Shown: positions 1 to 64,000 of the stretch, in pieces | How the letters are laid out: the number at the start of each line of letters is the position of its first letter | How positions within the stretch are numbered: position 1 is the first letter of the stretch | Source: Microcella sp. | Lineage (GTDB): Bacteria > Actinomycetota > Actinomycetes > Actinomycetales > Microbacteriaceae | DNA: 64,000 bases | NCBI RefSeq assembly: GCF_046293215.1 | Contig: NZ_JBKBPI010000011.1 | Span: forward strand, 1,811 to 65,810 | Direction of reading: 5' to 3' | Program-made: the position numbers and the translations under genes | Notes under the pieces: generated by a model | The model's input: the letters and a program-made list of their open reading frames with translations, nothing else | Told to the model about the DNA's origin: nothing | Databases searched by the model: none

Positions 1-3000
1 CTCAACGGCTTCACCATCACCCCGCGCCTCGTCGTCTCGACGTTCGCCGAGGTCGGGCCGGCGCTCGCCGCTGACGCGCGCGACCTCGCGCATCCGGTGC
101 TCGACGCCATCGCCGGCAACACGAGCGCCCGCTGGGCGGTGCAGGAGAGCCAGACGACGGTCACGCCGGTGCCGGCCGACCAGCGCCCGCCCGAGACCGA
201 CCTGCTCCTGCTCGACGCCGACGCCGAGCAGGAGGACGTCATCGCGAACGTCGCCGCCGGCAACTCGATCGTCGTGAAGACGCTGCCCGGCACGGGAGCC
301 ACGCAGACGGTCGTCAACGCGCTCGGCACGCTGATCGCCCAGAACAAGCGCGTGCTCGTCGTCAGTTCGCGTCGCGCTGCCCTCAGTTCGATCCAGCGCC
401 GCTTCATCGACATCGGGCTGCCCGGCGTCACGGTCATGCCTCGCACACTGCGCCGCGACCTGATCCGCGCCATCAGCCGCAACGAGAAGGCGCAGAAGCC
501 TCGCGTGGCCGACATCAACGAGGCGCTCGTGCGACTGCGGGGCGTGCTGCTCGACTACCGCGAGGCGCTCGGCCGCCCCGACCCGAAGCTCGGCATCAGC
601 GTCTACGACTGCGTGACCGAGCTGAGTCGCCTGGCCCTGCTGCCCAGCCCGCCGACGACGCGCGCCCGGCTCGAGCGCTCTGCCGTCGAAACCCTCGCCC
701 ACAATCGCGCGCACGCGGCCAACGTCATCGTGCAGGCGGCCAAGCTCGGCCAGTTCACGTACGGCCCGGGCGACTCGCCCTGGTACGGCGCGCGTTTTTC
801 GACGGGCGAGGAGGCGACCCGCGCCCAGGAGCGCGCCCGCCGCCTGCACACCGAGCTGGTGCCGCGGCTACTCGAGCGCGCGGTCGCCCTCGTCGCGACG
901 ACCCCCATGCGCCCGTTTGAGACGCTCGCCGAGCTGGGCACCTACCTTCGCCTGCTCACCGATCTGCGCGACACGCTCGACAAGTTCCAGCCGGCCGTGT
1001 TCGACCGCTCGCTGAGTGAGCTGATCGCCGCCACCGCGCCCCGTCGCGAGGGGTCGACGATGCCCGCGACGACGCGTCGTCGCCTCAAGGCGCTCGCGAA
1101 AGAGTACGTGCGCCCGGGCGTTCACGTGAGTGACCTGCACGACGCGCTCACGCGCATCCAGCAGCAGCGCATTTTGTGGCAGCGTTTCGCGCCTGTCGGT
1201 ATCACGCCGACCGTGCCCGTCGGCATCGCCGACGTGGCGGTCGCGTTCCAGCAGGTCGAGCAAGACCTGGAAGCGCTGGATGCTCCGCTCGGCCACACGA
1301 CGCGCGAAACGCAGCTGCTCAACCGCCGCATCGACGACCTGCAGAACACGCTCGCCGGCCTCGCCGAGCAGAGCGACGTGCTCGCGAACCTGCAGGAGCG
1401 CACCGAGCTGATGCGCGAAATGCAGCCGTGGGGTCTCACCGCACTGCTCGACGATCTCGCCCAGCGCCACGTGCCGCACGAGCAGGTCGCCGCCGAGCTT
1501 GAGCTCGCCTGGTGGCGCAGCGCCCTCGACAGCCTTCTGCAGGCTGACCGCGCACTGCTCGGCGCCGACACGGGTGTTCTCGATCGGCTCGAGTCGGACT
1601 TCCGCCTCGTCGACGAGGCGCATGCCGCCGGCAGCGCCGCCATGATGGCGTGGCAGCTGTCGGAGGCCTGGTCGATCGGCATCACCGACTGGCCCGACGA
1701 GGCCGCCGCGCTGCGCGGCTCGCTGAAGAGCGGCGCGATCACTCCCGCCGAGCTGCAGAAGCACGCGCCGCACCTGAGCCGTCCGCTCGCGCCCGTGTGG
1801 TTGAGCTCGCCGTACGACGTCCACGAGATCAGCGATGACATCCCGTTCGACGCCGTGTTCGTGCTCGACGCCGGTGCGGTCACGATCGCGGAGGTCGCGC
1901 CGGCGATCCGCCGCGGCCGCCAGGTTGTCGCCGTTGGCGACCCGGTTACGCAGACGCCGGCCGCGTTCTCGATCGCCGTCACCGACCAGCCGGCCGCCGC
2001 CGACACCAGCGACGTGGATGCGCGCCACTCGTCGAGCGCACTCGTCCAGCTCTCCGAGCTGCTTCCGACGCTCAGCCTCACGCGCTCGTACCGCGCGGGA
2101 GGCGAGGACCTCGCCGAACTCGTCAACCGTCGCTTCTACGCGGGCCGCATCGACTCGCTGCCGTGGGCCGGGTCGTTCCTCGGTCACCCGTCGATCGCGG
2201 TCGACTACCTCGATGACGGCAACGGCATGCCCGACGACGACACGGGCACGATCGAGAGCGTCGACGCCGAGGTCGACCAGGTCGTGATGCGCGTGCTCGA
2301 GCACGCCACCGCGCGGCCGAAGGAATCGCTGATGGTCATCACCGCGAGCGCCAAGCACGCGGCGCGCGTGCAGACGGCCGTGCTGCGCGCGATGCAATCG
2401 CGCCCCGACCTGCACGACTTTTTCCTCGGCGACCGCGCCGAACCGTTCGTGGTGCTGACCATTGAGCAGGCGGTCGCCCAGTCGCGCGACCGCGTCATCT
2501 TCTCGATTGGCTTCGGGCGCACCCCACACGGCCGCGTGCTGAGCGAGTTCGGGGCCCTCGGGCGCCCTGGTGGGGACCGGCTGCTGGCGGTCGCGATGAC
2601 CCGTGCGCGCCGCTTTGTGCGCATCGTGTCGTGCATCCGCGCCGATGACCTCGACGACGACCGTATGGGCCCCGGTGCTCGCGCGCTCGCCGAATTGCTC
2701 GCCGACACCGAGGCGCGTCGCACCGCCGTCGATGTGCCCGACGACAGCGATCCGATGCTGATCGACCTGGCCCGCCGACTCGAAGCGCGGGGACTGCGCA
2801 CGGCACTTGGCCACCGCGGCAAGCTGAAGCTGGTCGCCAGCCGCGGCGGCTACTGCATCGCGATCGACACCGACGCGTCACTCGGCACGATGAGCCTGCG
2901 TGAGTCGCTGCGCCTGCGCCCCGACCTGCTACGCCGCCTCGGCTGGCACTACGCCCGCGTGCACGTGTTCGAACTCTTCTCGAACCCCGACGCGGTGGCC

Positions 3001-3240
3001 GAACGCATTGTCGCGATGGCGCGTCCGGCGCCGGTTCCGCCCGCCGCTCAGCCGATCGACCGCGAGGTGGCGACGGGCCCGGTTCCGGTGCCCACGACGG
3101 CCCCCGCGTCGACGGTCACGCCCGCGCCGTCGACGACGTCGGCCGCGCCCGCCGCGTCTCCGTTCGCTCCGCCGATGCCGCCCCCGTCGGCCGAGTATCG
3201 CGCGCAGGCGGCGCACAACGAAACGCAGCCGCTGTTCTGA
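1..3240 (+). CDS. Upf1/DNA2-like SF1 helicase-family protein (DUF4011-type architecture), 5' partial, catalytic motifs degenerate
   Basis: Frame is open from base 1 (LNGFTITPRLVV...) into ORF 97..3240. Helicase-like motif layout: TLPGTGATQTV / FVLDAGAV / VAVGDPVTQTP / SYRAG. Pro/Ala-rich C-terminal tail. Confidence 0.75.
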   Translation, partial: LNGFTITPRLVVSTFAEVGPALAADARDLAHPVLDAIAGNTSARWAVQESQTTVTPVPADQRPPETDLLLLDADAEQEDVIANVAAGNSIVVKTLPGTGATQTVVNALGTLIAQNKRVLVVSSRRAALSSIQRRFIDIGLPGVTVMPRTLRRDLIRAISRNEKAQKPRVADINEALVRLRGVLLDYREALGRPDPKLGISVYDCVTELSRLALLPSPPTTRARLERSAVETLAHNRAHAANVIVQAAKLGQFTYGPGDSPWYGARFSTGEEATRAQERARRLHTELVPRLLERAVALVATTPMRPFETLAELGTYLRLLTDLRDTLDKFQPAVFDRSLSELIAATAPRREGSTMPATTRRRLKALAKEYVRPGVHVSDLHDALTRIQQQRILWQRFAPVGITPTVPVGIADVAVAFQQVEQDLEALDAPLGHTTRETQLLNRRIDDLQNTLAGLAEQSDVLANLQERTELMREMQPWGLTALLDDLAQRHVPHEQVAAELELAWWRSALDSLLQADRALLGADTGVLDRLESDFRLVDEAHAAGSAAMMAWQLSEAWSIGITDWPDEAAALRGSLKSGAITPAELQKHAPHLSRPLAPVWLSSPYDVHEISDDIPFDAVFVLDAGAVTIAEVAPAIRRGRQVVAVGDPVTQTPAAFSIAVTDQPAAADTSDVDARHSSSALVQLSELLPTLSLTRSYRAGGEDLAELVNRRFYAGRIDSLPWAGSFLGHPSIAVDYLDDGNGMPDDDTGTIESVDAEVDQVVMRVLEHATARPKESLMVITASAKHAARVQTAVLRAMQSRPDLHDFFLGDRAEPFVVLTIEQAVAQSRDRVIFSIGFGRTPHGRVLSEFGALGRPGGDRLLAVAMTRARRFVRIVSCIRADDLDDDRMGPGARALAELLADTEARRTAVDVPDDSDPMLIDLARRLEARGLRTALGHRGKLKLVASRGGYCIAIDTDASLGTMSLRESLRLRPDLLRRLGWHYARVHVFELFSNPDAVAERIVAMARPAPVPPAAQPIDREVATGPVPVPTTAPASTVTPAPSTTSAAPAASPFAPPMPPPSAEYRAQAAHNETQPLF

Positions 3241-3254
3241 TCACGCGTACCCTG

Positions 3255-3458
3255 GTGCGCGTGACCACACACGATTCGGCGGATGCTCGCGGCGAGGCTC
3301 CGCGCCCGCCTCGCGCTCGTCGCCGGGTCACCACGGCGCCCCCGCCCGGGTCTGACCCGGCGCCCGCCCGCGCCCCCCTCACTGCCGAGCCGCACCGCCA
3401 CGGCTCGGGCGAGAACGACGACCGGCTGCGGGCCGACAAGCCGCCGCACTACGCGTGA
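3255..3458 (+). CDS. possible small Arg/Pro-rich protein (67 aa)
   Basis: GTG start and mostly G/C third positions. Stop overlaps the GTG of the next gene (GTGA at 3455-3458). No recognisable domain. Confidence 0.3.
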   Translation: MRVTTHDSADARGEAPRPPRARRRVTTAPPPGSDPAPARAPLTAEPHRHGSGENDDRLRADKPPHYA

Positions 3459-3883
3459 GCGGCGTCAGCGACCTCGGCGTGCTGCTGTCGTCGATGCAGC
3501 CCGAGCTCGACCCCGACCCCTGGGTGTTTGCGGCGGCGGCCGCGCCGCTCTCGGGTGCGGAGGTGACCGTCGTGGAGACCGAGGGGGTGACCTCGGTGCT
3601 GCGCGAGCGTGATCTCCCGCCGGCGCGCAACGTCAACACCCCCGTCGAGGTGAGCGCGCCGTTCGCCCGCATCACCCTGCGCGTGCATTCCGACCTCGAG
3701 GCCGTGGGGCTTACCGCGGCCATCGCGACGGCGCTCGCGGCCGAGGGCATTCCCGCGAACGTGGTCGCCGGGTTTTTCCACGACCACGTCTTCGTTCCGT
3801 GGCCCCGTGCATCCGACGCCGTGGCGGCCCTGCGCGCGCTGAGTGACGATTCGGCGACGCCGGGCCGAGTCGCTCGGAGCTAG
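3455..3883 (+). CDS. ACT-domain-like small-molecule-binding protein
   Basis: 142 aa. The FARITLRVHSDLEAVGLTAAIATALAAEGIPANVVAGFFHDHVFVP segment resembles ACT-type regulatory domain proteins. Confidence 0.65.
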   Translation: MSGVSDLGVLLSSMQPELDPDPWVFAAAAAPLSGAEVTVVETEGVTSVLRERDLPPARNVNTPVEVSAPFARITLRVHSDLEAVGLTAAIATALAAEGIPANVVAGFFHDHVFVPWPRASDAVAALRALSDDSATPGRVARS

Positions 3884-4317
3884 CGTTCCGACGACGGCCC
3901 GCGCTGGGCGGCGAGCAGGTCGCGAATCTCGGCGAGCAGCTCGGCCTCGGTCGGGGGAGTGTCTTCTGACACGGCGGGCTCGCCGGCCTTGCGCCGCTCT
4001 TCAGCGCGACGCTTCAGCGTGTTGATCGGCAGCACGAGGGCGAAGTAGACCACGGCGGCGACGATGAGGAACTGCAGGAGCGCGCCAAGCACCGCGCCGA
4101 ACGAGATGATGGCCGGCTCGTCGGGGTTGTCGGTCGCGATCGTGATGACCGCGACGCTCGCGAGGTCGTCGGCGTTGAAGAGGGCGCCGATCGCCGGGTT
4201 GATGACCGAGTTCACGATCGCGTTCACGACCGCGGTGAACGCCGCGCCGATGACGACGGCAACGGCGAGCTCAACGACGTTGCCGCGCAGGATGAACTCT
4301 TTGAAGCCCTTCAGCAT
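3880..4317 (-). CDS. mscL: large-conductance mechanosensitive channel MscL
   Basis: 145 aa. N-terminus MLKGFKEFILRGNVVELAVAVVIGAAF, two TM segments and a charged C-terminal helix are the typical MscL signature. Confidence 0.95.
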   Translation of the reverse strand: MLKGFKEFILRGNVVELAVAVVIGAAFTAVVNAIVNSVINPAIGALFNADDLASVAVITIATDNPDEPAIISFGAVLGALLQFLIVAAVVYFALVLPINTLKRRAEERRKAGEPAVSEDTPPTEAELLAEIRDLLAAQRGPSSER

Positions 4318-4362
4318 GGTGGCTCCTTCGGGTGAAAGGACGGAAAGCTGACCGTCCCGACC

Positions 4363-4632
4363 CTAGCTGGCGGCCGCCGCCGGCGCGCTGGACGCGGTGC
4401 TCGAGCCCGACGAATTCGACCCCGAGTCGGACGACCCGGAACCCTTACCCGCGGCCGCCCGGCTGTCGGTGCGGTAGAAGCCCGAGCCGTTGAAGGTCAC
4501 CCCGGTGACCGAGAAGATCTTGCGCAGCCGCCCCTGGCACGCGGGGCATTCGGTGAGCGCGTCGTCGGTGAACGCCTGCGTGACGTCGAACGCGTTCTCG
4601 CAGGCGGTGCATCGGTACGAATACGTGGGCAT
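4363..4632 (-). CDS. FmdB-family zinc-ribbon protein
   Basis: MPTYSYRCTACENAFDV...CPACQG shows the CxxC...CxxC ribbon, followed by a Ser/Gly-rich tail. Confidence 0.85.
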   Translation of the reverse strand: MPTYSYRCTACENAFDVTQAFTDDALTECPACQGRLRKIFSVTGVTFNGSGFYRTDSRAAAGKGSGSSDSGSNSSGSSTASSAPAAAAS

Positions 4633-4667
4633 GGCGCCGTTTCCTCCGCCGTCAAGGATACGTCGGC

Positions 4668-5255
4668 TCAGAACCGTCGAATGCCACCCGGGGTGACCGC
4701 CCCGTCAACGGGCTGGTCGTGCGGTTCGTACGGGAGTTCATCCAGGATTTCGTCGTCGAAGATCACGGCGAACACGGGCGGTCGTTTGTCCATCGACCCG
4801 AGCGTCTTGTCGAAATAGCCGCGGCCCCAGCCCATGCGCATGCCGCCGTGGTCGCATGCCGCCGCGGGCACGAGCATGAGTCCCACCTCGCCCACCATGA
4901 TCGGCGGAACGATTCCGCCGATCGGCACGGGCATGCCGAGAACGTCTTCGCCTTCGTCGTCGGAGTCGTACGCCGCCCAGTCGAGCAGTCCGTCGTCGCG
5001 TGACACGGGCAGCAACACGTCAACGCCGTTCTCGCGCGCCCAGGCGAGGTAGGCGCGGGTGTCCGGCTCATTCGGCGTCGAGAGGTAGCACGCCACCGTG
5101 CGAGCACCGAGCGACTGCGTCAGGGCAATCAACTGCGCCGTGAGGGGTGCGGTGCTCGCCTCGCGCTCGGACGCCGGCCTGATACGCCGCCGCTCTCGCA
5201 GTTCGGCGCGCAGCGCCCGTTTGGCGGTGACCGGATCGCTGGGCATACCCAGCAT
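4668..5255 (-). CDS. 5-formyltetrahydrofolate cyclo-ligase
   Basis: 195 aa. GWGRGYFDKTL motif and overall MTHFS-like sequence. Confidence 0.85.
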   Translation of the reverse strand: MLGMPSDPVTAKRALRAELRERRRIRPASEREASTAPLTAQLIALTQSLGARTVACYLSTPNEPDTRAYLAWARENGVDVLLPVSRDDGLLDWAAYDSDDEGEDVLGMPVPIGGIVPPIMVGEVGLMLVPAAACDHGGMRMGWGRGYFDKTLGSMDKRPPVFAVIFDDEILDELPYEPHDQPVDGAVTPGGIRRF

Positions 5256-5304
5256 CGTAGGGCTGCCAGGGCGCGCGGAGGTGTCCCCTCGCTACGCTGA
5301 GGGC

Positions 5305-6198
5305 ATGTCGAAACCGATCACGAAAGCAGTCATCCCCGCGGCGGGGCTCGGAACACGCTTCCTGCCGGCCACGAAAGCCATGCCGAAAGAGATGCTGCCG
5401 GTTGTCGACAAGCCCGCCATCCAGTACGTGGTCGAGGAGGCCGTGACGGCCGGGCTGACCGACGTGCTCATGATCACGGGACGCAACAAGAACGCGCTCG
5501 AGAACCACTTCGATCGCGTGACCGAGCTCGAGGCGACCCTGCGCCGCAAGGGCGACGACGACCGCCTCGAGAAGATCATGGAGTCGACGAACCTCGCCGA
5601 CATGCACTACGTGCGTCAGGGTGACCCGAAGGGCCTCGGCCACGCCGTGCTGCGCGCCCGCCAGCACGTCGGCAACCAGCCGTTCGCCGTTCTGCTCGGA
5701 GACGACATCATCGACGAGCGTGACCCACTGCTGCCGCGCATGATCGATGTCGCCGCCGAGCGCGACGCCACGGTCGTCGCCCTGCTGGAGGTCGACCCCG
5801 CGCAGGCGCACCTGTACGGTGTGGCGACCGTTGAAGCGACCGACACCGACGACGTGGTCAAGATCACTGACCTCGTCGAGAAGCCCGCGCCCGGCACGGC
5901 CCCGTCGAACCTGGCCATCATCGGCCGCTACGTGCTGAAGCCGGAGATCTTCGACGTACTCGAGCACACCGAGCCGGGCAAGGGCGGCGAGATTCAGTTG
6001 ACGGATGCGCTGCTCACCCTCGCCGACGACGCCTCCTCGGGCGGCGTCTACGGCGTCGTCTTCCGTGGCCGCCGCTACGACACGGGCGACCGGCTCGACT
6101 ACATCAAGGCGATCGTGCAGTTGGCGAGCGAACGCGACGACCTGGGGCCGGAGCTGCGCAGCTGGTTGACGGAGTTCGTCGCGACGCTTGAACGCTAA
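5305..6198 (+). CDS. galU: UTP--glucose-1-phosphate uridylyltransferase
   Basis: MSKPITKAVIPAAGLGTRFLPATKAMPKEMLPVVDKPAIQYVVEEA. ATG at 5305 chosen; the track ORF from 5098 overlaps the divergent upstream gene. Confidence 0.9.
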   Translation: MSKPITKAVIPAAGLGTRFLPATKAMPKEMLPVVDKPAIQYVVEEAVTAGLTDVLMITGRNKNALENHFDRVTELEATLRRKGDDDRLEKIMESTNLADMHYVRQGDPKGLGHAVLRARQHVGNQPFAVLLGDDIIDERDPLLPRMIDVAAERDATVVALLEVDPAQAHLYGVATVEATDTDDVVKITDLVEKPAPGTAPSNLAIIGRYVLKPEIFDVLEHTEPGKGGEIQLTDALLTLADDASSGGVYGVVFRGRRYDTGDRLDYIKAIVQLASERDDLGPELRSWLTEFVATLER

Positions 6199-6207
6199 TC
6201 TCGCTCC

Positions 6208-6858
6208 ATGGCCGCGATTCCGACGCTCCGCGAGGGCGACACGGTGCTGCGGCCGATCCGTGTGCGGGATGCGCGCGCGCTCGAACGTGAACTGATCGCG
6301 AACCGCTCGTGGTTGCGCCCGTGGGAGGCGACCAGCCCGGGGGCGAACCTGGCGTGGGATACGCGGGGCAGTATCCGGGGGCTCCTGCAGCAGGCGCGCG
6401 CTGGCAGCGGCCTACCGTTCGTGATCGAGTGCGACGGAGAGTTCGCGGGCCAGCTGAACGTGTCCCAAATCACCTACGGTTCGCTCGCGTCAGCGACGCT
6501 CGGCTACTGGGTGGCTGAGCGCTTCGCCGGGCGCGGGCTGACCCCCACGGCGGTGGCGCTCGCGACCGACCACCTGTTCTTTTCGCGGGGGCTGCACCGC
6601 ATGGAGATCTGTATTCGACCCGAGAACGGGCCGAGCCTGCGCGTGGTCGAGAAGTTGGGCTTTCGCTACGAGGGGCTGCGCCGCCGCTACATCCACATTG
6701 ACGGTGATTGGCGCGACCACTTCTGCTTCGCGCTGACCGTGGAGGAGGTTCCCGTTGGCGTGTTGCACCGCTGGCGACAGGGCCGGGTGCCCGAGCACGC
6801 CGCTCACGTTCCCGAGGTCGACCGCATCGCGGCGCGCCGGGGGCTCCGTCTGCCGTAG
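6208..6858 (+). CDS. GNAT-family N-acetyltransferase (RimJ/RimL-like)
   Basis: 216 aa with RimJ-like layout: LRPIRVRDARALE...WLRPWE...GYWV...GRGL...HRMEICIRPEN..S..V.EKLGFRYEG. Confidence 0.8.
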   Translation: MAAIPTLREGDTVLRPIRVRDARALERELIANRSWLRPWEATSPGANLAWDTRGSIRGLLQQARAGSGLPFVIECDGEFAGQLNVSQITYGSLASATLGYWVAERFAGRGLTPTAVALATDHLFFSRGLHRMEICIRPENGPSLRVVEKLGFRYEGLRRRYIHIDGDWRDHFCFALTVEEVPVGVLHRWRQGRVPEHAAHVPEVDRIAARRGLRLP

Positions 6859-6876
6859 CGGCCCTACTCTCGTGCC

Positions 6877-7833
6877 ATGGCTGAGGGTTCAGGGGCCGGT
6901 ACTGCCCTACTGATTGCACTCGCAGCCGTGCTCTGGCTGTGGTACCTGATTCCGCTGTGGCGCCGACGTCGCGAGTACCTCGCGACCGAGCGCAACGCGA
7001 TCCGCTTGCAGCAGACGCTGCGCATCATGGCGCAGACGACCGAGCTGCCCGAGCCGGTGCGCGCCGAGTTGACGGCGCGCGAGGCGGCGGCGCAGCAGCG
7101 GTCGCTCGCGGCCCGTCAGCGCGAAGAGGCGGCGATCGCCCGCGCCCGTGAGGTCGCCGCGCAGCGCGCGCTGCGGGCCCGCTTGGCGGCGCAGGCCCCG
7201 GGCCTCGTCGCCGAAGTGGATGCTGCGCGCACCGGCCAGCGTCGGCTTCGCCGTTCGCGGGCGGTCACCACGCTCGTGACGTTCCTGTCGCTGATCGGAA
7301 TCGCCGTGTCGGCCGGCCTCGGCGCGTGGGCGTGGACCGCCTTCGCCTCGGTCGTCGCCGTCAGCGGCGTCGTGCTGCTCGTCGGACTCGCCCGGGCGGG
7401 CCGCCGCCGCTCCGCCGTTCTCGCGGGCAACGGCTCGCGTGCGGGGGCCAGCAGCGACTTCGTCGACTTGGCGCCGGCCACGGAGGGCCGCCGCGCCCCC
7501 CGCCAGTGGACTCCCGTGCCGCTGCCGAAGCCGCTGTACCTCGACACCGCCATCGACGCGGCCCCGCGTCCCGAGCTGCGCCGCAGCGCGATCGACCACG
7601 CCGCTGTGCTCGCTGCCGCGGCGGCCGAGGCCGAGAAGGCGCAGCGGGACACCGCCGCGTCGGCTGCCGCGTCGGCGCCGGGCGCGCCCGCCGCGACCCC
7701 GGCCGCGGCGACAGCGCCCGAGCTGGCCGCCGAGCAGCCGAGCCGCTTCGCAGCGATGGGCATGCTTGACGGTCTGCCGACGCGCGCCCCCGACCTCGAC
7801 GAGGTGCTCGAGCGACGCCGCGTCGCCGGCTGA
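6877..7833 (+). CDS. membrane-anchored Ala/Arg-rich hypothetical protein
   Basis: 318 aa. N-terminal TM (ALLIALAAVLWLWYLIPLW), coiled Ala/Arg/Gln-rich segment, and internal TM segments. Confidence 0.5.
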   Translation: MAEGSGAGTALLIALAAVLWLWYLIPLWRRRREYLATERNAIRLQQTLRIMAQTTELPEPVRAELTAREAAAQQRSLAARQREEAAIARAREVAAQRALRARLAAQAPGLVAEVDAARTGQRRLRRSRAVTTLVTFLSLIGIAVSAGLGAWAWTAFASVVAVSGVVLLVGLARAGRRRSAVLAGNGSRAGASSDFVDLAPATEGRRAPRQWTPVPLPKPLYLDTAIDAAPRPELRRSAIDHAAVLAAAAAEAEKAQRDTAASAAASAPGAPAATPAAATAPELAAEQPSRFAAMGMLDGLPTRAPDLDEVLERRRVAG

Positions 7834-7905
7834 GTCGCGACGTCCGCGTGGCCGCGACCGTGTGCATCCGGCGCGTTTCGCGGTGATAAGGTTGACGTCG
7901 TTCTA

Positions 7906-7981
7906 GGGCCTGTGGCGCAGTTGGTAGCGCGTCTCGTTCGCAATGAGAAGGTCAGGGGTTCGATTCCCCTCAGGTCCACCA
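7906..7981 (+). tRNA. tRNA-Ala (anticodon CGC), CCA encoded
   Basis: Folded by hand. Acceptor GGGCCTG/CAGGTCC with the G3:U70 alanine identity pair. D arm GCGC-AGTTGGTA-GCGC. Anticodon loop TTCGCAA. T arm AGGGG-TTCGATT-CCCCT. Discriminator A followed by CCA. Confidence 0.95.
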
Positions 7982-8027
7982 GTGCGTCTGTCTTGACCTC
8001 CGGTTCACGGTCCGTCACGCTGTCGGC

Positions 8028-8465
8028 ATGACTCCGCGGAGAATGTCTCGATTCGCCCCGATCGCGGTGGGCACAGTGGGGGTCATCGCACTCGCCGTCG
8101 GCCTCGGGGGCTGCGCCACGAGCGAGGGCGAGTCAGATGCGACGTGGCGGTTGGCGCCCCAGGTCGAGGTCGACTCTGCAACGACGACGTTCGAGATTCT
8201 CGTCAGCCGCGTGGAGTGCAACAGCGGCGTCACCGGCACCGTGAACGAGCCGTCGGTCGAGTTCGGTGACGAGGAAGTGGTCATCACGGTGCGGGTGAGC
8301 CCCGGGTCGCCGCAGGCGGCAACCTGTCAGGGCAACGACGAGGTGCCGTACACCCTCCGCCTCACTCAGCCGATCGGCGACCGAGTGCTCATCGACGGCG
8401 GCTGCCGCGGCGGGGAGGCTGCAGAAACGGTGTTCTGCGACTCAGCGGTGCGCGGTCGCCCCTAG
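8028..8465 (+). CDS. putative lipoprotein
   Basis: Signal peptide plus lipobox (VIALAVGLGGCATS); 145 aa. Confidence 0.55.
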   Translation: MTPRRMSRFAPIAVGTVGVIALAVGLGGCATSEGESDATWRLAPQVEVDSATTTFEILVSRVECNSGVTGTVNEPSVEFGDEEVVITVRVSPGSPQAATCQGNDEVPYTLRLTQPIGDRVLIDGGCRGGEAAETVFCDSAVRGRP

Positions 8466-8479
8466 GGTCGCGCCCCTGC

Positions 8480-9304
8480 TCACATCTCTTCGTGGGTCTC
8501 CGGGTCGCCACCGAATAGGCGCCCGTCGGGCCGACCGAGTGCGGTGATGGCGGACACCTCAGCATCGCTCAGGGTGAAGCCCCCGAGCTCGAGGTTCTCG
8601 CGCTGCCGCTCCGGGTTTCCCGACTTCGGGATCGGCAGCGAGCCGATCTGCTGGTGCCAGCGCAGGATCACCTGGGCAGGGGTCACCCCGTGTGCCGTTG
8701 CGGCCGACGCGACGGGCGCCGACTCCTTGACCGGGGCGGCCTTGCCGAGGGGGCTCCACCCTTCCGTGACGATGCCGTGCTCGGCGTGGAAGGCGCGCAG
8801 CTCCACCTGTGGGAAGAACGGGTGCAGCTCGATCTGGTTGACCGACGGCATCACACCCGTCGCGTCGGCCACGCGGGTCAGGTACGCGGCCGTGAAGTTC
8901 GAGACGCCGATCGAGCGCACGCGCCCCTCCTCGCGCAGGCGCACCATTGCCCGCCACGTGTCGACGTACTTGTCGACGCTCGGGTTTGGCCAGTGGATCA
9001 GATACAGGTCGAGCACATCGAGCCCGAGTCGTTCCATCGACCCGTCGAACGAGCGCAGCGTCTCGTCGTAGCCGTGGTCGCGCCCCGGCACCTTCGTCGC
9101 GACGATGATCTCGTCGCGCGGAACGGCCGTTTCTGCGATTGCGCGACCCACAGCATCCTCGTTCTGGTAGTTCACCGCCGTGTCGATAAGGCGGTATCCG
9201 GCGTCGAGGGCGCTCAGCACCGCGGCCGTTCCCTCCTCGCCGCGCAGCGGGTAGGTGCCGAAGCCGATGTCGGGCATGGTCGTTCCGTCGTTGAGAGCAG
9301 GCAT
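8480..9304 (-). CDS. aldo/keto reductase (2,5-diketo-D-gluconate reductase-like)
   Basis: 274 aa. GFGTY..., DTAVNYQNE, LDLYLIHWP and IPKS motifs. Confidence 0.9.
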   Translation of the reverse strand: MPALNDGTTMPDIGFGTYPLRGEEGTAAVLSALDAGYRLIDTAVNYQNEDAVGRAIAETAVPRDEIIVATKVPGRDHGYDETLRSFDGSMERLGLDVLDLYLIHWPNPSVDKYVDTWRAMVRLREEGRVRSIGVSNFTAAYLTRVADATGVMPSVNQIELHPFFPQVELRAFHAEHGIVTEGWSPLGKAAPVKESAPVASAATAHGVTPAQVILRWHQQIGSLPIPKSGNPERQRENLELGGFTLSDAEVSAITALGRPDGRLFGGDPETHEEM

Positions 9305-9373
9305 AGCTGCACGCTACCGCGCCTGAGCAGGCTCGCCCTGTCGAACGTCGGCGCACGCGAGTAGCCTCGCGCC

Positions 9374-10375
9374 ATGGCCACCGACGCCCGCCACGCCCTC
9401 GATCCGGCACTCGTCGACTGGATGCTCGCCACCGACCCTGCACTCGCCTGGCAGGTCGAGCGCGACCTGCTCGGCGCGCCCGACGACACGTGGCAGGCAA
9501 CGCGGGCGCGGGTCGCGACCGATGGGCTGGGGGCGCGGATGCTCGCCCACCAAGACCCCGACGGCCAGTGGGCGGGTGGCGCCTACTTTCCGGGCGGCTT
9601 CGACTTTCACGGCCCCGAGGCCGCGCCCGGCGCGGGTCAGCCCTGGACCGCCACGACGTGGTCGCTGAACACCCTGCGCGAGTGGGGTCTCGACGCGTCG
9701 GCGCTCGCCGGCACGGCCGAGAAGCTCGACGCGAACAGTCGGTGGGAGTACGACGACCTGCCCTACTGGGGTGGCGAGGTTGACGCGTGCATCAACGGCT
9801 TTACGCTCGCCAACGGCGCCTGGCTCGGCGCCGAGGTGTCGGGCATCGCGGACTGGTTCGCCGAGCACCAGCTTGATGACGGCGGCTGGAACTGCGAGTG
9901 GGTCGAGGGCTCGACGCGCTCCAGCTTTCACTCGACCCTGAACGCGCTGAAGGGCATTCTCGACTGGGAGATCCGCACCGGCGACGACCGCTTGCGCGAG
10001 GTGCGGCACCGCGGTGAGCAGTATCTGCTGACGCGGCGCCTGCTGTACCGCGCCTCGACGGGCGAGAAAGTGGGCCCCTGGGTGGACCTCTTCGGCTATC
10101 CGTTCCGGCACGTGTACACGGCGCTCAATGCGCTCGACTACCTGCGCCGGGCATTCCTGCATGACGGCGTTCCACCCGATGAGCGCGCCGCCGACGCGGT
10201 CGCGATCGTGCGCGATGCCCGCCAGGGCGACGGCACGTGGCTGCAGGGCAGGCGCTATGCGGGCGCCGTGTGGTTCGAGATCGACGTGCCCGTCGGCGAG
10301 CCGTCGCCGTGGCTGACGTTCTTCGCGACGCGGGTGCTCGACTGGTGGGCGGCGGCCGACCCCGCAGCCCGGTGA
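9374..10375 (+). CDS. prenyltransferase/squalene-oxidase-repeat (alpha/alpha-toroid) protein
   Basis: 333 aa with repeated QW-like motifs (HQDPDGQWAGG, HQLDDGGWNCEW, ARQGDGTWLQG). Confidence 0.6.
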   Translation: MATDARHALDPALVDWMLATDPALAWQVERDLLGAPDDTWQATRARVATDGLGARMLAHQDPDGQWAGGAYFPGGFDFHGPEAAPGAGQPWTATTWSLNTLREWGLDASALAGTAEKLDANSRWEYDDLPYWGGEVDACINGFTLANGAWLGAEVSGIADWFAEHQLDDGGWNCEWVEGSTRSSFHSTLNALKGILDWEIRTGDDRLREVRHRGEQYLLTRRLLYRASTGEKVGPWVDLFGYPFRHVYTALNALDYLRRAFLHDGVPPDERAADAVAIVRDARQGDGTWLQGRRYAGAVWFEIDVPVGEPSPWLTFFATRVLDWWAAADPAAR

Positions 10376-10413
10376 ACTCCTGACAGTTCCTGCCACGCGG
10401 CGTCGCGTCCGGG

Positions 10414-10456
10414 TAGTCTGACGGAAACGCTCAGGAACGGCCACCCGATAGTCTGA
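10414..10456 (+). promoter_or_regulatory. direct repeat TAGTCTGA(C/T)G x2, 35 nt apart, in the ATPase leader
   Basis: TAGTCTGA at 10414-10421 and 10449-10456. They lie in the only AT-rich stretch upstream of the ATPase start. Confidence 0.3.
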
Positions 10457-10516
10457 TGATTCATTTGCAGGAAAAGTTTTGCCTGTTTTCAGTGTGCTCG
10501 ACCCGATCGGAGCCCC

Positions 10517-13246
10517 ATGTCGAACGCTTCGGACACCACGTTTCGCGCCCCCGCGGCCGTGCACGCCGCCAGCGTTGACGAGACCTTCGCCGCCCTCGAC
10601 GTCACGCCCGACGGGCTGAGCGCCGACGAGGCTGCCCGCCGACTTCAGACGGTTGGCCCGAACCGTCTGCCCGAGAAGGCTCCCGACCCGGCGTGGAAGC
10701 GCCTTCTGAGGCACTTCAACGACGTGCTCATCTACGTGCTCCTTGCGGCCGCCGTGCTGAAGACATTCCTGCTCGATTGGGTCGACGTGGGTGTAATCCT
10801 CGCGGTCGCCATCATCAACGCGCTCATCGGCTTCATTCAGGAGGGTAGGGCTCAGCGCGCCCTAGACGGCCTGCGCAGCATGCTGTCGGTGCGCGCTCAG
10901 GTGCGCCGCGACGGCGAATGGGTCGGGACGAACGCCGAGAACCTCGTGCCCGGCGACGTGGTGCGTGTGAAGTCGGGTGACCGCATCCCGGCCGACATTC
11001 GCATCACTCACTCCACCGAGCTGCGCGCCGAAGAGGCGGGTCTGACGGGCGAGTCCGAGCCCGTCACGAAGAGCGCCGACCCGGTCGACGAAGTCTCGGG
11101 CATCGGTGACCGCACGTCGATCGGCCACTCCGGCAGCCTCGTCGTCAGCGGCCGAGGCACCGGTGTCGTCGTCGCGACCGGCGCCGAGACCGAGATCGGC
11201 CGCATCAGCACGATGATCGAGTCGGTCGAGCAACTGTCGACCCCGCTTGAGCGCAAGATTCACCGCTTCAGCATTCTGCTGGCGCGCATCATCCTGACCG
11301 TTGCGGTGCTGCTGGTCGTGTTCGGCTTTGCGGTGCACGATTACCCCGTGCCCTTGCTGCTGACCGTCGCAGTGGCTTTCGCGGTAGCTGCGATCCCCGA
11401 GGGCCTCCCCGCCATCGTGACCATCACGCTCTCGTTGGGCGTGCAGGCGATGGCTCGCCGCAACGCGATCACCCGGCGGCTCACGTCCGTCGAAACACTC
11501 GGATCCGTCACTGTCATCTGCTCGGACAAGACGGGCACGCTCACGAAGAACGAGATGACCGTCGAACGCGTGGTGACATCCGAGGCCACCTACGACGTTG
11601 ACGGAACGGGATACGACCCGAGCGGAGGCATCCGCCGCGATGGCGCTGAGGTCGACGTCACCAGCGAGGATGCTCTGCGCCGGCTGATCACGATCATGGC
11701 CGTCGCGAACGACTCGGGCCTCAGAGAGAAGGACGGCGCGTGGTCGATCGTCGGCGAGCCGACCGAGGGCGCGCTCATCACGCTCGCGCACAAGGCGCAG
11801 GCCGTTCCCGAGGAGTTCGAGCGCCTCGCAGCCGTTCCCTTCGAGTCAGAACACAAGCTGATGGCGACCCTCGACCGCGGCCCCGACGGCGACGTGACGG
11901 TGCACGTGAAGGGGGCGCCTGATCGGGTGCTCGACCGCTGCGTCGCGCAGCTCGGGGCGAACGGCGACACTGAGCCGCTCGACGCCGACTTCTGGCGCGA
12001 CCGCATCGCCGAGCTCAGCGCTGGCGGCCTGCGGGTGCTGGCCGCAGCGCAGCGTGCCGCCGAACCAGACACGAGCGACCTCGCGCTTGAGCACCTCGAC
12101 GACGACCTCGTCTTTGTCGGCGTCGTCGGCATCCTCGATCCGCCTCGCCCCGAGGCGATTGAGGCGATCGACGACGCGAAGCGAGCCGGAATCCGCGTGA
12201 AGATGATCACGGGTGACCACGCGGGAACGGCGACGGCCATCGGCCGCCAGATGGGCATCATCGACCCCGACGACGACCACGCCGACGAGGCCATCACCGG
12301 TGCCGAACTCGACGCCGCCAGCGACGAAGAGCTGCGCGACATCGTGCAGCGCTACGACACGTTCGCCCGGGTGAGCCCCGAGCACAAGCTGCGCATCGTC
12401 GAGGCGCTCCAGGCGCACAACGAGGTCGTCGCCATGACCGGCGACGGCATCAACGACGCGCCCGCACTGCGCCGCGCAGACGTTGGCGTGGCCATGGGCA
12501 TCAAGGGCACCGAGGCGACCAAGGAAGCCGCCGAGATCGTGCTCGCCGACGACAACTTCGCCACGATTGCGCGCGCGGTCGAGGAGGGCCGGCGCACCTT
12601 CGACAACATCGTGAAGTCGGTTGTGTTCCTGCTGCCGACGAACGGCGCGCAGTCGCTCGTGCTGCTGGTCGCCGTGCTGCTCGGCCTGTCGATCCCGCTC
12701 GCCCCGGTGCAGATCCTGTGGGTCAACCTCATCGCGGCCGTCACCCTGTCACTCGCCCTCGCGTTCGAACCGGCCGAGGCCGACGTCATGAAGCGCGCAC
12801 CGCGCATCCCGGACCGCCCGATTGTCGGCGCGGCCCACCTGATCCAGATCGCACTCGCCTCGCTGCTCATCGGCGGGGGAACGCTCGCCATGTACTACCT
12901 GGCGCGCGGCCAGGGCGTCGACGACCCGCAGGCGCAGAGCCTCGCCGTGACCACCCTCGCGGTCGCGCAGATCGGCTACCTGCTGACCTGCCGCAACCTG
13001 CGGGGGGCCACGGTGTCGCCGGCCCAGTGGTTCTCGAACCCCATCGTGTGGCTGTCGATCGGCGGACTGCTCGTGCTGCAGGCGCTGTTCGTGTATGCGC
13101 CGTTCATGAACACCCTGTTCGGCTCTGCCCCCCTACCCGCCAGATCGTGGGCGTTCGCGTTCGCGATCGCGGCCGCCGTGTACGTCGCCATCGAGGTGAC
13201 GAAGGCGATCACGCGCCGACTCATGCCCGAGGCGGCGCCGCGATGA
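10517..13246 (+). CDS. cation-translocating P2-type ATPase
   Basis: 909 aa. CSDKTGTLT phosphorylation motif, TGES, AIPEGLP (TM4), MITGD and TGDGINDAP. Confidence 0.95.
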   Translation: MSNASDTTFRAPAAVHAASVDETFAALDVTPDGLSADEAARRLQTVGPNRLPEKAPDPAWKRLLRHFNDVLIYVLLAAAVLKTFLLDWVDVGVILAVAIINALIGFIQEGRAQRALDGLRSMLSVRAQVRRDGEWVGTNAENLVPGDVVRVKSGDRIPADIRITHSTELRAEEAGLTGESEPVTKSADPVDEVSGIGDRTSIGHSGSLVVSGRGTGVVVATGAETEIGRISTMIESVEQLSTPLERKIHRFSILLARIILTVAVLLVVFGFAVHDYPVPLLLTVAVAFAVAAIPEGLPAIVTITLSLGVQAMARRNAITRRLTSVETLGSVTVICSDKTGTLTKNEMTVERVVTSEATYDVDGTGYDPSGGIRRDGAEVDVTSEDALRRLITIMAVANDSGLREKDGAWSIVGEPTEGALITLAHKAQAVPEEFERLAAVPFESEHKLMATLDRGPDGDVTVHVKGAPDRVLDRCVAQLGANGDTEPLDADFWRDRIAELSAGGLRVLAAAQRAAEPDTSDLALEHLDDDLVFVGVVGILDPPRPEAIEAIDDAKRAGIRVKMITGDHAGTATAIGRQMGIIDPDDDHADEAITGAELDAASDEELRDIVQRYDTFARVSPEHKLRIVEALQAHNEVVAMTGDGINDAPALRRADVGVAMGIKGTEATKEAAEIVLADDNFATIARAVEEGRRTFDNIVKSVVFLLPTNGAQSLVLLVAVLLGLSIPLAPVQILWVNLIAAVTLSLALAFEPAEADVMKRAPRIPDRPIVGAAHLIQIALASLLIGGGTLAMYYLARGQGVDDPQAQSLAVTTLAVAQIGYLLTCRNLRGATVSPAQWFSNPIVWLSIGGLLVLQALFVYAPFMNTLFGSAPLPARSWAFAFAIAAAVYVAIEVTKAITRRLMPEAAPR

Positions 13247-13256
13247 CGGACACCCT

Positions 13257-13520
13257 GTGAGCGCCGCGGTCAGTGTCGCCCTGATCGTGGCGGCCTTCGC
13301 CCTGTTTGCCTGCATCCTGGCGGGGCTGTGGCGCGCCGTTGCGGGCCCGACGATCGAAGACCGGCTCACCGCGTTCGTGCTGTTGGGCGCGGGCGGTGCC
13401 GCCCTGTTCATCGTGCTCGCGGCGATCGCCGACCTGCCGGCCCTGCGTGACATCGCGATCGTCGTCGTCGGCCTGGCCACCATCGTCGCGGTCGTGTTCA
13501 CTCGGCGGTCGGTGCGCTGA
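13257..13520 (+). CDS. mrpF: Mrp/Mnh antiporter subunit F-like
   Basis: 87 aa, 3 TM. RAVAGPTIEDRLTAF matches the MrpF GPxxxDR motif. Confidence 0.8.
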   Translation: MSAAVSVALIVAAFALFACILAGLWRAVAGPTIEDRLTAFVLLGAGGAALFIVLAAIADLPALRDIAIVVVGLATIVAVVFTRRSVR

Positions 13521-13843
13521 TGGTCATCGTCGACGTGCTCGTCATCACCCTGCTCGCGGCGGGTGTCTTCTTCGTTGTCGCGGGCACGGTGGGGCTGCTG
13601 CGCTTCCCCGACCTCGCGAGCCGCTTGCACGCGGTGTCGAAGGCCGACGTCCTCGGCCTCGGACTCATCGCCACCGCGCTCGCCCTGCACCTTCTCATCA
13701 CCGAACCGGGATGGGCAGCGGTCGGCGTGGTGGCGAAGCTGGCCCTCATCTGGATTCTCGCCCTCATCGGCACCGCCGCGAACGCCTACCTCATGGCGGG
13801 CAGCAGGCGGCGGGCCGAGGTAGAGACGGAGGAGGAGCCGTGA
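13520..13843 (+). CDS. mrpG: Mrp/Mnh antiporter subunit G-like
   Basis: 107 aa. GTVGLLRFPDLASRLHAVSKADVLGLG is the MnhG signature. ATGA overlap with the previous gene. Confidence 0.85.
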   Translation: MVIVDVLVITLLAAGVFFVVAGTVGLLRFPDLASRLHAVSKADVLGLGLIATALALHLLITEPGWAAVGVVAKLALIWILALIGTAANAYLMAGSRRRAEVETEEEP

Positions 13844-14820
13844 CGGTCATCGCCTTCTCCGACGTCGACGTGCTCGACGTGCTCGTCGTGGCGGCCGTCG
13901 CCGTCACCGCGATACTCGCCATCGCGATTCCTCGCCGGGTCGGCGCGACCATCGCCTTCCTCGTCTTCGGCCTGCTGCTCGCGCTGCTGTGGGCACGTGT
14001 CGCCGCGCCCGACGTGGCGATCGCCGAGGCGGCGCTCGGCGGTGGGGTGGCGGGGGCGCTGCTGGTCGATGCACTTCACCGGCGACAGCCCGCGCAGCCG
14101 AAGCGCGACCATCGTCGCGCGGTGGCGATCACGGCGGTCGGCGCCGCGCTCGGTGCGGTGACGTTCGCCGCCCTGGCGACCGTGCTGTCGCGTCTCACGG
14201 CGGAGCCCGCCGACCTCGGGCCGCTCGCCCTGGAGGCCGTCGAGCGCAGCGGCGTGAGCCACCCCATCACCGCGGTGCTGTTGAACTTCCGCAACCTCGA
14301 CACGCTGCTCGAGATCGCGGTCGTCGTGTTCGCCGCGGTGGGTGCTGCGGCGCTGTCGCGTGACCGCATCCGCACCGTGACCGACCCGGGCCCGGTACGG
14401 CGCGTCATCGCCGTCATCATCGTGCCGGCTCTCGTGCTGCTCGCCGCCTGGCTGCTCGTGGCCGGAACCAGTGAGCCCGGCGGAGCCTTCCAGGCCGGTG
14501 CCGTGCTCGGTGCCGCGCTCATCATCGCCCACCTGTGCGGGGTGCGCGCCGCCCGCGCGGCCGGAGGGCGCGCGCTCGTGCTCGTCGTGGCGGGCCTGCT
14601 GGCGTTCATCCTGCTCGGCGGCATCGGGCTCGCGGTGACGGGAACGTGGCTCGCGCTCGACCTCAGCTGGGCGTTCGCGGCCATTCTCTCCATCGAGACC
14701 GTGCTCACCGTCAGCATCGGGGTCGCGCTCGCCATGCTCTTCCTGGCCGCCGGCTCGCGCGACGATGCGGCGGCCGCCGACAGCGCGGCAGCCGCCCCAG
14801 CCCTGGGGGGTGCCGCGTGA
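13840..14820 (+). CDS. mrpB: MrpA-C-terminal (DUF4040-like) + MnhB-domain fusion subunit
   Basis: GTG at 13840 (GTGA overlap). 326 aa, polytopic. ITAVLLNFRNLDTLLEI is the MnhB-type motif. The upstream part of track ORF 13306.. is an out-of-context extension. Confidence 0.75.
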   Translation: MTVIAFSDVDVLDVLVVAAVAVTAILAIAIPRRVGATIAFLVFGLLLALLWARVAAPDVAIAEAALGGGVAGALLVDALHRRQPAQPKRDHRRAVAITAVGAALGAVTFAALATVLSRLTAEPADLGPLALEAVERSGVSHPITAVLLNFRNLDTLLEIAVVVFAAVGAAALSRDRIRTVTDPGPVRRVIAVIIVPALVLLAAWLLVAGTSEPGGAFQAGAVLGAALIIAHLCGVRAARAAGGRALVLVVAGLLAFILLGGIGLAVTGTWLALDLSWAFAAILSIETVLTVSIGVALAMLFLAAGSRDDAAAADSAAAAPALGGAA

Positions 14821-15113
14821 CCACCCTGCAGCTGTTTATGTATGCCGGTGCGTTCATCCTCGTGGTGGGGGTTGCCGCGACCCTGCTGGTACGCGACCTG
14901 ATTCGCCGCCTGATCGCCCTCAACGTCGCCTCTGGGGGCGTCATGCTGCTGTTGTTGGCGCTCGCCGATCGCGGCGACGGCGAGCCCGACCCCGTGCCGC
15001 AAGCCCTCGTGCTCACGGGCATCGTCGTCATGGCGGCCGTCACGGGCATCGCCATCGTGCTGGCGCGACGGGTCGAGCAGCTCGACGACGACCTCGAGGA
15101 GGTCGAGCAGTGA
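14817..15113 (+). CDS. mrpC: Mrp/Mnh antiporter subunit C-like (NuoK-like)
   Basis: GTG at 14817 (GTGA overlap). 98 aa, 3 TM. Confidence 0.8.
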   Translation: MTTLQLFMYAGAFILVVGVAATLLVRDLIRRLIALNVASGGVMLLLLALADRGDGEPDPVPQALVLTGIVVMAAVTGIAIVLARRVEQLDDDLEEVEQ

Positions 15114-16570
15114 TGTCGGCCGCAGCCCTCGTGCTCGCGCCCGTCTTTCTGCCCCTCGCGGTCGGCGCGCTGTCGGCCGTGCTGCCTCGGCGAGCGGCGG
15201 CGACGCTGACGGTCATCGCGGCCGCCGCCACGCTGATGGTCGCCGTGTTGCTGGGCATCGCCGTGCTCGACGCGGGCCCCGTGCGGCTGGAGGTGGCTGG
15301 CTGGGCGCCGCCCGTCGGAATCCTTCTCGCCGCGGACGGGCTCTCGGTCGTCATGATCGGCCTGTCGGCAATCGCGGTGCTGGCTGCTGCGCTCGTTGCC
15401 GCCGCCGACGACCACTTCGGGGGAGGGCACGCGTTCTGGCCGCTCGTTGGTGCGGCGGCCGCGGCCGTCAACGGCGTCTTTGTCGCGCGCGACGTGTTCA
15501 CCGCCTTCGTGCTGTTGGAGCTGTTGACCATCGCATCCGTCGCGCTTGTCGCCCTGGGGGGAGCGCGATCGGCCGCAGCCGCCCTGCGCTACCTCTTCGT
15601 TGCCGTGACCGGCTCGCTGTTCTTCTTGCTCGCGGTCGCCCTCACGTACGGACACACCGGCACCGTTGACCTGGCGCGGGCCGCCGAGCGCGCCGACGAC
15701 ACCGTGATCGTCGGGGCGATCATCGCCCTCACCGTGGTCGGCATGGCCGCGAAGACGGCGCTGTTCCCGTTGCACTCGTGGCTGCCGGCCGCCCATCCCG
15801 CTGCCCCGACGGCGGTCAGTGCCCTGCTCTCGGCGCTTGTGATCAAGGCCTCGATCGTGATTCTTTGGCGCATCGTCGAGTACTTCGGCCCGCTCACCGA
15901 CCTCGCCGCGCCGCTCGCGACCGCCGTGGGCGTCGCGGGCGCCGCCGCCGTGCTGTGGGGCGGGGTGCTCGCGCTGCGACGCGACCGCCTGAAGTCGATC
16001 ATCGCCTATTCAACGGTCGCCCAAGTCGGGTACATGGTGCTGCTGGTGCCGCTCGTGTTCACCGCGAGCGACCCGCAGGTGGCCTGGATCGGCGGCATTC
16101 TGATCACTCTGGCTCACGGCGTCGCGAAGGCCGCCATGTTCCTCGCCGCCGGAGCGCTCGCTACCGCGGCCGGCACGAGTCGGCTCGACGGGCTCGAGGG
16201 CACGATCAGCCGCATGCCGTGGACGGTCGCCGCGATTGGGCTCGCCGGCGTCAGCCTCGCGGGGCTTCCGCCCACGCTCGGCTTCGTCGGCAAATGGATG
16301 CTCGTGCAGGCCTCGCTCGACGCGGGCGCCTGGTGGTGGCTGGCCCTGCTACTCGGCGGCGGGCTGCTGACTTTCGCCTACACGGCGCGCATGCTGCGAG
16401 CCACCTTCAACCCGCCCGGCGACTTCTCGGGCGCCCGCGAGCTCACCCGGCCCGCGCGCACCGTGGCCATCGTGCCGCTGGCGCTCGCCGCCCTCTCGGT
16501 GGTGCTCGGTCTCATTCCGTGGCTGCTCATTGATGTTCTGAGTGCTGCGCCGATGGGGGGTGGCGCATGA
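15113..16570 (+). CDS. mrpD: Mrp subunit D-like, proton-conducting antiporter-like subunit (NuoM/N family), copy 1
   Basis: 485 aa. KTALFPLHSWLPAAHPAAPTAVSALLSALVIKA is the core motif. ATG 15113 (or GTG 15110) abuts the mrpC stop. Confidence 0.85.
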   Translation: MSAAALVLAPVFLPLAVGALSAVLPRRAAATLTVIAAAATLMVAVLLGIAVLDAGPVRLEVAGWAPPVGILLAADGLSVVMIGLSAIAVLAAALVAAADDHFGGGHAFWPLVGAAAAAVNGVFVARDVFTAFVLLELLTIASVALVALGGARSAAAALRYLFVAVTGSLFFLLAVALTYGHTGTVDLARAAERADDTVIVGAIIALTVVGMAAKTALFPLHSWLPAAHPAAPTAVSALLSALVIKASIVILWRIVEYFGPLTDLAAPLATAVGVAGAAAVLWGGVLALRRDRLKSIIAYSTVAQVGYMVLLVPLVFTASDPQVAWIGGILITLAHGVAKAAMFLAAGALATAAGTSRLDGLEGTISRMPWTVAAIGLAGVSLAGLPPTLGFVGKWMLVQASLDAGAWWWLALLLGGGLLTFAYTARMLRATFNPPGDFSGARELTRPARTVAIVPLALAALSVVLGLIPWLLIDVLSAAPMGGGA

Positions 16571-18102
16571 ACGATGACACGGTCACCGTGATGAGCGCGC
16601 TGCCGGTTGTGCTTCTGCTGACGTCGCTCGTGCCGGCGCTGCTGATCTTTGCGCTGCGCGAGAAGCAGACGGTGCTGCGCACCACCCTGAACCTCGCTGG
16701 AGCGATCGCGAAGGTCTTGCTCGTGATCGTGCTGATCCCGCGCGTCGTGGCGGGCGAGGAGCTGCGCGCCGAGTTCACGTGGATTCCCGGGCTCGACATC
16801 GTCTTCGTGACCGACACGTTCTCGCTGTTCTTCGTCGCGCTCTCGGCGGGCCTGTGGTTGGCGACGACGATCTACGCCGTCGGCTACCTGGAGGGCTCAC
16901 CCAACCGCAGCCGGTTCTTCGGCTTCTTCAGCCTGTGCGTCACGGCCACGGTCGGTATCGCCCTGGCCGGCAACCTGCTCACCTTCCTGATTTTCTTCGA
17001 GCTGTTGACGCTCGTCACGTACCCGCTGGTGGCTCACCGCGGAACGCGGGCGGCACTGCGCGGTGCCCGCATCTACCTCGCGTACACGCTCGGCGGCGGC
17101 GTCGCCCTGCTGCTCGGCGTCGCCTGGCTGACCGTCGAGGTCGGGCCGGTCGAGTTCCGTGCCGGCGGTATCCCCGAGGTGGCGGAATTCGCCGCCCGTG
17201 ACCCGCTCACGGCGACGGTAATCGGCGCAGTGTTGTTGCTCGGCGTCGGCGTGAAGGCCGCGTTGTTCCCGCTGCACGGCTGGCTGCCGATTGCCATGGT
17301 GGCCCCAGCGCCGGTGAGCGCCCTGCTGCACGCGGTGGCCGTGGTGAAGGCTGGCGCCTTCGGAATCATCCGCATCGTCGAGGACGTTTTCGGCCTGGCC
17401 CTGTTCGCCGAGCTCGGGATGCTGCAGGCGCTCGCCGTCGTCGCCTCCGTCACGATCGTCTACGGGTCCGTCCGCGCGCTCGCGCAGGACGACTTGAAGA
17501 AGCGCCTCGCATATTCGACGGTGTCGCAGGTGTCGTACATCGCGCTCGGCGCGGCGCTGCTGTCGCCGATCGCCACCGCCGGGGCGATCGTGCACATGGT
17601 CAACCAGGGCTTCATGAAGATCACGCTGTTCTTCTGCGCCGGCCTGTTCGCCGAAGAGCTCAAGCTGTCAAAGGTCAGCCAGCTCGCCGGGGTCGGCCGA
17701 CGGATGCCCGTCACGAGCGCCGCTTTCACCATCGCCGCGCTCGGCATGATCGGGCTGCCGCCGTTCGCCGGCTTCATCTCGAAGTGGGCGCTCGGGCTCG
17801 GTGGGCTCGACGCGGGCCAGCCGTGGGTGATCGCCGTGCTGCTGACCAGCACGGTGTTGAATGCCGCCTACTTCCTGCCGATCATCGCGACCATCTGGAC
17901 GTCGCCGCGATCAGAGTCGGAGGGCAGCGATGAGGGCACGTTCCCGGTACCCGCCCGGCGTTCGGGCTGGGAGGCGCCCGCGAGCCTCCTGCTGCCCGCG
18001 GTCGCGACCGCGCTCTTCGTCATCCTGTTTGGCGTCGCCGCCGGCTGGGGCTACTCGCCCTGGGTTCTCGCGCAGATCGTGGGGGAGGGAGCATGGCCGT
18101 GA
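16567..18102 (+). CDS. proton-conducting antiporter-like subunit (NuoM/N/MrpD family), copy 2
   Basis: 511 aa. KAALFPLHGWLPIAMVAPAPVSALLHAVAVVKAG motif. ATGA overlap. Confidence 0.85.
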   Translation: MNDDTVTVMSALPVVLLLTSLVPALLIFALREKQTVLRTTLNLAGAIAKVLLVIVLIPRVVAGEELRAEFTWIPGLDIVFVTDTFSLFFVALSAGLWLATTIYAVGYLEGSPNRSRFFGFFSLCVTATVGIALAGNLLTFLIFFELLTLVTYPLVAHRGTRAALRGARIYLAYTLGGGVALLLGVAWLTVEVGPVEFRAGGIPEVAEFAARDPLTATVIGAVLLLGVGVKAALFPLHGWLPIAMVAPAPVSALLHAVAVVKAGAFGIIRIVEDVFGLALFAELGMLQALAVVASVTIVYGSVRALAQDDLKKRLAYSTVSQVSYIALGAALLSPIATAGAIVHMVNQGFMKITLFFCAGLFAEELKLSKVSQLAGVGRRMPVTSAAFTIAALGMIGLPPFAGFISKWALGLGGLDAGQPWVIAVLLTSTVLNAAYFLPIIATIWTSPRSESEGSDEGTFPVPARRSGWEAPASLLLPAVATALFVILFGVAAGWGYSPWVLAQIVGEGAWP

Positions 18103-19877
18103 TGTGGACTCTCTCCTTCGTCGTCCCGCTTCTGGTGGCGGCGACGATCGCCGCGCTGAGTCTCGGGGCGGGCGAGGCGCGTGCCCGCGCCCGCGAGCTC
18201 GTCGTGCAGTACGCGTGGCTCGCGGTCGTGCCGACGGGCATCGTCGCGAGCCTCGACGACGGCGCGCTGAAAACGGTCGACTGGATGCTGTTCGGCACCG
18301 CGATCCGCCTCGATGAGGTGGGGCGCCCGCTCGTGCTGCTCGCGGTCATCCTGTACGGCATCGCGCTGGCGTTCGTGCCACGGTCCATCTCCGAGCGCCC
18401 CGCCGGGCTGAACGGCTTCCTGCTGCTGTGCTTCACCGCGAACGTGGGGGTCTTCGTTGCGGCGAACCTCGTCACGTTCTACCTCGTGTTCGCCGCCATG
18501 AGCTTCCTCGGCTACGCGATCGTCGTGCACGACCGCACGACCTCGGCGCGCCGGGCCGGCGCGGTGTACCTCGTGATGACGGTGTTTGGGGAGTCGGCCG
18601 TGCTGGGCGCATTCCTGCTCATCGCGTCCGAGGGCGTCACCGACGTTATCAGCGTGCCTGCGGCGGTCGCCGCATCAGACGCTCGAGACGTCATCGTGGC
18701 GCTGCTCATCATCGGCTTCGGGGTGAAGGCCGGCATGATTCCGCTGCACGTGTGGTTGCCCCTTGCCCACCCCGCCGCGCCGAGCCCGGCCAGCGCCGTG
18801 CTGTCGGGTGTGATGCTCAAAGCGGGAATCATCGGCCTGCTGCGCTTTTTGCCGCTCGGCGAGGGGGCCGCCGAACCGCTCTGGGGCGGTCTGCTCGTCA
18901 CGCTCGCCCTCGTCGGGGGGCTGCTCGCTGCCGTCGTCGGCGTGCTGCACGACAACCCGAAGGTGATTCTCGCGTACAGCAGCATCGGCCAGATGGGCTT
19001 CATTACCGCGCTCATCGGTGCGGCACTGCTCGAGCCGGCGATCGCGCCCGCGGCCATCGCCGCTGCCGTCGTCTACAGCGTCGCCCACGGGCTGATCAAG
19101 GGCGCGCTGTTCTTCAGCATCCAGGTGTGGGATCTCAGCCGCGCCCCCACGTGGGCTGTCGTCGTGCCCCAGACCGTGGCCGCGCTGGGCCTTGCCGGAG
19201 CGCCGCTGACGGCGGGCTTCATCGCCAAGTACGTGTCGAAAGAGTCGCTCGGAGACGTCGCATTGCCCGGCCTTCCGGTGGTCGCGCTCGCCGACATCCT
19301 CCCGTGGTTTGCCGTCGGGTCAACCGTGCTGCTCGCCCGATTCGCCATCGCCATGAGCCGCCGAACGCGCCGCCGCACCGCCGGAAAACCGATCAGCACC
19401 GCGGCCTGGGCGGTGCTGGCGCTCGCCGCGGCCGCCCCCGTGTGGTGGCTCGCGACCGGGTTCGCACCCCCGCTCACCGTGCCCGGCTGGTTCTCGCCCG
19501 GCCCCGTCGTCGACCAGTCGTGGCCGTTCCTGCTCGGCATCGCCCTCGCGCTGGCCGCGGCCGCGCTCGCGCGTCGGCCACGATTCCGGGATGCTCGCCT
19601 GCTGCATCCGCGCGGAGACATCGTGCCCGAGGGCGACGTCGTGGTGCTGCTTGAGCGGGCTGCCGGCGGCACGATGCGGGGCGTGATCCGGGCATCCGGT
19701 GTTCTGGGGGCGACGCGCGACGCGCTCGTGGAGCGCGTGCGGCGGGGGCCGTCGCCGATGCCGACGGTCAGCGGCGTTCAGGCGCGGCTGGGAACCTGGG
19801 TGGTGTCGGGTGCGCTTGCGGTCGCAGCCCTGGCCGGCGCCCTCCTATTCGTGGTGCTGGCGGGAGGGGGCGGCTGA
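18093..19877 (+). CDS. proton-conducting antiporter-like subunit (MrpA/NuoL- or MrpD-like), copy 3, with C-terminal extension
   Basis: 594 aa. KAGMIPLHVWLPLAHPAAPSPASAVLSGVMLKAG motif. About 150 extra C-terminal residues with additional TM segments. Confidence 0.8.
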   Translation: MAVMWTLSFVVPLLVAATIAALSLGAGEARARARELVVQYAWLAVVPTGIVASLDDGALKTVDWMLFGTAIRLDEVGRPLVLLAVILYGIALAFVPRSISERPAGLNGFLLLCFTANVGVFVAANLVTFYLVFAAMSFLGYAIVVHDRTTSARRAGAVYLVMTVFGESAVLGAFLLIASEGVTDVISVPAAVAASDARDVIVALLIIGFGVKAGMIPLHVWLPLAHPAAPSPASAVLSGVMLKAGIIGLLRFLPLGEGAAEPLWGGLLVTLALVGGLLAAVVGVLHDNPKVILAYSSIGQMGFITALIGAALLEPAIAPAAIAAAVVYSVAHGLIKGALFFSIQVWDLSRAPTWAVVVPQTVAALGLAGAPLTAGFIAKYVSKESLGDVALPGLPVVALADILPWFAVGSTVLLARFAIAMSRRTRRRTAGKPISTAAWAVLALAAAAPVWWLATGFAPPLTVPGWFSPGPVVDQSWPFLLGIALALAAAALARRPRFRDARLLHPRGDIVPEGDVVVLLERAAGGTMRGVIRASGVLGATRDALVERVRRGPSPMPTVSGVQARLGTWVVSGALAVAALAGALLFVVLAGGGG

Positions 19878-20377
19878 TGGTGGTCTCGGTGATCTTTCGC
19901 ACGATTGTCATCGCGGCGGCGTGGTTCGCTGTGACGGAACTGCGCCCCTCGGCAATCGTCTACGCGCTCGCGGCCGTGCCCGTGGGGGTTGCCGCTACGT
20001 ACCTCGTGACCGGGATGCCCGCGCGGGGAGGCTCGCTGCGACTCTCTCGGGGCGTCGCGGCGACGGCCGCGAGCCTGCGTTTCGTCGGCTGGATCGCCCG
20101 CAGCGCGATCCTGGGCGGCGGTGACGTCGCGCGCCGGGCGTTGTGGCTGCCGCGCCCCGACGTGGACCCCGCATGGGTGACCCGGCGCACCACCCTCGGG
20201 ACCGCGGCGGGGCGCGTGACCCTGGCCCTCGCCATCAACCTCGCCCCGGGAACGCTCAGCGCGCGCATCGACGGGGACGAGCTCGAGATTCACGTCATTA
20301 CGAATGAGCTCGATGTGGACGCGGCGGTGACGGCGCTCGAAACCCGCATCGCGGCCATCGAACGCGCGATGGCGTGA
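19877..20377 (+). CDS. mrpE: Mrp/Mnh antiporter subunit E-like
   Basis: 166 aa. AINLAPGTLSARIDGDELEIHVI matches the MnhE TPGT-L...H motif. Confidence 0.7.
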   Translation: MVVSVIFRTIVIAAAWFAVTELRPSAIVYALAAVPVGVAATYLVTGMPARGGSLRLSRGVAATAASLRFVGWIARSAILGGGDVARRALWLPRPDVDPAWVTRRTTLGTAAGRVTLALAINLAPGTLSARIDGDELEIHVITNELDVDAAVTALETRIAAIERAMA

Positions 20378-20379
20378 TG

Positions 20380-21150
20380 TCAGGCGGGGGATGCCGTGTC
20401 GAGCGCGGCTTCCACCCGTTCCACCACCCGACGCTGCGCTTCGTTCAGGGAGTCATTCGAGTACTCCGCCAACAGGGCAACTGCTCGCGGGTCGAACGAC
20501 ACCTCGTCGTCTCGAAGAGCTCTGATGACGTCTCCGTACGTCGCCACCATGTCGGCGACGATCGCCTCGACGACGCTATCCGGAGCATCCGCGTCGAGGT
20601 CGGCGAGGCGGCGGGTGAGCGTGAGTGACGTCTCGAGCAGCGCGGGTTCCGAGAAGCGCGCGTACAACCCCGCCAACTCGTCGAGCACCTCGGGGCTCGC
20701 CAGGTGGCCGATCAGGATCGCCTGCTCGCGGTCAACGCGGGCCAGCGTAGAGTCGCCGAGTCGTGCGGCGAAGAGCGCGATGTGCGGCGCGAAGGCATCG
20801 GGCAAGTCGGGCGCGGCGTTCCACGCCATGAGCTGTGCGATCAGCGCTCGACGCTCGGTTAGGCGCTCGATCTCCCGGGCCGTCTCATCGTCGAGCCGCT
20901 CGAGCACCTCTGCCGTGTCCTTGCCGTCGCGGTCGAGCATCGGCGCCAGTTCGCCCAGGCGGAAACCGAGCGACGCGAGTCGGACGATACGCAGCACGCG
21001 CACCAGGTGGTGCACCGAATATTCGCGGTATCCGTTGGGCGTCCGCGGAGGCTCGTCGAGGAGGCCGAGCTGGTGGTAATGCCGCAGGGTGCGCACCGTG
21101 ACGCCGGCGAGGTGGGCGAGGTCACTGCTGCGCATCGGTCGGATCCTCAT
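20380..21150 (-). CDS. MerR-family transcriptional regulator
   Basis: MRSSDLAHLAGVTVRTLRHYHQLGLLDEP...GYREY is an N-terminal MerR HTH. Confidence 0.9.
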   Translation of the reverse strand: MRIRPMRSSDLAHLAGVTVRTLRHYHQLGLLDEPPRTPNGYREYSVHHLVRVLRIVRLASLGFRLGELAPMLDRDGKDTAEVLERLDDETAREIERLTERRALIAQLMAWNAAPDLPDAFAPHIALFAARLGDSTLARVDREQAILIGHLASPEVLDELAGLYARFSEPALLETSLTLTRRLADLDADAPDSVVEAIVADMVATYGDVIRALRDDEVSFDPRAVALLAEYSNDSLNEAQRRVVERVEAALDTASPA

Positions 21151-22393
21151 CGGCAGGGGGCGTCGACGAGTTCAGACTACGGAGTGATCGCGAGACCAGC
21201 GAGACAGCGAGGGCAATGAGCCAGAGGGAGGCGATCGACCACGACGCGATCTCGAGCGTGGCGTACTCGACGAGCAACGCCGCGGCCATGATGCCTGCCG
21301 GTGCCGCCACCGTGAGTGCGGCATTCTGCGTACTCAAGATGCGGCCGCGCATGCTTTCGGGAATGCGCTCGATGAGCACGACCCCGATGATCGTGTTGAG
21401 GATTCCGCCACCCGCGCCGACCAGTGCGGCGGCACCGATGACGATCAGCACCGATGGCAGCGAGGCCATGGCGAAGAAGCCCGCGGTCGCGAGCAGCAGT
21501 CCGCCCATGAACCACGCTCGTCGGTGGCCCGGCGTGCCGACGGCGGCGAACAGGCCCGCGCCGATGAGGAGGCCACCCGCGAGGGCGGAGAGGATCAGCC
21601 CGAGCATCCCGGCCTGGTCCTGAAGCGTGACGTAGACCGGCAGAATCAGGCCCTGGAACGCGGCGAGCACCATCGCCACGATCACGCTGAAGACGGTGAC
21701 CGTCACGAGGAAGCGATCCCGGGCAAGTGCCCGCCATCCCTCTTTCAGGTCGCGCCAGGCCGACGGCGTCGGCGGGGGCGTCGGGAGCGAGCTCGAGAGG
21801 GCGACGGATGCATGGGGCTTGATTCGTCCGATCCGATGCGGCATCACGAGCGTCACCATCGCCGCGAGGAACGACGTGCCGGCCGTCACCCACAACACGG
21901 TCGTGCCGTCGAGGAGCGTCACCAACAGGCCCGCAAGGGCCGGCCCGATCAGGAAGGCGACCGAGCCGAGCATTTCACGCAGGCCGATGAGCCGCTCGGC
22001 GCTCATCGCACCGTGCCGCACGATCGCGGGAACGAGTGCTTCGCGCGCGGTGATCCCCGGCACGTCGCCGATCGAGCCGAGAATGCCGAACAGGACGAAC
22101 CAGCCGATCGTGAGTCCGGTGATCGCGTCGACGATGGGCAGCGCCGCCATCGCCGCCGCCGAGACGAGGTCGGTGACGACGGAGGACGTTCGCCGGTTGA
22201 TCCGGTCGATCACGACGCCCATGAGCAGCCCCGCAACCACGGCGGGAAGCGCTGTCGCCGCGGCGACGGTTCCCGCGCCCAACGCGCTTCCCGTTGTCAG
22301 CAGGACGATGAGGGGGAGGGCGATGGCGGCGATCGAGTTGCCGAGCGTCGACAGGAAGTATGACGCGAGATACGCAGTGGGGATGAGTCGCAT
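21122..22393 (-). CDS. MFS transporter
   Basis: 423 aa, about 12 TM. DRINRR loop motif. Confidence 0.85.
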   Translation of the reverse strand: MRLIPTAYLASYFLSTLGNSIAAIALPLIVLLTTGSALGAGTVAAATALPAVVAGLLMGVVIDRINRRTSSVVTDLVSAAAMAALPIVDAITGLTIGWFVLFGILGSIGDVPGITAREALVPAIVRHGAMSAERLIGLREMLGSVAFLIGPALAGLLVTLLDGTTVLWVTAGTSFLAAMVTLVMPHRIGRIKPHASVALSSSLPTPPPTPSAWRDLKEGWRALARDRFLVTVTVFSVIVAMVLAAFQGLILPVYVTLQDQAGMLGLILSALAGGLLIGAGLFAAVGTPGHRRAWFMGGLLLATAGFFAMASLPSVLIVIGAAALVGAGGGILNTIIGVVLIERIPESMRGRILSTQNAALTVAAPAGIMAAALLVEYATLEIASWSIASLWLIALAVSLVSRSLRSLNSSTPPADEDPTDAQQ

Positions 22394-22407
22394 GCCCCCA
22401 TCTGAAA

Positions 22408-22728
22408 CTATGACGTTACGTCGGGGTCAAGCGTCGGCCGGCGGCCGCTGAGGCGGGCGACATCGACGCCGAGGAACGAGAATTGCAGGGCGATCCAGCC
22501 GCCCGCGACGAGCTGCGCGGCCTCAGTGGGGAGCGAGGTCACGGTGGGTAGCAGCAGCACGATCGTCGGCGTCGTCTCGCCGTTCGCCACGGCGATCGCC
22601 CCGAGCACCAGGATTCCGCCGTATACGTAGGCCGCGAGGCGCAGCCGCATGCGCTCGACGGGCAACGACTTCCCCCGACGCACGAGCAGCCAGCGCGGCA
22701 GTCGGGTCGGCAGCTCGACAGTGCTCAC
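22408..22728 (-). CDS. small membrane protein, hypothetical
   Basis: 106 aa, two hydrophobic segments, high G/C third-position bias. Lies 14 nt upstream of the MFS gene on the same strand. Confidence 0.45.
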   Translation of the reverse strand: MSTVELPTRLPRWLLVRRGKSLPVERMRLRLAAYVYGGILVLGAIAVANGETTPTIVLLLPTVTSLPTEAAQLVAGGWIALQFSFLGVDVARLSGRRPTLDPDVTS

Positions 22729-22793
22729 CCTGTCACTGTGCCACGCGCGTGCGATCGGCGGAACATCCGTGGCGGCCCGGGTGTTACCCCAGC

Positions 22794-24125
22794 ATGACCC
22801 TCAGCCCTGCCCCCTACGCTGGAGGGGTGACCGAGGCCGCCCCGTTCTCCTCCGCTGAGCTGGAGCACATTCGCGCGCAGTTTCCGATTCTGCGCCGCGA
22901 TGTTTACGGGCATCCCCTCGTCTACCTCGACTCGGCGGCGACCGCGCAGAAGCCGACCCGGGTCATAGAGGCGGAAGCCACCTTCTATCGCGAGGCGAAC
23001 GCCGCCGTGCACCGCGGCGCCCACACGCTCGCCGGCGAGGCGACCGAGCTCTACGAGGATGCTCGGGGCACCGTCGCGCGTTTCCTCGCGGTCGATGACA
23101 ACGAGGTCGTGTTCACCTCCAACGCCACCGAGGGGCTCAACCTGATCGCGTACGCGATCGGGAACGCGAGCCTCGGTCGCGGGGGAGCGGCAGCCGCGCC
23201 GTATGCACTCCGCGAGGGTGACGAGATCGTCGTCACCGAGCTCGAGCACCACGCGAACCTCATCCCGTGGCAAGAACTCGCCGCCCGCACCGGGGCCACG
23301 CTGCGGTTTGTCCCCGTCGACGACAACGGGGCGATCGACGTCGATGCGGCGACGGGCGTGATCGGGGCGCGCACGCGCATCCTCGCCGTCAGCCACGTGT
23401 CGAACGTCACCGGAGCGCACTCGCCGCTCGACCGACTCGTGCCGCTCGCGCGCGCCGTCGGGGCGCTCGTCGTGCTCGATGCCTGCCAGTCGGCGCCGCA
23501 CCTACCCCTGCGGCCACGCGAGCTCGACGTCGACGTCGCGGTATTCAGCGGGCACAAGCTCTACGGCCCGACCGGTATCGGCGTGCTCTACGGTCGCGCC
23601 GAGCTGCTCGACGCGCTGCCGCCCTTCCTCACGGGTGGATCGATGATCACGACCGTGACGATGGAGGGTGCCGAGTACCTACCATCTCCGCAGCGCTTCG
23701 AGCCCGGCACGCCGCGCATCGCACAGGCGATCGGGCTGGCCGAGGCGATCCGCTTTGTCGACGAGTTGGGTTTCGACCGTATCGCCGCGACCGAGCATGA
23801 GCTGGGCGCACGCTTGCTCGACGGGCTCGCTGAGGTGCCGGGTATCCGCGTGCTCGGCGCCGACATCGACGCGCCCCGGGTCGCGCTCGCGAGCGTCGTC
23901 GTCGACGGGGTGCACGCGCACGATGCCGGTCAGATTCTCGACAACGTGGGCATTGCCGCGCGCGTCGGTCACCACTGTGCGCAGCCGCTGCACCGTCGCC
24001 TCGGCGCGACGGCCAGCCTGCGGGTGAGCGCTGGCGTGCACACCACGGCCGACGAGATCGACCAGGCGGTCGCCGCCATCGCGGGCGTTCGCGACTTCTT
24101 CGGATTGACAGGAGAGAACGCATGA
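22794..24125 (+). CDS. sufS: cysteine desulfurase, SufS-type (class V aminotransferase)
   Basis: FPILRRDVYGHPLVYLDSAATAQKP, HHANLIPWQ, SGHKLYGPTGIG and RVGHHCAQP motifs. ATG 22794 preferred; GTG 22749 is possible. Confidence 0.85.
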   Translation: MTLSPAPYAGGVTEAAPFSSAELEHIRAQFPILRRDVYGHPLVYLDSAATAQKPTRVIEAEATFYREANAAVHRGAHTLAGEATELYEDARGTVARFLAVDDNEVVFTSNATEGLNLIAYAIGNASLGRGGAAAAPYALREGDEIVVTELEHHANLIPWQELAARTGATLRFVPVDDNGAIDVDAATGVIGARTRILAVSHVSNVTGAHSPLDRLVPLARAVGALVVLDACQSAPHLPLRPRELDVDVAVFSGHKLYGPTGIGVLYGRAELLDALPPFLTGGSMITTVTMEGAEYLPSPQRFEPGTPRIAQAIGLAEAIRFVDELGFDRIAATEHELGARLLDGLAEVPGIRVLGADIDAPRVALASVVVDGVHAHDAGQILDNVGIAARVGHHCAQPLHRRLGATASLRVSAGVHTTADEIDQAVAAIAGVRDFFGLTGENA

Positions 24126-24589
24126 GCGGACTCGAGCAGCTGTACCAGCAGATCATCATGGATCACTCGAAGTCGCCGCACGGCTACGGGCTCGCCGAGG
24201 GCGATGTGACGAGCCACCAGCGCAACCCGGTCTGTGGCGACGAGGTGACCCTCGCCCTCCGCTGGAACGCTGACGGCACGCGTGTCGAGGAGGTCGCCTG
24301 GGAGGGGTCGGGATGCTCGATCTCGCAGGCGAGCGCGTCACTGTTCGCGACGCTCGCCGCCGAAGACGCCGATGCAGGAAACGCCTGGACCCCCGACGAC
24401 CTGCAGGCCTTCATCGACGAGTTCCGCGAGGCGCTGCGCTCGCGTGGGCAGATCCCGCTCGACGAAGAGCGCTTCGGTGACGCCGCCGCCCTGAGTGGCG
24501 TTTCGAAGTTCGTCGCGCGCGTCAAGTGCGCCATGCTCGCGTGGGTCGCCGCCGAAGACCTGCTGACGCGCCGGGCTGCCGAGGGCTGA
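24122..24589 (+). CDS. sufU: SufU/IscU-like Fe-S assembly sulfur-transfer protein
   Basis: LYQQIIMDHSKSPHG, NPVCGD, GSGCSISQASAS and KCAMLAW motifs. ATGA-type overlap with sufS. Confidence 0.85.
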   Translation: MSGLEQLYQQIIMDHSKSPHGYGLAEGDVTSHQRNPVCGDEVTLALRWNADGTRVEEVAWEGSGCSISQASASLFATLAAEDADAGNAWTPDDLQAFIDEFREALRSRGQIPLDEERFGDAAALSGVSKFVARVKCAMLAWVAAEDLLTRRAAEG

Positions 24590-24632
24590 ACCCGGCTCTT
24601 GGCGTGTCGGGGCGACCCGGCATACTATCGAG

Positions 24633-24654
24633 CATTCGAACACACGTTCGAATG
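24633..24654 (+). promoter_or_regulatory. LexA (SOS) box, perfect palindrome
   Basis: CATTCGAAC-ACAC-GTTCGAATG. The core TCGAAC-N4-GTTCGA at 24636-24651 equals the actinobacterial/mycobacterial SOS-box consensus. A TACTAT -10-like hexamer sits at 24623-24628. Confidence 0.75.
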
Positions 24655-24708
24655 CGGGTCGCGTGTCGCGGCACCGCGTCAGCCTGACCCGTGCCGGAGG
24701 TGAGGCGT

Positions 24709-25053
24709 ATGGCGTCTGCCATTCGCGCCACAGCAACAGAGCATGCGCCTGACCGTGGGCGCCAGCCGACGCCCGACGTCGACGCTGTCGTGTGGTCCGA
24801 TGACGCCGGTCGCCCGCTGCGGTTGATCTGGCAGGGGCACCGGTGGCGCGTCACCGACCGGCCAACGGTGATCACCGCGCCGGTGTCGTGGTGGTGGCGC
24901 GTCGATCCAGCGGGCGACGACCTCGATCTCGCCCCGAGCGAGTGCGTGGGGTGGCGCTTCCAAGCGACCGGCGAGCACGGCGAAACTCGCGTGTTCGACA
25001 TTCGCGACACGGGTGATCCGCGTCGTTGGCGCGTAGTGAAGACCTACTGCTGA
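24709..25053 (+). CDS. small conserved-looking hypothetical protein, predicted SOS-regulated
   Basis: ATG 24709 preceded by GGAGGTGA. 114 aa, Trp/Arg-rich (LIWQGHRWRVTD, WRFQATGEHGETRVFDIRD, RWRVVKTY). Confidence 0.6.
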   Translation: MASAIRATATEHAPDRGRQPTPDVDAVVWSDDAGRPLRLIWQGHRWRVTDRPTVITAPVSWWWRVDPAGDDLDLAPSECVGWRFQATGEHGETRVFDIRDTGDPRRWRVVKTYC

Positions 25054-25066
25054 GCGCTAGCCGTGA

Positions 25067-26977
25067 TCACGACTCGTCGATGAGTCGGGCCAGGTGGGCG
25101 ATGAACCCCGCGAAGTCGCCGCTGTCGCGCGCGAGTCCCGCGACGTCTCGACGCGCGGCGAAGACGTTCACGAACTGGTCGAACAGCGGCTGGAAGCGGG
25201 CGCGGCCGTCGGGGCTGAAGGCGATGAAGGCGACGACGGACACCCGCGCATCCCCCCACGTGACGGGCGTCGGGCACAGCGCGATGGCGATGGCCGTGCG
25301 CTGGGCGGTGAGGCCCATGGCGTGCGGCACGGCCAGCGTTTCGGTAAATGCCGTTGACGACATACGCTCGCGCTCCAGGGCGCCCTCGACGTACGCCGGG
25401 TCGGCCGCTCCCACCTCGACGAGCGCCGCCCCCAGGCCGCGGATGATCGACTCGGGGTCGTCGCCGGGCGGGGTGGCGAAGAAGAGACGCTCGTCGAAGT
25501 ACTCGAGAAGTTCGTCGGCGATTCCTGCTCGGCGACGCTGGCGCCGCGCCCGCGAGGCGGCCTGGCGAATCGCGTCGATGTCGTCATCGGTGAGGAAGGG
25601 CTGCACCACGACAACGCCCTCGCGCACGGCGCCGGTCGGCACGGTTGTGATGACCAGCTCGCTCGCCAGGTCGCGCGGATCGACATCGGAGCGGGTCACC
25701 ACGTACTCGATCGTGAGCTGGTCGCCGAGCTCAACTTCGACCTTCGTGCGCAGAATCTGGTGCAGGTCGTAGTAGCTCGGGCAGAGGATCGAGCACGTCA
25801 CCCGCTGTTCGCGCCGCGACACACGCTCCAGGTGCGAGCCGAGGTGCAGGGCGATGTACGAGATCTCGTCGTCGTCGACGGTGATGTCGCGTTCGCGCTG
25901 CACGATCGAGGCGATGAACACGGCGATGTCGAAAATCAGCGGGTACGAGCTCTTGATCGAGCGCGTGAGGGGGTTGCGGCTCCTGGCGTTGTCGCGGGCA
26001 CGCGCCACGAGGTTGCCGAGATGGATCGCGAAGCGGGTCATGAATGCGTCGTCGCGGAAATCGACCGAGTACTCGTCGAGCACTTGCGCGACGATGCGGT
26101 CGACCGTCGCCCGATCATCCGGATCGATGGCGGGCGTTTCGGCAGCGCGGTTACCGGGGGCCACCACTCGCGTCACGAGCAGGCGGGCCAGGTACTCGAG
26201 GTCGGCCGCGTTCAACACGATGTCGTAGTGCGCGTCGGTCAGGCGCCGCAACACGTCGACGACAGCAGTGTGCTGCGGGTCGGGATGCACGTTCGCATCG
26301 GACAGATGCTGGTCGCGTCGCGCCCGATCGACCGCGATCGCGATGTGGAGGAGGACCGCATCGACGCCGTACTCGTTGACGAAGAACCCCTCCGCCTCGA
26401 GCGCTTGCATGAGTTCGGACTTGAACTCGCTGAGCCCAGCAAGACCGAACTCGTTTTCCAGAGCCTCGAGGTCGATGACCCCCCGTGAACTCTCGGCCTG
26501 CAACAGGCGGCTCAGCAGGCGGCGGCGCGAGCCCTCGGTACCAACCAGTCGCACTCGGCTGCCCGAGCGTTCGAGCGTGGCGCCGGCGTCGTCGGCGATG
26601 GACTTCACCTTGCGCAGGTCAGCTTCGAGCGTCGACTCGCTGACGAACAGCGTGTCGGCGAGAGCGTAGACGTCGATGCCGGCATCGAGCTCGGTGAGGC
26701 GGCGCACCAGGTGGTGAACGCGCTCTTGCGGCGTGCCCGCGATATCGCCGCGCGTGCGGGCCCGATCGAGAAACTCGCCGTACGCCTCTCGATTGAGGCG
26801 ATACCCGGCCGTGGACGCGATAACGATCGGCAGCGGCTGGGCGGCGGTCTTCGCGGCGGCTACGTAGCTGCGAACCGAGCGCGTCGTGACGCCGAGGTCG
26901 TCGGCGAGCTCGGCCGCCGTCACCCAGTCGTCGGCCTGCGCCAGGAGCTCGAGCATGCGCTCGTACTTGTCCGCCAT
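25067..26977 (-). CDS. mtlR: PRD-domain transcriptional regulator, MtlR/BglG-type (HTH + PRDs + EIIB-like + EIIA-like)
   Basis: Start MADKYERMLELL... at 26977. N-terminal HTH (AAELADDLGVTTRSVRSYV), PRD regions, and a C-terminal EIIA(Mtl/Fru)-like end (LAVPHAMG). The track ORF extends spuriously to 27319. Confidence 0.85.
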   Translation of the reverse strand: MADKYERMLELLAQADDWVTAAELADDLGVTTRSVRSYVAAAKTAAQPLPIVIASTAGYRLNREAYGEFLDRARTRGDIAGTPQERVHHLVRRLTELDAGIDVYALADTLFVSESTLEADLRKVKSIADDAGATLERSGSRVRLVGTEGSRRRLLSRLLQAESSRGVIDLEALENEFGLAGLSEFKSELMQALEAEGFFVNEYGVDAVLLHIAIAVDRARRDQHLSDANVHPDPQHTAVVDVLRRLTDAHYDIVLNAADLEYLARLLVTRVVAPGNRAAETPAIDPDDRATVDRIVAQVLDEYSVDFRDDAFMTRFAIHLGNLVARARDNARSRNPLTRSIKSSYPLIFDIAVFIASIVQRERDITVDDDEISYIALHLGSHLERVSRREQRVTCSILCPSYYDLHQILRTKVEVELGDQLTIEYVVTRSDVDPRDLASELVITTVPTGAVREGVVVVQPFLTDDDIDAIRQAASRARRQRRRAGIADELLEYFDERLFFATPPGDDPESIIRGLGAALVEVGAADPAYVEGALERERMSSTAFTETLAVPHAMGLTAQRTAIAIALCPTPVTWGDARVSVVAFIAFSPDGRARFQPLFDQFVNVFAARRDVAGLARDSGDFAGFIAHLARLIDES

Positions 26978-27148
26978 CGTGCGTTCACTGTAGGTGATCA
27001 GCGCCGCGGCCACACGATTTCCGCAGGGGAGGAAAGACGTCTGTTGGCGGGTGTGGGTGGTGATTCCGCACGATAAGTACCACGTGAAGCAGCCCGCCTC
27101 GCGCCTGCCACCACCCGCACCGCCCGCATGACTCGCAAGGAGGCGACC

Positions 27149-27466
27149 GTGACCTATCGCGTTGGCCTCGTGTGCGCAGCGGGGGTGTCGAGCACGTTCC
27201 TCGCTCACGCTCTGCGCGCCGCGATCGTCGACGCCGGGCTCACCGCGGTCGAGCTCGAGCCGATGTCGGCCGACCGGGCCGTCGTCGCCGACGTCGAACT
27301 GCTGCTGGTGGCTCACCACCTGCGGGGCGCTTGCGATGAGCTGCGCACCGCAACGGCCACCCCGATTGTGCTGCTGACCACTGATGACCGGGGGGCCGTC
27401 ATCACTGAAGCGACGCGCGAAATTCTGCAGCGCGTCGACACCACCGCCGCATTGGAAGGACCCTGA
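27149..27466 (+). CDS. orphan PTS EIIB-like protein (lactose/cellobiose-type Cys loop)
   Basis: AAGGAGG sits 5 nt before the GTG at 27149. VGLVCAAGVSSTFLA resembles the EIIB(Cel) active-site loop VCAAGMSTS. 105 aa. Confidence 0.6.
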   Translation: MTYRVGLVCAAGVSSTFLAHALRAAIVDAGLTAVELEPMSADRAVVADVELLLVAHHLRGACDELRTATATPIVLLTTDDRGAVITEATREILQRVDTTAALEGP

Positions 27467-27468
27467 CC

Positions 27469-27732
27469 ATGGCCGAACGTACTCTCGCTGTCGCCTCCGC
27501 GAACGGACTGCACGCTCGGCCCGCGGCCCTGTTCGTCAAGACGGTGACCGACTCGGGCCAGCAGGTGCAGCTGACCAAGGGGGAGCGGTCGGTCAACGCG
27601 GCGAGCATCCTCGGTGTTGTATCGCTCGGAATCGAGTACGGGGATGAGGTCACCGTTGCGGTCGAGGGTGACAATGCCAACGACACGCTGGATGCACTGG
27701 TCGACTTTCTCTCGACGGATCACGACGCCTGA
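27469..27732 (+). CDS. ptsH: phosphocarrier protein HPr
   Basis: 87 aa. ANGLHARPAA contains the His-15 site; the Ser-46 region reads VNAASILGVVSLG. Confidence 0.9.
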   Translation: MAERTLAVASANGLHARPAALFVKTVTDSGQQVQLTKGERSVNAASILGVVSLGIEYGDEVTVAVEGDNANDTLDALVDFLSTDHDA

Positions 27733-29393
27733 TGGCCACCACCGAACTGATCCGCGGCGTCGGCATCGGGCGCGGTACCGCCGTCGGCCCGGTGCTGCGG
27801 ATGCCCGACCCCGTGCCTGACCCTGCCGACACCCGCCGGGAGCGCTCCGCGGACGACGAACAGGCCCGCGCGACGGAGGCGCTTGCCGCCACCGCCGCCC
27901 AGCTGCGGGCGCGCGGTCAGGCGGCCGGCGGCACGGCGGCCGAGGTCCTCGACGCGCTCGCGATGATGGCCGATGACCCTGCTCTCGCCGCCGACGTCAC
28001 GCACCGCATCACTGACGGCTCGACCGCGGAGTACGCGATTCACGCGGCCATGGCGTCCTTCCGCGACGTGCTTGCGGCCATGGGTGGCTACCTCGGTGAG
28101 CGCGCCGGCGACCTCGACGACGTCGCCCGTCGCGCCATCGCGCACCTCATGGGTCTGCCAGAGCCGGGTGTTCCGCAGTCGGACGCCCCGTTCATCCTGG
28201 TCGCCCGCGATCTCGCTCCCGCCGACACGGCAACCCTTGACCTCGACAGTGTGCTCGCTCTCGTCACGACCGACGGCGGGCCGACCTCGCACACCGCGAT
28301 CCTCGCCCGCGAGAAGGGCATCACCGCCGTCGTCGGGGCGACGGGTGCGGCCGCGCTCGTCGACGGCGACCTGGTGCTCGTCGATGCCGAAACCGGCACG
28401 GTCGAACGAGACCCCGATGACGAGCGAGTCACCCTCGCGCTGCAGCGCACGGCGGCGCTCGCCGCGATCCGCGCGGCCAGCACCGGCCCGGGGCGCCTGG
28501 CCGACGGCCACGCCGTTCCGCTGCTGGCCAACATTGGCTCAGTCGACTCCGCCAGGGAAGCGGCCGCCCGCGGTGCCGAAGGCGTCGGCCTGTTCCGCAC
28601 GGAGGTGCTGTTCCTCGGCGCCGAGAAGGCCCCCAGCGTTGACGAGCAGGCCGAGACGTACCGCGCGGTCTTCGCCGAGTTCCCCGGCCAGAAGGTTGTC
28701 GTGCGCGTGCTCGACGCCGGGGCCGACAAGCCGCTCGCCTTCCTCACCGACCAGGGCGAAGAGAACCCTGCGCTCGGGCGGCGTGGACTGCGCGCGCTGC
28801 AGGCGCACGAAGAGGTGCTGCGCGATCAGCTGACCGCGCTGGCGACAGCGGCTGCGGCGAGCGACGCCCACGTGCGGGTCATGGCGCCCATGGTCTCGAC
28901 GCCGGAGGAAGCGGCGTACTTCCGCGCTCTCGCCCACGAGCTCGGTGTGCCCACCGCCGGCGTCATGGTCGAGGTGCCGAGCGCCGCGATCCTCGCCGAC
29001 CACCTCGTGCCGCACGCCGACTTCGTCTCGATCGGCACGAACGACCTCACCCAGTACGTGTTTGCCGCCGACCGGCTCCTCGGCACGGTCGCCCACCTGC
29101 AAGACCCGTGGCATCCGGCCGTCCTGCGCCTTATCGAGGCGGTGGGTCGTGCCGGCGCTGACAACGGTGTGCCGGTCGGCATCTGTGGTGAGGCCGCAGC
29201 CGATCCCCTGCTCGCCGTCGTGCTCGTCGGGTTGGGTGCCACCACGCTTTCGATGTCCTCCACCTCCATCGCCGACGTGCGCGCCGAACTGGCGCAGCAC
29301 ACGCTCGACGACGCCAAGCGCCTCGCCGCGCTCGCGCTCGCCGCGCCGAGTGCCGAGGCCGCCCGCGCGGCGGTCACGACCGCTCGCCCCTAG
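27732..29393 (+). CDS. ptsI: phosphoenolpyruvate-protein phosphotransferase (Enzyme I)
   Basis: 553 aa. GGPTSHTAILAREKGI contains the phospho-His. GLFRTEVLF and SIGTNDLTQY motifs. Confidence 0.95.
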   Translation: MATTELIRGVGIGRGTAVGPVLRMPDPVPDPADTRRERSADDEQARATEALAATAAQLRARGQAAGGTAAEVLDALAMMADDPALAADVTHRITDGSTAEYAIHAAMASFRDVLAAMGGYLGERAGDLDDVARRAIAHLMGLPEPGVPQSDAPFILVARDLAPADTATLDLDSVLALVTTDGGPTSHTAILAREKGITAVVGATGAAALVDGDLVLVDAETGTVERDPDDERVTLALQRTAALAAIRAASTGPGRLADGHAVPLLANIGSVDSAREAAARGAEGVGLFRTEVLFLGAEKAPSVDEQAETYRAVFAEFPGQKVVVRVLDAGADKPLAFLTDQGEENPALGRRGLRALQAHEEVLRDQLTALATAAAASDAHVRVMAPMVSTPEEAAYFRALAHELGVPTAGVMVEVPSAAILADHLVPHADFVSIGTNDLTQYVFAADRLLGTVAHLQDPWHPAVLRLIEAVGRAGADNGVPVGICGEAAADPLLAVVLVGLGATTLSMSSTSIADVRAELAQHTLDDAKRLAALALAAPSAEAARAAVTTARP

Positions 29394-29447
29394 CCCCCGT
29401 CCGACCCCTCATCCCGCACCATCCACCCCTCATATAAGGAGACACTC

Positions 29448-30905
29448 ATGACGACGACGTCAGCCCCTCCGGCCCGCTCGGGCGCGCGCGTGCGCATCCA
29501 GCGGTTCGGTACCTTCCTCAGCGGCATGATCATGCCGAACATTGCGGCCTTCATCGCCTGGGGATTCATCACCGCCTTCTTCATCCCCACGGGCTGGACC
29601 CCCAACGCGACCATCTCCGACGCCCTCGTCGGACCGATGATCGTCTACTTGCTGCCGTTGCTCATCGCCAACATGGGCGGTCGCATGGTCTACGGCACTC
29701 GCGGTGGCGTCGTCGGCACGATCGCGACGATGGGTGTCATCGTCGGTAGCGAGGTGCCGATGTTCATCGGCGCCATGCTCATGGGCCCCCTCGCCGCGTG
29801 GCTCATGAAGAAGATCGACTCGATCTGGGACGGCAAGATCCGCGCTGGCTTCGAGATGCTCGTCGACAACTTCTCGGCGGGAATCCTCGGCTTCGGCCTC
29901 GCCATCGGTGCGTTCTTCGGCATTGCGCCGCTCGTGAGCGCCTTCAGCGCGGGCCTTGGCGCCGGTGTCGACTTCCTCATTCTGACCGGCCTGCTGCCCA
30001 TCGCGAGCATCCTTGTCGAGCCGGCCAAGGTGTTGTTCCTGAACAACGCGATCAACCACGGTGTGCTCACGCCGCTCGGTATCGAGCAGGCGGCCGCGAA
30101 CGGCAAGTCGCTGCTGTTCCTCGTTGAGGCGAACCCCGGACCGGGCCTCGGTCTGCTCGTCGCCTTCGCGCTCTTCGGCGTCGGCATCGCCCGTGCGTCG
30201 GCTCCGGGCGCGATCATCATCCACTTCCTGGGTGGTATCCACGAGATCTACTTCCCGTACGTGCTGATGAAGCCCGTCCTGATCGTCGCGATGATCGCAG
30301 GCGGTGCCACTGGTGTCACGACGAACCTCATCTTCGACTCGGGGCTTCGCGCTCCCGCCTCGCCCGGCTCGATCTTCGCGGTGCTGCTGCAGACGGCGAA
30401 CGACAGCTACGTCGGTGTTGTCCTCTCGGTGGTGTTGTCGGCCACGGTGACGTTCCTCGTCGCGAGCCTCATCCTGCGGGCCAGCCGCAAGAAGGACCTC
30501 GCCGCGCTCGAGGCCAACGGCGACAGCTTCGGCGCGTCGGTTGCCCAGAACGCCGAGAACAAGGGCGGCGAGTCGCGCGTTGGTGCGCTGCTCGGCCAGG
30601 GCACCGCGACGGCGACCGACATCCACAACGTCGTGTTCGCCTGCGACGCCGGCATGGGCTCGAGCGCGATGGGCGCCACGATCCTGCGCAAGAAGTTCGC
30701 CGACGCGGGACTGACGGACGTGACCGTCACGAACGTCGCCGTCGCCAACCTCGATGAAACCGCCGACCTGGTGATCACTCACCAGGACCTCACGGACCGC
30801 GCCCGCCACGCGGCCCCGAACGCCGTGCACGTCTCGGTTGAGAACTTCATGGCGAGCCCGAAGTACGACGAGGTTGTCGCCCTCGTCAAGAGCCAGCACT
30901 CGTAA
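29448..30905 (+). CDS. mtlA: PTS mannitol-specific EIICB component
   Basis: 485 aa. IQRFGTFLSGMIMPNIAAFIAWG is the EIIC(Mtl) N-terminus. The C-terminal EIIB has VVFACDAGMGSSAMGATILRKKF. Confidence 0.9.
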   Translation: MTTTSAPPARSGARVRIQRFGTFLSGMIMPNIAAFIAWGFITAFFIPTGWTPNATISDALVGPMIVYLLPLLIANMGGRMVYGTRGGVVGTIATMGVIVGSEVPMFIGAMLMGPLAAWLMKKIDSIWDGKIRAGFEMLVDNFSAGILGFGLAIGAFFGIAPLVSAFSAGLGAGVDFLILTGLLPIASILVEPAKVLFLNNAINHGVLTPLGIEQAAANGKSLLFLVEANPGPGLGLLVAFALFGVGIARASAPGAIIIHFLGGIHEIYFPYVLMKPVLIVAMIAGGATGVTTNLIFDSGLRAPASPGSIFAVLLQTANDSYVGVVLSVVLSATVTFLVASLILRASRKKDLAALEANGDSFGASVAQNAENKGGESRVGALLGQGTATATDIHNVVFACDAGMGSSAMGATILRKKFADAGLTDVTVTNVAVANLDETADLVITHQDLTDRARHAAPNAVHVSVENFMASPKYDEVVALVKSQHS

Positions 30906-31021
30906 GATCGCTGACACCATCACGGGGGCATCGTGAGCAGCTGTGCCGCGGTGCCCCCGTGCATTCCCTGATCGACGCCGTGGCACACACCACGGCAACC
31001 ACCGACGAGAAGGACCCGACC

Positions 31022-31459
31022 ATGAGCGCTGACGTTCTGACCCCCGACCGCATCATCCTCGGCGGCACCGCCCGCACCCGTGACGAGGCGATCAACGAGG
31101 GTGGCCGACTGCTTGTTGCTGCCGGCGCCGTCGACGAGTCGTACGTCGCGGCGATGCACGCGCGAGAGGCCTCCGTCTCGACCTTCATGGGCAATCACCT
31201 CGCGATTCCGCACGGCACGAACGAGGCGAAAGACGCGATCCACTCGTCGGCGATGACCCTCGTGCGCTACGACGAGCCCATCGACTGGGACGGCAACCCT
31301 GTGCGCGTCGTCGCCACCATCGCCGGCAAAGATGGAGGCCACATGGCCGTGCTGCAGGCGCTGGCTCTCGCGTTCAGCGACGAAGAGTCGGTGCAGCGCG
31401 TGCTCGATGCACAAACCCCGGACGACGTGCTCGCCGTGCTCGGCGACGTCAACGTCTAG
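31022..31459 (+). CDS. mtlF: PTS mannitol-specific EIIA component
   Basis: 145 aa from ATG 31022. MGNHLAIPHGTNEAKD contains the phospho-His motif. Confidence 0.85.
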   Translation: MSADVLTPDRIILGGTARTRDEAINEGGRLLVAAGAVDESYVAAMHAREASVSTFMGNHLAIPHGTNEAKDAIHSSAMTLVRYDEPIDWDGNPVRVVATIAGKDGGHMAVLQALALAFSDEESVQRVLDAQTPDDVLAVLGDVNV

Positions 31460-31469
31460 GGGGCAGGTC

Positions 31470-32618
31470 ATGACGGCGGTCCACTTCGGCGCCGGCAACA
31501 TCGGCCGCGGCTTCATTGGCCTGCTGCTGCACGAGGCTGGACACGACCTCGTCTTTGTCGACGTCAACGCGCCCCTGATTTCCGCTCTCACCGCCGCCGA
31601 CAGCTACCGCGTCATCGAGATCGGGCCGGGTGGCGGAGAGACGACCGTGACCGGTTTTTCGGCCATCGACAGCGCGGCCGACCGCGACGCCGCGGTGATG
31701 GCCGTCGCGACCGCCGACATCGTCACGACGGCGGTGGGCCCCACCGTGCTGCGCTTCATCGCCCCGCTAATTGCTGACGGGCTGCGCGCCCGCGCGGCGG
31801 GAACGCCGCCGCTCGTCATCATGGCGTGCGAAAACGCCCTGCAGGCGACCGACTCCCTGCGTGCCGAGATCGCCACGGCGTTGGGCGATGACGCCGCCGC
31901 CCTGACGCGGGCCATTTTCGCCAACACCGCCGTCGACCGCATCGTGCCGACCGCCGACCCCGCCGACGGACTCGACGTGCGCGTTGAACCGTTCTGCGAG
32001 TGGGCCATCGAGACCGGGCCGTTCCCGGGTGCGCCGCCGAGCATCCCGGGCGCGCACTTCGTCGACGACCTCGCGCCGTACATCGAACGCAAGCTGTTCA
32101 CGGTCAACACCGGCCACGCGGCCACCGCCTACCTCGGACGTCTCGCCGGCGCCGCCACTATTCACGAGGCAATCGGGATGCCCGCGGTGCGTGACGCCGT
32201 CAGCGCCGCTCTGCGAGAAACCTCGTCGCTGCTGGTCGCTCGACACGGTTTCGAGCGCGCCGTACAGGACGCGTACCGCGACACCGCACTGCGCCGTTTC
32301 GCGAACGATGCCCTCGCCGACCCGGTCGAGCGCGTCGGGCGGCAGCCCCTGCGCAAACTGTCGCGACACGAGCGCCTCATCGAACCGGCGGCCGCGCTGG
32401 CGGAGCGGGGCGAGCATCCGACCGCCCTTCTGGAAGTCATCAGCGCGGCTCTGCAGTTTGTTGACGTCGCCGACGACCCGGAGAGTATCGAGCTGGGCGA
32501 GAAGCTCGCCTCGCTCACTCCCGAGCAGGTGGTCGTCGAGGTTACGGGAGTGGGGCCGGAGCATCCTCTGCACTCGGCGCTCGTGAGCCGCGTCGCCGAC
32601 GCGCAGCGCGCACGCTGA
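31470..32618 (+). CDS. mtlD: mannitol-1-phosphate 5-dehydrogenase
   Basis: MTAVHFGAGNIGRGFIGLLL is a Rossmann N-terminus. 382 aa. Confidence 0.9.
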   Translation: MTAVHFGAGNIGRGFIGLLLHEAGHDLVFVDVNAPLISALTAADSYRVIEIGPGGGETTVTGFSAIDSAADRDAAVMAVATADIVTTAVGPTVLRFIAPLIADGLRARAAGTPPLVIMACENALQATDSLRAEIATALGDDAAALTRAIFANTAVDRIVPTADPADGLDVRVEPFCEWAIETGPFPGAPPSIPGAHFVDDLAPYIERKLFTVNTGHAATAYLGRLAGAATIHEAIGMPAVRDAVSAALRETSSLLVARHGFERAVQDAYRDTALRRFANDALADPVERVGRQPLRKLSRHERLIEPAAALAERGEHPTALLEVISAALQFVDVADDPESIELGEKLASLTPEQVVVEVTGVGPEHPLHSALVSRVADAQRAR

Positions 32619-33459
32619 CCCACACGATCGCCGCCAGCACCCCGAGTACGGCCAGCCACGGCAGCAGGATGCCGGTGAGCACAAGCGCAGCTGAGCCGAA
32701 GGCGACGAGTGCATCCCAGCCCTGGCGCAAGCCGTCGAGGAAGGTACCGGGCTCGGTGGGCGGGGCCACCGCCTCTGACCCGAGGGTCAGCGTCAGTGTC
32801 GAGAGGGACACCCGATCGGCAAGCGATCGGCGTTGTGCTTGGAGGCTCTCGAGTTGCCCCTGGCGATCGGCGACGACCGATTCGAGGGTGATGAGGTCGT
32901 CAATGTCCTCTGCCTGCACCAGCAGCGCCAAGAGCCGGTCGAGGGAAGCCTCGAGTGCTCCGATGCGGGCGTCCAGGTCTTGCACCTCGCGGGTCACATC
33001 GCTCGCGCTGAGGCTCAGCTCTTCGAGCTCACCCAGGGTCTTCAGCTCGTCGATCGTGGGCTGCAATACCTCGCTCGGAATGCGCAACACCAGTTCGGCG
33101 CCTCCCGCGTCGTTGTTGTGGGGGGCATACTCGGTGCGCCCATCGACGCGCCCTCCCGCGCGCTCCGTGATGCGGGCTGCCTCGGTGGCCGCCTCCAGCG
33201 GGGCCTCCACCGTGAGGTACATCCAGCCGGTGGTGATGACCTGGCGGCCATCGCCGGGTGTCGGAGTGCTGATCGGGCCCTCATCCTCACCGACGGCACC
33301 GTCGCCGCCCATGTCGGGGGCGGGAGCGCCGGGTGCAGGCTCGCCGCCCCATCCGCCGCCCCCGTCGGAGCCGGACTCGGCGACCGCAGAGCAGCCGGCC
33401 AGCAGAAGGGTCGCCGCGAGGGCGGCGAGAGGGGCGAGGGTGCGGCGTGGTCGGGTCAT
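32542..33459 (-). CDS. DUF4349-type lipoprotein
   Basis: MTRPRRTLAPLAALAATLLLAGC lipobox, a coiled middle region (DVTREVQDLDARIGALEASLDRLL) and a C-terminal TM. Confidence 0.75.
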   Translation of the reverse strand: MTRPRRTLAPLAALAATLLLAGCSAVAESGSDGGGGWGGEPAPGAPAPDMGGDGAVGEDEGPISTPTPGDGRQVITTGWMYLTVEAPLEAATEAARITERAGGRVDGRTEYAPHNNDAGGAELVLRIPSEVLQPTIDELKTLGELEELSLSASDVTREVQDLDARIGALEASLDRLLALLVQAEDIDDLITLESVVADRQGQLESLQAQRRSLADRVSLSTLTLTLGSEAVAPPTEPGTFLDGLRQGWDALVAFGSAALVLTGILLPWLAVLGVLAAIVWVSVRAARRRRGSRAPSAEDAPAPLP

Positions 33460-33665
33460 GGCGGTGACGCTACTCCCGCATATGTTTGCCCCACCACCCA
33501 ACGTTTTTGGCAGATGCATAACCGTTATCTGAACTCCCGCTGATAGGGCACAGAGCGTCCGGTGCAAACGCTCGAAACGGATGCGCGCCTGTCGATAGCG
33601 TCGAAGCACGCGGACACGAACCGCGACCCGTTACCCCGGGAATCGACCGACAAAGGAGGACGACC

Positions 33666-33881
33666 ATGGGGTTCACCGACAGTGCGAAGGACGCCGCTGA
33701 GGCGACCGGCGAGAAGATCGGCCGCAAGGTCGAGGACGCGAAAGAAGCCGCCAGCGACAAGGTCGATGAGATGCAGGCCGACGCTGAGGTGAAGAAGAAG
33801 GAAGCCGAGCTGAAAAAGGCCGAATCTGAGGCCGAGGCGACGAAGGCGAAGAACGACTACAAAAAAGACCTGCGCGACTAG
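33666..33881 (+). CDS. small hydrophilic Lys/Glu/Ala-rich protein (stress-protein-like)
   Basis: AAGGAGGA RBS, 71 aa, strong G/C third-position bias despite Lys/Glu richness, followed by a canonical terminator. Confidence 0.65.
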   Translation: MGFTDSAKDAAEATGEKIGRKVEDAKEAASDKVDEMQADAEVKKKEAELKKAESEAEATKAKNDYKKDLRD

Positions 33882-33897
33882 GGGTGGACGCGAAGGG

Positions 33898-33935
33898 CAC
33901 GGGGGTCGGCTCAGCCGGCCCCCGTGTTGTCTTTT
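33898..33935 (+). terminator. intrinsic terminator
   Basis: 12-bp stem CACGGGGGTCGG / CCGGCCCCCGTG with one G-U pair, loop CTCAG, then TTGTCTTTT. Confidence 0.7.
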
Positions 33936-33949
33936 CGCACGGGCGGTGA

Positions 33950-34801
33950 GTGGGGAAGAATGCGGTCATGACGGCGACGGCGAGCCAGCGGTTCCGCGCC
34001 TGGGTGCGCCGGAGACGCGCCCCCCTCTTGCACATCGACCGCGACACGGGGGGAGACGGCCCCATCGTCGTGATGATTCACGGCATCGCATCGTCATCCG
34101 TCACGTTTCAGAACCTGGTGCCGCTACTCGAGCCCGACCACCGGTGCATCACCATTGACATTCTGGGCTTCGGGAAATCCCCGGCGCCGTCCGACTGGGA
34201 CTACACACTCGCGGAGCACGCGGCGGCTCTCGATGCGACCATCCGATCTCTGAAGCTCGATCGTCCGTTCATCCTCATCGGGCATTCGCTCGGCAGCCTG
34301 ATCGCCACCCGCTACGCCGCCCGGCACCCGAACGGCATCGCGCGACTCGTGCTCGTCAGCCCGCCGCTGTACCTTCCGCCCGAAACGATCGGCGACCGCG
34401 TTGACCGGGCGGGCATGGGCGCCTACTTCACCCTGTACGAGTTCTTGCGCGGCAATCAAGACTTCACGGTGCGCGCCGCCGCCGCGCTCGCGAGAATCGC
34501 GCCCATCAAGAACGTGCTCGACGTCACCGCCGAGAACTGGGTGCCGTTCACGCGGTCGCTGCAAAACGCCATCGAGTCGCAGACGACCATCGCCGACCTG
34601 GCGGCCGTCGACGCTCCCGTTGACCTCGTTTACGGCACCCTCGACCCGTTCCTCGCGCCGGGCGGGCTGAAGATCGCCGAGCGGTTGCGTCACGTCACCG
34701 CCACCCGCGTCGCCGGGAACGACCACCTCGTGCGGCCGCGGCTCGCGGAGGCGGTCGCCGAGGTTGTGCGCTCGCCCGTGCACGACTCCGAGCCCGGTTA
34801 G
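33950..34801 (+). CDS. alpha/beta hydrolase
   Basis: VVMIHGIASSS and the GHSLGS nucleophile elbow. Alternative ATG at 33968. Confidence 0.8.
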   Translation: MGKNAVMTATASQRFRAWVRRRRAPLLHIDRDTGGDGPIVVMIHGIASSSVTFQNLVPLLEPDHRCITIDILGFGKSPAPSDWDYTLAEHAAALDATIRSLKLDRPFILIGHSLGSLIATRYAARHPNGIARLVLVSPPLYLPPETIGDRVDRAGMGAYFTLYEFLRGNQDFTVRAAAALARIAPIKNVLDVTAENWVPFTRSLQNAIESQTTIADLAAVDAPVDLVYGTLDPFLAPGGLKIAERLRHVTATRVAGNDHLVRPRLAEAVAEVVRSPVHDSEPG

Positions 34802-34810
34802 TCTTTTCGA

Positions 34811-35797
34811 ATGCATACATCGGTACTGGGTCGCACCGGAGCGACCGTCTCATCGATCGGACTCGGAACCTGGCAGCTCGGCGCCGACTGGGGCGAGGTG
34901 AGCGAGGCGGACGCGTTCGCCGTGCTCGACGCCGCTGTTGAGTCGGGCGTCACGATGGTTGACACGGCCGACGTCTACGGAGACGGCCGCAGCGAGCAGC
35001 TCATCGGCCGCTACCTGCGCGAGCACCCCGACGCCGGGCTCTTCGTGGCCACGAAGATGGGTCGGCGTCTGCCGCAGGTGCCCGAGAACTATTCGACCGA
35101 GAACTTCCTCGCCTGGAACGATCGCAGCCGCCAGAACCTGCAGGTCGACACGCTCGACCTCGTGCAGCTGCACTGCCCGCCGACCCCCGTCTACTCGATC
35201 GACCGCGTCTACGACGACCTCGACGCCATGGTCGACGCCGGCCGCATCCGCCACTACGGCGTCAGCGTCGAGACGGTCGAGGAGGCGCTCACCGCCATCG
35301 CCCGCCCGAATGTCGCGAGCGTGCAGATCATCGTCAACGCCTTCCGCCTGAAGCCCCTGGATGCTGTGCTCCCGGCCGCGCAGGAGGCCGGCGTCGGCAT
35401 CATCGCCCGCGTTCCGCTCGCCTCCGGCCTGCTCAGCGGCCGCTACTCGCGCGAGACGACGTTCGCCGAAAACGACCACCGGAACTACAACCGCAACGGC
35501 GACGCCTTCGATGTCGGCGAGACCTTCTCGGGCGTGAACTACGAGGCGGGAGTGGAGGCGGCTCAGCAGTTCGCCGCGCTCGCCGCCGAGCACGACCTCG
35601 CCCCCGCGACCGCGGCGCTGGCCTGGCTCGTGCACCTGCCCGGCATCTCGACCGTGATCCCGGGGGCCCGCTCGCCCGAGCAGGCCCGCATGAACGCGGC
35701 GGCGGGCGGCGTCGAACCCCTCGGCGACGACTTCCACGCCCGCGTGGTGGCGCTGTACGACCAGTACTTCCGCGCCGCCGTGCATCCTCGCTGGTGA
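34811..35797 (+). CDS. aldo/keto reductase
   Basis: 328 aa. GLGTWQLG, DTADVYGDGRSE and LDLVQLH motifs. Confidence 0.9.
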   Translation: MHTSVLGRTGATVSSIGLGTWQLGADWGEVSEADAFAVLDAAVESGVTMVDTADVYGDGRSEQLIGRYLREHPDAGLFVATKMGRRLPQVPENYSTENFLAWNDRSRQNLQVDTLDLVQLHCPPTPVYSIDRVYDDLDAMVDAGRIRHYGVSVETVEEALTAIARPNVASVQIIVNAFRLKPLDAVLPAAQEAGVGIIARVPLASGLLSGRYSRETTFAENDHRNYNRNGDAFDVGETFSGVNYEAGVEAAQQFAALAAEHDLAPATAALAWLVHLPGISTVIPGARSPEQARMNAAAGGVEPLGDDFHARVVALYDQYFRAAVHPRW

Positions 35798-37212
35798 GCT
35801 CGGAGGCCACACCGGGCAGTGAGCGGCGCGGCCTCGGCCGCACCTTCGCCAACGTCTTCACGGCGAACCTGGCCTCGAGCCTGGGCGACGGCATCGCGCG
35901 CACAGCCGCGCCGTTGCTTGCCGCGCGGCTCACCGACGATCCGGTGCTGATCGCCGGCCTGGCCGCTCTCGCGATGCTGCCGTGGCTACTGTTCGCCCTG
36001 CCAAGCGGCATCCTCGTCGATCGCATGGACAGGCGGCACGCCCTCGCGCTCGCCGCTTCGGTGCGCACCGTGCTCGCCGTGGGATTGCTCGCGCTCGTCT
36101 GGACCGACGCCCTCACCATTTGGTGGCTCTACCTGCTGATCTTCGTCTACGGCGCGTGCGAGACCCTCTACGACGGAGCGATCCGCGCGGTGGTGCCGAG
36201 CGTCGTGCCGAAGAAGAAGCTGTCACGCGCCAACGCCCGCATCGAGGGCGCCGAGCTGGTGGTGCAGAACTTCGCGGCGGCCCCGCTCACCTCGGCGCTG
36301 TTCGCCGTCGCCGTGCTGATCCCGCTCGGGCTGCTGGGTGCGGCCTATGGGCTCGCCGTCGTGCTGGCCGTGCTGCTGCCGCAGGTGGCGTCGGGGCGGC
36401 AGTTCCGGGGCGGAGCCGCGGCGAGCGGTGGGCCGGCGCAGCCGGACGTCGCGGACGCGAGTGACGAGGAGGGCGCGCCGCGAGCATCCGCCTCGCCTGT
36501 TTCCCCGCCGCCCACCGAGCCATTCCGGCGCCAGCTCGTCGACGGCTGGCGGTTCATCATGGCGAACCGGCAACTGCGCACCCTGTGGTTCTTCACGACC
36601 GCGACCGGGCTGCTGTATGCCGCTTCTTCGGCGACGCTCGTGCTGTTCGTGCTGCAGACGCTGGCGATTCCGGAGGCGGCGTTCGGGTTGTTCCTGCTCG
36701 CGGGAGCGATCGGCGGACTGCTCGGCTCGATCGTCGCCTCGCGCCTGCAGGCTCGTTTCGGGCTCGGGGCGATCATGGCCGCCATGAACCTCATCGCCGG
36801 GGTGGCGACGCTCGTCATGGGCATCTGGCCGGTCGCCGCCGTCGGGGTGATCGGCTTCGCGGTCGGATCGGGCAGCGTCACCATCTGGAACATCCTGATG
36901 ATGTCGTACCGGCAGGCGATCGTGCCCGGCCGGCTGCTCGGGCGGGTGCACGGCACCTGGCGCACCCTGCTGTGGGGATCCATGCCGCTCGGTTCGGTCA
37001 TCGGTGGTGCGATTGCGCTCGTCGATCTCCGCCTGCCGTGGATCATCGGGGGCGGACTCATGACCCTGCTCGCGCTCGTGTTCTACCGGTTCCTGATGGG
37101 GTTGCCGAACCCCGAAGACATTGACAACGGCGACGAGCCGCCACCTGTCACCGACGCGCTGCCGGCCGTCGGGTCGGGCACGCCGCCGGGCCAGCCGACG
37201 GCAGACCGCTAG
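35794..37212 (+). CDS. MFS transporter
   Basis: 472 aa, about 12 TM. VDRMDRR loop. GTGA overlap with the upstream AKR. Confidence 0.85.
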   Translation: MSSEATPGSERRGLGRTFANVFTANLASSLGDGIARTAAPLLAARLTDDPVLIAGLAALAMLPWLLFALPSGILVDRMDRRHALALAASVRTVLAVGLLALVWTDALTIWWLYLLIFVYGACETLYDGAIRAVVPSVVPKKKLSRANARIEGAELVVQNFAAAPLTSALFAVAVLIPLGLLGAAYGLAVVLAVLLPQVASGRQFRGGAAASGGPAQPDVADASDEEGAPRASASPVSPPPTEPFRRQLVDGWRFIMANRQLRTLWFFTTATGLLYAASSATLVLFVLQTLAIPEAAFGLFLLAGAIGGLLGSIVASRLQARFGLGAIMAAMNLIAGVATLVMGIWPVAAVGVIGFAVGSGSVTIWNILMMSYRQAIVPGRLLGRVHGTWRTLLWGSMPLGSVIGGAIALVDLRLPWIIGGGLMTLLALVFYRFLMGLPNPEDIDNGDEPPPVTDALPAVGSGTPPGQPTADR

Positions 37213-37238
37213 GAAGCCCCCGCGCTAGGCTCGGGCGC

Positions 37239-38060
37239 GTGCCCGTGAGCCTGTATCGCGACAAGTATTCCGACGCGTTTCGCGCACTGCGCTTGGTATC
37301 GCGACGGGAGGTCGCGCCCGACTTCTGGCGGGTTCGCCTCGCCGTTACCGCGGACAACCCCGATGCTCTCGTCGGCTACCGGGCGCCCGGCGCCGGGGAC
37401 CACGGCCGGGTGTACGTCGGCCGTGCCGTCGACGACTGGGCGGTGCCCGTCGACGCGTCGGGGGTTCCGGCGGGGGAGTTTCGCATCGAGACCGTCGTCG
37501 ACCACTCGGTCTCTGAGGGCTGGATCGACCTCGACCTGCTCGTGCACCGCGGGGCCGACGGCTCGCCGGCGGGTCTGATCGGACCCTGGGCCGTCGCCGC
37601 GCCGCTCGGGTCTCCCGTGATCGTGGCCGACCCCAAGGGGTCCGTCCTGATGCGCGGAGCGCCGGAGGCCTGGGTGCTGGCGGGCGACGACTCCGCCGTG
37701 CCGGCCGTGCGGCGCTACATCGCGGCGCTCGCCGGTGGGGGAGCCCCGGGCCTGGTGCTGCTCGAAACCCGGTACGGGGTGGACGAGCTGGAACTCGACG
37801 TTCCTGCGGGGGTGGAGGTGCGCATCCTCGAGCCGGACGCGACGCCGTCGGCGGCGCTCGCCTCCGCGCTGGAGTCGCTGCCTCGCCCGCTACCCGCGCC
37901 CGAGACGATCGGGCTCGAGACGGACGTGCTGCTCTTCGCCTGCGCCGAGCAGTCGCTCGTGTCGGTCGCCCGCCGGGTGCTCGAGCGCTGGCGCATCGAC
38001 CCCGAGAACGCCATCGCCAAGGGCTACTGGAAGCGCTCGACCGCTAGCGTGAAGACGTGA
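37239..38060 (+). CDS. siderophore-interacting (FAD-binding) protein
   Basis: 273 aa with SIP-like layout; C-terminal AKGYWKR motif. Confidence 0.75.
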   Translation: MPVSLYRDKYSDAFRALRLVSRREVAPDFWRVRLAVTADNPDALVGYRAPGAGDHGRVYVGRAVDDWAVPVDASGVPAGEFRIETVVDHSVSEGWIDLDLLVHRGADGSPAGLIGPWAVAAPLGSPVIVADPKGSVLMRGAPEAWVLAGDDSAVPAVRRYIAALAGGGAPGLVLLETRYGVDELELDVPAGVEVRILEPDATPSAALASALESLPRPLPAPETIGLETDVLLFACAEQSLVSVARRVLERWRIDPENAIAKGYWKRSTASVKT

Positions 38061-38341
38061 GTGAGTCCGAGGAACGGTCACGGGGCCCGGTGCGAGTCGT
38101 CGCCGTCGTCACGCTGGTCGGGGTGCTCGCCGCGGCGTTCGTCTTCATATCGGCGCTCGTCGCGCCCTCCTTCGGCGACCGCGCGATGCAGCGGTGTACC
38201 GCGCTCGGGCTCGAGGCTGGCGGTGACACGGTCGGGTTGAGCGCCAACGCCTTCCTCCCGCTGCAGTGGACCTGCACCTACTCGGACGAGTCGGGCCGGA
38301 CGCAGCGCAGCACGATCACGATCGGTGACCTCGCGAGTTAG
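38057..38341 (+). CDS. small membrane protein, hypothetical
   Basis: 94 aa, single TM (VVAVVTLVGVLAAAFVFISALV). GTGA overlap with the upstream gene. Confidence 0.45.
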   Translation: MSESEERSRGPVRVVAVVTLVGVLAAAFVFISALVAPSFGDRAMQRCTALGLEAGGDTVGLSANAFLPLQWTCTYSDESGRTQRSTITIGDLAS

Positions 38342-38358
38342 TCGAGGGCGGCCGCGGC

Positions 38359-39162
38359 TCAGAAGTCGGCAAGCCAATCGTGCATGGCGTCGAGCGTGTA
38401 GCCGGGGGCGTCACGGTGCACGTTGTGGCCGCCCGGAACGATGCGCTGCTCGATCAGCGGGTTGGCGGCGAGCGCGTGAGTGGCGAGGTCACCCGCGAAC
38501 AGCGCGCCCCGGTCGGGGTCGCCCGCGATCACGAGCGTCGGCTGGGTGAGGTGCGGAAGGTGCGGCAGCGCATCCCAATCGGGGTTGTCGAGCACGGCGT
38601 GCTCGAGCGCGAACCGGGAGGCAGCGTGCACGGCCCGCACCCGCAGCTCGACGTCGAGCGGGTGCCAGTGCGGATTTTCTGCCGTCGCGCTCTCGATCGT
38701 GATGGCGTCTTTCGCCGCCAGCTGCCGGTGACGAATGGCGTCTCGCGCCTGCTCGTTGGCGTGGAGCGCAGGGTCGAGCAGTACGAGGCGCTCAGCCCAG
38801 CGAGGGTGCGCGGCGGCCGCGACGACCGTGGCGGCGCCGCCGATCGAGTGGGCGACCACGAGGTTCCAGGTGCCGCGCTGGGTGGCGGGGTGAGCATCCC
38901 CGCTGCCCGGGGTGTCGGTCGCGCCGCGCGGATGCGTGGTCGCGAGGTCAGCGGCGAACTCCTCGATGCGATAGCTCGAGGTGCGGGGCGCGTCGCCGTG
39001 CCCGCGCAGGTCGACGGCGTCGACGCTCCAGCCGGCGTCGGCCAGTGACTCGGCGACGCGCCACATGGTGTGCGCGCTCGAGCCCAGGCCGTGCACGAGC
39101 AGCGCGCGACGGTCGCTGTCGGTCGGCCCCCAGTGCAGTCGCGGCAGTGTCACGGCGCTCAT
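38359..39162 (-). CDS. alpha/beta hydrolase
   Basis: ALLVHGLGSS and the AHSIGG nucleophile elbow. 267 aa. Confidence 0.8.
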   Translation of the reverse strand: MSAVTLPRLHWGPTDSDRRALLVHGLGSSAHTMWRVAESLADAGWSVDAVDLRGHGDAPRTSSYRIEEFAADLATTHPRGATDTPGSGDAHPATQRGTWNLVVAHSIGGAATVVAAAAHPRWAERLVLLDPALHANEQARDAIRHRQLAAKDAITIESATAENPHWHPLDVELRVRAVHAASRFALEHAVLDNPDWDALPHLPHLTQPTLVIAGDPDRGALFAGDLATHALAANPLIEQRIVPGGHNVHRDAPGYTLDAMHDWLADF

Positions 39163-39340
39163 GCCGCCACCCTAGCCCCGTGCCCTGCGCCGTGCAGCGG
39201 GTGTTCTCGCCGCCTGCGCCTCGCGCCCGCGCCACGCCACTGCCCGGCGCCCGGCGCCCTGCGCCCCGCGCCAAGCGTCTCGTGCCCGGCCCCCGCCACC
39301 GACGCGGGCCGAAGCCCGGTTCACCTCTGCGAGCCGTCCC

Positions 39341-39419
39341 ACTTCTCAGGAAAAATGCCGTGGGCCCCGCGAACCGACCGGCCCTCGGCGCACACACGAC
39401 ACTATTTTTCCTGAGAAGT
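39341..39419. repeat. 79-bp AT-rich hairpin element with perfect 16-bp terminal inverted repeats
   Basis: ACTTCTCAGGAAAAAT (39341-39356) and ATTTTTCCTGAGAAGT (39404-39419), with a 47-nt GC-rich spacer. Confidence 0.8.
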
Positions 39420-39517
39420 TGGTCACCGCTCCTCCCCACGTTGCCGCTCAACTGGTGTCGACTCGTGCTGGGGATCAGAGCGCCCTCGAACCGTCGAGTC
39501 GAGGCACGCTCCGCGTC

Positions 39518-40363
39518 ATGGCTGCGCTCAACCCGTTGCGTGTTTATTCCCGTGCCGACCTGCTGGGGCTCCTGCCAGAACGGCAACTGCGTCGCTATCT
39601 GGCTTCGGGTGCCATCGTGCGACTGCGACGTGACGCGTATGCCAGCCCTGCTCTGCCCATCGATGTGCAACGCGCCGTCACGCTAGGCGGCAGTGTGGCG
39701 TGCGTGTCAGCGCTCGCGCACGTCGGCGGTTGGCTCCCCCCACATGCAGGAGTTCACGTCGCCGTCGCGCGAAATGCTTCGCGCCTAGCCCGACACAGAC
39801 GTCTCTTGGGCGGTGCTCGCATTCATTGGACGGCTCGTGCAGGGCGAGAATCCGTGCAAGAACCGGAAGACGCGGTCGCACAAGTCATTCGATGCCAGCC
39901 TCGCGCGGTCGCGATCGCCGTGTTGGACAGCGTTGTGCGTCTGGGCGCGGTCGACCGTGATGTCGTCCGCAAGCTGATCGACAGAGCGCCCCGCCGCTGC
40001 ACACTGACGTGGGGAGACCTCGACCCGCGTGCGGAGTCTGGCATCGAGTCGTTGGTGAGGGTCGCACTGCGTGACGCCGGGCTGACTGTCGAACCGCAGG
40101 TCGTAGTTGCCGGAGTCGGGCGTGTCGATTTTCTTGTCGAGGGCCGGGTGATCGTCGAGGTGGATGGTCGCGAGTGGCATCGCGGTGAGCAGGAACGCGA
40201 CTATCGACGTGATCTCGAGGCGCTGAGCAGCGGATTCCCGGTCGTGAGAGTCGATTACCTGCACGCCCTCCGGCACGGCGATTTGGTGGTGGCCGCGGTC
40301 CGCCGTGCACTGTCTGCGCGAATCGACACCGCACGCGGCGTACGACTTCTCAGGAATTCTTGA
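39518..40363 (+). CDS. AbiEi-like wHTH + DUF559 (Vsr-like endonuclease fold) protein
   Basis: LRRYLASGAIVRLRRDAYA is an AbiEi-type N-terminal motif. VDFLVEGRVIVEVDGREWHRGEQERDYRRDLEA is a DUF559 motif. GC is noticeably lower than in the neighbours. Confidence 0.75.
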   Translation: MAALNPLRVYSRADLLGLLPERQLRRYLASGAIVRLRRDAYASPALPIDVQRAVTLGGSVACVSALAHVGGWLPPHAGVHVAVARNASRLARHRRLLGGARIHWTARAGRESVQEPEDAVAQVIRCQPRAVAIAVLDSVVRLGAVDRDVVRKLIDRAPRRCTLTWGDLDPRAESGIESLVRVALRDAGLTVEPQVVVAGVGRVDFLVEGRVIVEVDGREWHRGEQERDYRRDLEALSSGFPVVRVDYLHALRHGDLVVAAVRRALSARIDTARGVRLLRNS

Positions 40364-40422
40364 CCGCGTCGGGGTCGTTGCCCATGAAGTTGACTGGGAG
40401 GCGACAGAAGTTCCTGAGAAAG
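40345..40422. repeat. 78-bp hairpin element sharing the ACTTCTCAGGAA / TTCCTGAGAA arms
   Basis: ACTTCTCAGGAA (40345-40356, overlapping the DUF559 stop) and TTCCTGAGAAAG (40411-40422). Confidence 0.65.
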
Positions 40423-40489
40423 ACGACAGTCGCGCCCATCACGGGTTGACGGCAACCGAGCAGGCGAGCAGGTCCGCGGCGCAGCCCGC

Positions 40490-41341
40490 CTACCCGAGGT
40501 CGTCGGGGTGGCGGCCCGTGCGCTCGCCCGTCTCGAGTTGCGCGATCTCGGCCATGTCGGTGGCGGTGAGCTCCCAGTCGAAGATGTCGGCGTTCTCGGC
40601 CACGCGCTCGAGTGACGTCGACTTCGGAATCACGATGAGCCCCTGCTGCACGTGCCAGCGCAGCGCCACCTGGGCGGGCGTCTTGTCGTGCCGCGCCGCG
40701 ATGGCGTCGAGCACGTCGCGGTCGCGCGAGCCGACCTCGAGCACGCGGCCGCGGGCGAGCGGGCTCCAGCTTTCGACGGCGGCGCCCATCGCCGAGGCGG
40801 CGGCCCGAATTTCACGCTGCGGCAGCCACGGGTGCAGCTCGACCTGGTCGACGACGGGGGCGACCCCGGTCTCGTCGACGAGACGCTGCAGGTGGTGCGG
40901 TTCGAAGTTGCTGACGCCGATCGACCGCACGAGGCCCTGCTCGCGTAGGGCGATGAGCGCCTTCCACGCGTCGACGTAGCGGTCTTGGCGTGGCGCCGGC
41001 CAGTGAATCAGGTACAGGTCGAAGTATTCGAGGCCCGACGCGTCGAGCGCATCGAGGAACGCGGCTCGCGTCTCGTCGACCCCGTGTCGGTCGTTCCACA
41101 CCTTCGAGGTGACGTACAGCTCGTCGCGGGGCACCCCGCTCGCGCGCACGCCCTCGCCCACTTCTGCCTCGTTATTGTAGAGCGCCGCCGTGTCAACGTG
41201 GCGGTAGCCGAGCTCGATCGCGCCGGCGACGAGGTCGGCGGTCTGCTCCGCCGGAACCTTGTACACGCCGAGCCCCAGCTGCGGGATGCTCGTGCCGTCG
41301 GACAGCGTGATGCGCGGGGCGAGGGGCTCGGCTGCGGTCAT
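40490..41341 (-). CDS. aldo/keto reductase
   Basis: Start MTAAEPLAPRITLSDGTSIPQLGLGVYKV at 41341. DTAALYNNE, FDLYLIHWP and IPKS motifs. Confidence 0.9.
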   Translation of the reverse strand: MTAAEPLAPRITLSDGTSIPQLGLGVYKVPAEQTADLVAGAIELGYRHVDTAALYNNEAEVGEGVRASGVPRDELYVTSKVWNDRHGVDETRAAFLDALDASGLEYFDLYLIHWPAPRQDRYVDAWKALIALREQGLVRSIGVSNFEPHHLQRLVDETGVAPVVDQVELHPWLPQREIRAAASAMGAAVESWSPLARGRVLEVGSRDRDVLDAIAARHDKTPAQVALRWHVQQGLIVIPKSTSLERVAENADIFDWELTATDMAEIAQLETGERTGRHPDDLG

Positions 41342-41434
41342 GGGCCCAGTATTGCGAAGCGATCCGCGAGAACGCACAGCGAGCATCCAGCGCCCTGAGG
41401 AATTGATCCAGGATGCCCGTGGTTGGCTTCCAGC

Positions 41435-41998
41435 ATGGCTCACGTGATGATCGTCGTCGGATCCGTTCGCCCTGGCCGCATCGGCCTACCGATCGCTGAG
41501 TGGGTGCGTTCGCGCGTCGAGGGCGCGGGGCACGACGTCGACTTCGTTGATCTGAAGGAGCTGGCTTTGCCGTTCCTCGACGAGCCGCATCACCCGATCA
41601 AGCGCGACTACCAGCACGCGCACACGCGCGCCTGGAGTGCCCGCGTCGAGGCGACCGATGCGCTGATCTTCGTGACACCCGAGTACAACCACAGCTACTC
41701 GCCGGCGCTGAAGAACGCCATCGACTATCTGTACACCGAGTGGCAGGGCCGGCCCGTCGGGTTCGTCAGCTACGGCGGCATGTCGGGCGGTTCGCGGGGT
41801 GTGACGGCGCTCGAGCCGGTGCTGTCGACGGTGGGTCTGGTGAAGATCCCGACGGAGGTGAACCTGCCGGGCGCGAGCAAGCAGGTGGGCGACGGCGGGT
41901 TTGCCGCCGACGACCGCCAGACGAGCAGCCTGGATGCGCTGGTCGCGCAGCTGGTCGCCTACGGCGAGGCGCTGCGACCCGTGCAGGCCCGCCGCTAG
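41435..41998 (+). CDS. NAD(P)H-dependent FMN reductase
   Basis: MAHVMIVVGSVRPGRIG and FVTPEYNHSYSPALKNAIDY motifs. TTG 41423 is an alternative start. Confidence 0.85.
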   Translation: MAHVMIVVGSVRPGRIGLPIAEWVRSRVEGAGHDVDFVDLKELALPFLDEPHHPIKRDYQHAHTRAWSARVEATDALIFVTPEYNHSYSPALKNAIDYLYTEWQGRPVGFVSYGGMSGGSRGVTALEPVLSTVGLVKIPTEVNLPGASKQVGDGGFAADDRQTSSLDALVAQLVAYGEALRPVQARR

Positions 41999-42017
41999 CT
42001 GCAGGCCCGCCGCTAGC
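41982..42017. repeat. perfect 18-bp tandem duplication (TGCAGGCCCGCCGCTAGC x2)
   Basis: Copies at 41982-41999 and 42000-42017. The first copy holds the TAG stop of the + gene. The second holds the CTA (TAG) stop of the - gene. Confidence 0.9.
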
Positions 42018-43218
42018 TGATCGTCGCCACCGGCTCGGTGTCGGGTAGCGGCGAGGCGTCGCGCCCGCGCAGGTCGGGGTGCCACCGCACGAACAGTGCG
42101 CCGACGACGGTGGCGGCGAGCGCGAAGGCGATGGCCGTGTAGAAGCCGCCGACGGGGCCGAGGTCGTCGATGACGAAGCCGGCGATCGCGGAGCCGAGTG
42201 CCGCTCCGATGAGCTGCCCGGTGCCGAGCCAGCCGTACGCCTCGGCGGTCGCGCTGAACTTCACGCTGGCCGACACGATGGCGAACATCACGGCGAGCGC
42301 GGGCGCGATACCGATGCCGGCCACGATGAGGGCGATTGCGAGCCACCAGAACTCGAGGGCGAAGGGCGCCATGGCCATGCCGACGAAGATGATGAACAGG
42401 CGCCGGGTGAGGGCCCACGGGCCGATCGGCAGGTGCCCCATCGAGAGGCCTCCGACGAGTGAGGCGATGGCCCAGATGCCGAGAAGGAGTCCGGCTTCGG
42501 CTCCGCCCTCGCCGAAGACGGCAACGACGCCGACTTCGATGGCGGCGGCCGAGCCAATCATGAGGAAGCCGGTGATCGTGGCGAGCAACACGGCGCGGTT
42601 CTTCAGCACGACGCCGATGCGGTTCTTGCTCGGCGGGATGCGCACCTTGCCGACTTCGGGGCTCGAAATGAACCAGATGCCTCCGAGCACGAGGAAGCTG
42701 CCGGCGACCGCGATCGCCACAACGGGCGAGACCTGCAGGGCGAGGAACACGGTGACGACCGGGCCGCTGATCCAGATCAGCTCCTGTGCCGATGCATCGA
42801 GCGAGAACAGGGGAGTCAGCTGCTTCGACGTCACCATCTTTGGATAGATGGTGCGCACGGCCGGTTGAATCGGCGGGTTCGACAGACCCGTGATCAGGGC
42901 GACGAGCATGTAGCCCCAGAGGGGCAGGGGGGCAAAGGCGATGAGGGCGATGCCGGTGGCGCAAATGACGAGCGTCGTGATGAGAACCGGGCGCATCCCG
43001 AGTCTGCCCATCCAGCGGCTCGTGAGGGGGCCGGCGACTGCTTGCCCGACGCTCGTTGCGGCGAGCACGAGCCCCGCCGATCCGTACGAGTCGAAGATGC
43101 GCTCGATGTGAATGAGGAAGGCGAGCGAGAGCATGCCTGATGGCAGCCGCGCGACGAGCTGGGCGGAGATGATCCGCGCCACTCCACGGGTTTTCAACAG
43201 GTCGATGTAGCCGCTCAC
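42013..43218 (-). CDS. MFS transporter
   Basis: 401 aa, about 12 TM. Confidence 0.85.
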   Translation of the reverse strand: MSGYIDLLKTRGVARIISAQLVARLPSGMLSLAFLIHIERIFDSYGSAGLVLAATSVGQAVAGPLTSRWMGRLGMRPVLITTLVICATGIALIAFAPLPLWGYMLVALITGLSNPPIQPAVRTIYPKMVTSKQLTPLFSLDASAQELIWISGPVVTVFLALQVSPVVAIAVAGSFLVLGGIWFISSPEVGKVRIPPSKNRIGVVLKNRAVLLATITGFLMIGSAAAIEVGVVAVFGEGGAEAGLLLGIWAIASLVGGLSMGHLPIGPWALTRRLFIIFVGMAMAPFALEFWWLAIALIVAGIGIAPALAVMFAIVSASVKFSATAEAYGWLGTGQLIGAALGSAIAGFVIDDLGPVGGFYTAIAFALAATVVGALFVRWHPDLRGRDASPLPDTEPVATIS

Positions 43219-43360
43219 AAGAGGTCCAGCCTAGAGCCTCGGCGAGGGGCGAATTCTCGCGCCAGTTTTCGCGTTTTCCGCGCATCCCGTCCGCGTGTCG
43301 GAGGTGTCCGAGAAGCTGTGGATAAGCCCCACAAGTTATGCACACCTGTGGACGACACGC

Positions 43361-43408
43361 CCACTAGATGTAGGGGGTGATGTTTGTCAGTGCCCCGATA
43401 TATAGTGG
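43361..43408 (+). promoter_or_regulatory. two putative NrdR boxes
   Basis: CCACTAGATGTAGGGG (43361-43376) and CCCCGATATATAGTGG (43393-43408). They are mutually reverse-complementary variants, 32 bp start to start, in the AT-richest part of the nrd leader. Confidence 0.55.
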
Positions 43409-43505
43409 CCAGACCACGGCGCGGGGGCGCCGCGGTTGACCCGGTTTAACGGGCCGCAGACCCTCTCCACCACAGCCAGAAAACGCCGGACAACCGGCCC
43501 AACAC

Positions 43506-46010
43506 ATGACCCGCCGGGCGGGCCCGAATGGAGCACCAGTGAGCATCACGGTCGTGAAGCGCGACGGCAGCCGCGAGCCGTACGACGCGAACAAGATCAA
43601 CCTCGCCATCGAGCACGCCGCCGAAGGTCTTGACCCGAACATCACGTGGGTCACCCAGATCGCCAGCGAGCTCGAGTTGACCCTGTTCGACGGCATCACG
43701 ACCCAGCAGCTCGACGAGGCGGTGATCCAGGTCGCACTGCAGAACGTCAAAGATGACCCCGCGTTCGACCAGGTGGCCGCGCGACTGCTGCTCAAGACGA
43801 TCTACAAGCGCGTCCTCGGTGACTACACCGACGCCGACGACCTGAAGCGCCTGCACCGCGAGCACTTCGCCGCGACGATTCGCCGCGGTGTCGACGAGGC
43901 GCTGCTCGACCCGCGCTTCACGACCGGGCTGTTCGACCTCGACGCTCTCGCCGACGCTCTCGAGCCGGCGAACGACGAGCTGCTCAAGTACATCGGCGTC
44001 GTCACGCTCAACAACCGCTACGGCATCAAGGCCCGCAACGGCGAGCCCCTGGAGGTTCCGCAGTACTTCTGGATGCGCGTGGCGATGGGCCTGTCGCTCA
44101 ACGAGGCAAACCCCACCGAGCACGCCATCGCCTTCTACAAGAAGATGTCGTCGCTCGAGTACCTGGCGGCCGGCTCGACGCTGGTGAACGCCGGCACGAG
44201 CTACCCGCAGCTGTCGAACTGCTTCGTCATGGAGATGCACGACGACATCGAGCACATCGCCAAGAGCGTGCGCGACGTCATGTGGCTCACGAAGGGCACC
44301 GGCGGCATCGGCCTGTCGGTCACGAAGCTGCGCGCCCAGGGCTCGCCCATTCGCTCGAACAACACCACGTCGACGGGGCCGATCCCGTTCATGCACACGA
44401 TCGACTCGGTGCTGCGCGCGGTCAGCCGAGGCGGCAAGAAGTTCGGTGCCCTGTGCTTCTACATGGAGAACTGGCACATGGACTTCCCCGAGTTCCTCGA
44501 CCTGCGCCAGAACTCCGGTGACCCCTACCGCCGCACCCGCACGGCCAACACCGCCGTGTGGATCAGCGACGAGTTCATGAAGCGCGTGCAGAACGACGAC
44601 GACTGGTACCTGTTCGACCCGCTCGAGGTCAGTGACCTGAACGAGCTCTACGGAAAAGAGTTCTCGACGCGCTACGCCGAGTACGTGGCGATGGCCGAGC
44701 GTGGCGAGATCAAGATGTTCAAGAAGATCGGCGCGCGCGAGCAGTTCAAGCAGATCCTCATCTCGCTGCAGTCCACCAGCCACCCGTGGCTGACGTGGAA
44801 GGACACGATCAACAACCGTGCCATCAACAACAACACGGGCACGATCCACCTCTCCAACCTCTGCACCGAGATCTGCCTGCCGCAAGACCGCGACAACATC
44901 TCGGTCTGCAACCTGGCCTCGATCAACCTGAGCCGTCACTTCGCCGACGGCAAGGTCGACTTCGCGAAGATCGAAGAGAGCGCCAAGCTTGCCGTGCGCC
45001 AGCTCGACAACCTCATCGACATCACGGTGTCGAGCGTCGACGAGGCCGACCACGCGAACACGACGAACCGTGCGATCGGCCTCGGCGTGATGGGCTTCAC
45101 CGACCTGGTCGAGAAGCTCGGCTACTCGTACGACTCGGAGGAGGCGTTCGACCTGATCGACGAGATCATGGAGCACGTCTCGTACGCCGCCATCGAGGCC
45201 TCGGTCGAGCTCGCCAAGGAGCGCGGCGCCTACGACAACTTCGAGGGCAGCCGCTGGTCGCAGGGTCTCGTGCCCTTCGACACGATCGACCTCACCGAGG
45301 CCGACCGTGGCGTCGAGGTGCAGGTCAACCGCACCACCCGTCTCGACTGGGACGCCCTGCGCGAGAAGGTCAAGGGGGGCGTGCGCAACGCGACGCTCAT
45401 GGCGATCGCGCCGACGGCATCCATTGGTCTGGTTGCGGGCACGACGCCGGGTCTTGACCCGCAGTTCTCGCAGATCTTCAGCCGCTCGACCAGCTCGGGC
45501 AAGTTCCTCGAGGTGAACCGCAACCTCGTCGACGCGCTGAAGGCCCAGGGCCTGTGGGAGCGTACCCGCGAGGCGATTCTGCGCAGCCAGGGCGACATTC
45601 AGGGCATCACCGAGATTCCCGAAGACGTTCGGGCGTCGTACAAGACCAGCTTCCAGCTGTCGCCGTACGCCTTCCTCGAGGTCGCGGCCCGCGCCCAGAA
45701 GTGGATCGACCAGGCCATCAGCCGCAACATGTACCTCGAGACGCGCGACATCGACGACATGGTCGACATCTACTCGGCCGCGTGGAAGAAGGGCGTCAAG
45801 ACGACCTACTACCTGCACATGAAGCCGCGTCACACCGCCGAGCAGTCGACCGTCAAGGTCAACAAGTCGGAGGCGATCGGTGGCGGGCAGAAGAAGGGCT
45901 TCGGCGCCGCGAGCGGGTCGACCGCCGCCCCGAGCGCCGAGCCGGCCGCGGCTCCCGCGCCCGCGCGCAAGGGCTTCGGCTTCGGCGGCGTCGCGAAGGC
46001 GGGCGAGTAA
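43506..46010 (+). CDS. nrdA: ribonucleoside-diphosphate reductase alpha subunit (class I), lacking a C-terminal Cys pair in frame
   Basis: ATP-cone (VVKRDGSREPYDANKI) and catalytic core (NLCTEI, SNCFV, TTYYLH). GTG 43539 with GGAG upstream is an alternative start. TAA stop at 46008. Confidence 0.9.
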   Translation: MTRRAGPNGAPVSITVVKRDGSREPYDANKINLAIEHAAEGLDPNITWVTQIASELELTLFDGITTQQLDEAVIQVALQNVKDDPAFDQVAARLLLKTIYKRVLGDYTDADDLKRLHREHFAATIRRGVDEALLDPRFTTGLFDLDALADALEPANDELLKYIGVVTLNNRYGIKARNGEPLEVPQYFWMRVAMGLSLNEANPTEHAIAFYKKMSSLEYLAAGSTLVNAGTSYPQLSNCFVMEMHDDIEHIAKSVRDVMWLTKGTGGIGLSVTKLRAQGSPIRSNNTTSTGPIPFMHTIDSVLRAVSRGGKKFGALCFYMENWHMDFPEFLDLRQNSGDPYRRTRTANTAVWISDEFMKRVQNDDDWYLFDPLEVSDLNELYGKEFSTRYAEYVAMAERGEIKMFKKIGAREQFKQILISLQSTSHPWLTWKDTINNRAINNNTGTIHLSNLCTEICLPQDRDNISVCNLASINLSRHFADGKVDFAKIEESAKLAVRQLDNLIDITVSSVDEADHANTTNRAIGLGVMGFTDLVEKLGYSYDSEEAFDLIDEIMEHVSYAAIEASVELAKERGAYDNFEGSRWSQGLVPFDTIDLTEADRGVEVQVNRTTRLDWDALREKVKGGVRNATLMAIAPTASIGLVAGTTPGLDPQFSQIFSRSTSSGKFLEVNRNLVDALKAQGLWERTREAILRSQGDIQGITEIPEDVRASYKTSFQLSPYAFLEVAARAQKWIDQAISRNMYLETRDIDDMVDIYSAAWKKGVKTTYYLHMKPRHTAEQSTVKVNKSEAIGGGQKKGFGAASGSTAAPSAEPAAAPAPARKGFGFGGVAKAGE

Positions 46011-46012
46011 CC

Positions 46013-46093
46013 GTGGGCCCGCACGACACCGTCGACGGCTACGCCGTCCCGGTCGACCCGATGGACGACCTGTACTGCGACAGCTGCCAGTAA
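46013..46093 (+). CDS. 26-codon ORF VGPHDTVDGYAVPVDPMDDLYCDSCQ (R1-tail-like CX2C peptide or frameshifted NrdA C-terminus)
   Basis: GTG lies 2 nt after the nrdA TAA. All 26 codons end in G or C. The C-terminal CDSC resembles the R1 redox-shuttle tail. Confidence 0.5.
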   Translation: MGPHDTVDGYAVPVDPMDDLYCDSCQ

Positions 46094-46108
46094 CGACACC
46101 GTGACGAT

Positions 46109-46137
46109 CCCCGGATGCGCGCCCCGCGCATCCGGGG
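46109..46137 (+). other. perfect 13-bp stem / 3-nt loop hairpin between nrdA region and nrdB
   Basis: CCCCGGATGCGCG-CCC-CGCGCATCCGGGG. Confidence 0.6.
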
Positions 46138-46196
46138 ACACCAGACCCCCCGATCATTTCTTTCCCGCACCGCACTCACAGAAGGAAGCGCACACC

Positions 46197-47186
46197 ATGG
46201 GCATTCTCGGCACAGGAATTCAGGAGGGCCTCCTCCTGAAGCCCGTTACGTACAAGTGGGCGATGGACCTGTACGACCAGGCCGTTGCGAACACGTGGTT
46301 CCCCAACGAGGTTCAGCTTGGCGAAGACATCGCCGACTTCAAGAAGATGACCGACGAGGAGCGCCACGCGATCACGTTCCTCATGTCGTACTTCAACCCG
46401 AACGAGCTGCTCGTCAACAAGGCGCTCGCGTTCGGCGTCTACCCCTATGTCAAGGCTCCCGAGGCGCACCTGTACCTCGCGAAGCAGATGTGGGAGGAAG
46501 CCAACCACTGCATGAGCTTCGAGTACGTGCTCGAGACCTTCCCCATCGACCGCGCCGCCGCCTACGACAGCCACGTCGACGTGCCGTCGATGGCGCGCAA
46601 GGAGGAGTTCGAGGTCAAGTTCATCAAGCGCATGACCGAGGACACGCTCGACATCACGACGACCGAGGGCAAGCAGGACTTCATCCGCAACCTGGTCGCA
46701 TACAACGTGATCCTCGAGGGCATCTGGTTCTACTCGGGCTTCATGGTGGCGCTGTCGTTCCGCCAGCGGAACCTCCTGCGCAACTTCGGCTCGCTCGTCG
46801 ACTGGATCGTGCGCGATGAGTCGCTGCACCTGAAGTTCGGCATCAACCTGATCCTCACGGTGCTGGAGGAGAACCCCGACCTGCAGACGCCCGAGTTCGC
46901 CGCCGAGATCCGCCAGATGATCCTCGACGCGGTCGAGATGGAGGAGGCGTACAACCACGACCTCCTGCCGAACGGCATCCTCGGGCTCAACGCCAACTAC
47001 ATCAACCAGTACGTGAAGTACCTGGCCGACCGTCGCCTGGAGGAGCTCGGCTTCGAGCCCGAGTACAACGTGGCGAACCCGGCCAAGTGGATGGCGACGG
47101 CGAACGACACCCTGCAGCTCGTGAACTTCTTCGAGTCGGTCAACACCTCCTACGAGGTGAACTCGGGCTCGAGCTCGCGCAGCTAG
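46197..47186 (+). CDS. nrdB: ribonucleotide reductase beta subunit, class Ic-like (Phe at radical-Tyr position)
   Basis: GAAGGAAG RBS and ATG 46197. Ligand motifs NPNELLV, WEEANHCMSF, ILEGIWFYSGF and RDESLH. Confidence 0.9.
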   Translation: MGILGTGIQEGLLLKPVTYKWAMDLYDQAVANTWFPNEVQLGEDIADFKKMTDEERHAITFLMSYFNPNELLVNKALAFGVYPYVKAPEAHLYLAKQMWEEANHCMSFEYVLETFPIDRAAAYDSHVDVPSMARKEEFEVKFIKRMTEDTLDITTTEGKQDFIRNLVAYNVILEGIWFYSGFMVALSFRQRNLLRNFGSLVDWIVRDESLHLKFGINLILTVLEENPDLQTPEFAAEIRQMILDAVEMEEAYNHDLLPNGILGLNANYINQYVKYLADRRLEELGFEPEYNVANPAKWMATANDTLQLVNFFESVNTSYEVNSGSSSRS

Positions 47187-47223
47187 TTCGGTGTCGTTGC
47201 TGTAGCGCTCGATCGAACCGCCC

Positions 47224-48975
47224 GTGTCTCAGCCGTGCGACCTCCTGTTCACGAACGGGGTCGTGTGGCGCGGCACGGGCGGTTCGTCGTTGCCGGAGCG
47301 CCTCGACGTCGCCGTCTCCGACGGCGTCATCGTCGCGGTGGATGCTGATCTCACGTCGCTGCGCGGCCCCGGCACCGAGGTTGTCGACCTGGCGGGCGGC
47401 CTGCTGCACGCCGGGTTTGTCGACGCGCACATCCACCCCATCCAGGGTGGGCTCGAGCGACTGTCGTGTGACCTGAGCGAGGGGTCATCGGTGTCGGAGT
47501 ACCTCGACATCGTCGTGCGCTTTGCCGCGGCGAACCCGCCTCGCGGCTGCGACGCTTCGCGCGCCTGGATCACCGGCGGCGGGTGGGCGATGAGCGCCTT
47601 CCCGGGTGGCGCGCCCACGGCCGCACTACTCGACGAGGTCGAGCCGATCCGCCCGGTGTTTCTGTACAACCGCGACCACCACGGCGCGTGGGTCAACTCG
47701 GCGGCGCTCGCCCTCGCGGGCATCACGGCCGACACCGCCGACCCGGCCGACGGCCGCATCGAGCGCCTTCCCGATGGCTCGCCGTCGGGAACGCTGCATG
47801 AGGGGGCCGCGAAGCTGGTCGCGGCGGTGGCGCCCGCCCCGACGCCCGACGAGGAGTTCGCGGCGCTGCTGGAGGCGCAGCGTTACGCCGTGAGCCTCGG
47901 CATCACCGGGTGGCACGACGCGATCGTCGGCGACTACTTCGGCGCCTCGGACACCGCGCTTGTCTACCGCCGCGCGCTGGATGAAACCCGCCTACTCATT
48001 GACGTCACCGGTGCGCTGTGGTGGGACCGCGAGCGCGGGGTCGAGCAGGTGCCCGAGTTGGTCACTCGGCGTGAAGCGCTGGTCGATGCGTTGGGCACGG
48101 ACGCCCGCTTCCGCCTGCCCGCGGTGAAGATCATGGCCGACGGTGTGGTCGAGAACGGCACGGCGTCGATGCTGGAGCCGTACGTGGGCGACGTGGCGAG
48201 CCCCGAGCATCCCCGCGGCATCGCCTTCGTCGGCGGGCAGGAGCTGCTCGACGCGATTGTCGCTCTCGACGCGGCGGGCTTCTCGGCCCACGTGCATGTG
48301 ATCGGCGACCGCGCGGTCCGCGACGCCCTCGACGGCTTTGCGGCCGCGCGCGAGCGCAACGGCTGGAGCACCCCCGGCCGCCACCACCTCGCGCACGTGC
48401 AGTTCGTGCATCCCGACGATGTGGCGCGCTTCGCCGCGCTCGGCGTGACGGCGAACATGCAGGCGTTGTGGGCGTGCAACGAGCCGCAGATGCGCGAGCT
48501 GACGGTGCCGATCGTGGGGCCGCAGCGCGCCGCGACCCAGTACCCGTTCGCGTCGATCCTGCGTCAGAAACCGGTGGGCGCGCCGGTGTCCGCCGACCCG
48601 CGCTTGTGCGCCGGCAGCGACTGGCCGGTGTCGACCCCCGACCCGTGGCAGGCAATCCACGTGGCGGTGAATCGCACGCTGCCAGCGAATGACCCCGAGC
48701 ACGACCCGGAGCCGCTGCTGCCGCACGAGGCGCTGACGCTGGCTGACGCCCTGCAGGCGTACACGGCCGGCTCCGCGTGGATCACGGGCCGCGGCCCCGC
48801 CGATCCGGTGGTGGATGCGCGTGGTCGCGTCGCGCGCGGCGCGGGCGTTATCGAGGTGGGCGCCGTCGCGGACCTCGCCGCGACCGACCGCGACCCGTTC
48901 TCGGCAGGCGCGGCGAGCATCCACGAAACCCGCAACGTCGGCACCTGGGTCGCCGGCCGCCGCGTGTTCGGCTGA
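47224..48975 (+). CDS. amidohydrolase-family metal-dependent hydrolase
   Basis: 583 aa. GLLHAGFVDAHIHPIQGG is an N-terminal HxH metal motif. Confidence 0.85.
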   Translation: MSQPCDLLFTNGVVWRGTGGSSLPERLDVAVSDGVIVAVDADLTSLRGPGTEVVDLAGGLLHAGFVDAHIHPIQGGLERLSCDLSEGSSVSEYLDIVVRFAAANPPRGCDASRAWITGGGWAMSAFPGGAPTAALLDEVEPIRPVFLYNRDHHGAWVNSAALALAGITADTADPADGRIERLPDGSPSGTLHEGAAKLVAAVAPAPTPDEEFAALLEAQRYAVSLGITGWHDAIVGDYFGASDTALVYRRALDETRLLIDVTGALWWDRERGVEQVPELVTRREALVDALGTDARFRLPAVKIMADGVVENGTASMLEPYVGDVASPEHPRGIAFVGGQELLDAIVALDAAGFSAHVHVIGDRAVRDALDGFAAARERNGWSTPGRHHLAHVQFVHPDDVARFAALGVTANMQALWACNEPQMRELTVPIVGPQRAATQYPFASILRQKPVGAPVSADPRLCAGSDWPVSTPDPWQAIHVAVNRTLPANDPEHDPEPLLPHEALTLADALQAYTAGSAWITGRGPADPVVDARGRVARGAGVIEVGAVADLAATDRDPFSAGAASIHETRNVGTWVAGRRVFG

Positions 48976-48996
48976 GCGCACGGATAGGGTGGCGGC

Positions 48997-50100
48997 GTGG
49001 ACGGCGCGCTGAACCCCGCACTCGCGCAGCGCCTCGTCGACCAGGTGGCGGCATCGGTCGCGCACAACGTCAACCTCATGGATGCCGACGGCGTGATCAT
49101 CGCCTCGCTCGACCGGTCGCGCCTCGGCCTGACGCACTGGGCGGCGGCTCGCGCCGCCGCGGAGCGCGCCGCGGTCAGGGTGCACGGCGAGAACGCCCGC
49201 GACGGCGTGCGGCCCGGCGTGAACGCCCCGCTGATCGTCGATGGCGCCGTGCTTGGCGTGGTCGGCGTGACCGGCGACCCCGACGAGGTCGAGGAGGTCG
49301 CGACGCTGCTGTTGCTCGCGCTGCGGCTGATCCTCGACGCGGAGTCGGAACAGGATGCGCGCACCGCCCGCGACGCGATCGCGCGCGACGTCATCGCCGG
49401 GCTGGTTGCCGGCGCGCTCGGCCCGGCAGAACTGGCCGCCCGTTCCGCTGCGGCAGGGGGGATGCTCGACGCGCCTTTTCGCATCATCGTCGCGGTGGAC
49501 CCGCGGCAGCTGGGCGCGGAGGCGTCGGGACCGGCCACCCCTCCCGCCGCTGCCGCGCGACTGATCCGTTCCGCGCGTGCGGTCGGCTCGGGCTTCAGCG
49601 TCGTCGACCTCGACGGGCTGTGGATCGTCGTCGGCGGCGCGACCGCGGACCGCATCGAGATGTTCCGCCACCGCGCACGTGAAGAAGGTGCGAGCATCCT
49701 CGATTCGGGCGAGCTGGCAAGCCTCGAGGCGCTCGGTGACGCCGCTCGTCGCCTGCGCGCGCTGCTTGCGGTTCCCGCCCTGATCCCACCGGGCGGCTCC
49801 AGCCTCGATGACCTGGAGTCGGAGGCGATCGTCGCAGGAATGACCTCGGCGGCACGCCGAGAGCTCGTCACACGCGTGCTCGGCGGCCTGTCGGCGAGTG
49901 ACCGACACACACTCACCGCGCTGGCGGCGGCCGGCGGCTCAGTGTCGCGAGCGGCCGTTATGCTCGACCGCCACCGCAACACGGTCGCGGCGCGCGTGGA
50001 CCGCATCCAGTCGCTCGGCGGATGGTCCGTCACCGAACCGGGTGCACTCGCGCGCATCACGCTCGCGCTTCTCGCCGAGCGGGCCGAGGACCATCCGTGA
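48997..50100 (+). CDS. cdaR: CdaR/SdaR-type sugar-diacid regulator
   Basis: N-terminal diacid-recognition-like segment (AQRLVDQVAASVAHNVNLMDADGVIIAS...VNAPLIVDGAVLGVVGVTGDPDEV). C-terminal PucR-type HTH (AAGGSVSRAAVMLDRHRNTV). Confidence 0.8.
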   Translation: MDGALNPALAQRLVDQVAASVAHNVNLMDADGVIIASLDRSRLGLTHWAAARAAAERAAVRVHGENARDGVRPGVNAPLIVDGAVLGVVGVTGDPDEVEEVATLLLLALRLILDAESEQDARTARDAIARDVIAGLVAGALGPAELAARSAAAGGMLDAPFRIIVAVDPRQLGAEASGPATPPAAAARLIRSARAVGSGFSVVDLDGLWIVVGGATADRIEMFRHRAREEGASILDSGELASLEALGDAARRLRALLAVPALIPPGGSSLDDLESEAIVAGMTSAARRELVTRVLGGLSASDRHTLTALAAAGGSVSRAAVMLDRHRNTVAARVDRIQSLGGWSVTEPGALARITLALLAERAEDHP

Positions 50101-50104
50101 CCAC

Positions 50105-50125
50105 AAATGTGCACAGTGCACATTT
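50105..50125. promoter_or_regulatory. perfect 21-bp palindrome, candidate CdaR operator
   Basis: AAATGTGCAC-A-GTGCACATTT lies between cdaR and glxK. It is AT-rich relative to its surroundings. Confidence 0.5.
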
Positions 50126-50199
50126 ATCCGCGAGAAATGCCGCGCTGAACTGCGCACTATGACGATGACACGGCCGGGCGGAGTTTCTACTGTCGAAGC

Positions 50200-51465
50200 G
50201 TGCTCACACCGTCGTCGGCATCGCCCCTTCGCATCCTGGTCGCGCCCGATTCATTCAAGGGCAGCCTGACCGCTGACGAGGCTGCGCGTCACATCGCGGC
50301 GGGCGTTGCCGCGGTACTCGGTTCGTCGGCGGACATCCGCACCCTCCCGGTCGCCGACGGCGGCGAGGGCACCCTCGAGATCCTGGTCGCCGCGACCGAC
50401 GCCCACCTCGTCGACGTTCCCACCACCGACGCGCTCGGTCGCTCGCGCACCGGCCGGGTCGGCATCCTTCCCGGCGGACGCGCAATCGTCGAGGCCGCCG
50501 AGGCGAACGGGCTTCCCCACGTTGATGACCAGCCGCTGCGCGCCCGCGACGCCGACTCCGCCGGTGTCGGCGCGCTTGTGCGTGCGGCGCTCGATGCCGG
50601 TGCCGATGAGTTGGTCATCACCGTCGGCGGCTCCGCGACCACCGACGGCGGCGTCGGTATGCTGCGGGCGCTCGGCGCCCGTTTCCTGGATGCTCGGGGG
50701 CGCGAGCTCGCCGCCGGCGGCGGTCCGCTCGTCGAGCTCGCCACCGTCGACCTGAGCGGACTCGATAGCCGAGCACGCCACGCGCGATGGCGAATCGCCT
50801 GCGACGTTACGAACCCGCTCACGGGACCGGACGGCGCTGCGGCGGTCTTCGGTCCGCAGAAGGGCGCGAACCCGGCCGACGTCGCGGCCCTCGACCGCGG
50901 CCTCGACACCCTGGCGACGATCATCCTGCGAGAGACCGGCATCGACATGCGCTCCGTCGTCGGCGGCGGCGCCGCCGGGGGAATCCCCGCGCTGCTGCAT
51001 GCCGTGGTCGGCGCCGAGCTTGAGCCCGGAATGGATCTCGTCGCAGAGGCGATCGGTCTCGCTGACGCGATTCGCGCATCCGATCTCGTCGTGACGGGGG
51101 AGGGGTCGCTGGACGCGCAGTCGCTGAGGGGGAAGGTGCCCGGCGCTATCGCCCAACTTGCGGGCGACGCCGGGGTGCCGGTCATCGCCATCGCGGGTCG
51201 CGTCACGCTGTCGCCGACGGAGCTCCGATCGGCGGGCATCACCGCCGCCGTGCCGATCGCACCGGGCGCCGCCACCATCGACGAGCTGCTCACCCGCGCG
51301 GGCGAGCTCGTTCGCGACGCCGCCGAACGGGCGGCGTCGCTCATCACCGTCGGGGCCTTCGTCGCCACGCGTTCGTCGCTGAGCGTCGCGGGGCACCCGC
51401 TGTCCGATTCCGCACCCGCGGGATCGCCACCCGAAGAACCATCAAAGGAGAAGGTTCATGATTGA
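50200..51465 (+). CDS. glxK: glycerate kinase
   Basis: RILVAPDSFKGSLTADEAA, ADGGEGT and LVVTGEGSLDAQSLRGKVP motifs. Confidence 0.9.
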   Translation: MLTPSSASPLRILVAPDSFKGSLTADEAARHIAAGVAAVLGSSADIRTLPVADGGEGTLEILVAATDAHLVDVPTTDALGRSRTGRVGILPGGRAIVEAAEANGLPHVDDQPLRARDADSAGVGALVRAALDAGADELVITVGGSATTDGGVGMLRALGARFLDARGRELAAGGGPLVELATVDLSGLDSRARHARWRIACDVTNPLTGPDGAAAVFGPQKGANPADVAALDRGLDTLATIILRETGIDMRSVVGGGAAGGIPALLHAVVGAELEPGMDLVAEAIGLADAIRASDLVVTGEGSLDAQSLRGKVPGAIAQLAGDAGVPVIAIAGRVTLSPTELRSAGITAAVPIAPGAATIDELLTRAGELVRDAAERAASLITVGAFVATRSSLSVAGHPLSDSAPAGSPPEEPSKEKVHD

Positions 51466-52828
51466 CGTCATCATCCTGCTGGTGCTCGTCGCCGCGATTG
51501 TCGTCGCGACGGCACGGTTCCGGCTTCATCCGTTCCTCGCGCTGCTCGGCGCCGCGTTCGTCGGCGCGTTCGCCTTGCGGCTCGCCCCCCTCGATGTTGT
51601 TCCGACCATCACGGAGGCGTTCGGGCGCACGCTCGGCAACATCGGCATCGTGATCGTCTTCGGCACGATCATCGGCGTCATCCTCGAACGTACCGGCGCC
51701 GCGATCGCAATGGCTGAGGCGATCCTCCGCGTGCTCGGCAAGAGGTTCCCTGGCCTCACGATGTCTCTCATCGGGTACATCGTGTCGATCCCCGTGTTCT
51801 GCGATTCGGGCTTCGTGATCCTCAATTCCCTGAAAAAGGCCGTGACCGTGCGCGCCGGCGCGAACCCCATCGTGATGACGATCGCGCTCATGACTGGTCT
51901 GTACGCGACGCACGTTTTCGTGCCGCCGACCCCCGGGCCGATCGCGGCAGCGAGCAACTACGGCGCCCTCGACCAGCTCGGCCTGATCATCGGACTCGGC
52001 CTCATCGTCGCCGCCGTCTCCGCGATCGCCGGACTCGCCTTCGCTCAGCTGTACCGCAACTCCGACATCCCGCTCCTCCCGGAGGAGTCGGAGGACGCCA
52101 TCGCAGCGAACGCGTCGTGGGAGGAGCTGCGGGCCAGCTACGGAAAGCTGCCGAGCGCGTTCGTGTCGTTCCTGCCGATCCTTGTTCCGATCATCCTGAT
52201 CTGCCTTGGCTCGGTCGCCGCCCTGCCGACCGCCCCCTTCGGCGAGGAGTCGCCGCTGACGATCACCTTCCGCCTGCTGGGCGCGCCCGCGGTTGCGCTG
52301 GCCGTCGGTGTCATCGTGGCGGCGCTCGCACTGCGCGGAGCGCGCCGCGAGAAGGATGCGTTCAGCGACCGCGTCGCGGAGGGCATCCGCGTGGCCGCGC
52401 CGATCCTCTTGATCACGGCCGCCGGTGCGAGCTTCGGCGCGGTGCTCGCCGCCTCCGACCTCGTCGACACCCTGGGCGCATCGCTCGCCAGCCTCGGCCT
52501 CGGCATCGCCGTGCCGTTCCTCGTGTCGGCGGCGCTGAAGTCGGCGCAGGGTTCGTCGACCGTGGCGCTCGTGACGACGTCGACGCTGCTGTTCCCGCTG
52601 CTCGGATCGCTCGGCCTCGACAGCCCGATCGGCGCCGTACTCGCGGTGCTTGCGACGGGTGCCGGCGCGATGGTTGTGTCGCACGCGAACGACAGCTTCT
52701 TCTGGGTCGTGTCGCAGCTGAGCCGCATCCCGGTTGCGACGGCCTACCGCACCTTGACGCCGGCGACGGCCGTGCAGGGCCTCGCGGGCTTCGCGGCGGT
52801 GTGGGTGCTGTCGCTGTTTCTCCTCTAG
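51458..52828 (+). CDS. GntP-family (gluconate/glycerate:H+) permease
   Basis: 456 aa, polytopic, GntP-like N-terminus. 8-nt overlap with glxK. Confidence 0.9.
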   Translation: MIDVIILLVLVAAIVVATARFRLHPFLALLGAAFVGAFALRLAPLDVVPTITEAFGRTLGNIGIVIVFGTIIGVILERTGAAIAMAEAILRVLGKRFPGLTMSLIGYIVSIPVFCDSGFVILNSLKKAVTVRAGANPIVMTIALMTGLYATHVFVPPTPGPIAAASNYGALDQLGLIIGLGLIVAAVSAIAGLAFAQLYRNSDIPLLPEESEDAIAANASWEELRASYGKLPSAFVSFLPILVPIILICLGSVAALPTAPFGEESPLTITFRLLGAPAVALAVGVIVAALALRGARREKDAFSDRVAEGIRVAAPILLITAAGASFGAVLAASDLVDTLGASLASLGLGIAVPFLVSAALKSAQGSSTVALVTTSTLLFPLLGSLGLDSPIGAVLAVLATGAGAMVVSHANDSFFWVVSQLSRIPVATAYRTLTPATAVQGLAGFAAVWVLSLFLL

Positions 52829-52841
52829 GGGGTGGGGGATG

Positions 52842-52880
52842 CTGTGGGCGCGGGTTCCGGGGACGGGCCCGCGCCCACAG
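52842..52880 (+). terminator. GC-rich hairpin downstream of gntP (possible terminator, no U-tract)
   Basis: Perfect 13-bp stem CTGTGGGCGCGGG / CCCGCGCCCACAG. Confidence 0.4.
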
Positions 52881-52992
52881 AATGTGCCTTCCGCGGCACA
52901 GGCGCCATGAAGTAGCCGTGGCGCCGTATCCGCGGCTGTGTCAGACTTCACCCAAGGGTGAGCATCTGTCGCTCGGCCCATGACGAGGTGGG

Positions 52993-53172
52993 GTGGACCA
53001 GTTGAGTGTTGTCGCCGGGTGGACAGGGTTTTTGCTTCTGGGGGTCACGCTGCTCGTGGTCGTTGGCACGGTCGCAGTCGTCGTTGCCCTCGTCGTGTCG
53101 TCGCGACGTCGCCCCGGCGCTCAGGGATACGACGACCGCTATCCGCGCGAGGGCGGCCCTTCTGATGCCTGA
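52993..53172 (+). CDS. possible single-TM micro-protein (59 aa)
   Basis: GTG start. LSVVAGWTGFLLLGVTLLVVVGTVAVVVALVV followed by SSRRRPG. Third-position GC bias is only moderate and the ORF is not in the track. Confidence 0.25.
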   Translation: MDQLSVVAGWTGFLLLGVTLLVVVGTVAVVVALVVSSRRRPGAQGYDDRYPREGGPSDA

Positions 53173-53232
53173 CCGCTTGACGCACGGACAGGCGCGCAAC
53201 TAGCGCCCACGTCCGCGCCGTGAGGGGACCGC

Positions 53233-56200
53233 CTACCCCGCCAGCGCCTTGCGAACGCGCTGCACCGAGATCGGCCCGTGGGGCCCGAGCGGCTGGGCGA
53301 AAAGCGAGAGGCGTAGCTCCTCGAGCATCCAGCGCACCGAGACCAGCTCGGCGCGCGCGTCGGCGGGCAGCGGCAACGCCCCGCCCGACTGCTCGAAGAG
53401 GCGCTGCGCCGTCTCGAACTCGGTCTGACCGGCGCGGTCGCGGCCCGGGTTCTCGGCCAACTTCTCGACTCGGTGCGCGATGCCGCGCAGGTAAACCACG
53501 AGTCGCGGCAGGCGCTCGAGCCCCGTGCGGCCGATGAAGCCGTCGAACACCAGCTGGCTCAGCTGCGCGCGGCAGTCGGCCAGCGGCGCCATGAGCGACA
53601 GCGACGAGGTTCGGCTGATCGCCACGTCCGCCTCGCGGGCCGCCGCCAACACGGATGCCGCCGTCGCCACGATCCGGAACAGGCGATCCGGCAAACCCCG
53701 GTTCACCGCGTCGCGGACCGCCTCGAAATCGGCGTGCGTCCACGGCAGCTCGCTGCGCGCATCCATTTCGGCGTCGATGACGGCGCGCAGCGCGTCGTCG
53801 ATGAGGGCCGCCGTCGACCGGTATGGGGAGGCGGCGAGCGACAGCTTCTCGGCGTGGGTCAGGTGCTCCTGCACGTAGCTCAGCGGCGACGGCACGGCCA
53901 GCTGCACGAGGCGCCGCACTCCCGCCCGGTGCGCCCGCAGCTGATCGTCGACCGAGACCTGCAGGCGCAGCGCGACGGCCGCCCCCTCGTCGACGAGTGC
54001 CGGGTAGCCGCGGATCGTCGTCTCGGCCCGACGAACCTCGACCTGGCGGGGCACGGTGCCGGCCTCGCCGACCGTGTCGTCCCACACGGTGATGCCTCCG
54101 CGCTCGATCGGCGCCCGGGCCGCCGCCGTCGCCACGCGCGCCACCGAGTCGCGGGTGCGGGTCTTCAGCTTCGCCTGCAGCGAGGCGAGGTCGGTGCCGC
54201 GGGCGAGACGCCGCCCGCGGTCGTCGACGACGGCGTAGCCCATGCGCAGGTGCGCCGGCAGACGCTCGAGGTCGAAGTCGTCCGGCTCGACCGGCGTGAA
54301 CGTCTGCCGGCGGATCTCGCGCGCCAGAAACTCGGTGATGCGCAGCTCGCGCAGGTCGGCGCCGTCGGGCACCTCCGCCAGCAGCCGGGTCGCCCAGTCG
54401 GCCGCCGGCACAACGTTGCGCCGCACCGACTTCGGCAGGGTCTTGATGAGCGCGGTCACCAGCTCGTGGCGCAGGCCCGGCACGAGCCAGTCGAAGCCGG
54501 CGTCGTCGAGTCGGGGCAAGAGCGGCAGCGGCACAGTCACCGTGACCCCGTCGTCGGCGCTGCCCGGCTCGAAGCGGTAGCCGACGCTCAGCGTCTGATC
54601 GCCGAGCGTCAGCCGGGTCGGGTACGCGTCTTCGTCTCCCTGCGGCAGCTCCTCCGCGTCGACGAGGTCGGACCTCGACAGCGTGAGCAGATCCGGATGC
54701 TCGCGGCGCGCATCCCGCCACCACCGTTCGAAGCGGCGCACGTCGGTGACGTCCTCCGGCAGCCGCGCCTCGTAGAAGTCCACGAGCTTTTCGTCGTCGA
54801 GCAGGATGTCGCGGCGGCGCTGCCGCTCCTCGAGTTTTTCGAGTTCGCGCCGCAGCTGCGCGTTCGTGCGCAGGAAGGCTGTGAGGCGCTTGTCGAGGCG
54901 CGAGGTGTCCCACTCGCCCTCGACGAGGGCGTGGCGGATGAACAGCTCGCGGGCGAGCGGAGCGTCGATGCGGGCGAGCTGCGCGCGGCGGCGCGGCACG
55001 ATCGGCACGCCGAACAGGGTCACCTTTTCGTCGACGACGGCCGAGCCCTGGCGCTTCTCCCACCGCGGCTCGCTGTACTGCCGCTTCACGAGGTGGGCAG
55101 CAAGCGGCTCGGCCCAGGCCGGGTCAATCTGCGCGACCGTGCGGGCGAACAGTCGGCTCGTCTCGACGAGCTCGGTGGCCATCACGGCGGCCGGCTGCTT
55201 CTTTGCGAGCCCCGAGCCGGGGAAGATCACGAAGCGCCGCTGCCGCGCGCCCAGGTATTCGCGGCCGCGGGCGGAGCGGCCGGGGGAGCGGCCGTCGCGC
55301 CCCTTGTTCGTCGAGGTGGGGCTGCCGGTGTCGCGGTCGTCCCGTAGGCCGATGTGGCTGAGCAGGCCCGACAGGAGGGCTCTGTGCACCATGTCGGCGT
55401 CGGCGGTATCCTGCATCGCACCGCCAGGGACGGAGCCCTTGGGAAGGAGTCGGCGCACCTGTCGCTCGACGTCTTGCCACTCGCGAATGCGCAGGTAGTT
55501 GAGGAACTCGCCGCGCACCTCGCGCCGGAACGCGTTGCCGCTGAGCTCCTTCTGCCGCCGCTGCAGGTGCTTCCAGAGGTTCAGCAGCGTGATGAAGTCG
55601 CTCGTCGGGTCCCGGAAGCGCGCGTGCAGCTGGTCGGCCTTCTCGCGGTGCTCGGCGGGTCGCTCGCGCGGGTCCTGGATGCTCAGCCCTGCCACGATCG
55701 CGATGACCTCGCGCGCGACGCCGAGTTTTTGCGCCTCGACGACCATGCGGGCGTAGCGCGGGTCGAGGGGCAGGGGCGCGATTGCCCGGCCGACGCGGGT
55801 GATGCGCAGCTCGTCCCCGCGCTTGTCGATCGCGCCGAGTTCCAGCAGCAGGTCGACGCCGTCCTTCACGCCGCGCTTGTCGGGCGGCTGCAGGAACGGA
55901 AAGCGCTCGATGTCGCCGAGCCCGAGCGAGATCATCTGCAGGATCACGGCGGCGAGGTTAGTGCGCAGAATCTCGGGGTCGGTGAACTCGGGCCGCTTCT
56001 CGTAGTCGAGCTGCGAGTACAGGCGAATAGCGATGCCGTCGCTCGTGCGCCCCGCGCGGCCCGAACGCTGGTTGGCGCTCGCCTGCGAGATCGGCTCGAT
56101 CGGCAGGCGCTGCACCTTCGCCCGCGCCGAGTAGCGCGAGATGCGGGCGGTGCCGGTGTCGACGACGCTGCGAATGCCCGGCACCGTCAGGCTCGTCTCG

Positions 56201-57165
56201 GCGACGTTCGTCGCGAGCACGATGCGGCGACGGATGCCCGGGGCTGGCTTCTCGAAAACACGGTGCTGTTCGGCGGCCGACAACCGCCCGTAGAGCGGCA
56301 GCACTTCGGTGGCGGCGCCTCGCGTTCCGCGTTTCTGGAAGTGGCCGCGGAGCGCGTCTGCCGCATCCCGGATCTCGTTCTCGCCGCTGAAGAAGACGAG
56401 CACGTCGCCGTCGGTGTCGCGCTCGAGCTCGTCGACGGCAGCGATGACCCCCTCGATCATGTCGATCGCGTCGTCGGGGGTGCTGGGGGCGTCGGCGCCG
56501 TCGGAGTCGTCTCCGTCGTCGCCCGGCACGTCGGCATCGGGCACGAGCGGCCGGTACCGAATTTCGACCGGGTAGGTGCGCCCGCTCACCTCGATGATGG
56601 GCGCCGGGCTGCCGTCGCCTGCGGCGAAGTGCTTCGCGAAGCTCTCGGGGTCGATTGTCGCCGAGGTGATGACGAGCTTCAGCTCGGGGCGGCGGGGCAG
56701 CAGCTGCTTGAGGTAGCCGAGCAGGAAGTCGATGGTGAGCGAGCGCTCGTGCGCCTCGTCGATGATGATCGCGTCGTAGCGGTTCAGCTCGCGGTCTCCG
56801 CGCAGGGCCGCGAGCAGGATGCCATCGGTCATGAGCGTGAGGCGCGTCGCGTCGGTGACCTCGTCGGTGAACCGCACCTTGTAGCCGACGGTGTCGCCGA
56901 CCCGGGTGCCGAGCTCCTCGGCGACGCGCTCGGCAATCGTGCGGGCGGCAATACGGCGTGGCTGCGTGTGCGCGATGCGCTCGTAGCCGAGCTCGAGCAG
57001 CATCTTCGGTAGCTGGGTCGTCTTGCCCGAGCCGGTCTCGCCGGCGACGATCACGACCTGGTTGTCGCGTAAGGCTTCGAGAATGTCGTCGCGCCGCTGC
57101 GACACCGGCAGATCCGGTGGGTAGTGGATGCGCGGGTCGGCTCCCGGCGCGGCGGCGGCAATCAT
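53233..57165 (-). CDS. hrpA: ATP-dependent RNA helicase HrpA
   Basis: 1310 aa. GETGSGKTTQLPK, DEAHERS and the long HrpA-type C-terminal region. Confidence 0.95.
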   Translation of the reverse strand: MIAAAAPGADPRIHYPPDLPVSQRRDDILEALRDNQVVIVAGETGSGKTTQLPKMLLELGYERIAHTQPRRIAARTIAERVAEELGTRVGDTVGYKVRFTDEVTDATRLTLMTDGILLAALRGDRELNRYDAIIIDEAHERSLTIDFLLGYLKQLLPRRPELKLVITSATIDPESFAKHFAAGDGSPAPIIEVSGRTYPVEIRYRPLVPDADVPGDDGDDSDGADAPSTPDDAIDMIEGVIAAVDELERDTDGDVLVFFSGENEIRDAADALRGHFQKRGTRGAATEVLPLYGRLSAAEQHRVFEKPAPGIRRRIVLATNVAETSLTVPGIRSVVDTGTARISRYSARAKVQRLPIEPISQASANQRSGRAGRTSDGIAIRLYSQLDYEKRPEFTDPEILRTNLAAVILQMISLGLGDIERFPFLQPPDKRGVKDGVDLLLELGAIDKRGDELRITRVGRAIAPLPLDPRYARMVVEAQKLGVAREVIAIVAGLSIQDPRERPAEHREKADQLHARFRDPTSDFITLLNLWKHLQRRQKELSGNAFRREVRGEFLNYLRIREWQDVERQVRRLLPKGSVPGGAMQDTADADMVHRALLSGLLSHIGLRDDRDTGSPTSTNKGRDGRSPGRSARGREYLGARQRRFVIFPGSGLAKKQPAAVMATELVETSRLFARTVAQIDPAWAEPLAAHLVKRQYSEPRWEKRQGSAVVDEKVTLFGVPIVPRRRAQLARIDAPLARELFIRHALVEGEWDTSRLDKRLTAFLRTNAQLRRELEKLEERQRRRDILLDDEKLVDFYEARLPEDVTDVRRFERWWRDARREHPDLLTLSRSDLVDAEELPQGDEDAYPTRLTLGDQTLSVGYRFEPGSADDGVTVTVPLPLLPRLDDAGFDWLVPGLRHELVTALIKTLPKSVRRNVVPAADWATRLLAEVPDGADLRELRITEFLAREIRRQTFTPVEPDDFDLERLPAHLRMGYAVVDDRGRRLARGTDLASLQAKLKTRTRDSVARVATAAARAPIERGGITVWDDTVGEAGTVPRQVEVRRAETTIRGYPALVDEGAAVALRLQVSVDDQLRAHRAGVRRLVQLAVPSPLSYVQEHLTHAEKLSLAASPYRSTAALIDDALRAVIDAEMDARSELPWTHADFEAVRDAVNRGLPDRLFRIVATAASVLAAAREADVAISRTSSLSLMAPLADCRAQLSQLVFDGFIGRTGLERLPRLVVYLRGIAHRVEKLAENPGRDRAGQTEFETAQRLFEQSGGALPLPADARAELVSVRWMLEELRLSLFAQPLGPHGPISVQRVRKALAG

Positions 57166-57533
57166 CAGCCCTCCAGTCTATGGCGCGGCGCCTGCGCGGC
57201 CCGCGCGGGGGCGGTCGGTGACGCAACTGAGGCGATGAGCAGACCACGGCATCAGCGTCCATGCACGTCCCGCGTTGCCCCACGCGTCGCCCTCGCGCGT
57301 CGCCTTCGTCCTTCGTGTCGAAAACGACACCTCGTATGTCCACGGTTGTACGACGTGTCCGAAACGGTAAGACCAGGTTTGCCCCGGGTGACGAGAACGT
57401 TCGCGCCTCCCAGCTCAGCCCGCGTGACATCGGTCATGAGCGCGATCCGCATTGGCGCGAGAGCGACCCTGACCACTGCTGGTGTATACGGAAAAGCCTT
57501 GCCCTGGTGTAGATGTCGACCCAGACAGCATTT

Positions 57534-57543
57534 ATGTATACAT
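57534..57543. promoter_or_regulatory. ATGTATACAT palindrome, candidate GntR/FadR-type operator
   Basis: Fits the T-GT-N-AC-A pattern of FadR-subfamily operators. Lies 8 nt upstream of the regulator start. A second GTATAC is at 57484-57489. Confidence 0.4.
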
Positions 57544-57550
57544 TAGAAGC

Positions 57551-58228
57551 ATGGCGCAGGAGAGTGGTACGGCAGCGGATCGCGCCTACGCGACCCTGCG
57601 CGCCGCCATCATCGACGGTGAGCTCGCCCCCGGCAGCTCGCTCGCCGAGGTTGACCAGGCCCAGCGCCTCGGCATGAGTCGCACTCCCGTGCGCGAGGCC
57701 TTCGCCCGCCTCATCGACGACGGCCTCGCTACCGAGCTCGGCCCCCGCACGCTCGTCGTCAGCAGCATTGATGCCGACGACGTCACCGCCCTCTTCGACC
57801 TGCGCCGCGCCCTCGACGAGCAGGCCGCTCGCCTCGCCGCCGCCCGCGCCACCCCCGAGCAGCGCGAACGGTTCCGTACCCTCGCCGAGCGATTCGACAT
57901 TGTCACCGCCTCTTCTCTTGCTGACGACGACGCCGGGCGCCACGGCTACTACGCCCTCGTGGCCGAGTTCGACAACGCGATCGACCACGCGCTCGGCCGC
58001 AGCCGCCACCTCGCCTCCGCACTTGTGCGGGTGCGCACCCACCTCGCGCGCGTGCGCCGCCTCGCGCACGACGACGATGCGCGACTCGTCGCATCCGCCT
58101 CAGAACACGGCGCCATCGCCGCAGCCATCGCCGACGGCGACGCGGAACGGGCCGCCCACGCAACGCACCTGCACCTGCACAACGCGCTCACGAGCATCCA
58201 CGCCCACCTGAAAGGGAGCACCCCATGA
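57551..58228 (+). CDS. GntR-family (FadR/FCD-type) transcriptional regulator
   Basis: [43 protein letters not shown] is a wHTH. ATG 57551. Confidence 0.85.
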
Positions 58229-59736
58229 CGACCACGCACACCGTGCGCACCTACAAGAGCAGCGAGCCGCTCGCCGCCTCCGAGCAGCTCGCCGGCAAGC
58301 TCGCCGCTCTCGCCGCCGAGCAGGACCGCCCGCTCGACGACGCGGCCGTCGACATGGTCATCAACCGCGTGATCGACAACGCCGCCGTCGCCACCGCGAG
58401 CCTCGGCCGCGCCCCCGTCGTTAGCGCCCGCGGGCAGGCCGAAAACCACCCGTACACGCCCGGCGCCACCGTCTTCGGGCTGCCGGCAACGCAGACGGTG
58501 AGCCCCGAATGGGCCGCCTGGGCGAACGGCGTGGCCGTGCGCGAGCTCGACTACCACGACACCTTCCTGGCCGCCGACTACTCGCATCCGGGCGACAACA
58601 TCCCGCCGATCCTCGCCGTCGCCCAGCACGCCGGCGCCACCGGCGAGCAGCTGCTCAAAGGCCTGCTCACCGGCTACGAAATCCAGATCGACCTCGTGAA
58701 GGCCATCTGCCTGCACGAGCACAAGATCGACCACGTCGCCCACCTCGGCCCGAGCGCCGCGGCTGGCATCGGCACCCTGTTGAAGCTCGACCAGAGCACG
58801 ATCTTCCAGGCCATCGGCCAGGCCCTGCATACCACCACCGCCACGCGCCAGTCGCGCAAGGGCGAGATCTCGACCTGGAAGGCGCACGCCCCCGCCTTCG
58901 CCGGCAAGATGGCCGTCGAAGCCGTCGACCGGGCCCTGCGCGGCCAGACCAGCCCCAGCCCCATCTACGAGGGCGAAGACGGCGTCATCGCCTGGCTGCT
59001 CAGCGGCCCGACCGCCCGCTACGAGGTGCCGCTGCCCGACAGCGGCGAGCCGCTCACCGGCATCCTCGACAGCTACACGAAGGAGCATTCGGCCGAGTAC
59101 CAGGCGCAGGCGTGGATCGACCTCGCCCGCCGCCTCGGCACCGAGCGCCCCGAACTGCGCGACCCCGCGAACATCGCGCGCATCGTGCTGCACACGAGCC
59201 ACCACACGCACTACGTCATCGGCTCGGGAGCGAACGACCCGCAGAAGTATGACCCGACGGCCAGCCGCGAGACGCTCGACCACTCGATTCCCTACATCGT
59301 CGCCGTCGCCCTGCAGGACGGCCGCTGGCACCACGTTGACTCGTACGCCCCCGAGCGCGCCGCCCGCCCCGACACCGTCGAACTGTGGCACAAGATCACG
59401 ACGGTCGAAGACGCCGAGTGGACCCGCCGCTACCACTCGCTCGACCTCGCCGAAAAGGCCTTCGGCGGTCGCATCGAGATCGAACTCACCAGCGGCGAGA
59501 CAGTGATCGACGAGATCGCCGTCGCCGACGCGCACCCGCTCGGCGCCCGCCCCTTCGGCCGCGCCGAATACGAGAACAAGCTGCGCACTCTCGCCGACGG
59601 CGTGCTCGCCGACGACGAGGTCGACCGCTTCCTCGCGCTCGCCGCTCGCCTGCCCGAGCTCACCCCCGACGAACTCACCGGGCTCACGGTCACGCCCATC
59701 GCGCCGGTGCCCGCCGCCCCGAAGGGACTCTTCTAA
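58225..59736 (+). CDS. prpD: 2-methylcitrate dehydratase (MmgE/PrpD family)
   Basis: 503 aa, PrpD-like throughout. ATGA overlap with the regulator gene. Confidence 0.9.
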
Positions 59737-60632
59737 TGCTGTCGACATCGACGACTCCCACCGAGCGCCGGCGAGCGTTCCGCGCGGGATTGCAGAGCGA
59801 GCGCCTGCAGGTCTTTCCGGGCGCGTTCACGCCCCTGAGCATCCGCCTGATTCAGGAGAAGGGCTTCGACGGCGCCTACATCTCGGGTGCGGTCATGGCC
59901 GCCGAGCTCGGCCTGCCCGACATCGGGCTGACGACGCTCACCGAGGTCGCGCAGCGCGCCCACCAGATCAGCCGCATGAGCGACCTGCCGACCCTCGTCG
60001 ACGCCGACACGGGCTTCGGCGAGCCGATGAATGTCGCGCGCACGGTTCATGAGCTCGAAGACGCGGGCGTCGCGGGCCTGCACCTCGAAGACCAGGTCAA
60101 CCCCAAGCGCTGCGGGCACCTGGATGGCAAATCGGTCGTGGATGCGGACACCGCGATCAAGAGAATCCGCGCGGCCGTCGACGCCCGCCGCGACCCCGAG
60201 CTCGTCATCATGGCGCGCACCGACATCCGCGGCGTCGAAGGGATGGACGCGGCGATTGACCGCGCAAAGGCCCTGGCCGACGCCGGCGCTGACGCGATCT
60301 TCCCCGAAGCGATGGCGACCCTCGACGAGTTCGCCGCGATGCGGCGCGCGGTCGACGTGCCGATCCTCGCTAACATGACCGAGTTCGGCAAGAGCGCGCT
60401 GTTCACCCACGCGCAGCTCGCCGACGTCGGTGTGAACATGGTGATCCATCCCGTGTCGCTTCTGCGCGTGGCGTTCGGCGCCATCGAGCGGGCGCTCGAC
60501 ACACTGCACGCCGACGGCACCCTCGACGCCGAGGTCGATGGCATGCAGACTCGAGGCAGGCTCTACGAGCTGCTCGACTACGAGGCGTACAACGCCTTCG
60601 ACGCGGGCATCTTCACCTACACCGGCCGCTGA
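59736..60632 (+). CDS. prpB: methylisocitrate lyase
   Basis: TAATG overlap. LVDADTGFGEP and LEDQVNPKRCGHLDGK motifs. Confidence 0.9.
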   Translation: MLSTSTTPTERRRAFRAGLQSERLQVFPGAFTPLSIRLIQEKGFDGAYISGAVMAAELGLPDIGLTTLTEVAQRAHQISRMSDLPTLVDADTGFGEPMNVARTVHELEDAGVAGLHLEDQVNPKRCGHLDGKSVVDADTAIKRIRAAVDARRDPELVIMARTDIRGVEGMDAAIDRAKALADAGADAIFPEAMATLDEFAAMRRAVDVPILANMTEFGKSALFTHAQLADVGVNMVIHPVSLLRVAFGAIERALDTLHADGTLDAEVDGMQTRGRLYELLDYEAYNAFDAGIFTYTGR

Positions 60633-60671
60633 CCGCCACACCGAGAGCGACCCCGAGCGAAGGAGCACGGC

Positions 60672-61811
60672 ATGAGCGACACGAACGCACCCGACATCAA
60701 GAAGGGCCTCGCCGGCGTCGTCGTCGACGAGACCGCGATCAGCAAGGTCAACCCCGAGACCAATTCGCTGCTCTACCGGGGCTATCCGGTGCAGCAACTC
60801 GCGGCGCAGTGCACGTTCGAGGAGGTCGCGTACCTGCTCTGGCACGGTGAACTGCCTACCGACCAGCAGCTGGCCGAATTCGAGGAGCACGAGCGGGCTC
60901 ACCGCCACCTCGACCGGGTCGTGAAGGAGGCGATCGACGCGCTTCCGCTCACCGCGCATCCCATGGATGTCGTGCGCACCGCGATCAGCGTGCTCGGCGC
61001 GCTCGACGAGACGCTGTCGAGCGACCGCACCTGGATCGACCGCGACTTCACGCTGCAACGATCGATGCGGATGTTCGCACAGCTCCCGGCGATCGTCGCC
61101 TACGCGCAGCGCCGCCGCCGCCACCAGCACCCGGTCGAGCCGCGCGACGACCTCGGCTATTCGGCGAACTTCCTGCACATGGTGTTCGGCGAGGTGCCCG
61201 AGCAGGTCGTCGTCGACGCGTTTGACACCTCAATGACGCTGTACGCCGAGCACTCGTTCAACGCGTCGACGTTCACGGCGCGCGTCATCACCTCGACGCT
61301 CAGCGACGTGTACTCGGCGGTGACCGGGGCGATCGGCGCGCTGAAGGGCCCGCTGCACGGCGGCGCCAACGAGGCCGTCATGCACGTGTTCGCCGAAATC
61401 GGATCCGCCGATCGTGCCGAGGCGTGGCTCGATGAGGCGCTCGCCGAGAAGCGCAAGATCATGGGGTTCGGGCACCGCGTGTACAAGAACGGCGACTCGC
61501 GGGTGCCGACCATGAAGGCGTCGCTCGAGACGCTGGTGGCGCACTACGACCGCGCCGACATGATGGAGCTGTACGACGCGCTCGAGCAGGCCATGGATGC
61601 GCGCAAGGGCATCAAACCGAACCTCGACTACCCGTCGGGCCCGGCCTACCACCTGATGGGCTTCGACACGGAGGTCTTCACGCCGCTGTTTGTGGCCGCG
61701 CGGGTGACCGGCTGGACGGCCCACGTGATGGAGCAGCTGAGCGCGAACGCGCTGATCCGCCCGCTGAGCGTCTACACGGGGTCTGATCAGCGCGACGTCC
61801 CAGCGGGCTGA
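60672..61811 (+). CDS. prpC: 2-methylcitrate synthase / citrate synthase
   Basis: 379 aa. LYAEHSFNASTF, GPLHGGANE and GFGHRVYKNGDSR motifs. Confidence 0.9.
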   Translation: MSDTNAPDIKKGLAGVVVDETAISKVNPETNSLLYRGYPVQQLAAQCTFEEVAYLLWHGELPTDQQLAEFEEHERAHRHLDRVVKEAIDALPLTAHPMDVVRTAISVLGALDETLSSDRTWIDRDFTLQRSMRMFAQLPAIVAYAQRRRRHQHPVEPRDDLGYSANFLHMVFGEVPEQVVVDAFDTSMTLYAEHSFNASTFTARVITSTLSDVYSAVTGAIGALKGPLHGGANEAVMHVFAEIGSADRAEAWLDEALAEKRKIMGFGHRVYKNGDSRVPTMKASLETLVAHYDRADMMELYDALEQAMDARKGIKPNLDYPSGPAYHLMGFDTEVFTPLFVAARVTGWTAHVMEQLSANALIRPLSVYTGSDQRDVPAG

Positions 61812-61836
61812 GAGCCGCATGGGTGAGGATGGGAGC

Positions 61837-62679
61837 ATGACTGACGCGATCCCTACGCCGCACTTGACCCTGAACGACGGAAACCGCATCCCGCAGATGG
61901 GGTTGGGGGTTTTCCTCGTCGAGCCCGACGAGGCTGAGCGCATCGTCTCCGACGCGTTCGAGGTCGGCTACCGGCACATCGACACGGCGCGCATTTACAA
62001 GAACGAGGAGGGCGTCGGTCGGGCCATCGCGTCGTCGGGCATCGCCCGGGATGAGCTCTACATCACCACGAAGCTGTGGAACAGCGACCAGGGAGCCGAC
62101 ACCGCCCGGCCCGCGCTCGAGGCCAGCCTCGAGCGGCTGGGCCTCGACTACGTCGACCTGTACCTCATCCACTGGCCGGCGCCGAAGTACGGCAAGCACG
62201 TCGAGTCGTGGGAGGCGCTTATCGCGCTGAAGGAGGCGGGCCTCGCCAAGTCGATCGGAGTCTCAAACTTCATGCAGTCGCACCTGGAAGACATCGACAG
62301 GGCCACCGGGGTCATTCCGGTCGTCAATCAGATCGAGTTGCACCCGGCGTTCCAGCAGCGCGAACTGCGCGCCTTCCAGGAGCCGCGCGGCACCCTCACC
62401 GAGGCGTGGGGGCCGCTCGGCCAGGGCAAGTACGAACTCGCCGAGCTCGCCGGCCTTGCCGAGATCGCCGAACGTCACGGCAAGAGCGTGCAGCAGATCG
62501 CGATTCGCTGGCACATCCAGGAGGGCATCATCGTCTTCCCGAAGACCACGAAGCGCGAGCGTATGGTCGAGAACGCCGACGTGTTCGACTTCGAACTCTC
62601 GGCCGACGAGATGGCGACGATCGCGGCGGCCGACCAGGGCCTGCGCGTCGGCGCACACCCCGAGAACACCGACTTCTAG
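61837..62679 (+). CDS. aldo/keto reductase
   Basis: MTDAIPTPHLTLNDGNRIPQMGLGVF, DTARIYKNE, VDLYLIHWP and FPKT motifs. ATG 61819 is an alternative start. Confidence 0.85.
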   Translation: MTDAIPTPHLTLNDGNRIPQMGLGVFLVEPDEAERIVSDAFEVGYRHIDTARIYKNEEGVGRAIASSGIARDELYITTKLWNSDQGADTARPALEASLERLGLDYVDLYLIHWPAPKYGKHVESWEALIALKEAGLAKSIGVSNFMQSHLEDIDRATGVIPVVNQIELHPAFQQRELRAFQEPRGTLTEAWGPLGQGKYELAELAGLAEIAERHGKSVQQIAIRWHIQEGIIVFPKTTKRERMVENADVFDFELSADEMATIAAADQGLRVGAHPENTDF

Positions 62680-62681
62680 GG

Positions 62682-62717
62682 TCGCAGCGTCCGCTGCGTC
62701 CGCTGCGTCCGCTGCGC
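62682..62717. repeat. about 4 copies of a 9-nt tandem repeat (CCGCTGCGT)
   Basis: TCGCAGCGT CCGCTGCGT CCGCTGCGT CCGCTGCGC, directly after the AKR stop. Confidence 0.8.
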
Positions 62718-62835
62718 TATGGCCCTAGGGCCGGCTGAGCCCCGGCGTCCTGGCCGCCCGCGCCGTCGGTGAGGCAGGGCGCACGCGCCGCGCGTGCGGG
62801 GGTGCCCGCCCCTTCCGTGAGGCACGGCGAACGCT

Positions 62836-62867
62836 GCCGCGCGCGTGCAACGTTGCACGTGCGCGGC
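62836..62867. other. 32-nt near-perfect palindrome (15/16 arm match) centred on AACGTT
   Basis: GCCGCGCGCGTGCAAC | GTTGCACGTGCGCGGC, followed by GTTCTTC. Confidence 0.7.
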
Positions 62868-62944
62868 GTTCTTCGGCGTGCTCTCTGACCGTTGGGGTCG
62901 CCGTCAAACTCCTCGACGGCGGTTCGCCCCCAGTCGTGCTGTTC

Positions 62945-62982
62945 GCGACACGTCGCACACTCCCAGGAGTGCGACGTGTCGC
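62945..62982. other. long hairpin (17-bp stem with 2-nt bulge, 2-nt loop)
   Basis: GCGACACGTCGCAC(AC)TCC-CA-GGAGTGCGACGTGTCGC. Confidence 0.7.
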
Positions 62983-63017
62983 AAGCAGTAAGGCGGGACG
63001 CGTCAGCTAGCCCTGAC

Positions 63018-63087
63018 GGTTGCGGGTTGCGGGTTGCGGGTTGCGGGTTGCGGGTTGCGGGTCGCGGGTCGCGGCTCGCGGGCCGCG
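63018..63087 (+). repeat. heptamer tandem array: 6 x GGTTGCG, 2 x GGTCGCG, GCTCGCG, GGCCGCG
   Basis: Read directly. This gives GGG-TTGC-GGG-TTGC... tracts on the + strand. The array ends 7 nt from the stop of the minus-strand CoA-binding gene. Confidence 0.9.
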
Positions 63088-63093
63088 AACCCC

Positions 63094-63690
63094 CTACCGC
63101 GCCTGCCGCTTCGACGAGATGACCCCGGTGTCGAAGCCCATCAGGTGCAGCCCGCCGTGGAACCGGGCGTGCTCAACCTTGATGCAGCGGTCCATGACGA
63201 CGGTGAGCCCCTTCGACTCACCGTAGTAGGCGGCCTCTTCGTTCCAGATGCCGAGCTGCACCCACACGGTGGGGGCGCCCACGGCGATCGCGTCGTCCAT
63301 GACCGACGGGATGTCGCTCGCCCGACGGAACACGTCGACGATGTCGGGCACTTCCGGCAGCGACTGCAGGTCCGGGTAGGCCGGCTGCCCGAGAATCTCG
63401 GTCGCGTTCGGGTTGACGAAGTAGACGCGGTACGGGCTCGACTGCTTCAGGTACGTTCCGACGAAGTACGACGAGCGGGCCGGGTTCGGTGACGCACCAA
63501 CGATGGCGACGCTCTTGGCGTTCCGCAGTATCGCGAGACGTTCCTTGGCCGATGGGCCGACCCAGGTGCGCTGCGACCTCCACAGCTTCGCGAGCGGCGA
63601 GTCGGCGGGCAGTGAGCAGGTCAGGCCGTTGGCCAGGGTGACGGTTTCGGTCGCCTCGGCGTTCGCGGTCGGGATGCTCGTTTCGCTCAA
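63094..63690 (-). CDS. CoA-binding domain protein
   Basis: TTG start at 63690 with AAGGGG 6 nt upstream. KSVAIVGASPNPARSSYFV and VDVFRRASD motifs. The track ORF extends spuriously to 63810. Confidence 0.8.
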   Translation of the reverse strand: MSETSIPTANAEATETVTLANGLTCSLPADSPLAKLWRSQRTWVGPSAKERLAILRNAKSVAIVGASPNPARSSYFVGTYLKQSSPYRVYFVNPNATEILGQPAYPDLQSLPEVPDIVDVFRRASDIPSVMDDAIAVGAPTVWVQLGIWNEEAAYYGESKGLTVVMDRCIKVEHARFHGGLHLMGFDTGVISSKRQAR

Positions 63691-63700
63691 TGCTCGCCCC

Positions 63701-64000
63701 TTACGCAGTCGCGGCGCTGAGCGCCTGGTCGAGGTCGTAGATGATGTCGTCGACATCTTCGATGCCGACCGACAGGCGCACAAGCCCCGGCCCGATGCCC
63801 GAGTCAGCAAGCTGCTGCTCGGTGAGCTGCGCGTGGGTCGTCGACGCCGGGTGGATGATCAGCGTCTTTGCATCGCCGATGTTCGCCAGGTGACTGGCGA
63901 GCTGCACGTTCTCGATGAGCTTCTCGCCGACCGCGCGGCCCCCGCGAACGTCGAATGAGAACACCGAGCTGGGGCCCGCGGGCGTGTACTTCGCGGCGCG
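63701..64000 (-). CDS. metY: O-acetylhomoserine/O-succinylhomoserine sulfhydrylase-type PLP enzyme, 3' end only (N-terminus outside window)
   Basis: Frame is open to the window edge. ...AKYTPAGPSSVFSFDVRGG...ANIGDAKTLIIHPASTTHAQL...LVRLSVGIEDVDDII is the typical Cys/Met-metabolism PLP C-terminus. Confidence 0.8.
   Translation of the reverse strand, partial: RAAKYTPAGPSSVFSFDVRGGRAVGEKLIENVQLASHLANIGDAKTLIIHPASTTHAQLTEQQLADSGIGPGLVRLSVGIEDVDDIIYDLDQALSAATA

Follow-up and report, generated by a model that had tools for sequence, protein, structure and literature searches.

Nine genes on one strand (10517-20377), encoding a 909-aa P2-type ATPase and eight subunits of an Mrp (CPA3) antiporter, follow each other in the window, the whole stretch of 64,000 nucleotides of Microcella sp. 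DNA analysed here, and judged by the open reading frames they abut or overlap. On balance we lean towards reading them as a single operon that would serve an alkaliphilic Microcella in keeping its cation/proton balance at high pH; in it a monovalent-cation ATPase without the canonical ion-binding aspartate (Asp-less) would be co-expressed with a Group 3 Mrp antiporter. The locus comprises the following features:

10376..10516, + strand: intergenic leader, presumed promoter region, relatively AT-rich
10517-13246, + strand: ATPase; stop TGA 13244-13246, 10-nt spacer before the mrpF GTG at 13257
13257..13520, + strand: MrpF-like, 87 aa, GTG start; Pfam MrpF_PhaF E 0.0015 (weak), NCBIfam NF009244 2.4e-7; F/G junction TGATG (stop 13518-13520, mrpG ATG 13520-13522)
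13520..13843, + strand: MrpG, 107 aa; Pfam PhaG_MnhG_YufB 2.5e-18; G/A'B junction GTGA at 13840
13840..14820, + strand: MrpA C-terminal domain (MbhD/MbhE-like) fused to MrpB (A'B), 326 aa; A'B/C junction GTGA at 14817
14817..15113, + strand: MrpC (NuoK-like), 98 aa; Pfam Oxidored_q2 8.9e-12, conserved PDPVPQALVLTGIV motif; C/D1 junction TGATG at 15111-15115
15113..16570, + strand: D1, MrpD-type antiporter-like, 485 aa; Pfam Proton_antipo_M 5.9e-48, NCBIfam best MrpD; D1/D2 junction ATGA at 16567
16567..18102, + strand: D2, antiporter-like, 511 aa; Pfam Proton_antipo_M 4e-57 and Proton_antipo_N; D2/D3 junction 10-nt overlap, 18093-18102
18093..19877, + strand: D3, antiporter-like, 594 aa; Pfam Proton_antipo_M; counterpart of NuoL and of the N-terminal domain of MrpA; D3/E junction TGATG at 19875-19879
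19877..20377, + strand: MrpE, 166 aa, last gene; Pfam MNHE 2.4e-16
20380..21150, - strand: MerR-family regulator (Pfam, gene calls), convergent with the operon
21122-22393, - strand: MFS transporter, next after the MerR gene

Re-reading of the sequence bore out the open reading frames, the junctions and the tight packing of the nine genes described in the initial annotation, except that the F/G junction is TGATG and not ATGA, and the public contig carries identical gene calls for the locus. The packing also supports the earlier suggestion that the nine genes probably form one transcription and translation unit, and simple sequence scans revealed neither a terminator-like nor a promoter-like site between the ATPase gene and mrpF; we infer that the ATPase and Mrp genes are co-transcribed. 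The same Mrp cluster occurs in Microbacterium with no ATPase attached, so a separate mrp promoter could possibly sit within the 3' end of the ATPase gene. The leader, presumably containing the promoter of the unit, carries a 13-nt direct repeat (CCGGGTAGTCTGA / CCCGATAGTCTGA, start-to-start spacing 35 nt) and shows a mean column identity of 87% to that of Microcella putealis CV2; it gave no match to an Rfam family, and a sigma-70 consensus was not found in it. The genes around the unit encode a soluble protein of unknown function, an aldo-keto reductase, the MerR regulator and the MFS transporter. The MerR gene, a neighbour of the putative operon, has no counterpart downstream of the operon in an 86%-identical relative (L167).

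The Mrp part of the locus is not new. Profile-HMM assignment with Pfam and NCBIfam, as proposed earlier, recovered all expected subunit families, and all subunit types A-G are encoded in the one same-strand cluster. Its order F-G-(A'B)-C-D-D-D-E had been described as rearranged but is the already catalogued Group 3 order, reported as mrpFGBCDDAE for Microbacterium sp. TS-1, where the D3 position is annotated 'A' (PMC5703873), and three consecutive antiporter-like genes are the norm in this clade (62/67 related loci having enough sequence). The Ah-mrp cluster of Aphanothece halophytica, also group 3, has the order mrpCD1D2EFGAB, and Ah-Mrp is a demonstrated Na+/H+ antiporter (Ito, Morino & Krulwich 2017, PMC5703873). 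Both clusters, from alkaliphilic or halotolerant hosts, resemble that of Microcella in the subunit set, the split or short MrpA and the several MrpD-type genes, with TS-1 alone having the identical gene order; unlike the Microcella cluster, they were described without a P-type ATPase. The Mrp genes of a Microbacterium locus (L166) match those of Microcella gene for gene with 53-72% identity, and there is no P-type ATPase within 8 kb of it. By analogy to characterised Mrp systems the Microcella Mrp should catalyse cation/H+ antiport; a biochemically characterised Group 3 member with three antiporter-like genes was not found in the literature searched.

Among the individual subunits, the MrpF-like protein is conserved in position and shows 36-56% identity in related loci. 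The proposed splitting of MrpA, with a DUF4040-like C-terminal piece fused to an MnhB-like domain, was recovered in the 326-aa protein, which contains the Pfam domains MbhD (19-81), MbhE (95-178, weak) and MnhB (188-299); a Foldseek search with its AF2 model (pLDDT 77) ranks the fused MrpA/B of Dietzia (7d3u_A) first, ahead of MbsE, MrpB and MbhD. Pfam Proton_antipo_M likewise identified the three antiporter-like subunits (485, 511 and 594 aa) recognised before. In a residue alignment D1 retains the TM5 Glu and the Lys of TM7, TM8, TM11 and TM12, and D2, the most conserved antiporter-like subunit with 52-72% identity across Group 3 loci, retains the TM5 Glu and all Lys. In D3 an Ala replaces the TM5 Glu, likewise in all orthologs, and the TM7, TM8, TM11 and TM12 Lys are retained. 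The AF2 model of D3 (pLDDT 88) shows a C-terminal extension made of a long helix (515-550) and a terminal TM helix (570-589), which according to this model is the lateral helix with its anchor, and the top Foldseek matches over the full length are NuoL (8e9g_L) and MrpA (7qru_A).

The ATPase possesses the Pfam domains Cation_ATPase_N, E1-E2_ATPase, Hydrolase and Cation_ATPase_C as well as the motifs TGES, DKTGT, TGDGINDAPAL and IPEGLPA (in M4), and judged by these motifs it is catalytically intact. Its best relative in the PDB is LMCA1 (6zhf, 3e-166). All its NCBIfam scores stay below the equivalog cut-offs, with PMR1 and SERCA types as best models: the Ca2+ models TIGR01522 and TIGR01116 gave 631.9 (cut-off 798.3) and 596 (cut-off 703.4), respectively, the P2D model TIGR01523 (IID) gave 532.1 in two stretches (cut-off 645.05) and the kdpB model only 126 bits. 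From the alignment to Na,K-ATPase and from alignments of 114 sequences and of 120 homologs we derived the ion-site signature E295 N709 Q712 N737 A740 A741 Q818, the canonical one being E N E N T D E/Q. SERCA E771, T799, D800 and E908 thus correspond to Q712, A740, A741 and Q818, meaning that the M5 Glu, the M6 Thr, the M6 Asp and the M8 Glu are missing and that the M4 Glu295 is the sole carboxylate of the site. The former assignment as P2-type ATPase therefore stands with regard to overall similarity but not in the sense of an ordinary SERCA/LMCA1-like Ca2+ pump, as the M6 Asp and two further site carboxylates are gone.

The window ATPase and all of its 120 closest database homologs share this Asp-less signature, Asp-less meaning no Asp at the position of SERCA D800. 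We define here the corresponding P2 clade, which carries no name, by PEGLPA in M4, LPTNG(A/G)(Q/E) in M5 and W-x-N-x-x-x-(A/S/T/N) in M6; it is monophyletic in a neighbour-joining tree of 114 sequences. Since the number of site carboxylates ranges from 1 to 3 among its members, the substrate may vary between them. Names given to members in the source annotations include "magnesium-transporting ATPase", "calcium-translocating P-type ATPase" and generic cation-ATPase names.

Among the P2 ATPases sampled only the Asp-less clade has Group 3 Mrp neighbours. Six of 18 Asp-less loci but none of the 57 Asp-containing ones are linked to three antiporter-like genes (Fisher p = 9e-5), and of the 78 Group 3 Mrp loci from outside Microcella, 10 have such an Asp-less ATPase no more than 10 kb away (binomial p <=4e-6, with the null generously set at 2% per locus). 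With these values the pairing is non-random and, as had been supposed, it is uncharacterised as far as the literature searched shows, in which the linkage did not turn up. It is kept in three Microcella-like genomes (L001, L002 and L167) with a spacer of 10-13 nt, and across phyla it has come about independently in four or more ATPase subclades, with six or more layouts. A metagenome contig (L103) shows ATPase-E-F-G-A'-B-C-D-DD, where 2 nt separate the ATPase gene from the next, several gammaproteobacteria show ATPase-CPA2-E-Usp-F-G-A'B-C-D-D-D, in Nitriliruptoraceae an Na_H_Exchanger/Usp gene lies immediately upstream of the ATPase gene, and some linked pairs (L035, L063) are convergent or divergent. 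The hosts of the linkage are alkaliphiles or soda-lake taxa. A survey of gene neighbourhoods, suggested at the outset, showed that the adjacency is missing in most relatives, including the Group 3 clusters of Microbacterium, Aeromicrobium, Xylanimonas, Kocuria and Hoyosella, and recurs patchily in different arrangements. Furthermore, many Asp-less ATPases stand alone (L086-L094, L099, L171, L172), and no insertion or deletion specific to the linked ATPases was found. This patchy recurrence in varied arrangements points to a partnership in function, not to an obligate complex.

Cellulomonas bogoriensis and four metagenomic actinobacterial contigs carry an operon of the type small protein-D-D-D-ATPase, with no MrpE, F, G or A'B within 10 kb of these five loci. 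Here the bare module precedes the ATPase gene in 5/5 close ATPase relatives examined, all in alkaliphilic actinobacteria, which hints at a coupling tighter than co-regulation. D1-D3 of these operons retain the functional Glu/Lys residues and the lateral helix. The Microcella ATPase is 65-72% identical to this clade, and its Mrp genes belong to the ordinary actinobacterial Group 3 clade.

As LMCA1, SERCA and SPCA are the closest solved sequences and share the domain set, the M4 PEGLPA and the catalytic motifs with the window ATPase, it might be an ordinary P2A-type Ca2+/H+ pump that exports Ca2+ and merely shares the Mrp promoter. The best NCBIfam models point in the same direction, known P2A pumps counter-transport H+, and such a pump would be useful in Ca-rich alkaline groundwater, Microcella putealis having been obtained from nonsaline alkaline groundwater. 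However, the ATPase misses both equivalog cut-offs and falls into a separate monophyletic clade, and the M6 Asp is kept in 57/57 canonical P2 ATPases sampled. With this Asp lost from the clade and only Glu295 left, a Ca2+ pump is unlikely and we give this explanation little credence. Even less can be said for a chance juxtaposition, in which the ATPase gene came to lie in front of an mrp operon that the Microcella lineage already had, without any functional relation between them. It would agree with the lack of adjacency in the other Microbacteriaceae and actinobacterial Group 3 loci examined and with flanking genes that vary between relatives, but the statistics already disfavour it, and the independent recurrence, the restriction to one clade and the retention in three Microcella-like genomes make it highly improbable.

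The opposite extreme is a physical supercomplex, in which the Asp-less ATPase docks on the chain of three antiporter subunits and either drives it with ATP or acts as its cation module; we regard this as rather doubtful. Equally tentative is its description as an ATP-powered complex-I-like cation/proton translocator, with the ATPase standing where Mbh or complex I has its redox module; in the D-D-D-ATPase operons of C. bogoriensis and relatives it would replace the missing MrpE/F/G/A'B cation module. Analogies would be the hydrogenase module energising the Mrp-like part of Mbh, and KdpB with KdpA. Mbh and Mbs (6cfw, 6u8y) also have an Mrp-like membrane module (in the similar gene order E-F-G-D-E-F(B)-G(C)-H(D)), MbhD/MbhE-like pieces separate from the antiporter-like subunit and an unrelated energy-input module encoded adjacent to it, but they have one or two antiporter-like subunits instead of three, and the energy enzyme next to the module in Microcella is a P-type ATPase, with no coupling known to us. 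An Mbh/Mbx/FHL-type respiratory complex itself was rejected, as no hydrogenase or redox (NuoB/C/D/H/I-like) genes are present in the nine-gene unit or within 10 kb. In KdpFABC the P-type ATPase KdpB forms a fixed complex with a membrane ion-path subunit from the same operon, which is a conceptual precedent, although KdpB is of P1A type and KdpA is a channel-like SKT protein without homology to Mrp subunits. A supercomplex would be in line with the conserved D-D-D-ATPase operons and their intact residues, with a bare D-D-D module having, to our knowledge, no way of working alone, with the origin of the Microcella ATPase from this clade, as though it had moved to another D-D-D set, with the tight junctions (10 nt in Microcella, 2 nt in L103) and with the degenerate ion site of the ATPase. 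Against it stand the many unlinked Asp-less ATPases, the majority of Group 3 Mrp clusters without ATPase, the convergent or divergent pairs and the lack of a shared insertion or deletion; moreover, the absent Mrp subunits could lie elsewhere in the genomes with D-D-D-ATPase loci. The same ATPase clade also adjoins CPA2-type antiporters, and with two unrelated antiporter families (CPA2, CPA3) beside it a shared ion circuit fits better than a specific docking partner.

In the co-expression model that we prefer, the eight genes would give a Group 3 Mrp antiporter with D3 as the NuoL-like MrpA N-module and the MrpA C-domain on MrpB, and the extra MrpD would result in three proton-channel modules in a chain. 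The membrane potential would drive H+ in and Na+ or K+ out. The one-carboxylate site of the ATPase appears to be a poor fit for Ca2+ and a better one for a single monovalent ion, and the ATPase most likely spends ATP to export Na+ (or K+/Li+), with H+ as a possible counter-ion, which would provide a route independent of the proton motive force in the same ion circuit as Mrp. Both systems would be co-expressed for one task and physical contact would not be needed. A pump exporting Na+ and a Na+/H+ antiporter would compete for the Na+ of the cytoplasm, and the pump would not aid acidification there; in physiological terms, a role in Na+ resistance is therefore easier to understand than one in pH homeostasis. 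Fungal ENA pumps (P2D) may also lack the M6 Asp, but they are not known to have PEGLPA, which the window ATPase keeps while staying below the P2D cut-off. Both these Na+/K+ efflux pumps and a P-type Na+-ATPase from the alkaliphile Exiguobacterium aurantiacum (Ueno et al. 2000, as cited in PMC2928168) are earlier examples of P2-like pumps that use ATP to expel Na+ at high pH. For the Na+-independent alkaliphile Microbacterium TS-1, the authors of the study suggest that the three Mrp complexes may couple to various cations (PMC3868852).

In summary, a P-type ATPase clade without the canonical ion-binding Asp has repeatedly been recruited beside three chained antiporter-like subunits, and in some loci the rest of Mrp is absent within 10 kb of ATPase-D-D-D. 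The membrane arms of complex I, Mbh and Mbs have their evolutionary origin in Mrp antiporters, and how the antiporter-like subunits of the latter are driven is still debated. The linkage raises the questions which ion is carried by an Asp-less P2 pump, whether at high pH the pump supplies the ion circuit of Mrp or is supplied by it, and whether ATP hydrolysis can couple to antiporter-like subunits. A supercomplex, if true, would energise such subunits in a new way and would join KdpFABC as only the second kind of P-type ATPase transport complex that is hetero-oligomeric. Because Microcella putealis comes from nonsaline alkaline groundwater, the linkage also suggests a possible route of alkaline adaptation under Na+ scarcity. 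The conservative reading, too, defines a large unannotated transporter clade with a context-based functional lead.

To describe the unit precisely we combined the ORF list with a direct reading of the junctions, which placed nine genes on one strand between 10517 and 20377; the same gene layout is also present on a public contig. This bears out the tight packing proposed in the initial annotation, and its predicted subunit assignments were returned unchanged by Pfam and NCBIfam profile searches. All junctions past ATPase/mrpF overlap, by 1, 4 or 10 nt, and their types were as first described with the exception of F/G, which is TGATG and not ATGA.

Genes of the proposed operon (coordinates from the ORF list; assignments from Pfam and NCBIfam)
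10517-13246, + strand, P2-type ATPase (909 aa), 10-nt spacer after its stop
13257-13520, + strand, mrpF-like gene
13520-13843, + strand, mrpG
13840-14820, + strand, gene of the 326-aa fusion of the MrpA C-terminal domain with MrpB (A'B)
14817-15113, + strand, mrpC
15113-16570, + strand, Proton_antipo_M gene D1
16567-18102, + strand, Proton_antipo_M gene D2
18093-19877, + strand, Proton_antipo_M gene D3
19877-20377, + strand, mrpE

Consensus scans revealed no terminator-like or promoter-like site in the ATPase-mrpF interval, but they carry no information in an organism of such high GC, since their total matches were no higher than in shuffled sequence. Searching 9000-21500 against Rfam (E ≤ 1) gave no relevant riboswitch or leader RNA 5' of the ATPase, and there is no second D-D-D or antiporter cluster elsewhere in the 64,000-nt window. 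The leader contains a 13-nt direct repeat (CCGGGTAGTCTGA / CCCGATAGTCTGA, 35-nt spacing, 10409-10456), partly kept in M. putealis CV2, that could be a candidate operator. Directly 5' of the operon lies a Trp-, Asp- and Gly-rich ORF of 333 aa (9374-10375, + strand), which we left out of the unit because it is soluble-looking, has no Pfam match at E ≤ 0.1 and is 141 nt away. At the other end a MerR-family regulator and an MFS transporter (20380-22393, - strand) are convergent on mrpE with stop codons 2 nt apart; this pair is missing at the equivalent place in an 86%-identical relative (L167).

For the Mrp module one genome per species was scanned with an alignment of the fusion protein, yielding 415 relatives from which 80 loci were kept. 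Almost all of these 80 carry F-G-(A'B)-C-D-D-D, with MrpE at the end of the row in Actinobacteria and at its start in Proteobacteria and other phyla. Of the 67 loci whose downstream sequence was long enough, 62 have three consecutive antiporter-like genes. The cluster mrpFGBCDDAE of the alkaliphile Microbacterium sp. TS-1 is listed as Group 3 (Ito, Morino and Krulwich, PMC5703873), and Ah-mrp from Aphanothece (mrpCD1D2EFGAB), belonging to the same group, is a demonstrated Na+/H+ antiporter (PMC5703873). A Microbacterium locus (L166) matches the Mrp genes of the window gene for gene. The AF2 model of D3 (pLDDT 88) finishes with a helix of 36 residues plus a terminal TM helix and shows NuoL and MrpA as best full-length structural matches, and therefore the noted extension of about 150 aa is a lateral helix with its anchor, and D3 is the MrpA N-terminal module. 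In a residue alignment D3 is the only one of the three without the TM5 glutamate; the canonical Glu and Lys residues are all present in D1 and D2. The model of the 326-aa protein is most similar to Dietzia MrpA/B, a natural fusion, over the C-terminal part of that protein, followed by MbsE, MrpB and MbhD. The gene order is Mbh-like and normal for Group 3, and calling the module rearranged was an overstatement, since the order matches the published Group 3 annotation and the pieces fit.

Judged from the record titles (L002-L081), soda-lake and haloalkaliphilic taxa are conspicuously common among Group 3 loci, with hosts such as Thioalkalivibrio, Wenzhouxiangella, Ectothiorhodospira haloalkaliphila, Roseinatronobacter and Paracoccus bogoriensis, Rhabdonatronobacter, Desulfonatronum and Thiomicrospira sp. 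ALE5. In Thiocapsa imhoffii a second, partial and divergent Mrp-like cluster (L025:2886-7214, - strand), matching G, A'B, D1 and D3 at 29-42% identity, lies upstream of the main one on the opposite strand.

The nearest solved relatives of the ATPase are LMCA1, SPCA and SERCA, and its score is below every NCBIfam equivalog cut-off. The ion-site residues were taken from an alignment with Na,K-ATPase and, for SERCA, from the shared motifs. The catalytic motifs are complete and M4 (IPEGLPA) retains its Glu; M5 (LLPTNGAQSL) has Gln in place of SERCA E771 (Na,K-ATPase E779), M6 (LWVNLIAAVTL) has Ala-Ala in place of T799 and D800 (T807 and D808), and Gln occupies the E908 position in M8. Going by these residues, the protein is predicted not to be an ordinary P2A pump. 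As a single site carboxylate remains, the protein is unlikely to bind Ca2+, and the more plausible substrate would be a monovalent ion or a proton. The M6 Asp is absent in 120/120 closest database homologs, and in a neighbor-joining tree of 114 sequences the Asp-less proteins form one clade apart from 57 canonical P2 ATPases, every one of which has kept this residue. Clade members differ in how many site carboxylates they have, from one (the window's ATPase and its actinobacterial relatives) to three, and they are annotated as "magnesium-transporting ATPase", "calcium-translocating P-type ATPase" or under generic cation-ATPase names. We found no characterised member. There is a report of an alkaliphile with a P-type Na+-ATPase (Ueno et al. 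2000, cited in PMC2928168).

Starting from the Mrp genes, an ATPase is located ≤10 kb from Group 3 Mrp in 10 of 78 non-Microcella loci (binomial p ≤ 4e-6 for a chance null of 2% per locus), and nine of these ten ATPases, in which the region could be read, have no M6 Asp; the tenth (L039) is truncated before M6 by the end of its locus. The layouts vary: three gammaproteobacterial loci show the order ATPase-CPA2 (Na_H_Exchanger+TrkA_N)-MrpE-tandem Usp-F-G-A'B-C-D-D-D, and in others the ATPase is downstream, convergent or divergent relative to Mrp. Group 3 clusters of Microbacterium, Aeromicrobium, Xylanimonas, Kocuria, Marmoricola and Hoyosella have no ATPase, and within the Microbacteriaceae it is joined to the Mrp operon only in the Microcella lineage, where a third relative (L167, 86% identical) keeps the linkage with a 13-nt spacer and different downstream genes. 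CPA2 and one or two tandem-Usp proteins lie between ATPase, mrpE and mrpF in gammaproteobacterial L027:2457-9433, L060:1362-8476, L071:3420-9367 and L047:5973-9300, and tandem-Usp genes also occur 3' of D3 in L019, L020, L021, L028 and L062. A Thiocapsa ATPase adjoining Group 3 Mrp (L030:17497-19549, - strand) consists of four tblastn pieces in different frames, being a pseudogene or else misassembled.

A metagenome scan with the ATPase gave 80 loci, mostly canonical P2 ATPases evidently due to the dominant generic MTGDGIND pattern, and the canonical loci were reused as a negative control. None of the 57 Asp-containing loci has antiporter-like genes nearby, compared to 6/18 Asp-less loci (Fisher p = 9e-5); about a dozen Asp-less ATPases are solitary. 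The relatives nearest to the window's ATPase, at 65-72% identity, are from Cellulomonas bogoriensis, Nitriliruptoraceae and metagenomes, and all five examined outside the Nitriliruptoraceae share an operon in which a small membrane protein of 95-97 aa is followed by D-D-D (the last with a lateral helix) and the ATPase.

Operons of small protein, three antiporter-like genes and ATPase (Cellulomonas bogoriensis and four metagenomic actinobacterial contigs)
L082:4974-12736
L085:4981-12757
L168:4204-12745
L169:4354-12808
L170:4433-12763

MrpE, F, G and A'B are absent ≤10 kb from these five operons, three of which (L168-L170) have a MarR-like 97-aa gene 5'. The small protein occupies the MrpC position with three predicted helices and a conserved acidic tail (DL.LD.DP.R); it has no Pfam match, lacks the PDPVPQALVLTGIV motif and compares poorly with MrpC (BLASTP E 0.16, hhalign probability 27%). 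Two paralogous Asp-less ATPases lie about 10 kb from each other on a single contig of 60 kb (P0143 and P0130, L168:1-90 and 10001-12745), and only the second of them adjoins the D-D-D module. In a Nitriliruptoraceae MAG (L083:7902-12724, L084:2120-6942) the ATPase, 66% identical to that of the window, directly follows not Mrp genes but a Na_H_Exchanger gene (666 aa) that also matches Usp weakly. A 1.25-Mb metagenome contig with 51% GC (L103:8897-20142) shows LysR, then ATPase-E-F-G-MbhD-(MbhE/MnhB)-C-D1 and a D2D3 fusion in a single 1073-aa ORF, with a separate MbhD-like gene and 2 nt between ATPase and mrpE. The window ATPase groups with the clade of the five operons and its Mrp genes with the ordinary actinobacterial Group 3 clade, which suggests that the ATPase may have moved to its present place beside a complete Mrp cluster. 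The linkage is genuine, recurs and is specific to the Asp-less clade, but it is far from universal.

Best supported is the reading that ATPase and Mrp would be a co-expressed machine pair in one ion circuit. Group 3 Mrp would export cytoplasmic Na+ or K+ for external H+, driven by the membrane potential, and the Asp-less ATPase would move a monovalent cation at the cost of ATP, most likely exporting Na+, possibly in exchange for H+, and would work when high pH leaves little proton-motive force. A chance juxtaposition of the genes is very improbable given the linkage statistics, and the ion-site residues leave an LMCA1-like Ca2+ pump little likelihood. A physical supercomplex of the ATPase with the antiporter-like subunits is rather unlikely, and we keep it as a live rival because what a shared circuit chiefly leaves unexplained is the set of bare D-D-D-ATPase operons: they have three intact proton-channel modules and no recognisable cation module nearby, and we know of no way for three such modules to work alone. 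The Asp-less ATPase is also found with Usp proteins and with CPA2, an antiporter family unrelated to Mrp; the gene pairs are convergent or divergent in some layouts; and a search for a docking insertion peculiar to Mrp-linked ATPases revealed no insertion or deletion specific to them. On these grounds a partnership in function is favoured over obligate physical contact.

Full-text literature searches on the pairing and on Mrp architecture gave no paper in which Mrp or antiporter-like genes are linked to a P-type ATPase, in agreement with the initial annotation, which knew of no characterised case. The Mrp architecture is already published and the ATPase clade is, as far as we found, uncharacterised. 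Based on genomic context only, the ATPase-Mrp finding offers real experimental leverage.

What the first reader, a model, noticed from the sequence alone, without database searches (positions are those of the whole stretch)
45840..46093. NrdA has no C-terminal cysteine pair in frame; a CX2C R1-tail-like sequence is encoded out of frame immediately after its stop
Seen:
- After the TTYYLH region, nrdA runs through a Gly/Ala/Pro-rich linker (KKGFGAASGSTAAPSAEPAAAPAPARKGFGFGGVAKAGE) containing no Cys.
- It stops at TAA (46008-46010).
- Two nt later a GTG opens a 26-codon ORF, VGPHDTVDGYAVPVDPMDDLYCDSCQ, in the -1 frame.
- All 26 codons of that ORF end in G or C. The nrdA frame is equally G/C3-biased right up to its stop, so both frames look translated.

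Established: class I R1 proteins re-reduce their active site via a Cys pair on a flexible C-terminal tail. Examples are E. coli C754/C759 and the eukaryotic terminal CX2C.

Inference, three options:
- A single-base assembly error or a genuine frameshift mutation.
- Programmed -1 frameshifting or termination-reinitiation.
- A stand-alone diffusible tail peptide, which would be novel.
Basis: partly seen in the sequence, partly recalled or inferred. Interest (0 to 1): 0.75.

Follow-up and report, generated by a model that had tools for sequence, protein, structure and literature searches.

The report
Ribonucleotide reductase redox tail split off
In this Microcella genome and in 79 of 80 related Microbacteriaceae genomes, the cysteine-bearing tail that normally ends the large subunit of ribonucleotide reductase is encoded as its own 20-52-codon gene between nrdA and nrdB, so the enzyme is probably re-reduced by a separate mini-peptide rather than a tethered tail.

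Summary
nrdA (43506-46010) ends ...RKGFGFGGVAKAGE with no Cys after TTYYLH. A 26-codon ORF (46013-46093, VGPHDTVDGYAVPVDPMDDLYCDSCQ) follows in the -1 frame.

It is not an assembly error and not programmed frameshifting:
- 79 of 80 Microbacteriaceae species genomes have the same arrangement: a Cys-less NrdA, then a 20-52-codon ORF ending Y-x-V-P-x-D-P-M-D-x-L-x-C-[DE]-S-C-Q, then nrdB.
- Each small ORF has its own start codon (67 ATG, 12 GTG, 1 TTG), usually overlapping the nrdA stop, and a Shine-Dalgarno-like sequence.
- Its frame relative to nrdA varies: -1 in 66, in-frame in 10, +1 in 4.
- The core is under purifying selection (omega about 0.17), and the invariant Ser uses both TCN and AGY codons.

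The nearest NrdA relatives outside this clade (Propionibacteriales, Dermacoccaceae, unnamed assemblies) carry the same motif fused in frame (...VDGAACPVDPMERLQCDSCQ). A tree places all split genes in one clade. This is therefore a single, fixed gene fission of the R1 redox tail in a class Ic-type RNR.

Function as a reductant acting in trans is inferred, not shown. I found no description in the literature. NCBI calls many of these ORFs but mislabels them "subunit beta".

The parts
43506..46010 (+). nrdA, the class I RNR large subunit (ATP-cone, all-alpha and barrel domains), 834 aa. It has the catalytic Cys residues but no C-terminal Cys pair.
   Evidence: ORF and translation. Pfam PF03477, PF00317 and PF02867. 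NCBIfam NF005101 matches profile positions 1-800 of 822, so the last 22 positions are missing. The best PDB hit is 5im3.
45867..46007 (+). Retained low-complexity linker of NrdA (Gly/Ala/Pro/Ser-rich). It holds two [KR][KR]GFG motifs: KKGFG at 45891-45905 and RKGFGFGG at 45966-45989.
   Evidence: Translation. The motif is conserved in all 120 close homologues and is also present in the linkers of fused relatives. Its function is unknown.
45996..46007 (+). Purine-rich, Shine-Dalgarno-like stretch (AAGGCGGGCGAG) in the last four nrdA codons, 6-17 nt upstream of the small-ORF start.
   Evidence: Across 80 loci the median anti-SD duplex energy upstream of the small-ORF start is -7.8 kcal/mol. Only 2.3% of random positions inside nrdA reach that value.
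46013..46093 (+). Small gene encoding the detached R1 redox tail: 26 codons, GTG start, TAA stop, product VGPHDTVDGYAVPVDPMDDLYCDSCQ.
   Evidence: The 97%-identical M. alkaliphila locus L001 has ATG at the same codon. Orthologous ORFs occur in 79 of 80 genomes. A profile search found 1868 database proteins at E<=10, and the best 120 are all 25-58 aa stand-alone calls.
46040..46090 (+). Conserved 17-residue core YAVPVDPMDDLYCDSCQ. Y, V, P, D, P, M, C, S, C and Q are invariant in the split clade. The Cys pair CxxC sits at residues 22 and 25.
   Evidence: Alignment A1. Entropy at codon positions 1/2/3 is 0.33/0.28/0.95, pN/pS is 0.26 and omega is about 0.17, and Ser is encoded by both TCN and AGY. 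The alignment to fused tails is gapless, with P, D, P, C, S, C and Q invariant.
46108..46138 (+). 14-bp G+C-rich hairpin just after the small-ORF stop, with no U-tract. It is lineage-specific and probably not part of the core system.
   Evidence: Fold of 46090-46200: -37.9 kcal/mol, z = -3.9. A comparably strong structure is present in only 19 of 75 orthologous intergenic regions.
46197..47186 (+). nrdB, the RNR small subunit, 329 aa, of the class Ic (Chlamydia R2c) type.
   Evidence: Pfam PF00268. The best PDB hit is 1syy, with Phe aligned to Phe127 (HCMSF versus HTHTF) and Glu aligned to the first metal ligand Glu89.

Best explanation
**What it is.** This is a gene fission. [quoted passage not shown] The cut lies inside the disordered linker, after the second GFG motif. 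That tail carries the Cys pair that re-reduces the active-site disulfide after each turnover and is itself reduced by thioredoxin or glutaredoxin.

**How it is expressed.** The small gene is translated from its own start codon (GTG 46013 here). Translation is coupled to termination of nrdA and helped by a Shine-Dalgarno-like sequence in the last nrdA codons, so about one peptide is made per NrdA.

**How it most likely works.** The 26-aa product (20-52 aa in relatives) probably does what the tethered tail does, but in trans:
1. Its C-terminal C-x-S-C-Q dithiol enters the NrdA active site and reduces the catalytic disulfide.
2. It leaves as a disulfide.
3. A cellular redoxin re-reduces it.

The invariant Y-x-V-P-x-D-P-M-D-x-L segment would be the docking determinant that replaces the tether.

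**Shown versus inferred.**
- Shown: the separate conserved ORF, its start signals, purifying selection on the peptide, homology to fused tails, and a single derived origin.
- Inferred: translation in vivo, the redox-shuttle function, and whether the peptide diffuses freely or stays bound non-covalently to NrdA, for example at the retained GFG linker.
For: 1. All 120 closest NrdA proteins (83-100% identity) end ...GFGFGG..K..E without Cys.
2. Of 80 species-level genomes, 79 have a 20-52-codon ORF directly after nrdA that ends YxVPxDPMDxLxC[DE]SCQ-stop.
3. Starts are ATG in 67, GTG in 12 and TTG in 1. The start overlaps the nrdA stop in 52 of 80 and lies 4-43 nt downstream in the rest. The upstream SD-like sequence is in the top 2.3% of positions.
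4. The frame relative to nrdA varies (66/10/4), so only independent initiation explains all cases.
5. The core shows peptide-level selection: third-position entropy is about 3 times that of positions 1 and 2, omega is about 0.17, and Ser switches between codon families. GC3 switches frame exactly at the junction.
6. The tail is homologous to fused tails. The nearest fused NrdA proteins end ...VDG[AV]ACP[IV]DP[QM]ERLQC[DE]SCQ. The window's DGYAVPVDPMDDLYCDSCQ matches P0442's DGAACPVDPMERLQCDSCQ at 14 of 19 positions without gaps. The NCBIfam NrdA equivalog lacks its last 22 profile positions here.
7. Fused loci L081 and L082 have nrdA followed directly by nrdB with no small ORF.
8. In an NJ tree of the NrdA barrel, all split genes form one clade and every fused gene falls outside it.
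9. Background: the class I tail Cys pair shuttles electrons from redoxins to the active site (PMC4078304, PMC9669993). A separately encoded Cys-tail subunit works in the split class II enzyme NrdJa/NrdJb (PMC4520616).
Against: - There is no direct evidence of translation. I had no proteomics or ribosome profiling, and the exact window peptide is not a called gene in the 15-billion-protein collection.
- There is no biochemical evidence that a free 26-mer can reduce NrdA or be reduced by thioredoxin.
- One genome, L075 (a Homoserinimonas metagenome assembly), has Cys-less NrdA and no small ORF within 7 kb. So either the gene can sit elsewhere or the enzyme can do without it.
- The split peptide differs from fused tails at conserved positions: Cys to Val at -14, a new invariant Tyr at -16, and ER to D[DEL]. 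This could mean a shifted function.
- The AlphaFold2 run was uninformative, with tail pLDDT about 30.
Confidence: 0.75

Rival explanations
1. Programmed -1 ribosomal frameshifting, or stop-codon bypass, joins the tail to NrdA, so the functional protein is still a fused R1.
For: In the window and in 66 of 80 loci the small ORF is in the -1 frame. Here that frame is open for 153 codons upstream.
Against: - The frame relation is 0 in 10 loci and +1 in 4.
- In 22 of the 66 -1 loci a stop closes the -1 frame within 10 nt of the nrdA stop.
- The window has no X XXY YYZ heptamer in the last 460 nt of nrdA, and only 1 of 66 loci has one.
- The hairpin lies after the small ORF, not at the junction, and is not conserved.
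- The long open -1 frame is expected from nrdA's GC3 of 0.94-0.96, and it has no coding signature of its own.
- Every locus has an in-frame start codon with an SD-like sequence.
Confidence: 0.02
2. It is a sequencing or assembly indel, or a recent inactivating frameshift, in this genome only.
For: A single-base indel would be the simplest explanation for one genome seen in isolation. One database protein (P0088) is indeed a frame-shifted gene call that runs from nrdA into the small ORF.
Against: The same arrangement occurs in 79 of 80 independently assembled species genomes, including complete chromosomes of Clavibacter and Leifsonia. The junction sequences and frames differ between them. All 120 closest NrdA proteins end without Cys.
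Confidence: 0.01
3. The ORF is conserved DNA or RNA (a regulatory or structural element between nrdA and nrdB) and is not translated.
For: There is no expression evidence. The exact peptide is not annotated for this genome. Some loci carry structured RNA in or next to the ORF.
Against: - Variation is concentrated at third codon positions, omega is about 0.17, and the invariant Ser is encoded by both TCN and AGY codons.
- The N-terminal part varies freely in length (20-52 codons), yet a start codon and an open frame are always kept.
- The encoded sequence is homologous to a protein segment of fused relatives.
- Rfam finds nothing.
Confidence: 0.04
4. The peptide is translated but has taken on a different job from re-reducing the active site. 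Examples would be a redox-sensing regulator of RNR, a helper for assembly of the Mn/Fe cofactor of the class Ic NrdB, or a competitor of the NrdB tail.
For: - The split clade has specific invariant changes: a new Tyr at -16 and loss of the first Cys of the CP.DP motif.
- The NrdB partner is the unusual class Ic type.
- One genome lacks the ORF (L075).
- NrdA keeps a conserved GFG linker although nothing is attached to it.
Against: - The terminal QC[DE]SCQ is unchanged from the fused tails, whose role is established for class I enzymes.
- NrdA has no other Cys pair that could take over, so the enzyme would lack a physiological reductant route.
- Fused relatives have the same operon partner, an nrdB directly downstream of nrdA.
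- Tight translational coupling to nrdA fits a stoichiometric partner.
Confidence: 0.15

Closest known systems
Fused C-terminal redox tail of the nearest NrdA relatives (Arachnia, Propionibacteriaceae, Aeromicrobium, Barrientosiimonas and unnamed assemblies; P0241, P0242, P0400-P0449)
   Same: Same motif at the extreme C-terminus, P-x-D-P-x4-Q-C-[DE]-S-C-Q-stop, preceded by VDG. It follows a low-complexity linker containing RRGFG motifs, in the same nrdA-nrdB operon.
   Different: There the tail is in frame with NrdA. It has a third Cys (CP[IV]DP) and ER where the split peptide has D[DEL]. Here it is a separate gene with its own start codon, an invariant Tyr, and Val in place of the first Cys.
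Split class II RNR NrdJa/NrdJb of Pseudomonas aeruginosa (PMC4520616)
   Same: The catalytic body and the polypeptide carrying the redox-active C-terminal cysteines are encoded by adjacent genes. The second product mediates thiol-disulfide exchange and is needed in vivo.
   Different: That enzyme is class II (AdoCbl-dependent), and NrdJb is a sizeable folded piece of the ancestral chain that binds NrdJa tightly at 1:1. Here the enzyme is class I (Ic), and the detached piece is only the disordered tail, down to 20 residues.
E. coli NrdA C754/C759 and the eukaryotic R1 CX2C tail (PMC4078304, PMC6382339; Zhang et al. 2007 as cited there)
   Same: A Cys pair at the very C-terminus on a flexible segment, with CX2C spacing as in eukaryotes. 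The presumed role is as a shuttle between redoxins and the active-site disulfide.
   Different: In those enzymes the tail is always covalently part of R1.
Fragmented NrdA of Aeromonas phage Aeh1 (PMC3045599)
   Same: A class I nrdA split into two genes whose products must reassemble.
   Different: That split was caused by a mobile endonuclease gene inside the catalytic domain. Both pieces are large folded fragments, and the split is not at the tail.

Membership tests
Class I RNR R1 C-terminal redox tail | Cys pair (CX2C or CX4C) within the last few residues of the polypeptide | tested here: met
   The peptide ends C22-D-S-C25-Q-stop. This is invariant in 80 of 80 small ORFs.
Class I RNR R1 C-terminal redox tail | Sequence homology to the tails of orthologous NrdA proteins | tested here: met
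   The alignment to fused tails is gapless over 19 residues, with 14 of 19 identical to P0442 and P, D, P, C, S, C and Q invariant.
Class I RNR R1 C-terminal redox tail | Covalently attached to the R1 barrel through a flexible linker | tested here: not met
   A stop codon and a new start codon separate them in the window and in 79 of 80 genomes, and the frame relation varies.
Class I RNR R1 C-terminal redox tail | Reduces the active-site disulfide and is reduced by thioredoxin or glutaredoxin | not testable with these tools
   This needs an enzyme assay with the synthetic peptide.
Programmed -1 ribosomal frameshift site | Slippery heptamer X XXY YYZ in the zero frame at the junction | tested here: not met
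   There is none in the last 460 nt of nrdA. Only 1 of 66 -1 loci has one.
Programmed -1 ribosomal frameshift site | Conserved -1 relation and an open -1 frame across the junction | tested here: not met
   The relation is -1 in 66, 0 in 10 and +1 in 4. In 22 of the 66, the -1 frame is closed within 10 nt.
Split RNR of the NrdJa/NrdJb type | Catalytic subunit and Cys-tail-bearing polypeptide encoded by adjacent, co-oriented genes | tested here: met
   The small ORF starts 2 nt after the nrdA stop. The arrangement is conserved.
Split RNR of the NrdJa/NrdJb type | Class II (AdoCbl-dependent, no NrdB), with the second subunit a folded fragment of the ancestral chain | tested here: not met
   An NrdB partner is present and is of the class Ic type. 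The detached product is 20-52 aa with no domain match in Pfam or NCBIfam.
Class Ic RNR (Mn/Fe R2c, Chlamydia type) | Phe at the position of the radical Tyr, and Glu as the first metal ligand in NrdB | tested here: met
   In the alignment to 1syy, HCMSF aligns with HTHTF and NPNELL with STAESL. The metal content itself was not tested.

The most novel reading that the evidence does not exclude
A free dithiol peptide of 20-50 residues, co-translated with NrdA, is the dedicated electron shuttle of a class I (Ic) RNR across a whole bacterial family. This would be the first case in which the R1 redox tail works as a diffusible or non-covalently docked micropeptide, in effect a minimal unfolded redoxin specific for one enzyme. 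The clade-specific invariant Tyr/Val-Pro segment would have evolved as the docking element that replaces the tether.
Probability: 0.6. Interest if true: 0.8.

Novelty: new variant of a known kind. Interest (0 to 1): 0.7.

Why it matters
The C-terminal Cys tail of class I and II RNRs is essential for physiological turnover. It is disordered and hard to study, and the RNR literature I read describes it as part of the catalytic subunit (PMC9669993, PMC4078304).

A natural system in which the tail is a separate peptide of about 26 residues would show that the tether is dispensable. It would also give a clean handle on open questions:
- How does the tail find and enter the active site?
- Which residues besides the cysteines matter?
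- Which redoxin recognises the tail?
- Does tail supply limit or regulate dNTP synthesis?

The peptide can be synthesised, titrated, cross-linked and co-crystallised.

There are practical consequences too:
- The family includes plant pathogens (Clavibacter, Leifsonia xyli) in which an essential, family-specific micropeptide could be a target.
- Annotation needs correcting. NCBI labels these 25-36-aa products 'ribonucleotide-diphosphate reductase subunit beta', and some genomes, including this window's organism, appear not to have the gene called at all.

Tried and rejected
- **Family searches.** Pfam and NCBIfam scans of three peptide variants found no family. An Rfam scan of 41000-49000 and of the L002 junction found nothing meaningful.
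- **Frameshifting.** A scan for slippery heptamers and a test of frame conservation led me to reject it.
- **Hairpin at 46108-46138.** I considered it as a frameshift stimulator or a conserved attenuator and rejected both. It lies after the small ORF and is strong in only 19 of 75 loci.
- **Redoxin gene next to the operon.** There is none. The neighbours are an MFS transporter and an amidohydrolase.
- **Structure prediction.** I ran AlphaFold2 on P0088, a database gene call that accidentally fuses NrdA to the peptide, with a 50-sequence alignment, to see whether the tail docks. The model was poor (mean pLDDT 58.9, tail about 30) and uninformative.
- **Literature.** Seven full-text searches were run. 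None turned up a description of a detached class I tail. Subscription-only papers are not covered.
- **Taxon names for the fused representatives.** P0241, P0242 and P0331 could not be named. Names came only from the hits.
Full report
**1. The observation**

The window is about 70% G+C. Its nrdA gene matches Microcella sp. at 100%. nrdA runs from 43506 to 46010 and encodes 834 aa. After the conserved TTYYLH it continues for 63 residues...KKGFGAASGSTAAPSAEPAAAPAPARKGFGFGGVAKAGE, without any Cys, and stops at TAA 46008-46010. Two nucleotides later, GTG 46013 opens 26 codons, VGPHDTVDGYAVPVDPMDDLYCDSCQ, ending at TAA 46091-46093 in the -1 frame.

All 26 codons end in G or C. GC3 is 0.96 in the nrdA frame up to 46007 and 1.00 in the new frame from 46013. 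Upstream of 46013 the new frame has GC3 of only 0.50-0.64. The coding signal therefore switches frame exactly at the junction. The long open -1 frame upstream (back to 45554) is a by-product of nrdA's GC-rich third positions.

**2. Not an artefact**

The 120 closest NrdA proteins in the 5.8-billion-protein database are 83-100% identical and come from Microcella, Diaminobutyricimonas, Diaminobutyricibacter and many metagenomes. They all end ...GFGFGG..K..E, or a close variant, without Cys. The single exception, P0088, is a frame-shifted gene call that runs into ...FAYEVPIDPMDDLHCESCQ. That was the first sign that the small ORF exists in other species.

**3. The small ORF is a conserved, separately initiated gene**

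I fetched 80 species-representative genome loci from Microbacteriaceae (Microcella, Leifsonia, Clavibacter, Rhodoglobus, Salinibacterium, Humibacter, Amnibacterium, Pontimonas, Glaciihabitans and others). In 79 of them, as in the window, a 20-52-codon ORF lies between nrdA and nrdB and ends Y-x-V-P-x-D-P-M-D-x-L-x-C-[DE]-S-C-Q-stop.

The counts below are over 80 small ORFs, meaning those 79 loci plus the window:
- **Start codon:** ATG in 67, GTG in 12, TTG in 1. In M. alkaliphila (97% identical NrdA) an ATG occupies the position of the window's GTG.
- **Position of the start:** it overlaps the nrdA stop (ATGA/GTGA, or TAATG/TGATG) in 52 of 80. In the rest it lies 4-43 nt downstream, often after a plain GGAG.
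- **Ribosome-binding signal:** the upstream sequence pairs with the anti-Shine-Dalgarno sequence at a median of -7.8 kcal/mol, a value reached by only 2.3% of random positions inside nrdA.
- **Frame relative to nrdA:** -1 in 66, in-frame behind the stop in 10, and +1 in 4.
- **Room for frameshifting:** in 22 of the 66 -1 cases a stop closes the -1 frame within 10 nt of the nrdA stop. Only 1 of the 66 has an in-phase X XXY YYZ heptamer, and the window has none in 460 nt.

Programmed frameshifting therefore cannot be the general mechanism. Independent initiation, coupled to nrdA termination, fits every locus.

**4. Selection acts on the peptide**

Across 74 distinct DNA versions of the 17-codon core, entropy at codon positions 1/2/3 is 0.33/0.28/0.95. 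Pooled pN/pS is 0.26, giving omega of about 0.17. The invariant Ser is encoded by both TCN and AGY codons. The N-terminal part varies freely in sequence and length. A profile of the peptides finds 1868 database proteins at E<=10, and the best 120 are all stand-alone products of 25-58 aa.

NCBI already annotates many of them, oddly named 'ribonucleotide-diphosphate reductase subunit beta' (for example Leifsonia shinshuensis at 25 aa and Microcella sp. at 29 aa). Pfam and NCBIfam have no model for the peptide. The exact peptide of this window is not a called gene in the collection.

**5. It is the R1 tail**

An exhaustive HMMER search with NrdA against 1.84 billion cluster representatives shows what the outgroups look like:
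- Nearest non-split relatives end ...AVKVCPIDPAERAQCDSCQ (P0241, 60% identity), ...GQACPTDPAERALCESCQ (P0242) and ...VDGSACPIDPQERLQCESCQ (P0331, 71%).
- More distant class I NrdA proteins end ...C[SR][IL]D[DN]P.CE[AS]CQ.

A further search seeded with P0331 recovered fused forms from Arachnia, Propionibacteriaceae, Aeromicrobium, Barrientosiimonas and unnamed assemblies. All end ...VDG[AV]ACP[IV]DP[QM]ERLQC[DE]SCQ after a linker with RRGFG motifs.

The split peptides and the fused tails align without gaps over the last 19 residues. P, D, P, C, S, C and Q are invariant across both groups, and the window peptide matches P0442 at 14 of 19 positions. Consistently, the NCBIfam equivalog for this NrdA (NF005101) matches only profile positions 1-800 of 822.

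Two fused loci, L081 and L082, have nrdA followed directly by nrdB with no small ORF. In a neighbour-joining tree of 226 barrel residues, all 80 Cys-less NrdA sequences (79 with the small ORF, plus L075) form one clade and all fused sequences lie outside it. The tree is crude and has no bootstrap support. The simplest history is one fission in the ancestor of this clade, inside the disordered linker after the second GFG motif, which was then fixed.

**6. Context**

- NrdA has an ATP-cone, and the catalytic cysteines are present in the motifs SNCF, NLCTE and SVCNL.
- NrdB (46197-47186) is closest to the Chlamydia trachomatis R2c structure 1syy. It has Phe at the radical-Tyr position and Glu as the first metal ligand, which are the class Ic hallmarks.
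- The flanking genes are an MFS transporter and an amidohydrolase. No redoxin gene is adjacent.

**7. Mechanism**

It is established that the class I tail Cys pair reduces the active-site disulfide and is in turn reduced by thioredoxin or glutaredoxin (PMC4078304, PMC9669993). In the split class II enzyme of P. aeruginosa, the separately encoded NrdJb supplies those cysteines and is required in vivo (PMC4520616).

By homology and operon position, the most likely role of the peptide is the same shuttle, acting in trans. Translational coupling would give roughly one peptide per NrdA. The clade-specific invariant residues (Tyr at -16 and Val at -14 in place of Cys) plausibly strengthen docking now that the tether is gone.

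I cannot tell whether the peptide diffuses freely or stays bound, for instance to the conserved GFG linker that NrdA has kept. Translation and function are inferred, not shown.

Counter-indications are the lack of expression data, one genome without the ORF (L075, a metagenome assembly nested inside the split clade), and the sequence changes relative to fused tails. An AlphaFold2 attempt gave a poor model and no information on docking.

**8. Novelty and verdict**

Seven full-text searches were run, and none found a description of a class I RNR whose redox tail is a separate gene. Recent surveys of RNR extensions describe class I tails only as part of the alpha subunit (PMC9669993). The ORF is known to gene callers but is mislabelled.

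I rate this a new variant of a known kind: a split RNR with an in-trans redox tail. My confidence by claim:
- About 0.9 that it is a real, conserved, fission-derived small gene.
- About 0.6-0.7 that it works as the in-trans reductant.
- 0.75 for the explanation as a whole.

Interest is 0.7. It should surprise RNR specialists, and it makes tail function directly testable with a synthetic peptide.

Noticed in passing
window 46108-46138: A 14-bp G+C-rich hairpin (UCCCCGGAUGCGCG / CGCGCAUCCGGGGA) sits right after the small-ORF stop, with no U-tract. It is shared with M. alkaliphila (L001) and analogous hairpins occur in Clavibacter, Amnibacterium, Humibacter and Naasia, but it is absent from most loci, where the small ORF abuts nrdB by 0-4 nt. 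It may be an mRNA processing or stability element that sets the NrdA:NrdB ratio.
   Followed up: partly
window 43362-43377 and 43394-43409: Two AT-rich palindrome-like boxes (CACTAGATGTAGGGGG and CCCCGATATATAGTGG) lie about 32 bp apart, roughly 100-140 bp upstream of the nrdA start. By eye, and from my memory of the consensus, they resemble tandem NrdR boxes. This was not tested.
   Followed up: no
window 46197-47186: NrdB is a class Ic-type (R2c) small subunit, with Phe in place of the radical Tyr and Glu as the first metal ligand. Its best PDB hit is C. trachomatis 1syy. The split-tail clade is therefore an actinobacterial lineage of Chlamydia-type Mn/Fe RNR.
   Followed up: partly
L002 4115-4256; L065 2348-2492; L079 4082-4241: In three genomes (and in protein P0167) the small ORF is 47-52 codons long. 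A conserved insert of about 70-90 nt follows its ATG (ATGCGCGCTGGAGCTATGGAGATYGC...). The insert has hairpins showing compensatory changes and is read through in frame as MRAGAMEIA.... It has no Rfam match and no other copy in the fetched loci or the window. It is an unexplained structured element.
   Followed up: partly
L075 (Homoserinimonas sp. metagenome assembly), whole 7-kb locus: This is the only one of the 80 genomes with a Cys-less NrdA and no tail ORF. nrdB starts 6 nt after the nrdA stop, and no C.[ST]C-terminal ORF occurs anywhere in the locus. The locus is nested inside the split clade in the tree. It could reflect loss, relocation or an assembly problem.
   Followed up: partly
window 45891-45905 and 45966-45989: Two [KR][KR]GFG motifs in the NrdA linker are conserved in all split NrdA proteins and also in the linkers of fused relatives. 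NrdA keeps about 60 residues of 'tail-less' linker ending in GFGFGG. The function is unknown; the linker could be a docking site for the detached peptide or for a redoxin.
   Followed up: no
database proteins P0124-P0240 (e.g. P0186, P0240): NCBI and UniProt records name the 25-36-aa tail peptides 'ribonucleotide-diphosphate reductase subunit beta'. That is a misnomer, because they derive from the alpha subunit. The exact peptide of this window is not present as a called gene.
   Followed up: partly
window 47150-47183 versus 46040-46051: The NrdB C-terminus (...NTSYEVNSGSSSRS) and the peptide family consensus ((E)Y(E)VP) share a Y-E-V triplet around a conserved Tyr. This is probably chance, but the Tyr is the clade-specific invariant residue of the split peptide.
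   Followed up: no
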